17,665 nucleotides of DNA from Candidatus Undinarchaeota archaeon. Lineage in GTDB: Archaea > Undinarchaeota > Undinarchaeia > Undinarchaeales > UBA543. Below the pieces are notes generated by a model that ran no database searches, was not told the origin of the DNA, and was given only the letters and a program-made list of their open reading frames with translations. Shown here piece by piece: positions 1-17,665 of the stretch. The first letter of the stretch is position 1, and the number at the start of each line of letters is the position of its first letter. The stretch covers positions 1 through 17,665 of the forward strand of contig CAZWSR010000013.1 of assembly GCA_964636545.1 (NCBI GenBank), in the 5' to 3' direction. A program made the translations under genes and the position numbers.

Positions 1-748
<748 letters not shown>

Positions 749-1013
749 GAGGAAGAGCAACTACATAGAGTTTCTCACAGAACCAATTTTGTCAGATGCG
801 AAATCCATCACGTGATTTCGTCCTCATATTTTTTCGCGGCAAATCGATAGATGCCTCTCATAGCTTGAATATTTGACATACAAATCTCCCAAGATGTATG
901 TTGAATTCGTAACTTAAGGCCTTCGAAAACGATAGGGCCGCGATATGTTTTATACGTACAAAACTATCACATAAAGCGATAGAAATTTGCATCTTTTTGG
1001 AAGTTTCAAGTGG

Positions 1014-1021
1014 TATATAAA
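1014..1021 (-). promoter_or_regulatory. TATA box of the 16S rRNA promoter
   Basis: TTTATATA on the minus strand, just downstream of tRNA-Leu and about 265 nt upstream of the 16S 5' end. The intervening leader has several hairpins (e.g. CGAAATC/GATTTCG 799-820). Confidence 0.65.
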
Positions 1022-1033
1022 GGTTAGGGTGAT

Positions 1034-1163
1034 TGGTGCGGGAGACAGGATTTGAACCTGCGAAGACACTAAGTCATTGGATTTCTTAATCATCGAGCAC
1101 TGAGCTCTCAGCACTCAAGATCACTCTTGAGTCCAACCCATTTGACCACTTTGGTACTCCCGC
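1034..1163 (-). tRNA. tRNA-Leu(CAA) with 43-nt intron at 37/38 (1083-1125); CCA encoded
   Basis: Acceptor GCGGGAG/CTCCCGC-ACCA; anticodon arm TTGGA-CT-CAA-G^A-TCCAA after intron removal; long variable arm; T-loop GGTTCAAATCC; 87 nt mature. Confidence 0.93.
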
Positions 1164-1257
1164 GAGTTTTTTGATTGAAGCGTTGTTGAAAACGCCGTCA
1201 ATCATTTTTTGTCCATCTTTTTGCGCGAGCACGAGCGAGCGGAAAAAGTGGCTTGCC

Positions 1258-1291
1258 AGTCCAACCCATTTGACCACTCTGGAACTCCCGC
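1258..1291 (-). pseudogene. Isolated 5' half of a tRNA-Leu (up to U33): fragment, pseudogene or split-tRNA half
   Basis: GCGGGAGTTCCAGAGTGGTCAAATGGGTTGGACT matches 32/34 nt of the tRNA-Leu 5' half 128 nt downstream. No T-arm or acceptor 3' strand follows it. Confidence 0.7.
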
Positions 1292-1314
1292 GTAAGGTTT
1301 TGATACGTCCCTGG

Positions 1315-1321
1315 TTTTAAA
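1315..1321 (-). promoter_or_regulatory. TATA box for the tRNA-Leu locus
   Basis: TTTAAAA preceded by A-rich sequence, ending 23 nt before G1 of the extra 5' half. Confidence 0.55.
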
Positions 1322-1392
1322 TTGTTTTTGGTCACCACCTGCCATAACAACCTTTAAATACTATACTAAATTCAATCTAGTGGGGAACGCAA

Positions 1393-1968
1393 ATGGGAAT
1401 GATAAAATATTACCATAAAGAGTGGAAGCCAACACTATACAACATATTCACTCCTTTAATGAAAGCAATTGGTGGATTGGGAATAAAACCAAACCACTTA
1501 ACAGCTATGCAGTTCCCGTTTTCAGCAGCAATGTGCGTGTCTCTTATTTATGGAAAAGTAAGTATTGCAATACTTTGCATGGTTTTTGCACTTATGCTAG
1601 ATGGCATGGACGGACTGCTTGCAAGATCAACAAATCAAGAAACAAGGCGAGGACATGTATTTGACAAGTCTGCAGATATTTTCGGGATAGTGATGATGCT
1701 TGTTGGAATTGCAATTGGTTTTCCAGGGTCGCTAGGCCTATGTGTTTCACTAGGCGTGATTAATATAATGCTTTATGTTACAAACGAGATCAAGGAACCG
1801 TTCTTCTACACAGCTGCGAGAGATGCTGGGGTTATAGGACTTTTAGGATTCACTTTAATGGGAAATATAATGTTCTTGAATGCTTGGCTGTTTATATCAA
1901 TAAGTATTGGAACCTTCTTGTTTTTGAAAAAGAGCATGGTGCTTTTGGGTGATTTGGGATTGAGGTAA
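1393..1968 (+). CDS. CDP-alcohol phosphatidyltransferase family protein
   Basis: Signature D-G-x-D-G-x-x-A-R-x7-G-x3-D-x3-D (LDGMDGLLARSTNQETRRGHVFDKSAD); N-terminal GIKPNHLT; hydrophobic helices. Confidence 0.9.
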   Translation: MGMIKYYHKEWKPTLYNIFTPLMKAIGGLGIKPNHLTAMQFPFSAAMCVSLIYGKVSIAILCMVFALMLDGMDGLLARSTNQETRRGHVFDKSADIFGIVMMLVGIAIGFPGSLGLCVSLGVINIMLYVTNEIKEPFFYTAARDAGVIGLLGFTLMGNIMFLNAWLFISISIGTFLFLKKSMVLLGDLGLR

Positions 1969-2039
1969 TACAAAAACTTTAAAAGGAACCAGTTTTAGAG
2001 AATTAAAAGCTGATAGCCGTTAGCTGACAGCTGAATATT

Positions 2040-2114
2040 GCCCTGGTGGTGTAGTCCGGTCAATCATCCTGCCCTTTCGAGGCAGGGACTTGGGTTCGAA
2101 TCCCAGCCGGGGCA
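2040..2114 (+). tRNA. tRNA-Glu(TTC), no intron
   Basis: Acceptor GCCCTGG/CCGGGGC-A; anticodon arm CTGCC-CT-TTC-GA-GGCAG; GGTTCGAATCC. Confidence 0.96.
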
Positions 2115-2118
2115 TATT

Positions 2119-4068
2119 TTAAACCCGTTCCTTTTTCAATTTCTCAACAACTTCTGGATTCGCCAATGTCGTAGTTGTTCCAACATCTTCTTCACCAGCA
2201 GCTATTTTCTTCAAAATCCTTCTCATTATTTTTCCAGAACGAGTTTTTGGCAAATCATCAGCAAACTGAATTTTATCTGGTTTTGCAATATGACCAATAG
2301 CTTCTCCAACATGAGCTCGCAATTCCTTTGCAAGTGCATCGCTTCCTTCGTGTCCTTTCTTTAGCAAAACAAAAGCGTAAAGTGCTTGCCCTTTTATTTC
2401 ATGAGGAAATGGCACAATAGCAGACTCAGCAACTGCAGGATGCTCAACTAATGCAGATTCAACTTCAGCTGTTCCAATTCTGTGTCCTGAAATATTAACA
2501 ACATCATCAACGCGACCCATTAGCCAGAAATAACCATCTTTGTCAACTCTAGCAGCATCGCTTGTGTAATAAAATCCAGGATATTCAGAAAAGTATGTTT
2601 TCCTAAACCGCTCATGGTCGCCATAAACAGTTCTGAGCATACTTGGCCATGGCTTTTTAATTACAAGATAGCCGCCCTCATCAACATCTGCGCGTGTTCC
2701 GTCTTTCCTAACAACTTCTGCTTCAATTCCAGGGAAAGGCAAGCATGCTGAGCCAGGTTTTAATGGCATTGCACCAGGCAAAGGAGTTATCATGATTCCT
2801 CCGGTTTCAGTTTGCCACCAAGTATCCACAATTGGACATTTGTTCTTGCCAACATGTTCGTGATACCAAACCCAAGCATCTGGATTTATTGGCTCGCCAA
2901 CTGAACCAAGTAATCGGAGTGACGGCATTTTATGTTTGTCAACCCAATCGTCGCCTTGCTTTGCAATTGCTCGAACAGCTGTTGGTGCTGTGTAGAATAA
3001 ACTGACTTTGTGCTTTTCAACAATTTTCCAGAATCGGTCTGGCTCTGGGTGAAATGGAGTTCCTTCAAACATTACAGAAGTTGCGCCATTTGCCAAAGGT
3101 CCGTAAATTATGTAGCTGTGACCAGTAATCCAGCCAATATCTGCAGTACACCAGTAAATATCATTTTCATGATAATCAAAAATCCACTTGAATGTCTGGT
3201 AAGTGTAAGTCATGTATCCGCCAGTTGTGTGCAGAACTCCTTTTGGCTTTCCAGTTGTTCCACTTGTGTAAAGAATGAAAAGGGGATCTTCTGAATCCAT
3301 TTCTTCAGCTGGACAATCAGTACTTGCATTTTCCATAAGTTCGTGCCACCAAAAGTCGCGGCCATCTTTCATATTAACTTCATTTTCAGCACGCTTAACC
3401 ACGATTACGCTCTGAATTGATGGAGCATTTTCAAGTGCTGTATCTGCGTTTTTCTTTTGCTCAAGAAGTTTTCCACCACGGAATCCGCCATCAGAAGTGA
3501 TTAGAACTTTGCATTCTGAATCGTGGATTCTGTCTTGTAAAGATTCTGCTGAGAAACCACCAAAAACAATTGAATGAACAGCACCAATTCGTGCGCAAGC
3601 AAGCATTGCAATAGCAAGCTCAGGAATCATTTGCAGATAAAATGCAACTCTGTCGCCTTTTTTAATACCTTTTTCTTTCAGCACATTTGCAAACTTGCAA
3701 ACTTCTTCATGTAATTGTTTGTAAGTGAATGTTCTGGTTTTTTCATCATCAGATTCCCAGATAATTGCAACTTTGTCGCCTCGTTTTTCAAGATGAACAT
3801 CAAGACAATTGAAAGCAGCATTGGTTTTTCCACCTTCAAACCATTTGCAATCAAGTTTTTCAACATCCCAAGAATGAACCTTATCCCATTTTTTAAACCA
3901 GTGAAGCTGTTCTGCTTTATCTGCCCAGAATTTTTCAGGATCTTTCAAAGCTGCATCATATAATTTCTTATATTCTGCCATGCTTTTCACATGAGCATCC
4001 TTACTAAAACCAGCATCGGGCGCAAAAGTTCTGGTCTCTTTCATCATAGAGTCAAAGGTCTTTTCCAT
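2119..4068 (-). CDS. acs: AMP-forming acetyl-CoA synthetase
   Basis: [47 protein letters not shown] motifs. Start set at ATG 4068 (TTTATA box about 23 nt upstream) rather than TTG 4080. Confidence 0.97.
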
Positions 4069-4109
4069 AATATCAAACAATAATAACGCTTGCTATAAAA
4101 AGATTGTGT

Positions 4110-4147
4110 AAAAAAAAAGGGCATGACTGACAATCTGTCAGCCATGC
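4110..4147 (-). terminator. Hairpin plus U9 terminator downstream of the stand-alone Lrp/AsnC gene
   Basis: Minus strand GCATGGCTGACA-GAT-TGTCAGTCATGC (12-bp stem with one G-U) followed by CC and T9. Confidence 0.7.
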
Positions 4148-4162
4148 AAAGCATAAGAACTT

Positions 4163-4390
4163 TTAGAGGGCAATCATTGTAGTAGTGGCTGCAATAGTTG
4201 GAATATCCCGAAGTTTCTTCAAAAGGAAGTTGTTCAGAGTATCCAAATCTTGAGTCTCTGTTTGCAGTACTATGTCATAATCGCCATAAACTGTATACGC
4301 ATCTTTTATCTCTTGAAGATTACCAAGAGAAACAAGAGCTTCTTTTTCTTTACCTGGTTTTGTTGTTGCTAAGATAAATGCTGTTACCAT
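4163..4390 (-). CDS. Stand-alone Lrp/AsnC ligand-binding (RAM) domain protein
   Basis: MVTAFIL...AYTVYGDYDIV...LRDIPTIAATTTMI is a typical RAM domain with no HTH. SD-like GGGGGTG upstream of ATG 4390. Confidence 0.88.
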   Translation of the reverse strand: MVTAFILATTKPGKEKEALVSLGNLQEIKDAYTVYGDYDIVLQTETQDLDTLNNFLLKKLRDIPTIAATTTMIAL

Positions 4391-4506
4391 CTTTATTACA
4401 CCCCCAGTGTTAAACATAGTTAGTATAAGGACCTATATTATAGTTCTTAACAAAAAATTAGCAAAAACACAAAATATATAAGGTAAACTGGTTAAAATGC
4501 TAAAAA

Positions 4507-5460
4507 ATGCAGAAAATAACTTCACTAGATGCAAAGGACAAACGATTGCTTGCAGAGCTTGATAATAATAGTAGGGCTAGTTTGTCTGAGCTTGCAAAAA
4601 AAATAAAGCTATCAAGAGAGGCTGTAAACTACAGGATAAAACGGTTGCGGTATAGTGGTTTGATAAAAAAATTCGTAACACATATTGACTACACAAAATT
4701 AGGGAAAAACATCTACACATTATATTTTAAATTCGGAACAGTGAGTGAAAGGAAAGAAAAAGAGGTTATAGATTATTTGAGAAATAATCAAGATACAAAC
4801 TGGTCAGCACAAGTAGGCGGTAGATTGGATTTCATTTTGGAATTTCCAGTAAAAAGTACGCGCGAGTTCAGGAAAAAACAAACAAATATTGTGAGCAAAT
4901 ATCCAGAGGTTCTGGTTCACCACGAAGTTGGAATAAATACATTTCAACAGAGATTGAACAGACGATATTTGTACGATATACCTAGCAAGATAGGGAGCCC
5001 AACAGAAGAAACAATAAATATTGATAAAAAAGACCTAGCAATTATTGAAGTATTAAAAAAGAATTCTAGAACTTCAACTACAGAAATAGCAAGACAAGTA
5101 AAACTTCCAACAAGTACTGTTGCAAATAGGATAAAAGAACTGAAAGAAAATGGAGTGATAATGGGCTTTTCAGTTCAGATGGACATATCAAAATTTGACT
5201 ATCATAGTTTTAAAGCCTTTATAAAAATGTCAAATTTTTCAGAAGAAATAGATAAAAAAATAAAAATGTTTTGTGAGCAAAACCCGAATGTAGTGTACTT
5301 CCTAAGTAGTGTAGGGAGATGGGATTATGAAGTTGATATTGATGCAGAAAGTCATGAGCAATATAGAAAAATTTTAAGACAATTTAAGAACCTTATGGGA
5401 AAGGATGTAGCAGAAGTTGAAACACTTGAAATATTTAGTTCTTACAGATTTACATACTAA
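4507..5460 (+). CDS. Lrp/AsnC family regulator with two tandem HTH-RAM repeats
   Basis: Two HTH units (LDAKDKRLLAELDNNSRASLSELAKK; IDKKDLAIIEVLKKNSRTSTTEIARQ), each followed by a RAM-like part (VGGRLDF; VGRWDYEV). Confidence 0.9.
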   Translation: MQKITSLDAKDKRLLAELDNNSRASLSELAKKIKLSREAVNYRIKRLRYSGLIKKFVTHIDYTKLGKNIYTLYFKFGTVSERKEKEVIDYLRNNQDTNWSAQVGGRLDFILEFPVKSTREFRKKQTNIVSKYPEVLVHHEVGINTFQQRLNRRYLYDIPSKIGSPTEETINIDKKDLAIIEVLKKNSRTSTTEIARQVKLPTSTVANRIKELKENGVIMGFSVQMDISKFDYHSFKAFIKMSNFSEEIDKKIKMFCEQNPNVVYFLSSVGRWDYEVDIDAESHEQYRKILRQFKNLMGKDVAEVETLEIFSSYRFTY

Positions 5461-5515
5461 ATAAACTCAATCAAGTTGGCTAAATTTTATAAATAACAAA
5501 TTGTTCCACTGATTT

Positions 5516-7189
5516 ATGCAAGAATTAGATAAGATACTGAAGCCAGACAGTGTAGAATTTATGCAAGATTATATGAATGTTAGTGGAGAACTTGCAAGAA
5601 TTTTAATGGCAATTGGCTATCCAAGAGAAGTAAATGAAGGATTTATGGATAGAATAATCAGGAGCAGGGCTGCTTTTGACATTTCAATACACATAACTCC
5701 GTCTTCAATTGATTCAACAATTGTGAATTTAAATAAACTACTTAGGAAACTTAATGCTGACAAATATTCTGCAGAGAAAAAAGGAGTTTACACTCCATCA
5801 ATTGATTTACTAATGCAAGATACTAGAAAAGTTTTAGAAGAAATACAAGCAGGCAAGGAAAAAATATTCAAAACCAGTTTTTACATAAGTGCGAAAGCAT
5901 TTGACAAGAAAAATCTCGATACTTTGACAAGAAAAGCAGAATCAAAACTAAATTCAATAATGATAGTTCCAAAAAAACCAGTTTTCAGAATGCGAGAAGG
6001 TTTTCAAAGCATGCTTCCGCTAGCAGATGACTTACTAAAACAGCAAAGAACACTCACAACTTCTGCACTAAGTGCTTGTTTCCCATTTACTTCATCATTT
6101 CTTGAGACAGACAAAAATGGCGTAATGCTTGCAACTAACAAAAACAATGGAATACCGATTATCAGAGATGTTTTCAAGTTGACAAATCCGAATTCGTTGG
6201 TGTTGGGAACTTCTGGAGCGGGGAAAAGTTTTTGCTGTAAATTAATTTTCTTGCGATCATATATGGCAGGGGCTCGTGTTTTTGTTGTTGATCCGCAAGC
6301 AGAATATCTGGATTTAACAAGAGAACTAGAAGGACAAATTATTGAAATTTCAAAAGAGTCCAAGACAATAATTAATCCATTGGATTTGATGGAACAGGAT
6401 TTTGCCAGCAAGCGGTTGTCCTTGATGTCTGCTTACAAACTAATGTTTCCTGAAATGAGTACTCAGCAGTTGGCAGTTTTGGATAAAGCAACTGGAAAAG
6501 CATATGCAAACAAAGGAATTAATGAAAATAAAGAAACTTGGAAAAACCAAATGCCTGTGATGAAAGATGTTTTAAAAAATATTACAGAAAAAGAAATTGA
6601 AACTCAATTAGAACAATATGTGACTGGAGCATATTCATTTTTGAATAAACAAACAAAACTTGATTTAACTAGAGAATTCATTTGTTTTAATATTAAAGAA
6701 ATGCCAACTGCTGTTAAACCACTAATGTCTTATTTGATTTTGGAATATTTGCACTCCACAATGCAGAATGACCACAGGAGGAAGGTTCTTGCAATTGACG
6801 AAGCTTGGTCGCTATTAAGGCATGCAGGTTCTTCAGATTATTTATTCAAAATTGTCAAGACCTGCAGGAAATTCAATATGTCCTTATTTTTGATAACGCA
6901 AGAAGTTAATGACTTGATTGGAAAGGAAGCAGGTAAAGCAGTTCTCGCCAATACAAGTTGCAAATATTTGTTAAAACAGGACAGCAGTGTAATTGAGAAA
7001 CTTGCTGAAACAATGGGACTAACACACGAGGAAAAGGATATTTTAACAAGAAGCTCGGTTGGAGAAGGTTTGCTTGCAGTAGATGGAGAACGATTTCCAA
7101 TGAAAATAATTGCATCTGAGCAAGAAACTGACTTGATTACTACAAATGCAGATGAACTGAACAGGAGAAAAAATGAAAGACAAAATTGA
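5516..7189 (+). CDS. VirB4/TraC-like ATPase (FtsK-HerA superfamily)
   Basis: Walker A GTSGAGKS, VVDPQAEY, INPLD, Walker B IDEAW, RKFNMSLFLITQ, GEGLL. The N-terminal GYPREV...GF and DISIHI segments resemble conjugative VirB4. Confidence 0.85.
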   Translation: MQELDKILKPDSVEFMQDYMNVSGELARILMAIGYPREVNEGFMDRIIRSRAAFDISIHITPSSIDSTIVNLNKLLRKLNADKYSAEKKGVYTPSIDLLMQDTRKVLEEIQAGKEKIFKTSFYISAKAFDKKNLDTLTRKAESKLNSIMIVPKKPVFRMREGFQSMLPLADDLLKQQRTLTTSALSACFPFTSSFLETDKNGVMLATNKNNGIPIIRDVFKLTNPNSLVLGTSGAGKSFCCKLIFLRSYMAGARVFVVDPQAEYLDLTRELEGQIIEISKESKTIINPLDLMEQDFASKRLSLMSAYKLMFPEMSTQQLAVLDKATGKAYANKGINENKETWKNQMPVMKDVLKNITEKEIETQLEQYVTGAYSFLNKQTKLDLTREFICFNIKEMPTAVKPLMSYLILEYLHSTMQNDHRRKVLAIDEAWSLLRHAGSSDYLFKIVKTCRKFNMSLFLITQEVNDLIGKEAGKAVLANTSCKYLLKQDSSVIEKLAETMGLTHEEKDILTRSSVGEGLLAVDGERFPMKIIASEQETDLITTNADELNRRKNERQN

Positions 7190-7463
7190 TTTGAATTACG
7201 CAAAAGCAGTAGCAAGAGAAGTTTCAATGAGTTTTCCAAAAACAAAAGAAGAGCGGATTATTGTTATGCAGAAGATTGGGAAGGCGCTGCAGGATACACA
7301 TGGAAGTTTTTTTCTAGATCAGGTTTATGATGTTCTGGAATTGGTTTATGAAATTGAAGAACGGGATGAGTTAATGGATGAAATAGATGGTTGGGTTGAG
7401 AATGATGAGAAGATTGAGCAACTTGGTAATGAAAATAGAGTTTATACATATAGAATAGAATAA
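7173..7463 (+). CDS. Small acidic hypothetical protein, overlapping the virB4-like stop
   Basis: 96-aa ORF with AGGAG upstream, overlapping the previous gene by 17 nt; no recognised motif. Confidence 0.6.
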   Translation: MKDKIDLNYAKAVAREVSMSFPKTKEERIIVMQKIGKALQDTHGSFFLDQVYDVLELVYEIEERDELMDEIDGWVENDEKIEQLGNENRVYTYRIE

Positions 7464-7576
7464 TGGGCCCGCCGGAATTTGAATCCAGGACCTCACGCTC
7501 TCTCGAGCGCGTCCGTAGTTTTGTACGGAACGCAACCATATAAGGCGTGCGCACCACCAGACTATGCTACGGGCCC
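7464..7576 (-). tRNA. tRNA-Ile(TAT) with 39-nt intron at 37/38 (7500-7538)
   Basis: Acceptor GGGCCCG/CGGGCCC-A; D stem GCAT/GTGC; anticodon arm CACGC-CT-TAT-A^A-GCGTG; T arm CTGGA-TTCAAAT-TCCGG; intron hairpin TCCGTA/TACGGA; 74 nt mature without CCA. Confidence 0.92.
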
Positions 7577-10498
7577 AGTTTTATTAAATCCAATACTGAT
7601 TTTGATTCCTTCAAACTCCAGTTCAGATTTTTCTTTTGCTTTTGTCTCATCACCTACTTTTAATTCTTTTGCTCCGACTTTTTGAGTAATCTCTTTTGCA
7701 AACCGGTTAACTGCATTCTTTGCAAAGTCATCTGATGTTGAGACAATTAATTTAATTTGCTCGCCAACTTTAAGGCCAGCTTTCTTCCGCATTACTTGCA
7801 CTTGTCGCATTACTTCTCTTGATAGTGCTTCTTCCTTAATGTCTTGAGTCATTTTTGTGTCAAGATAGATTTTTCCAAATTCAAATTCTTTTTCAACACC
7901 TGCTAGTTTTCCTGAGTTCAATGATTTCACATTTGCTTGCTCTAAAATAACATTTTCAAATGTCTTGAGTGCTTTCTTTACCGTGTCGTCGCCATCCACA
8001 GCAAGCTGTTTAAGTGGCCAACGGAGTTTGATTTTTGCTTCTTCTCTTGCAAATCTAGCAGTTTCCACAATCATTCGCGCATTGCACATTTGCTTTTCAA
8101 ATTCTGGATTGACAAGTTTTGTATTTGGTTTTGGCCAGTCAAGCAAATGAATTGATTCTGGTAAACTTTTTGAAAGTGGTTTGATTATGTTGAGATAAAT
8201 TTCCTCAGACATCATTGGCAAAAGCGGTGCTGAAAGTACAAGGAAGGTTTTCAAAGATTCATAAAGAACCTTGAATGCAACAAGCTTGTCGGCGCCTGTT
8301 GCAGAAACCCAAGTTCTGTCTCTGATAAGTTTGACATACCAGCGTGACAAGTCCTCAACAAGGAATTCATGCAAAAGTTTTGGAACTTGAGGGAATTCAT
8401 AATCCTCAAATGCCTGTGTAAGCTTCTGGTTTAGTGAATTTACTCTTGAAAAAATCCATTTATCTTCTGGTTTTAGTTTTTTCAAGTCAAGTTTGTATTC
8501 TTCAGGATTAAATCCAGCTTCGTCCATGTATTTTGTGAATTTTGCAACATTCCAGAGAATATTAAGTGCTTTGTAAGACTCTTTTAGATTTTCCCAGTTG
8601 AAACGCATGTCCTCGCCATTAGCTGCCCCACCAATTGAGTAGAACCTCCAAGCTTCTGAGCCAACTTTTTCAATAACTTCTTCGGGTGCTGTAACATTTC
8701 CAAGTGATTTTGACATTTTCAAACCTTTATCATCAACAACAAAGCCGTGCATGTATACGCTTTTGTAAGAAGATTTTCCATGTGAAAGCATACTCAAACA
8801 CATAAGTGAATTAAACCATCCGCGAATCTGATCCTTGCCTTCTGTAATAAATTCACAAGGGAACCATTTGTCAAGCTCGGTTTTCTTTTCTGGGAACGGA
8901 AGTGTTGCCCATGGAGCTGCTCCAGAGTCGAGCCAGACATCAAGAATATCTGGAATTCGAGTCATTTCTTTTCCACAATCCTTGCATTTGAATTTGATTT
9001 TGTCAATCCATGGCCTGTGTAAATCTTTAACTTCTTTTGGAAGCTCGCTCCTACTCCCAATAACTTTCAAGTGACCATTTTCACAACGCCAAATCGGGAG
9101 AGGAATTCCCCAGAAACGCTGACGGGAAATACACCAATCCTGAAGATTTTCAAGCCAGTCTCGGAACCATCGTTCTCCAGCCCAGTCTGGAACCCACTTG
9201 ATTTTCTTGTTTTCCTCAATCATTTTTTCCTTGAGGTCAGTAACTTTAAGATACCAATTTGGAGCTGCTCTGAAAATAACAGGAGATTTGCAACGCCAGC
9301 AGTGTGCATACTCGTGGTCAATATCTGCTTCACGAGCTAGCAAACCTTTGTCTTTTACAAATCCAATGAATTTTTTATTGTCCTTGCTAGCGTTTAGGCC
9401 AGCGTATGGTCCAGCTTCTTCTGTGAAATTTCCACCTTCATCCACTAATGAAAATGCAGGAATATCCATTTTTCTGCCAACTTCAAAATCCTCAGCACCG
9501 CAACCAGGAGCACAATGAACACATCCAGAACCAGCTGAAAGAGTCACGAAACCGTGGAACATATCATCGCCAACTGGCTGAACAGTAAATGCATTTGGAT
9601 GTTTTTTCCTAATTTCTTTAAGTGCAGGAATGTCTTCTTCAAATGGTTGAATATATTCAAGTCCTTTCAAATCTTCTCCGCGAATTGTTTCAAGAAGTTC
9701 GTATTTTTGATCCATTATTCCAAGAAGCGCAATTACAAAGTTTTTTGCAAGAATCCATTTCTCTTTTCCAACTTTGATCTTAGCATATTCAAAATCAGGA
9801 TGAACCGCTACCATTTGATTAAATGGAAGTGTCCAAGGAGTTGTTGTCCAAATTAAGATGTATTCATCTTTCTTTCCCTTAAGTGGAAATTTGACATAAA
9901 TAGAAGTGTCTTTTCGGTTTTTGTATTCTAATTCGTGTTTTGCAAGAGCAGTTGCGCATCGCCAGCACCAAGTAATTGATTTTGGACCTTCGTAAAGTAG
10001 GCCTTTTTTGTGCGCTTCAGCAAGTGCCCACCAAGCACCTTCAATATAAGAATTATCAATTGTCCGGTATGGCTTTTCCCAATCCATCCAAACACCAAGT
10101 CGAGCGAACTGCTTATTCATTTGATCAAGATTATCAAGACCGAACTTTCTACACTCTTCAATAAACTTATCCATACCAATTTTTTCAAAAATCTCTTGTT
10201 TATTCTTGATTCCGAGCTTTTCCTCTACCTTTACTTCAATTGGAAGGCCGTGCATGTCGTATCCTGGCTGTGTGCGCACATTGTAGCCCTGCATACGCTT
10301 GTAACGCAGGAACATGTCTTTCATGACCTTGTTCCATGCAGTTCCGAGGTGGATTGAACCAGTTGTGTAAGGAGGACCATCAATAAATCGGAATCTATCT
10401 GCTTTTTCAGTTTTTTTCTTGCATTTAGCAAATGTTTTCTTAGAATCCCAGTGCTTCAGGATTTTTTCCTCGATTTTTTGTGGGTTGAATTTATCCAT
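7562..10498 (-). CDS. ileS: Isoleucine--tRNA ligase (archaeal/eukaryote-like type)
   Basis: DGPPYTTGSIHLGTA (HIGH), WTTTPWTLP, DWCISRQRFWGIPLP, EGKDQIRGWF, KMSKS. Confidence 0.97.
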   Translation of the reverse strand: MDKFNPQKIEEKILKHWDSKKTFAKCKKKTEKADRFRFIDGPPYTTGSIHLGTAWNKVMKDMFLRYKRMQGYNVRTQPGYDMHGLPIEVKVEEKLGIKNKQEIFEKIGMDKFIEECRKFGLDNLDQMNKQFARLGVWMDWEKPYRTIDNSYIEGAWWALAEAHKKGLLYEGPKSITWCWRCATALAKHELEYKNRKDTSIYVKFPLKGKKDEYILIWTTTPWTLPFNQMVAVHPDFEYAKIKVGKEKWILAKNFVIALLGIMDQKYELLETIRGEDLKGLEYIQPFEEDIPALKEIRKKHPNAFTVQPVGDDMFHGFVTLSAGSGCVHCAPGCGAEDFEVGRKMDIPAFSLVDEGGNFTEEAGPYAGLNASKDNKKFIGFVKDKGLLAREADIDHEYAHCWRCKSPVIFRAAPNWYLKVTDLKEKMIEENKKIKWVPDWAGERWFRDWLENLQDWCISRQRFWGIPLPIWRCENGHLKVIGSRSELPKEVKDLHRPWIDKIKFKCKDCGKEMTRIPDILDVWLDSGAAPWATLPFPEKKTELDKWFPCEFITEGKDQIRGWFNSLMCLSMLSHGKSSYKSVYMHGFVVDDKGLKMSKSLGNVTAPEEVIEKVGSEAWRFYSIGGAANGEDMRFNWENLKESYKALNILWNVAKFTKYMDEAGFNPEEYKLDLKKLKPEDKWIFSRVNSLNQKLTQAFEDYEFPQVPKLLHEFLVEDLSRWYVKLIRDRTWVSATGADKLVAFKVLYESLKTFLVLSAPLLPMMSEEIYLNIIKPLSKSLPESIHLLDWPKPNTKLVNPEFEKQMCNARMIVETARFAREEAKIKLRWPLKQLAVDGDDTVKKALKTFENVILEQANVKSLNSGKLAGVEKEFEFGKIYLDTKMTQDIKEEALSREVMRQVQVMRKKAGLKVGEQIKLIVSTSDDFAKNAVNRFAKEITQKVGAKELKVGDETKAKEKSELEFEGIKISIGFNKTGPVA

Positions 10499-10521
10499 TG
10501 TTTTCGACTCTGTTTTTTGAA

Positions 10522-10531
10522 TTTATATATA
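10522..10531 (-). promoter_or_regulatory. Candidate proximal TATA box of ileS
   Basis: GGGAAG-TATATATAAA ending 23 nt before the ileS ATG, the same spacing seen for other genes in this window. Confidence 0.5.
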
Positions 10532-10534
10532 CTT

Positions 10535-10612
10535 CCCAGTGCCCCCGGAAATTTTTGAAAAGGAGCACAGGGTTTTCACTAGAATTATCGTATTATTATG
10601 ATAATGCTAGTG
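10535..10612 (-). promoter_or_regulatory. Structured ileS leader: two tandem hairpins (10577-10612 and 10535-10572)
   Basis: CACTAG-C-ATTATC...GATAAT-T-CTAGTG, and CCC-T-GTGCTCC...GGGGCAC-T-GGG. Confidence 0.65.
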
Positions 10613-10623
10613 TCTGTGTTCAT
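10585..10623 (-). CDS. Putative isoleucine leader peptide MNTDTSIIIIIR upstream of ileS
   Basis: ATG AAC ACA GAC ACT AGC ATT ATC ATA ATA ATA CGA TAA, on the same strand as ileS, ending 86 nt before its ATG. TATTTAAA box 23 nt upstream of the ATG. Confidence 0.8.
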   Translation of the reverse strand: MNTDTSIIIIIR

Positions 10624-10646
10624 TGAATTTAACCTAACAGTGTCTG

Positions 10647-10654
10647 TTTAAATA
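10647..10654 (-). promoter_or_regulatory. TATA box for the leader-peptide transcript (leaderless start)
   Basis: AATAAAG-TATTTAAA ending 23 nt before the leader ATG. Confidence 0.6.
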
Positions 10655-10709
10655 CTTTATTATAGGATTAGAGAAAAGTTTAAATAAACTTGAGGAGTAA
10701 TTGATTAAA

Positions 10710-11177
10710 ATGAGAAAGAAAACAAATATTCAGTTTGATGAGAAAAATGAAAGAAAAATACAAGCATCAGAGATGATAAAAAATCTTAGAGTTATAATTG
10801 ATGATGATCTTGAGGAAATTATGGAAATGGAAAATGAAGCAGATCATCTTGATGGAGCAATAGACACAGCAGATACAAAATTAGCAAATCTTAGTGGAGA
10901 ATTATTGAAAATTAAAAAGAGAGTTGAGTTGTTTAAAAAAGAAAATATTACAGAAATTATGGATGACATGATAGAAGACGCTGAAGAAGGTTTGGAGGAA
11001 GTTAGGGGTTTAGCTAGTACACAGGATTTTGAGGGGGCTGTTTTAAAAGCAAAAAAGACTTTAAAGAAAATTGATAAACAGTTGGGTGGCCGCAATAAGA
11101 GTCTTAGAAATATAGTAATAGGTATAGAACAATATAGAGAGGCAGGCGAAGATCATCCATTAAACAAAAACCACTGA
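10710..11177 (+). CDS. Hypothetical charged, helical/coiled-coil protein
   Basis: E/K/D-rich ORF. GAAAAG-TTTAAATA (10679-10686) lies 23 nt before ATG 10710; TTG 10701 with GAGGAG is an alternative start. Confidence 0.7.
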   Translation: MRKKTNIQFDEKNERKIQASEMIKNLRVIIDDDLEEIMEMENEADHLDGAIDTADTKLANLSGELLKIKKRVELFKKENITEIMDDMIEDAEEGLEEVRGLASTQDFEGAVLKAKKTLKKIDKQLGGRNKSLRNIVIGIEQYREAGEDHPLNKNH

Positions 11178-11181
11178 TTAT

Positions 11182-12306
11182 CTAATGCATTTTCGCCCTA
11201 GCAATCTGCTCATTCCCTGCAATTCTTTGGATAACTGTTTTGTCTGGATGACTAAAATAACTTACAGCAACTTCATCATACAAGTCAGCAGCGTTTGTAG
11301 AACCGTGTTCTCGCAAATAGTTTGCAAATTCTCTTCTTCCAACACCAAGGTCACCGAAATCTGCAATTGTTTTTGTATTTCGAATATGATTTACTGCACG
11401 CAGTGAAAGTTGTTTGTTCCAAGAAAGTATCTGACTCAAACTCTTACGATCCCCGTTATTTTTTAGACTAATCATCCAAAATGGTCCAAGGTGAGCTCCA
11501 CTAACTCCGCTAGTTGCACCATTTTTCCAAGCAGTTAAGAATTCAACTACTGGTGCTTTGAGTTCTTTTGATCCAGGTTCATTTGGATCCTGAAGATAAA
11601 TGAATTCAGAATCATAGCCAGATACAACAAAGAAGTGAGAGAAGTGGGTTCCATCCTTATTTTCTTCCCAGAAACTTGACTGGTTTGCGAATGTGGTTTC
11701 AAGATAAAATGCATCAACATTAACTTCAACTGGATTTTTATTGCTTATAGCAAGTTTTAGTTGATGAAGTGCCTCGTCTGCATCAGCAACATAAATTATA
11801 TTAGCAGTTGAGTTTTCAAAATTATAATCAAGTATTTTTGAACGAGCAAGACCCTTCTCGCGCAGAACCATGTGAATATCGTAACCAAGATTATCTGCAG
11901 CTTCAATAATTGAGCGCTCTCGGAAATTGTTGTAGAGACCCATTCGTTTGTCATATTTTGCATTTGAACCAACACCAGAATGAGCAATTACATCATAAAA
12001 TTGCAGACTAGAATCATCATAAAGCGTTAGCATTGCAAAGGAACCAAGATAGGAAAGTGCTCGTGCTTCATACCAGGACTCATTATCTTCAGTGAGAAGT
12101 GTTGCCCCAGAATAAACATGAGGAACTTCAAGTTTCATTGAATCAGCAATAAGGACTGTTTCAGATTCTGTAGTTGTTTCAGTATCAGAGACAGCTGTTT
12201 CTTCAGCAGTTTCCCCAATAGTTTCAGAATCTGTTTCTTCTGAAGTACTTACGCATCCGCTAAAAAGAATTACAAAAATCAATAGCAAGAGAACAAACTT
12301 TTTCAT
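11182..12306 (-). CDS. Predicted lipoprotein with C39-peptidase-like (BtrH N-terminal-like) domain
   Basis: Signal peptide with lipobox MKKFVLLLLIFVILFSG-C; T/E/S-rich linker; LEVPHV, GSFAML, PVEVNVDAFYL, HFFVVSGYDSEFIYLQDP resemble the C39-like fold pattern. Confidence 0.65.
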   Translation of the reverse strand: MKKFVLLLLIFVILFSGCVSTSEETDSETIGETAEETAVSDTETTTESETVLIADSMKLEVPHVYSGATLLTEDNESWYEARALSYLGSFAMLTLYDDSSLQFYDVIAHSGVGSNAKYDKRMGLYNNFRERSIIEAADNLGYDIHMVLREKGLARSKILDYNFENSTANIIYVADADEALHQLKLAISNKNPVEVNVDAFYLETTFANQSSFWEENKDGTHFSHFFVVSGYDSEFIYLQDPNEPGSKELKAPVVEFLTAWKNGATSGVSGAHLGPFWMISLKNNGDRKSLSQILSWNKQLSLRAVNHIRNTKTIADFGDLGVGRREFANYLREHGSTNAADLYDEVAVSYFSHPDKTVIQRIAGNEQIARAKMH

Positions 12307-13691
12307 TTTTTAATTTTCCGGTGATATTTCACTTTGAATTTGAGTTCAGTGTGTTTGAATAAGTCAAACCAGCGGTAGAACAACCATCCAAACAAAATCA
12401 GAATCACTCCGCCAAGGATTATCATAATTCCAAGATTTCCAATTAAGAAAATACAGAACAGAATTCCAAGAACAGGAATTATCGGGACTTTTCCAATTTT
12501 TCCAGGAACTCGGAATGGGCGCTTCAAATTCGGTTCTTTAACTCTTAGCCAAATAAGTGCAGCATTGACAGAAATAAATGTCAAGAATATAGCAAGGTTG
12601 GTCATTTCAGCTATCATTCCAATATTATTGCTGAGCAAAAGAATTGATCCAAGAAGACACACTGCAATAATTGCTTTCCAAGGAGTTTTTCTTTTTGAGT
12701 GGATGTGTGATAAGAACGATGGGAGTGAATGCTCGCCACCCATCCCATATGCAATTCTTGAAGCAGCCATAATTGAAACAAGATTAGTGTTGAAAGTTGA
12801 AATCAAAGCAACTATTCCAAGGACAATGAAAATCTTACCACCAAGAACAGTTGCACCAATATCTGCAAGTGGAGCAGCAGAGGCACCTAAAGCTCGCCAG
12901 TCCATAACACTAACAGCAGATAATGAAACAAGTATGTAGAGAATTGTTGTGATTGCTATGGAAAGTATCAGTGCTCTTGGAATCACTTTTTCAGCATTTT
13001 TGGTTTCTTCAGAAAGCTTCACAATGCTTTCAAATCCAATAAATGCAAAGAAAATAAGTGCTGCTGCTGAGAAAATTCCATCGAACCCATTTGGCATTTC
13101 AAAAAAGTTTATTGAGCCAGAAGATACTGCAGAAAAGAAGTGTGGTAGGCCGATGACTATTATGAATATTAATCCACCAACTTCAATTAATGTGAACAAG
13201 AGATTGAGTTTTGTTGATTCGCGTATACCAATATAGTTGATAATTCCAATTGTAACTATCATCAAAAAGGCGATTAGGGTTTTTGGACCACCAAATACAG
13301 CAGAGAAATATCCAGCAAAACCAATAGCAATAGCCGTGACAGCAATGACTGTTGCTGACAGAACTAGCCACCCAACAAAGAACGCCATTTTCTTTCCAAA
13401 AGCAGATTCAGCATAAACATATTCGCCAGCATCTGAAGGAAATGCAGAAGATAACTCAGCATAACTTAGACCAGACAAAATAGCAACAGCAGAACTTAGA
13501 ATTAATGCAAGCCATAATGAATTTCCAGCCATCCCAGCTGCAACACCAACAAGTGCATAGATTCCTGCACCAGAGATAATTCCAACACCACAAGATGTTG
13601 CTTCAAGCAATCCAAGGTTTTTCTTCAGCGTGAGCTTCTTTTTGTCAACAAGTTGCTTGTGATGATGATGTTGTTCTATCTTACCAACCAT
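12303..13691 (-). CDS. APC superfamily amino acid permease
   Basis: LKKNLGL, GIISGAGIY, LSYAELSSAFPSDAGEYVY, FFAFIGFE, EETKNAEKVIPRA, RPFRVP. Start set at ATG 13691 (MVGKIEQ) because the longer ORF overlaps the divergent gene. Confidence 0.93.
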   Translation of the reverse strand: MVGKIEQHHHHKQLVDKKKLTLKKNLGLLEATSCGVGIISGAGIYALVGVAAGMAGNSLWLALILSSAVAILSGLSYAELSSAFPSDAGEYVYAESAFGKKMAFFVGWLVLSATVIAVTAIAIGFAGYFSAVFGGPKTLIAFLMIVTIGIINYIGIRESTKLNLLFTLIEVGGLIFIIVIGLPHFFSAVSSGSINFFEMPNGFDGIFSAAALIFFAFIGFESIVKLSEETKNAEKVIPRALILSIAITTILYILVSLSAVSVMDWRALGASAAPLADIGATVLGGKIFIVLGIVALISTFNTNLVSIMAASRIAYGMGGEHSLPSFLSHIHSKRKTPWKAIIAVCLLGSILLLSNNIGMIAEMTNLAIFLTFISVNAALIWLRVKEPNLKRPFRVPGKIGKVPIIPVLGILFCIFLIGNLGIMIILGGVILILFGWLFYRWFDLFKHTELKFKVKYHRKIKK

Positions 13692-13751
13692 GAAAATGAG
13701 TATGAAACAGAGGTATTTAAAGATTATAGTTGGGGCAAAAGAATAAATAGT

Positions 13752-14150
13752 ATGAAAGAGAATTTGCATAACATGGGAAGGGAAAATGACAGAGTTGGAC
13801 ATTTAGAGAAGGAACTAAAGTCAGAAATTGATCCAGAGAAAATGCTGAGGCTGATTTTTGAGTTTATTAATTTCAAGCGCGCTAATACAGATATTTATTT
13901 TATGTTAAACAACAGTAAAAGACCAATGACTGTAAATGATTTGTGTAAAGAATTGCCATATTCGGAAAGGACATTGCGGACATATTTGGGAATGTTGACA
14001 GACAAACAGTATGTCAAGAAAGTACCTTGCATACGAGACCGACCTTGCTTTGCTTACAAAACAATACCACCATCAGAAGTTTGGGGATTAATGGTTGAAG
14101 AAATGCGTAGGATTAAGAGAGAAGCTAGCAAGTCACTGGGCGAGTTTTAG
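13752..14150 (+). CDS. Winged-helix HTH transcriptional regulator (TrmB/ArsR/MarR-like)
   Basis: IYFMLNNSKRPMTVNDLCKELPYSERTLRTYLGMLTDKQYVKK...RPCFAYKTIPPSEV. Start is 13752 or 13773. Confidence 0.8.
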   Translation: MKENLHNMGRENDRVGHLEKELKSEIDPEKMLRLIFEFINFKRANTDIYFMLNNSKRPMTVNDLCKELPYSERTLRTYLGMLTDKQYVKKVPCIRDRPCFAYKTIPPSEVWGLMVEEMRRIKREASKSLGEF

Positions 14151-14737
14151 AATAAATCCAAAACAAATTTGTGTGGAGCTTGTGATGTAAATCCAAGTAT
14201 TGATGAGTAGCCAACAGTATGCCCAATTACAACAATAATTTGACCTTCCAGATCAGTAGGAATATCTTCAAACAACAAATATCCTTCAACTTCTCCGTCG
14301 TGTGGAATGTCTGCCCATTCTACATTTGTGCTTGAAACTTTGTACAAAGTAGGGATTTTTTGGATTGTTGCTTTTTCCCACATAAAAGTTTCTGCGTTGT
14401 CTCCAACATTATGTGCCCAAATATCAAGTCTGAAATAAGTTACACCATCTCGCTCAAAATATCCCATTGATTTCAACTCAGTTTCAAATAAACCATAGTC
14501 GTGGCGCTTGTTGACGATTTGCTGATGATAAACATCAGCTGGTGGTTCAATAACCTCAACTGGAGGATCTACAATATTGGCACCAACATTAGAGCCGCCA
14601 ACAAAAGCACCAGTTTCAGGAACTACCCTTCCACCTTGCATGTTGTAAAATATTAGTAAAACAAGAAGGAACGCAATTACAAGGAACGCTATGATATAGT
14701 TGCGGTTTTCGTGGATAAAAGATTTCTTTTCACTCAT
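14147..14737 (-). CDS. Membrane-anchored hypothetical protein with a beta-rich extracellular domain (possibly DUF4352-like)
   Basis: Single N-terminal TM helix; C-terminal RLDIWAHNVGD...IPHDGEVEGYLLFEDIP pattern. Confidence 0.65.
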   Translation of the reverse strand: MSEKKSFIHENRNYIIAFLVIAFLLVLLIFYNMQGGRVVPETGAFVGGSNVGANIVDPPVEVIEPPADVYHQQIVNKRHDYGLFETELKSMGYFERDGVTYFRLDIWAHNVGDNAETFMWEKATIQKIPTLYKVSSTNVEWADIPHDGEVEGYLLFEDIPTDLEGQIIVVIGHTVGYSSILGFTSQAPHKFVLDLF

Positions 14738-14783
14738 GTTCAACAGTATACTTTATTAATATATAAAGCTTAATAATTGAGAT

Positions 14784-15479
14784 ATGAATTTAGAAATAAC
14801 ACCTGGGATAATAATTGCACTAGATATTCCGATTTCTGAAGCAGGAGCACTTGTGCAAAAACTGAAGCCAGTTGAAGACAAAATCGCTGGCTACAAAGTT
14901 AGTTCATTAAATGCAATGGAGAACGGGCTTAAGGCAACTGTTGCTGAATTGCGGCAATTCACTGAAAAACCAATTATTTATGATCATCAAAAAGGTGGAA
15001 CAGATATTCCAAATATTGTAGAGAAGCAAGTTAAGCTAGCTTCTGAGTGTGGAATAAATTCCTTTATTGCAGTGCCGCTTGGTGCAGGTTCTGAAACCTT
15101 AACTGCTTTTGTTAATGCTTGCAAAGAAACGCATTTGCTACCGATTGTACTTTTATCAATGACACATGATGGAGCTGATGATTATTTAAAAGAAGAAACA
15201 GCTGATTTGATTTTTGAAAAAGCAAAAGAGTTGGGTGTGAAATATTTTGTAGCTCCGGGAAACAAGCCGCAGAAAATTTTGGAGCTGAAAGCAAAAATGG
15301 ATGCTGACATGTTTATTACTTCGCCTGGTGTTGGTGCACAGGGTGGAAAATGTGAAAGGTGTGTACAGGCTGGAACGGATTATCCAATTGTTGGGCGTGG
15401 TGTTTACGAAGCAGAAGATCCAGTGAAAGCTGTTGAAGAGTTGTTTGAACAGGCTAAAAAAGGGTTTGAGAAACGGTAG
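14784..15479 (+). CDS. pyrF: Orotidine 5'-phosphate decarboxylase
   Basis: IIIALD, GYKV, DHQKGGTDIPN, SMTH, SPGVGAQGG, IVGRGVYEA motifs; pyrE nearby. Confidence 0.9.
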   Translation: MNLEITPGIIIALDIPISEAGALVQKLKPVEDKIAGYKVSSLNAMENGLKATVAELRQFTEKPIIYDHQKGGTDIPNIVEKQVKLASECGINSFIAVPLGAGSETLTAFVNACKETHLLPIVLLSMTHDGADDYLKEETADLIFEKAKELGVKYFVAPGNKPQKILELKAKMDADMFITSPGVGAQGGKCERCVQAGTDYPIVGRGVYEAEDPVKAVEELFEQAKKGFEKR

Positions 15480-15483
15480 TTGA

Positions 15484-16203
15484 ATGAAAAACTTACAAAA
15501 ACGGTTCTGGGAAGTGGATTTCTTACGCGGAATAGCGATTATAATGATGATTGTTTTCCACATTATTGATGATATTAACTTTTTTATGTGGAACACTTTT
15601 AATACTAGCAGCGGATTTTGGTATTATCTTGCTCGTCTAACTGTGATGATTTTTCTGCTTTTGGTTGGAATTTCATTAACTTTGAGTTTTTCAAGAAATA
15701 AAAATGCACCTTGGATGAAATATTTGAAACGCGGTTTGAAAATATTTTCATGGGGATTGTTGATTACTCTTATGACGTGGATATTTTTCAGAAGAGGATT
15801 TGTAATGTTTGGAGTGCTTCACATGATAGGGGTTTCAATTATTCTTGCTTATCCATTTTTGAAGCTCAAGTATTGGAATCTTGGAATAGGTGCTGTTTTT
15901 GTTATAGCTGGAATATTGCTGAAAAATTTGGTTTTTGGTTTTAGCTGGCTTGTGTGGCTCGGACTCAAGCCAACTACGTTTTACACTGTTGATTATATCC
16001 CAATTCTTCCATGGTTCGGCGTGGTTCTGATTGGAATTTTCCTTGGGAATTGGCTTTATTCTGGGTACAAACGACAATTTAGTTTACCAGACTTGTCAAA
16101 AAATCCGATTGTGAAAGTGTTTTGCTGGCTTGGTCAAAAATCGCTTATTATTTATTTAATACACCAGCCATTGTTGATTGGAGTGCTCTACCTTCTCCTA
16201 TAG
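15484..16203 (+). CDS. DUF1624 / heparan-alpha-glucosaminide N-acetyltransferase-domain membrane protein
   Basis: RFWEVDFLRGIAIIMMIVFH, FGVLHMIG, DYIPILPWFG, LGQKSLIIYLIHQP. Confidence 0.85.
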   Translation: MKNLQKRFWEVDFLRGIAIIMMIVFHIIDDINFFMWNTFNTSSGFWYYLARLTVMIFLLLVGISLTLSFSRNKNAPWMKYLKRGLKIFSWGLLITLMTWIFFRRGFVMFGVLHMIGVSIILAYPFLKLKYWNLGIGAVFVIAGILLKNLVFGFSWLVWLGLKPTTFYTVDYIPILPWFGVVLIGIFLGNWLYSGYKRQFSLPDLSKNPIVKVFCWLGQKSLIIYLIHQPLLIGVLYLLL

Positions 16204-16225
16204 ACTTTTATAATAAGAGGAGATA

Positions 16226-16876
16226 GTGAAGGACATGGAAAAGAAGGAAATAGCTGAAATATTACTAAGCTCAAAAGCAGTTACTCTGAGCCCAGACAAA
16301 CCGTATACTTATGCATCTGGAATCAAGAGCCCGATTTATTGCGACAACAGATTGTTATTATCAGATGTTGAAGCTCGAAGAAAGATTGTCGATTCTTTTG
16401 AAGAAATGTTTAAAGAAAAAGGGGTTGCCTTTGATAGTGTGGCAGGAACAGCAACTGCAGGGATTCCTTGGGCTGCGTGGGTTGCTGAAGAGGAAAATGC
16501 TCCACTCATTTATGTAAGGTCTAATAAGAAAGAGCACGGGAAGAAGAACAAAATTGAGGGGAAAGTTAGGAAAGGAAAGAAAACTCTAGTGATTGAGGAT
16601 TTGATAAGTACTGGGGGAAGTTCAGTCAGTGCTGTTGAAGCTGTGAAACAAGCAGGAGCGAAAGTTGATACCTGCGCAGCGATTTTCACTTACGAAATGA
16701 AGAAAGCAGAGGATAGATTCAAACGAATTAATTGCAATATACTTGCACTTACAGATTTTTCAACCCTTGTTGAAGTTGCTGTTGAGAAAAAATATATTAC
16801 TAAGAAACAGGCGAGTGTGATTGCGGATTGGAATAAAAACCCTGAGAGTTGGGGTGAAAAATATGGGTTTTATTGA
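16226..16876 (+). CDS. pyrE: Orotate phosphoribosyltransferase
   Basis: ASGIKSPIYCDNR, YVRSNKKEHG, PRPP loop VIEDLISTGGS. GAGGAG before GTG 16226 (ATG 16235 is an alternative start). Confidence 0.95.
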   Translation: MKDMEKKEIAEILLSSKAVTLSPDKPYTYASGIKSPIYCDNRLLLSDVEARRKIVDSFEEMFKEKGVAFDSVAGTATAGIPWAAWVAEEENAPLIYVRSNKKEHGKKNKIEGKVRKGKKTLVIEDLISTGGSSVSAVEAVKQAGAKVDTCAAIFTYEMKKAEDRFKRINCNILALTDFSTLVEVAVEKKYITKKQASVIADWNKNPESWGEKYGFY

Positions 16877-16924
16877 AAGGAAAACTTTAAATTAGATAAA
16901 AAAGCTCTAACAAGACATAATTGT

Positions 16925-16997
16925 GCCTCTGTAGCTTAGTTGGTAGAGCGGCTGACTGTTAATCAGCAGGTCGTAGGTTCGACTCCTACCGGGGGCG
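16925..16997 (+). tRNA. tRNA-Asn(GTT), no intron
   Basis: GCCTCTG/CGGGGGC-G; anticodon arm GCTGA-CT-GTT-AA-TCAGC; GGTTCGACTCC. Confidence 0.96.
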
Positions 16998-17008
16998 CTT
17001 ATTTCTTT

Positions 17009-17665
17009 TTAAAGCAAAAATTTCTCTCCTTCAATTTTCTCAGGCAAATATTTCTTTGCAACAAAATCAAGTGACTTGTTAGCCAATGCCTGTTGTTCAA
17101 TACGCACCCCTTTTTCTTCCATAAGCTTTAGCTGGCGGACCCAAACTTTGTTCCTTTTGAACCATGGATATTCCAATTCTTCACGGATACGCTTTTTGTC
17201 AACTTCTTTTAGTTTCTCTGTAACATTTTTCAAATCATAAGTTTCAATATCATCCATTGTCATTCCAACGTACTTTGAATTAGGTACTGCATAGCGGTCT
17301 GACAAATGAGCAAGTTCAATTGAACCGTATTTTAGAACAGAGTAGATGTAGAATCCATATGGATCTCCATCAACAAAAGCAATAACTGGAAGTTTTAGCT
17401 TGTCACTCATTATTTTGATAAAGCGTCTTACTCCACGAGGGAACATACCTTCACCAGTTATCAAAAGACAATTCAGTTTTTTGTAAATCTTTTCCTGAAT
17501 TAAACGGGACATCATAGCATCGTTCTCTATTGCAAGAATAAAGTCTGCTTTGTGATTGATGACTTCAACATCCTCAACAAAACCAGGAATAGCCCATCCA
17601 CCACGACCAAGTTTTGAACAATCAAAAGTGTCGCCTGCTTGTGATAATGTAATGTCTCCATAAAT
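17009..17665 (-). CDS. top6A: DNA topoisomerase VI subunit A, C-terminal TOPRIM part (5' end outside window)
   Basis: Frame is open to the window edge (IYGDITL...DCSKLGRGGWAIP...FILAIENDA); ITGEGMFP, DGDPYG, RIEQQAL, YLPEKI motifs. Confidence 0.93.
   Translation of the reverse strand: MYGDITLSQAGDTFDCSKLGRGGWAIPGFVEDVEVINHKADFILAIENDAMMSRLIQEKIYKKLNCLLITGEGMFPRGVRRFIKIMSDKLKLPVIAFVDGDPYGFYIYSVLKYGSIELAHLSDRYAVPNSKYVGMTMDDIETYDLKNVTEKLKEVDKKRIREELEYPWFKRNKVWVRQLKLMEEKGVRIEQQALANKSLDFVAKKYLPEKIEGEKFLL

What the first reader, a model, noticed from the sequence alone, without database searches (positions are those of the whole stretch)
7464..10654. Self-contained Ile module: leader (ATA x3) - IleRS - tRNA-Ile(UAU) on one strand
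Seen: the leader uORF, ileS and tRNA-Ile(UAU) are co-oriented with no gap between ileS and the tRNA, and three of the five sensor codons are ATA, the codon this tRNA reads. Inference: one transcript could encode sensor, synthetase and the sensed tRNA, forming a feedback loop in which shortage of charged tRNA-Ile(UAU) raises both enzyme and tRNA. I do not recall this arrangement being described, but cannot search to confirm.
Basis: inference. Interest (0 to 1): 0.85.

Follow-up and report, generated by a model that had tools for sequence, protein, structure and literature searches.

The report
Archaeal isoleucine leader, ileS, tRNA module
A small group of marine DPANN archaea has a conserved mini-gene made mostly of AUA isoleucine codons, folded into a hairpin, in front of its isoleucyl-tRNA synthetase gene and the attached AUA-reading tRNA; it looks like the bacterial leader-peptide way of sensing amino-acid shortage, which I could not find described for archaea.

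Summary
All parts lie on the minus strand:
- a TATA box 23 nt upstream of a 12-codon uORF, MNTDTSIIIIIR (10623..10585; ATT ATC ATA ATA ATA);
- two hairpins with a T-tract;
- ileS (10498..7562);
- an intron-containing tRNA-Ile(UAU) (7576..7464).

The ileS stop codon lies 15 nt inside the tRNA.

Conservation: the leader and the linked tRNA are each present in 10 of 10 genomes of four families of one order. Titles of relatives' records name Undinarchaeota. The leader is absent from 20 of 20 other archaeal ileS loci.

Codon use: uORF Ile codons are 39/49 ATA, against 54/543 in the ileS ORFs. TiaS is missing in 13/13 genomes of the order, so AUA probably depends on this tRNA.

A paralogous poly-Cys uORF precedes tRNA-Cys in 9/9 loci, followed by cysS (6) or cysteine synthase (3).

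Best reading (0.6): a leaderless, ribosome-sensed leader peptide. Stalling at Ile codons prevents a hairpin-plus-U-tract terminator from forming, so transcription continues into ileS and the tRNA.

No RNA data exist, so co-transcription and termination are inferred. Eight of ten genomes also have a proximal ileS promoter. Nine full-text searches found no archaeal precedent.

The parts
10647..10654 (-). TATA box (TATTTAAA) of the leader promoter. Its 3' end is 23 nt upstream of the uORF ATG, which implies a leaderless uORF mRNA.
   Evidence: Sequence. A TATA-like box ends 22-25 nt upstream of the uORF ATG in 10/10 Ile leaders and 8/9 Cys leaders.
10585..10623 (-). Leader uORF MNTDTSIIIIIR* (12 codons plus TAA). 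Ile codons are at 10605..10591; the three ATA codons at 10599..10591.
   Evidence: Ile-rich uORF in 10/10 clade genomes. ATA makes up 39/49 uORF Ile codons.
10614..10621 (-). Segment A (GAACACAG): the first codons of the uORF and the 5' arm of the outer helix A:C.
   Evidence: The MFE of the RNA truncated before segment D pairs A with C in 9/9 leaders folded. G007 has its own 9-bp version. Duplex energies are compared with shuffles.
10577..10612 (-). Hairpin P1 (CACTAG.ATTATC / GATAAT.CTAGTG). The three ATA codons sit in its loop and the uORF stop codon in its 3' arm.
   Evidence: On 7 aligned leaders, A:C plus P1 is 86.4% paired against 30-46% in slid controls. Three P1 pairs change on both sides.
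10562..10572 (-). Segment C (CCCTGTGCTCC). It is the 3' arm of helix A:C or, alternatively, the 5' arm of hairpin P2.
10549..10561 (-). T-rich tract TTTTCAAAAATTT. TTTT starts 1 nt after the A:C helix. This is the proposed attenuation (termination) site and it forms the loop of P2.
   Evidence: In 9/10 leaders a run of at least three T starts within 3 nt of the helix, and TTTT is invariant in the 9 aligned leaders. A similar motif occurs in the Cys leaders.
10535..10546 (-). Segment D (GGGGGCACTGGG), the 3' arm of hairpin P2 (P2 spans 10572..10535). The GGGGCAC core is invariant in 9 leaders.
   Evidence: Covariance model R1 of this region hits once per genome in 10/17 genomes of the phylum, always upstream of ileS. 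It is 93.3% paired, with 2 pairs changed on both sides.
10522..10531 (-). Proximal TATA-like box (TATATATAAA), 23 nt upstream of the ileS ATG. It is a possible second promoter giving a leaderless ileS mRNA.
   Evidence: Sequence. A comparable box lies 21-26 nt upstream of ileS in 8/10 genomes. G003 and G010 have no room for one, because the ATG follows within about 20 nt of the GGGGCAC core.
7562..10498 (-). ileS, isoleucine--tRNA ligase, 978 aa. ATA makes up only 2 of its 59 Ile codons.
   Evidence: TIGR00392, E=6e-279. Codon counts.
7562..7576 (-). 15-nt overlap. The last four sense codons and the TAG stop of ileS lie within the acceptor/D-arm of the tRNA.
   Evidence: The same kind of overlap occurs in G001. 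In 6 other genomes the stop lies 3-11 nt before the tRNA. In G004 a roughly 130-nt inserted stretch separates them, and in G011 and G003 a small ORF does.
7464..7576 (-). tRNA-Ile(UAU) gene. 5' exon 7576..7539, intron 7538..7500 (39 nt, after position 37), 3' exon 7499..7464, anticodon 7542..7540. No CCA is encoded.
   Evidence: ARAGORN -i. Rfam RF00005, 49.8 bits. The ten orthologues all have the loop CTTATA|intron|A, and their stems covary.

Best explanation
This is a ribosome-sensed leader-peptide attenuator in an archaeon. It controls a transcription unit that carries isoleucyl-tRNA synthetase and the AUA-reading tRNA-Ile(UAU).

Proposed mechanism:
1. Transcription starts at or next to the AUG of a 12-codon leaderless uORF.
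2. The uORF lies inside a compound hairpin. The outer helix A:C pairs the first uORF codons with the segment just before a U-tract. The inner hairpin P1 holds the AUA codons in its loop.
3. When charged tRNA-Ile, especially the single-copy UAU species, is plentiful, the ribosome finishes and leaves. The hairpin then folds directly in front of the weak U-tract, and most polymerases stop there.
4. When charged tRNA-Ile is scarce, the ribosome stalls on the Ile/AUA codons and holds the hairpin open. Polymerase passes the U-tract, and segment C then pairs with segment D (hairpin P2).
5. The transcript continues through ileS into the tRNA, raising both the enzyme and the sensed tRNA.
6. A proximal promoter, present in most genomes, probably supplies basal ileS expression.

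What is shown: the parts, their conservation, the codon bias, the predicted alternative pairings, the absence of TiaS, and the Cys paralogue.

What is inferred: uORF translation, termination at the U-tract, the direction of the response, co-transcription, and the role of P2.
For: Anatomy.

Conservation:
- Ile-rich uORF in 10/10 genomes of families f1-f4, with diverged peptides such as MNTDTQIIIIIR, MSTISGIISIIIRE, MARTASIIIVIGIVA and MVYTAGIIIAIGIAA.
- Model R1 of the P2 region hits exactly once per genome in those 10 genomes, always upstream of ileS. It hits 0/7 other genomes of the phylum.
- 0/20 other archaeal ileS loci carry such a uORF.

Leaderless start: the TATA 3' end lies 22-25 nt from the uORF ATG in 10/10 Ile leaders.

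Codon choice:
- ATA is 39/49 uORF Ile codons, against 54/543 in nine ileS ORFs and 24.5% genome-wide.
- ileS has the 6th lowest ATA share of 197 genes with at least 30 Ile codons.
- The scattered ATA codons of families f2 and f4 are all in frame.

Structure:
- The stretch from the ATG to the U-tract folds better than shuffles in 10/10 leaders, z -1.7 to -5.4.
- The truncated RNA folds as A:C plus P1 ending at the U-tract in 9/9 leaders. The full-length RNA switches to P1 plus P2 in 8/9.
- The three f2 genomes use three different complementary A:C sequences.
- Such hairpins before T-tracts are unusual in this genome: ordinary gene ends have T-tracts without hairpins.

Link to the tRNA:
- tRNA-Ile(UAU) lies downstream of ileS in 10/10 genomes, one copy per genome.
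- TiaS_FLD is found in 0/13 genomes of the order, while the control finds it in 4 model archaea.
- The ileS stop codon lies inside the tRNA in G000 and G001.
- G003 and G010 lack room for a proximal promoter.

Paralogue:
- A poly-Cys uORF with the same TATA spacing, a hairpin and a U-rich motif precedes tRNA-Cys in 9/9 loci.
- It is followed by cysS in 6 and cysteine synthase in 3.
- Because a tRNA is the first downstream gene there, the output is unlikely to be translational.
Against: - No RNA run holds the locus, so no 5' end, 3' end or spanning read supports any step.
- Archaeal polymerases are known (recalled) to terminate at oligo-T without needing hairpins. In this genome, T-tracts after genes are not preceded by hairpins. 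Hairpin-assisted termination is therefore an assumption.
- The U-tract in G000 is only T4.
- In G000 the A:C helix is weak: -7.9 kcal/mol, matched or beaten by 7% of shuffles. Among the 7 well-aligned leaders it shows no change on both sides. Its covariation rests on three f2 genomes.
- In G007 the hairpin ends 6 nt before the U-tract and barely overlaps P2.
- P2 has no assigned role. Its invariant GGGGCAC sits just upstream of the proximal TATA, so it could be a DNA-level element.
- A correctly spaced proximal TATA in 8/10 genomes could make ileS largely independent of the leader.
- TATA-like words occur 27-37 nt upstream of the tRNA in some genomes, so an internal tRNA promoter is possible.
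- Cys-leader hairpins are weaker: in 4/9 at least 10% of shuffles fold as well.
- All the data come from 10 metagenome-assembled species of one order. These are related, so the counts overstate independence.
Confidence: 0.6

Rival explanations
1. Same ribosome-based Ile sensor, but with a post-transcriptional output. Stalling changes the A:C versus P2 folding of a full-length leader. This alters mRNA stability, processing or ileS translation rather than transcription termination, as in the mycobacterial poly-Cys leaderless sORFs.
For: - P2 is the thermodynamically preferred partner of segment C in the full-length RNA in 8/9 leaders, and it is conserved.
- Archaeal termination is not known to use hairpins (recalled; for this genome).
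- In G003 and G010 the ileS ATG lies within about 20 nt of the GGGGCAC core.
- The mycobacterial precedent acts on translation (10.1101/834739; abstract and passages read).
Against: - In 8/10 genomes ileS starts about 40-110 nt after P2.
- In the Cys paralogue the first regulated gene is a tRNA, which has no ribosome-binding site to mask.
- A T-tract directly after the hairpin is conserved in both leader types.
Confidence: 0.2
2. Protein-mediated, DNA-level control. The inverted repeat GTGCYCC-N15-GGGGCAC next to the proximal TATA is an operator for a transcription factor, for example an Lrp-type amino-acid-responsive regulator. The uORF plays no sensing role.
For: - GGGGCAC is invariant, with fixed spacing to the proximal TATA-like RGTMTA.
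- 5 of 10 P2 pairs never vary.
- A tandem Lrp/AsnC regulator is encoded 5 kb away.
Against: - The repeat is imperfect as DNA but pairs as RNA through G-U on the sense strand: column pair 13/39 is U-G in 7 of 9 leaders, and the G007 Cys hairpin has three G-U pairs.
- Outer pairs covary: four Watson-Crick types at columns 6/46.
- It does not explain the conserved ATG at the transcription start, the in-frame ATA codons, or the match between uORF amino acid and downstream gene in both the Ile and Cys modules.
Confidence: 0.07
3. Independent units with no functional loop. ileS is made only from the proximal promoter, the tRNA has its own promoter inside the ileS 3' end, and the leader is a separate small transcript. 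Linkage would reflect genome compaction.
For: - Proximal TATA with correct spacing in 8/10 genomes.
- Weak TATA-like words upstream of the tRNA in some genomes.
- The genomes are small and tightly packed.
Against: - G003 and G010 have no proximal promoter.
- The ileS stop lies inside the tRNA in G000 and G001.
- The match of cognate amino acid occurs in two separate modules.
- ATA enrichment in the uORF and ATA avoidance in ileS.
- Linkage is kept across four families, and even across an inserted ORF.
Confidence: 0.08
4. T-box-like direct sensing. Uncharged tRNA-Ile(UAU) pairs with an AUA triplet displayed in the P1 loop, without translation.
For: In family f1 the three AUA triplets lie in the apical loop of P1.
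Against: - No T-box or any other leader family matches at E<=1.
- There is no conserved UGGN partner for the NCCA end (by eye).
- Codon runs of 4-6, an ATG at the transcription start and an in-frame stop are conserved.
- In f2 the AUA codons are spread in frame, not displayed in one loop.
Confidence: 0.03

Closest known systems
Escherichia coli pheST attenuator (pheM leader peptide) and the enterobacterial ilvGMEDA/ilvBN leaders. These are classical leader-peptide transcription attenuation (recalled from textbook knowledge, not from a call).
   Same: A short ORF in the leader is rich in codons of the cognate amino acid. The position of the ribosome decides whether a hairpin followed by a U-tract forms. 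In pheST the regulated gene is an aminoacyl-tRNA synthetase.
   Different: - Those are bacterial, with Shine-Dalgarno-led leaders and a four-segment terminator/antiterminator scheme whose terminator is downstream of the antiterminator.
- Here the uORF appears leaderless, and the hairpin that encloses the uORF is itself the candidate terminator.
- The alternative partner (P2) lies after the U-tract.
- The host is an archaeon with a Pol II-like polymerase.
- The unit also carries the sensed tRNA.
Mycobacterial polycysteine leaderless short ORFs, the 'Cys ribulon' (Canestrari et al., bioRxiv 10.1101/834739; abstract and passages read).
   Same: A leaderless uORF carries a run of one codon type. 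The stalled ribosome prevents an RNA duplex from forming. Several loci share one logic. The Cys paralogue found here is strikingly similar in form.
   Different: - The output there is sequestration of the Shine-Dalgarno site of the next gene (translation).
- Here the next gene is a tRNA (Cys) or a distant start codon (Ile), and a U-tract follows the hairpin.
- The targets here are synthetase and tRNA genes, not only biosynthetic genes.
- The domain of life is different.
T-box riboswitches upstream of ileS in Firmicutes and Actinobacteria (recalled; Rfam RF00230).
   Same: They regulate ileS according to the charging state of tRNA-Ile.
   Different: They bind tRNA directly without translation and share a conserved Stem I and T-box sequence. 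No match to any Rfam family other than tRNA was found here at E below 0.1.
tRNA-Ile(UAU) of Nanoarchaeum equitans and Korarchaeum cryptofilum (PMC6000648, passages read) and of Mycoplasma mobile (PMC3575796, seen as listing and abstract only).
   Same: A UAU anticodon is used for AUA where the C34-modifying enzyme (TiaS or TilS) is absent. The Korarchaeum gene also has an intron.
   Different: Those reports, as far as I read them, describe neither linkage to ileS nor a codon-matched leader. Supplementary tables of PMC6000648 were not available to me.

Membership tests
Leader-peptide (ribosome-mediated) transcription attenuator | Short ORF in the 5' leader enriched in codons of the amino acid related to the downstream gene | tested here: met
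   Five consecutive Ile codons in G000. There are 4-6 Ile codons in each of the 10 uORFs. The downstream gene is ileS.
Leader-peptide (ribosome-mediated) transcription attenuator | The leader ORF is translated | not testable with these tools
   Indirect support only: an ATG at the inferred transcription start in 10/10 leaders, scattered ATA codons in frame, and a conserved stop codon. No RNA or ribosome data exist.
Leader-peptide (ribosome-mediated) transcription attenuator | Hairpin followed by a U-tract between the leader ORF and the structural gene, acting as a terminator | tested here: inconclusive
   The form is present: a stable hairpin from the ATG to the U-tract in 10/10 leaders (z -1.7 to -5.4), with a run of at least three T within 3 nt in 9/10. 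Whether an archaeal polymerase terminates there is untested. Ordinary terminators in this genome lack hairpins.
Leader-peptide (ribosome-mediated) transcription attenuator | Mutually exclusive alternative RNA structures selected by ribosome position | tested here: inconclusive
   Segment C can pair with A or with D in 9/10 leaders. In G007 the two helices overlap by only 2 nt. D lies after the U-tract, so it cannot act as a classical antiterminator.
T-box riboswitch | Match to the T-box covariance model (Stem I, specifier loop, T-box sequence) | tested here: not met
   An Rfam scan of 7400-10760 at E<=1 gives only the tRNA plus three chance-level hits (JA04, snoR25, mascRNA), all far below their gathering scores. 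No T-box match.
Mycobacterial-type leaderless sORF translational attenuator | [quoted passage not shown] | tested here: not met
   A leaderless start is inferred. However, the partner of the uORF segment is segment C, before a U-tract, not a ribosome-binding site. In the Cys module the next gene is a tRNA.
Archaeal intron-containing tRNA-Ile with anticodon UAU | Cloverleaf with anticodon UAU in the 5' exon and an intron after position 37 | tested here: met
   ARAGORN -i. Rfam tRNA, 49.8 bits. The ten orthologues have an identical CTTATA loop and covarying stems. The bulge-helix-bulge motif looks relaxed rather than canonical in the RNAfold output, and I did not analyse it further.
Isoleucine--tRNA ligase (TIGR00392) | Full-length match above the curated cut-off | tested here: met
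   927.8 bits against a cut-off of 621.4, covering residues 3-841.

The most novel reading that the evidence does not exclude
These DPANN archaea run a small 'ribulon' of leaderless leader peptides, with at least Ile and Cys members. This would be the first ribosome-mediated transcription attenuation seen in Archaea. Each leader co-regulates a synthetase or a biosynthetic enzyme together with the cognate tRNA. The Ile member would be a codon-specific homeostat: it measures decoding of a single codon (AUA) by a single-copy tRNA-Ile(UAU) that has replaced the TiaS system, and it answers by making more of that tRNA and of its charging enzyme. This would also imply hairpin-assisted termination by an archaeal RNA polymerase at a short U-tract.
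Probability: 0.45. Interest if true: 0.9.

Novelty: new variant of a known kind. Interest (0 to 1): 0.85.

Why it matters
Leader-peptide attenuation is a textbook bacterial mechanism that depends on coupled transcription and translation. I know of no demonstrated archaeal case (recalled). Nine full-text searches found none.

A conserved, sequence-defined candidate with a built-in paralogous control (Ile and Cys) makes three questions directly testable:
- whether archaea use ribosome position to control transcription;
- whether an RNA hairpin can modulate termination by a Pol II-like archaeal polymerase;
- how tRNA-Ile(UAU) decoding is kept in balance in lineages without TiaS.

It also shows a synthetase, its tRNA and a sensor built from that tRNA's own codon packed into one unit in a reduced genome. 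Finally, it raises a practical puzzle: in two genomes, 5' processing of the tRNA would cut the stop codon off the ileS mRNA.

Tried and rejected
- Metagenome pattern scan for more leaders: 14 loci. Only 4 encode IleRS, and these are near-copies of G001, G002 and G003. No new diversity; the other 10 are chance matches.
- RNA evidence: no RNA holder is listed for 7400-10720.
- Laying DNA contigs of four runs showed only variants that match the G002-type leader. Nothing bears on transcripts.
- 'ATAATAATA is just a TATA box': rejected, because the paralogous Cys leader has TGT/TGC codons at the same place.
- 'The P2 loop (TTTTCAAAAATTTC) is the promoter of the downstream gene': its distance to tRNA-Cys ranges from about 21 to more than 100 nt, so I did not adopt it.
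- Region 4 of a classical attenuator (a partner for D followed by a U-tract): none seen by eye downstream of D.
- Other leaders in the own genome: scans for short ORFs with residue runs and for cognate uORFs upstream of all 43 tRNAs gave only Ile and Cys. The rest looked like Leu- or Lys-rich noise, and I did not follow them up.
- The Cys-leader pattern with the MNTD start found only G000. The relatives' Cys uORFs start differently, and I found them through tRNA-Cys instead.
- tRNA-Ile(UAU) in family f5 and the other four genomes of the phylum: BLAST with the G000 gene found only other tRNAs. Their AUA decoder remains unidentified.
- A link between the short IleRS C-terminus and TiaS absence: no clean correlation, so I dropped it.
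- Supplementary tables of the papers were closed. Table S3 of PMC6000648 may list further archaeal UAU tRNAs.

Full report
WHAT IS THERE

The window is contig C13 of an 840-kb, 39-contig archaeal genome (83% complete, about 37% G+C). An archaeal 16S rRNA fragment lies on the same contig. IleRS genes 90% and 83% identical lie in records titled 'archaeon UBA543' and 'Candidatus Undinarchaeota archaeon'. These are the same-genus genomes G001 and G002.

On the minus strand I find, in order:
- a TATA box, TATTTAAA (10654..10647);
- 23 nt further, the ATG of a 12-codon ORF, MNTDTSIIIIIR* (10623..10585; Ile codons ATT ATC ATA ATA ATA);
- a hairpin P1 whose loop holds the three ATA codons;
- a segment C followed by TTTT;
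- a second hairpin P2 (10572..10535);
- a second TATA-like box (10531..10522), 23 nt before the ileS ATG;
- ileS (10498..7562; TIGR00392, E=6e-279);
- a tRNA gene (7576..7464).

The tRNA was missed by default ARAGORN and by the whole-window Rfam scan because it has a 39-nt intron. ARAGORN with introns calls tRNA-Ile(UAU), and Rfam gives 49.8 bits on the sub-window. The ileS stop codon TAG (7564..7562) lies inside the tRNA, an overlap of 15 nt.

IS IT MORE THAN CHANCE?

I fetched the ileS locus from 40 relatives (IleRS found in 41/41 genomes, 30 loci held).

In all ten loci of families f1-f4 of the same order (IleRS 60-90% identical), an intron-containing tRNA follows ileS on the same strand.
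- ARAGORN mislabels seven of the ten because of the intron.
- Aligned by hand, all ten have the anticodon loop CTTATA|intron|A, with covarying stems and introns of 24-129 nt.
- Six follow the ileS stop within 3-11 nt, and two overlap it (G000, G001).
- In G004 a roughly 130-nt inserted stretch separates them. In G011 and G003 the tRNA follows a small inserted ORF within a few nt.

All nine loci with intact upstream sequence have an Ile-rich uORF at the same place. The tenth, G007, was found independently with a covariance model built only from the P2 region and has MVYTAGIIIAIGIAA. That model hits exactly once per genome in these ten genomes, always before ileS. It hits nothing in the other seven genomes of the phylum.

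As controls, 0/20 other archaeal ileS loci have an Ile-run uORF within 350 nt. None of the 14 non-Undinarchaeota loci that were scanned has a comparable one (one doubtful MIIID in L099).

THE uORF LOOKS LIKE A TRANSLATED, LEADERLESS SENSOR
- A TATA-like box ends 22-25 nt before the uORF ATG in 10/10 Ile leaders. That is the spacing expected for transcription starting at the ATG.
- The peptides differ between families, but the Ile content and the frame are kept.
- ATA makes up 39 of 49 uORF Ile codons, including scattered in-frame ATA codons in families f2 and f4.
- The nine ileS ORFs use ATA for 54 of 543 Ile codons. The G000 genome uses it for 24.5%.
- G000 ileS has 2 ATA in 59, the 6th lowest of 197 genes with at least 30 Ile codons.

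So the sensor is built from the codon that the linked tRNA reads, while the enzyme's own message avoids that codon.

TiaS, which lets a CAU tRNA read AUA, is not found in 13/13 genomes of the order or in 16/17 of the phylum. The same search finds it in four model archaea. Among 41 sampled archaea it is found in 14. AUA decoding here therefore most likely rests on this single-copy tRNA. A survey of 167 archaeal genomes found tRNA-Ile(UAU) only in Korarchaeum and Nanoarchaeum (PMC6000648, passages read).

RNA STRUCTURE
- From the ATG to the base before the U-tract, the RNA folds much better than dinucleotide shuffles in all ten leaders (z -1.7 to -5.4).
- In the nine leaders folded, the RNA truncated before segment D adopts an outer helix A:C enclosing P1. 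This helix pairs the first uORF codons with the segment just before the U-tract. In the full-length RNA, segment C pairs instead with segment D (P2) in eight of nine.
- Pair counts for P2: 93.3% of cells paired, two pairs changed on both sides.
- Pair counts for A:C plus P1 on seven well-aligned leaders: 86.4% paired against 30-46% for slid partners, three pairs changed on both sides, all in P1.
- Helix A:C is invariant among those seven. The three f2 genomes, however, use three different complementary pairs (GGCACG/CGTGCC, GCACCGC/GCGGTGC, GGTTTACAC/GTGTAAACC).
- In G000 itself A:C is weak: -7.9 kcal/mol, matched by 7% of shuffles.
- Ordinary gene ends in G000 have T-tracts (T5 or longer within 100 nt in 210/638 genes) that are not preceded by hairpins. 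A stable hairpin abutting a short T-tract is therefore unusual here.

A PARALOGUE

Scanning the own genome for short ORFs with residue runs gave one other clear case: M(M)NTDKICCCCCC* on contig C14.
- It has the same MNTD start and the same TATA spacing.
- Its hairpin pairs GAACAC with GTGTTC.
- A T-rich motif like that of the Ile leader follows.
- Next come tRNA-Cys(GCA) and then cysteine synthase.

In all nine genomes where the tRNA-Cys locus was found, a poly-Cys uORF (4-6 Cys codons) precedes the tRNA. TATA spacing fits in 8/9. The next gene on the strand is cysS in six and cysteine synthase in three. Cys-leader hairpins are less striking (z -0.6 to -3.7).

Two modules in which the uORF amino acid matches the tRNA and the enzyme behind it make a sensor role far more likely than coincidence. 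A tRNA as the first regulated gene also argues for control of transcription rather than translation.

HOW IT MOST LIKELY WORKS (INFERENCE)
1. The ribosome starts on the 5'-terminal AUG.
2. With ample charged tRNA-Ile it terminates and leaves. The compound hairpin then forms directly before the weak U-tract, and polymerase stops.
3. When charged tRNA-Ile(UAU) is short, the ribosome stalls within the hairpin. Polymerase passes, C pairs with D, and the transcript runs into ileS and the tRNA.

Read-through transcripts must be productive at least in G003 and G010. There the ileS ATG follows within about 20 nt of the GGGGCAC core, with no room for another promoter. In the other eight genomes a proximal TATA 21-26 nt before ileS probably gives basal, leaderless ileS mRNA.

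Co-transcription of ileS and the tRNA is supported by three things: the overlap or near-abutment, the stop codon inside the tRNA in two genomes, and T-runs only after the tRNA in G001 and G002.

UNRESOLVED
- The role of P2 and its invariant GGGGCAC.
- Whether hairpins affect archaeal termination.
- Whether the tRNA has an internal promoter.
- What happens to the ileS message in G000 and G001 once RNase P removes its stop codon.

COMPARISON AND NOVELTY

The logic is that of bacterial leader-peptide attenuation (pheST and ilv leaders; recalled). It also resembles the mycobacterial leaderless poly-Cys sORFs (10.1101/834739; abstract and passages read). The differences are the domain of life, the topology (the hairpin enclosing the uORF is the candidate terminator), and the coupling to the cognate tRNA gene. 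It is not a T-box.

Nine full-text searches returned no description of an archaeal leader-peptide attenuator or of this module. I therefore rate it a new variant of a known kind, of high interest, resting on comparative evidence only.

Noticed in passing
Own genome G000, contig C14, about 11310..10101, minus strand (outside the window; locus L078): A second leader of the same design. It comprises a TATA box, uORF M(M)NTDKICCCCCC*, a hairpin, a T-rich motif, tRNA-Cys(GCA) and cysteine synthase. Poly-Cys uORFs precede tRNA-Cys in 9/9 relatives' loci, followed by cysS (6) or cysteine synthase (3).
   Followed up: yes
L004 (G004), between the ileS stop and the tRNA-Ile(UAU), about locus 1371-1500, minus strand: A roughly 130-nt inserted stretch ends in a second copy of a 24-nt sequence. 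That sequence spans the ileS end and the first bases of the tRNA, like a target-site duplication of an element inserted at the tRNA 5' end.
   Followed up: no
L005 (G011) and L006 (G003), between ileS and tRNA-Ile(UAU): A small ORF with CxxC...CxxC spacing (zinc-ribbon-like) is inserted between ileS and the tRNA. The tRNA still starts within a few nt of that ORF's stop.
   Followed up: no
L030 (G037, a distant archaeon; IleRS about 41% identical), oriented 1192-1296: A tRNA-Ile(UAU) with a 30-nt intron lies 165 nt upstream of ileS on the same strand, without an Ile leader. Linkage of this tRNA with ileS therefore recurs in another lineage that also lacks TiaS.
   Followed up: partly
Window 1034..1163 (-) and 1..747 (-): A tRNA-Leu(CAA) with a 43-nt intron lies about 290 nt upstream of the 5' end of the 16S rRNA gene on the same strand.
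   Followed up: no
Window 4507..5460 (+), 5516..7189 (+), 12303..13802 (-): Three neighbouring genes: a protein with two Lrp/AsnC-type modules in tandem, a VirB4/CedB-like ATPase, and an amino-acid transporter. The transporter's second-best match is the branched-chain transporter BcaP (below cut-off). No link to the leader was tested.
   Followed up: no
G000 contig C14, about 11040..10990 (-), and the same place in L083 (G011): Between tRNA-Cys and cysteine synthase, a Shine-Dalgarno-like AGGAG precedes a short ORF of about 15 codons. The ORF ends ...LC(R)* and overlaps the start region of cysteine synthase (GTG start in G000). This may be a second small regulatory ORF, or a mis-called start.
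   Followed up: no
41 sampled archaeal genomes: The TiaS_FLD domain was not found in 27 of 41 genomes. Eleven of those 27 are 94-100% complete, so loss of the agmatidine system seems common among small-genome archaea. The AUA decoder of family f5 and of four other genomes of this phylum was not identified.
   Followed up: partly
L099 (record titled Candidatus Woesearchaeota), 1340-1430 (+): An ORF ending ...LIITSMIIID*, with a nested MIIID*, lies about 90 nt upstream of ileS. It lacks the TATA spacing and hairpin design seen in Undinarchaeota and is probably chance.
   Followed up: partly

What the first reader, a model, noticed from the sequence alone, without database searches (positions are those of the whole stretch)
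7562..7576. ileS stop codon lies inside its cognate tRNA gene (15-nt same-strand overlap)
Seen: ileS ends ...AAA ACT GGG CCC GTA GCA TAG (KTGPVA*), and GGGCCCGTAGCATAG is nt 1-15 of tRNA-Ile, so the stop is tRNA positions 13-15. Known: tRNA 5' ends are normally made by RNase P cleavage before G1. Inference: maturing this tRNA from a co-transcript would leave a non-stop ileS mRNA, making tRNA release and IleRS translation compete, which could be regulatory.
Basis: partly seen in the sequence, partly recalled or inferred. Interest (0 to 1): 0.75.

Follow-up and report, generated by a model that had tools for sequence, protein, structure and literature searches.

The report
ileS stop codon inside tRNA-Ile gene
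In a tiny marine archaeon the gene for isoleucyl-tRNA synthetase runs 15 bases into the gene for one of its own tRNAs, which looks like a by-product of extreme gene packing within a conserved synthetase-plus-tRNA unit, not a dedicated switch.

Summary
ileS (7562-10498, minus strand, 978 aa) ends at a TAG that is nucleotides 13-15 of an intron-bearing tRNA-Ile(UAU) gene (7464-7576, same strand). Contigs from two other studies bridge the junction without a difference.

The genome is a DPANN archaeon (Undinarchaeota) with no TiaS found, so this tRNA is probably its AUA decoder.

The overlap itself is young and unstable. In the 13 genomes of the order, 10 have ileS followed by tRNA-Ile(UAU). Stop-to-tRNA distances are -15, -10, +3, +4, +4, +4, +10, +125, +177 and +181 nt. 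The two overlapping species lack 6-7 nt that the third congener has, including its TAA. They now stop at tRNA-internal TAGs in two different frames, so the added peptide is not conserved.

What is conserved is the tandem. It has no tRNA-type promoter of its own, and RNase P RNA is present.

Unexpectedly, argS and hisS sit beside their cognate tRNAs too, across the order.

Best reading: a co-transcribed synthetase-tRNA unit whose junction shrank until the tRNA's own TAG triplets became the stop. A regulatory competition remains possible but has no support. No RNA data were available.

The parts
7562..10498 (-). ileS, isoleucine--tRNA ligase, 978 aa, ATG at 10498, TAG stop at 7564-7562
   Evidence: ORF list; translation; TIGR00392 927.8 bits (cut-off 621.4); Pfam; 90% and 83% identical to the two congeners
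7562..7576 (-). 15-nt overlap: last five ileS codons (GGG CCC GTA GCA TAG) = tRNA nucleotides 1-15; the stop is tRNA T13-A14-G15
   Evidence: identical in contigs from other studies
7464..7576 (-). tRNA-Ile(UAU) gene with intron, 113 nt, no encoded CCA, discriminator A at 7464
   Evidence: Rfam RF00005 49.8 bits, E 4.4e-10; ARAGORN -i; across 11 orthologues 231 of 231 stem cells are standard pairs and 11 of 21 pairs change on both sides
7539..7576 (-). 5' exon (38 nt; one extra D-loop base), anticodon TAT at 7542-7540
7499..7538 (-). intron (39 nt) plus nucleotide 38, at the canonical 37/38 site; the exact splice points were not determined
   Evidence: 40-nt insertion in the Rfam alignment; ARAGORN i(40,39); orthologues carry introns of about 24-129 nt at the same place, all starting TGG
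7464..7498 (-). 3' exon (35 nt: anticodon-stem 3' side, variable loop, T arm, acceptor 3' side, A73)
10522..10531 (-). candidate TATA box (TATATATAAA) 24-33 nt upstream of the ileS ATG; would give a leaderless or short-leader ileS-tRNA transcript (inference only)
   Evidence: sequence printed; no experimental support
7173..7463 (+). convergent 96-aa ORF of no known family whose TAA stop (7461-7463) abuts the tRNA 3' end with 0 nt between; the tRNA gene has no free flank on either side
   Evidence: ORF list; sequence; no Pfam match; no homologue in the flanks of 12 relatives' loci

Best explanation
ileS and the intron-bearing tRNA-Ile(UAU) form one conserved, probably co-transcribed unit in this order of Undinarchaeota. 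The tRNA is released by RNase P (5'), a 3' nuclease and the splicing endonuclease, so tRNA excision also makes the 3' end of the ileS mRNA. Small deletions squeezed the junction to almost nothing. In the ancestor of this species and its closest relative, a 6-nt loss removed the TAA stop. Translation now runs into the tRNA and stops at TAG triplets supplied by conserved tRNA positions: T13-A14-G15 here, T8-A9-G10 in the sister species. The 5-residue tail (TGPVA) is a passenger. The overlap is a tolerated, near-neutral by-product of compaction, not a selected device. SHOWN: the overlap; both genes intact; structural conservation of the tRNA; the tandem in 10 of 13 genomes; the gap series; the 6-7-nt difference; no tRNA-type promoter; RNase P RNA and Pelota present. 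INFERRED: co-transcription; that RNase P makes the mRNA end; that full-length IleRS is released only from transcripts not yet cut; that the cost is small.
For: (1) Tandem conserved, overlap not. In the 13 genomes held for the order, tRNA-Ile(UAU) follows ileS on the same strand in 10. Stop-to-G1 distances are -15 (G000), -10 (G001), +3 (G002), +4 (G008, G005, G007), +10 (G010), +125 (G004, with a duplicated junction), +177 and +181 (G011, G003, with a small zinc-ribbon-like ORF between). (2) Origin. From the conserved TTT codon to G1 there are 9 nt in G000, 8 in G001 and 15 in G002, and G002's extra letters contain its TAA. IleRS identity to G000 is 90% (G001) and 83% (G002), so the loss is derived. 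(3) Only safe frames are seen. Reading into the tRNA from nucleotide 1 stops at 13-15 and from nucleotide 2 at 8-10. From nucleotide 3 the frame stays open for 67 codons. The two species occupy exactly the two short frames. (4) The same compaction occurs at a second synthetase-tRNA junction: argS stop to tRNA-Arg(CCU) is 0 nt (G005), 2 (G008), 10, 11 and 12 nt (G002, G000, G001). (5) No own promoter. A BRE/TATA-like consensus starts at -45 to -39 before 8 of 43 tRNAs with 2 or fewer mismatches (background 0.3% of random 55-nt windows). tRNA-Ile(UAU) has 7 mismatches, tied worst with the second tRNA of a tandem pair. Nothing inside ileS matches with 2 or fewer mismatches. (6) Machinery present: RNase P RNA at 138.7 bits; Pelota at 288.4 bits. 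(7) Both genes are functional: TIGR00392; tRNA stems 231 of 231 standard pairs, including a compensatory D-stem change unique to G000. (8) The flanks are not conserved: 0 of 12 relatives' loci share the downstream genes and 1 of 12 shares the upstream neighbour, yet the tandem persists.
Against: There are no RNA data (no listed run is on record as RNA), so co-transcription and the cleavage site are inferred. The overlapping state survived a speciation and a frame change, so it is at least not strongly harmful, and a benefit cannot be excluded. If RNase P cuts efficiently, cut transcripts are non-stop mRNAs. That should carry a cost, which sits uneasily with 'neutral' unless translation usually finishes first or cut mRNAs decay fast. 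Conserved linkage of three synthetases to their cognate tRNAs suggests that the arrangement as a whole is selected, so coupling between enzyme and tRNA expression may be functional even if the overlap is not. T5 and T6 runs inside ileS could end some transcripts early. The promoter consensus was derived by eye from this genome's own tRNAs and is rough.
Confidence: 0.65

Rival explanations
1. Regulatory coupling. Because the stop lies inside the tRNA, each co-transcript either is translated to the stop, with ribosomes unfolding tRNA nucleotides 1 to about 30, or folds and is cut by RNase P, which kills it as an mRNA. This sets a balance between IleRS synthesis and supply of the AUA-decoding tRNA. 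IleRS might also bind the tRNA moiety of its own mRNA.
For: Co-transcription is the better-supported view. The tRNA is probably the only AUA decoder: TiaS_FLD was not found in 13 of 13 genomes of the order, and AUA makes up 23.6% of Ile codons in 413 long ORFs. ileS itself nearly avoids AUA (2 of 59 Ile codons), so its translation would depend little on this tRNA. The overlapping state persists in two species. Synthetase-cognate tRNA tandems are conserved for Ile, Arg and His.
Against: The overlap is absent from 8 of the 10 tandems in the order. Its position, frame and tail differ between the two species that have it. A ribosome at a stop codon 0-4 nt before G1 would cover the tRNA 5' part just as well, so the steric competition does not need the overlap. 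AUA avoidance is also expected in any highly expressed gene. No expression data exist.
Confidence: 0.15
2. Independent transcription. The tRNA has its own, atypical promoter inside the ileS 3' coding region, or a long-leader one further upstream. Most ileS transcripts and tRNA transcripts are then separate molecules, and the overlap has no consequence beyond five extra residues.
For: An A/T-rich box (TTTAATAAAA and the like) lies 3-12 nt before G1 in all 10 tandems. Weak consensus matches (3 mismatches) occur at -380, -805 and -1201. Archaeal promoters can lie inside upstream genes (general knowledge).
Against: The A/T box is too close to G1 for an archaeal TATA box, which is expected near -26 (general knowledge, recalled), and in most genomes it contains the stop codon itself. 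Matches with 3 mismatches occur in about 3% of random windows. ileS transcripts would still have to read through the tRNA, because no T5 run intervenes.
Confidence: 0.12
3. Artefact. An assembly or consensus error removed an upstream stop, or one of the two genes is a decaying pseudogene.
For: The genome is a 39-contig metagenome bin, 82.8% complete.
Against: Identical junction in contigs of runs from other studies. The full-length IleRS scores well above its family cut-off. tRNA structure is fully kept, with a compensatory change. The sister species has the same kind of overlap in an independent assembly.
Confidence: 0.02

Closest known systems
tRNA punctuation of animal mitochondrial transcripts (recalled, not read here; hits for mitochondrial CDS/tRNA overlaps were seen only as listings)
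   Same: A protein gene abuts or overlaps a same-strand tRNA gene. Excision of the tRNA by RNase P and a 3' nuclease would define the mRNA end. The arrangement is driven by extreme compaction.
   Different: This is an archaeal chromosome in which only some genes are arranged this way. The stop is complete and lies inside the tRNA, not an incomplete stop finished by polyadenylation. The tRNA is the cognate of the enzyme encoded upstream and carries an intron.
TiaS-independent AUA decoding by tRNA-Ile(UAU) in DPANN and other archaea: ARMAN lineages (PMC3239211, passages read); Nanoarchaeum and Korarchaeum (cited in PMC3575796, passages read)
   Same: UAU anticodon. Intron at 37/38, as in the ARMAN-2 pre-tRNA-Ile(UAU) used in that paper. 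No TiaS homologue found.
   Different: Those passages say nothing about linkage to ileS or overlap with it. Here the tRNA sits directly behind ileS in 10 of 13 genomes of the order, and near ileS in 2 of 12 other TiaS-less genomes examined.
pylS-pylT cassette (recalled)
   Same: A synthetase gene and its cognate tRNA gene are kept adjacent and inherited together.
   Different: That is a dedicated orthogonal pair for a 21st/22nd amino acid. No overlap is known to me. Here the pairs are ordinary housekeeping ones (Ile, Arg, His).
Short same-strand gene overlaps in compact prokaryotic genomes (general knowledge)
   Same: Loss of a stop by a small deletion, with the next in-frame stop inside the downstream gene taking over. 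The result is lineage-specific and variable.
   Different: The downstream gene is a structured RNA whose 5' end must be cut free, so processing removes the stop codon from the mRNA.
Translational autoregulation of E. coli thrS through a tRNA-like operator (recalled)
   Same: This applies only to the novel reading: a synthetase could bind a tRNA-shaped part of its own mRNA.
   Different: That operator is a 5' mimic near the ribosome-binding site. Here it would be a genuine tRNA at the 3' end. Nothing here tests binding.

Membership tests
tRNA (Rfam RF00005) | Cloverleaf sequence and structure scoring above the family's gathering threshold | tested here: met
   49.8 bits against 29, full model 1-71. 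Found only when the region was searched alone; missed in the whole-window run.
tRNA (Rfam RF00005) | Stems maintained by compensatory change among orthologues | tested here: met
   11 sequences x 21 pairs: 231 of 231 standard pairs, and 11 pairs change on both sides. Caveat: the sequences were found by a scanner that required perfect anticodon and T stems and at most 1 acceptor mismatch, so 'all paired' is partly built in. The both-side changes are not.
tRNA-Ile(UAU), AUA decoder of TiaS-less archaea | Anticodon UAU in an otherwise Ile-type tRNA | tested here: met
   Loop CUUAUA; ARAGORN Ile(tat).
tRNA-Ile(UAU), AUA decoder of TiaS-less archaea | No TiaS (agmatidine synthetase) in the genome | tested here: met
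   PF08489 not found in G000 (82.8% complete) while 4 of 4 archaeal controls were positive. Found in 0 of 13 genomes of the order and 1 of 17 of the phylum. Incomplete genomes, so 'not found' and not 'absent'.
tRNA-Ile(UAU), AUA decoder of TiaS-less archaea | No tRNA-Ile2(CAU) | tested here: inconclusive
   ARAGORN finds one CAT-anticodon tRNA in the bin. Met and Ile2 identity was not distinguished, and the tRNA set is incomplete.
tRNA-Ile(UAU), AUA decoder of TiaS-less archaea | Charged with isoleucine by IleRS and reads AUA | not testable with these tools
   Needs aminoacylation and decoding assays.
Isoleucine--tRNA ligase | Equivalog-level family match over the whole catalytic and anticodon-binding body | tested here: met
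   TIGR00392 927.8 bits (cut-off 621.4), residues 3-841. Pfam Anticodon_1 at 679-830 and DUF5915 at 877-970.
tRNA-punctuated (co-transcribed and RNase P-processed) mRNA-tRNA unit | One transcript spans the CDS and the tRNA | not testable with these tools
   No RNA run listed. Indirect support only: no tRNA-type promoter and no T5 run between the genes.
tRNA-punctuated (co-transcribed and RNase P-processed) mRNA-tRNA unit | RNase P available to cut at the tRNA 5' end | tested here: met
   RF00373 138.7 bits (gathering 84) at G000:C17:2830-3167. Protein subunits were not searched.
Conserved regulatory overlap | Overlap length, frame or encoded tail conserved among relatives | tested here: not met
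   2 of the 10 tandems overlap, by 15 and 10 nt, in different frames, with tails TGPVA and LGP.

The most novel reading that the evidence does not exclude
In this order of Undinarchaeota the synthetases for Ile, Arg and His are expressed as single transcripts with their cognate tRNAs. RNase P cleavage at the tRNA 5' end then serves as the mRNA 3'-end-forming step, an archaeal counterpart of mitochondrial tRNA punctuation. Where the stop has slid into the tRNA (this species and its sister), a transcript can release finished IleRS only before the tRNA is excised. The production of IleRS and of the sole AUA-decoding tRNA are then kinetically coupled, possibly reinforced by IleRS binding the tRNA moiety of its own mRNA.
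Probability: 0.12. Interest if true: 0.8.

Novelty: new variant of a known kind. Interest (0 to 1): 0.5.

Why it matters
The overlap by itself is a curiosity. It shows how far a compact archaeal genome can shrink a junction, and that conserved tRNA positions (T8-A9-G10 and T13-A14-G15) act as ready-made stop codons in two of the three frames.

The context matters more. Three housekeeping synthetases (Ile, Arg, His) are kept next to their cognate tRNAs across a whole order while the surrounding genes are reshuffled. My literature searches and the main text of the paper describing Undinarchaeota do not mention such linkage. The supplements were closed, and the library is incomplete.

If these are real co-transcripts, they would be a natural archaeal system in which tRNA processing defines mRNA 3' ends within 0-12 nt of the stop codon, and in two species upstream of it. 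That would make the order of termination, RNase P cleavage and non-stop rescue directly testable.

There is also a practical point. Intron-bearing tRNAs are missed by default scans, so such overlaps will usually go unannotated.

Tried and rejected
Expression data: the look-up of sequencing runs listed 20 runs from 16 studies, with no RNA holder listed. Nothing can be said on transcription, in either direction.

The sigma-70 promoter and terminator scanner was not used, because it does not apply to archaea. I derived a rough BRE/TATA-like consensus from this genome's tRNA upstream regions instead.

Plain minimum-free-energy folding of the 113-nt precursor (-51.9 kcal/mol, z -3.96) gave the acceptor and T arms but not a clean cloverleaf or a bulge-helix-bulge. 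I did not determine the splice motif.

DNA BLAST of the tRNA against the three genomes of the family that lacks the tandem (G006, G009, G012) found nothing at E <= 0.1. Their tRNA-Ile(UAU) is either unassembled or too diverged, so that question is unresolved.

ARAGORN mistypes several intron-bearing orthologues as Ser, Val, His or Gly and missed the two-intron tRNA of G028. I relied on my own pattern scanner and on Rfam. Negative ARAGORN results for distant genomes may therefore hide tRNAs.

Ideas rejected: an alternative genetic code (not needed, since TAG is used as a stop in 75 of 413 long ORFs); a leaderless tRNA without RNase P, as in Nanoarchaeum (recalled), because RNase P RNA is present.

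Literature: seven searches gave no paper describing a prokaryotic CDS stop inside a cognate tRNA or synthetase-cognate tRNA tandems in archaea. I saw only listings for most hits. I read passages of PMC3239211, PMC3575796 and PMC7414124, and the abstract and outline of PMC13752280. Supplementary tRNA tables of PMC7414124 could bear on this but were closed.

Full report
**What is there**

The window is contig C13 of an 840,427-base, 39-contig archaeal genome bin, 82.8% complete. It carries an archaeal SSU rRNA gene at its left end. Close relatives' public records are titled 'archaeon UBA543' and 'Candidatus Undinarchaeota archaeon'. The stretch occurs in seawater, marine and hydrothermal-vent metagenomes. 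The genome has 37.2% G+C.

On the minus strand, an ORF runs from ATG at 10498 to TAG at 7564-7562 (978 aa). It is isoleucine--tRNA ligase: TIGR00392 scores 927.8 bits against a cut-off of 621.4. Its C-terminal DUF5915 domain match reaches residue 970.

Directly behind it, on the same strand, lies a tRNA gene at 7464-7576.
- Rfam RF00005 gives 49.8 bits, E 4.4e-10, with anticodon loop CUUAUA and a 40-nt insertion after it.
- The default ARAGORN scan and the whole-window Rfam run both missed it.

The last five ileS codons (GGG CCC GTA GCA TAG) are tRNA nucleotides 1-15.

**Not an artefact**

Logan contigs from runs of other studies reproduce the junction with no differing letter and no gap.
- X8 record 19 (7385-7689) and X7 record 17 (7546-7714) bridge the ileS/tRNA boundary by the tool's 31-letter rule.
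- X5 record 5 (7548-8200) covers the 15 overlapping bases but has only 29 letters on the tRNA side.
- The same runs hold a second, related version. In it, 59 letters at 7581-7641 are replaced by 65, and the downstream loose end matches the congener G002. This fits G002's junction being 6 nt longer.

These are contigs, not reads, so minority variants are not excluded.

**Both genes look functional**

IleRS is full length and 90% and 83% identical to its two congeners.

For the tRNA and ten orthologues, all 231 stem cells (21 pairs x 11 sequences) are standard pairs, and 11 pairs show changes on both sides. One is a D-stem swap (T-A to A-T) unique to this genome. My scanner demanded paired stems, so the 100% figure is partly built in. 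The compensatory changes are not.

TiaS (PF08489) was not found in this genome, while 4 of 4 archaeal controls were positive. It was found in none of the 13 genomes of the order and in 1 of 17 of the phylum. AUA is 18.4 per 1000 codons, or 23.6% of Ile codons, in 413 ORFs of at least 250 aa. The tRNA is therefore most likely the essential AUA decoder, as described for ARMAN archaea, which also have an intron at 37/38 and lack TiaS (PMC3239211, passages; see also PMC3575796).

**Comparative anatomy of the junction**

The order holds 13 species genomes in the collection and the phylum 17. tRNA-Ile(UAU), always with an intron at the same site (about 24-129 nt), follows ileS on the same strand in 10 of the 13.

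| Genome | Stop-to-G1 distance | Note |
|---|---|---|
| G000 (this one) | -15 nt | overlap |
| G001 (same genus) | -10 nt | overlap |
| G002 (same genus) | +3 nt | |
| G008, G005, G007 | +4 nt | |
| G010 | +10 nt | |
| G004 | +125 nt | the junction is duplicated as a 25-nt direct repeat spaced 119 nt |
| G011, G003 | +177, +181 nt | a small Cys-rich ORF lies between, and its own stop is 1-3 nt before G1 |

The three genomes of one family have no such tRNA within 1.5 kb and gave no BLAST match.

The flanks of the tandem are not conserved. Among 12 relatives' loci, 0 share the downstream genes and 1 shares the upstream neighbour. The pairing itself is therefore what is retained.

Outside the order, the tRNA lies 55 nt behind ileS in G028 (Rfam 43.8 bits, two insertions) and about 180-200 nt ahead of it in G037. 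Both lack TiaS. Ten other TiaS-less genomes examined show none by ARAGORN and, for four of them, also by my scanner. The 11 TiaS-positive genomes with loci show none either.

**How the overlap arose**

From the conserved TTT (Phe) codon near the C-terminus to G1 there are 15 nt in G002, 9 in G000 and 8 in G001. The letters missing from the latter two include G002's TAA. G000 and G001 are the closest pair. The simplest history is a 6-nt loss in their common ancestor, followed by a 1-nt change in one of them.

G000 now stops at T13-A14-G15 (tail TGPVA). G001 stops in another frame at T8-A9-G10 (tail LGP).

Reading into the tRNA, two frames stop at once at nucleotides 8-10 and 13-15. The third stays open for 67 codons. 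Only the two short frames are observed. The tail is thus dictated by the tRNA sequence and is not conserved as protein. After the conserved F-x-K/R motif, other order members have 1-3 residues; G000 has 5 and G001 has 3.

**Expression logic (inferred)**

- Many stand-alone tRNAs here carry a BRE/TATA-like box that starts 39-45 nt upstream. It matches with 2 or fewer mismatches in 8 of 43 tRNAs, against 0.3% of random windows.
- tRNA-Ile(UAU) has the joint-worst match (7 mismatches), equal to the second gene of a tRNA tandem.
- Inside ileS nothing matches with 2 or fewer mismatches. No run of five T lies between ileS and the tRNA; the first one after the tRNA is at 7242.
- A TATA-like box sits 24-33 nt before the ileS ATG.
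- RNase P RNA is present (138.7 bits).

The most economical reading is one ileS-tRNA transcript from which RNase P frees the tRNA. In this species, that cut removes the stop codon from the mRNA. Pelota, the archaeal factor for ribosomes stalled on stop-less mRNA (function recalled), is encoded (288.4 bits).

A ribosome terminating 0-4 nt before G1 would also cover the tRNA's 5' part. Steric competition between translation and tRNA folding would therefore exist in all the tight junctions. The overlap adds only the non-stop consequence.

**A wider pattern**

Of 43 predicted tRNAs, this is the only one overlapped by an upstream same-strand ORF of at least 100 aa. The next tightest case is tRNA-Arg(CCU), 11 nt behind a 581-aa ORF. 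That ORF is arginyl-tRNA synthetase (Pfam tRNA-synt_1d 3.5e-61, DALR_1, Arg_tRNA_synt_N).

All four tRNA-Arg genes found in the genome (UCU with a 139-nt intron, UCG, CCU, GCG) lie within 1.2 kb of argS. tRNA-His(GUG) lies about 47 nt ahead of hisS.

Across the order:

| Linkage | In the order | Outside the order |
|---|---|---|
| argS with tRNA-Arg | 12 of 12 genomes with argS have at least one tRNA-Arg within 900 nt; 11 of 12 within 320 nt | 1 of 18 loci within 320 nt |
| tRNA-His ahead of hisS (29-129 nt) | 11 of 13; the other two genes sit at contig ends | 1 of 17 loci |

The argS stop to tRNA-Arg(CCU) distance is 0, 2, 10, 11 and 12 nt in five genomes.

As a rough estimate of my own, random placement would put about 0.03 tRNAs within 200 nt of their cognate synthetase gene in this genome. 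Five are observed.

Non-cognate neighbours also exist: tRNA-Trp before leuS, and ProRS near tRNA-Ala.

**Verdict**

The overlap is best explained as the extreme end of junction shrinkage inside a conserved, probably co-transcribed synthetase-tRNA unit, with tRNA-internal TAGs acting as fallback stops (confidence 0.65). A regulatory competition is logically possible but is not supported by conservation (0.15). An independent internal promoter cannot be excluded (0.12). An artefact is very unlikely (0.02).

I found no description of such an overlap or of the synthetase-tRNA tandems in archaea in the searches listed under Tried and rejected. The nearest known analogue is mitochondrial tRNA punctuation (recalled). 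The IleRS C-terminal domains are tRNA-recognition modules that are evolutionarily plastic (abstract of PMC13752280). That fits a few extra residues being tolerated, but this was not tested.

Noticed in passing
G000:C1:98420-101622 (locus L073): An arginine cluster: tRNA-Arg(UCU, 139-nt intron), tRNA-Arg(UCG), argS (581 aa), tRNA-Arg(CCU) 11 nt after the argS stop, and tRNA-Arg(GCG) on the other strand. These are all four tRNA-Arg genes found in the bin. The arrangement is conserved in the order, with argS-to-tRNA gaps down to 0-2 nt.
   Followed up: partly
G000:C1:87120-88559 (locus L125): tRNA-His(GUG) lies about 47 nt upstream of hisS on the same strand. tRNA-His precedes hisS in 11 of 13 genomes of the order, against 1 of 17 loci outside it.
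   Followed up: partly
window 2022-2033, and G000:C1 near 88456-88481, 93228-93246, 98636-98686; C5 3363: Heptad repeats of the type CAGCTNN/AGCTGNN flank tRNA genes (His, Pro, Arg x2, Val, Glu). 9 of 22 pattern hits lie within 120 nt of a tRNA, although such zones make up about 1.6% of the genome, and all 9 hits with a 2-nt spacer are next to tRNAs. The repeats are absent next to tRNA-Ile(UAU). Function unknown; a processing, termination or protein-binding signal is possible.
   Followed up: partly
L004:1362-1505 (genome G004): The ileS-end/tRNA-start junction is duplicated as a perfect 25-nt direct repeat spaced 119 nt. The repeat holds the last ileS codons, the spacer and the first 8 tRNA bases, and it brackets a more G+C-rich 94-nt insert. 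This looks like a target-site duplication or the att remnant of an element that integrated at the tRNA 5' end.
   Followed up: partly
L005 and L006 (G011, G003); L015, L018, L021 (G012, G009, G006): A small Cys-rich (zinc-ribbon-like) ORF of about 55-60 aa follows ileS. In G011 and G003 it lies between ileS and tRNA-Ile(UAU) and stops 1-3 nt before G1. It may represent the ancestral gene order. Homology between the versions was not tested.
   Followed up: no
window 7562-10498: ileS uses AUA for only 2 of 59 Ile codons (3.4%), against 23.6% in 413 long ORFs of the genome. This could be ordinary codon bias of a highly expressed gene. It could also make IleRS synthesis independent of the tRNA encoded behind it.
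   Followed up: no
window about 239-294 (minus strand): The SSU rRNA gene has a 56-nt insertion where the Rfam model has 3 positions, between CAGCC and GCGGUAA. From recall, that is inside the site of the common 515F primer. It may be an rRNA intron or insertion and could hide this lineage from amplicon surveys.
   Followed up: no
window 1037-1163 (minus strand): A second intron-bearing tRNA, tRNA-Leu(CAA) with a roughly 43-46-nt intron, lies between the SSU rRNA gene and a CDP-alcohol phosphatidyltransferase gene. The default ARAGORN scan missed it.
   Followed up: no
window 7461-7464: The convergent 96-aa ORF (7173-7463, no family match) ends with TAA directly against the tRNA's discriminator base. 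The tRNA gene therefore has zero free bases on either side, and its 3' trailer is antisense to that ORF.
   Followed up: no
G000:C7:36808-37846; C15:5967-7082; C1:16758-18184: tRNA-modification genes sit next to tRNA genes. Dus lies 42 nt before tRNA-Thr(GGU). The longest ORF of Kae1/TsaD runs over tRNA-Gly(UCC). A MiaB-like radical-SAM/TRAM gene lies 139 nt from tRNA-Phe.
   Followed up: no
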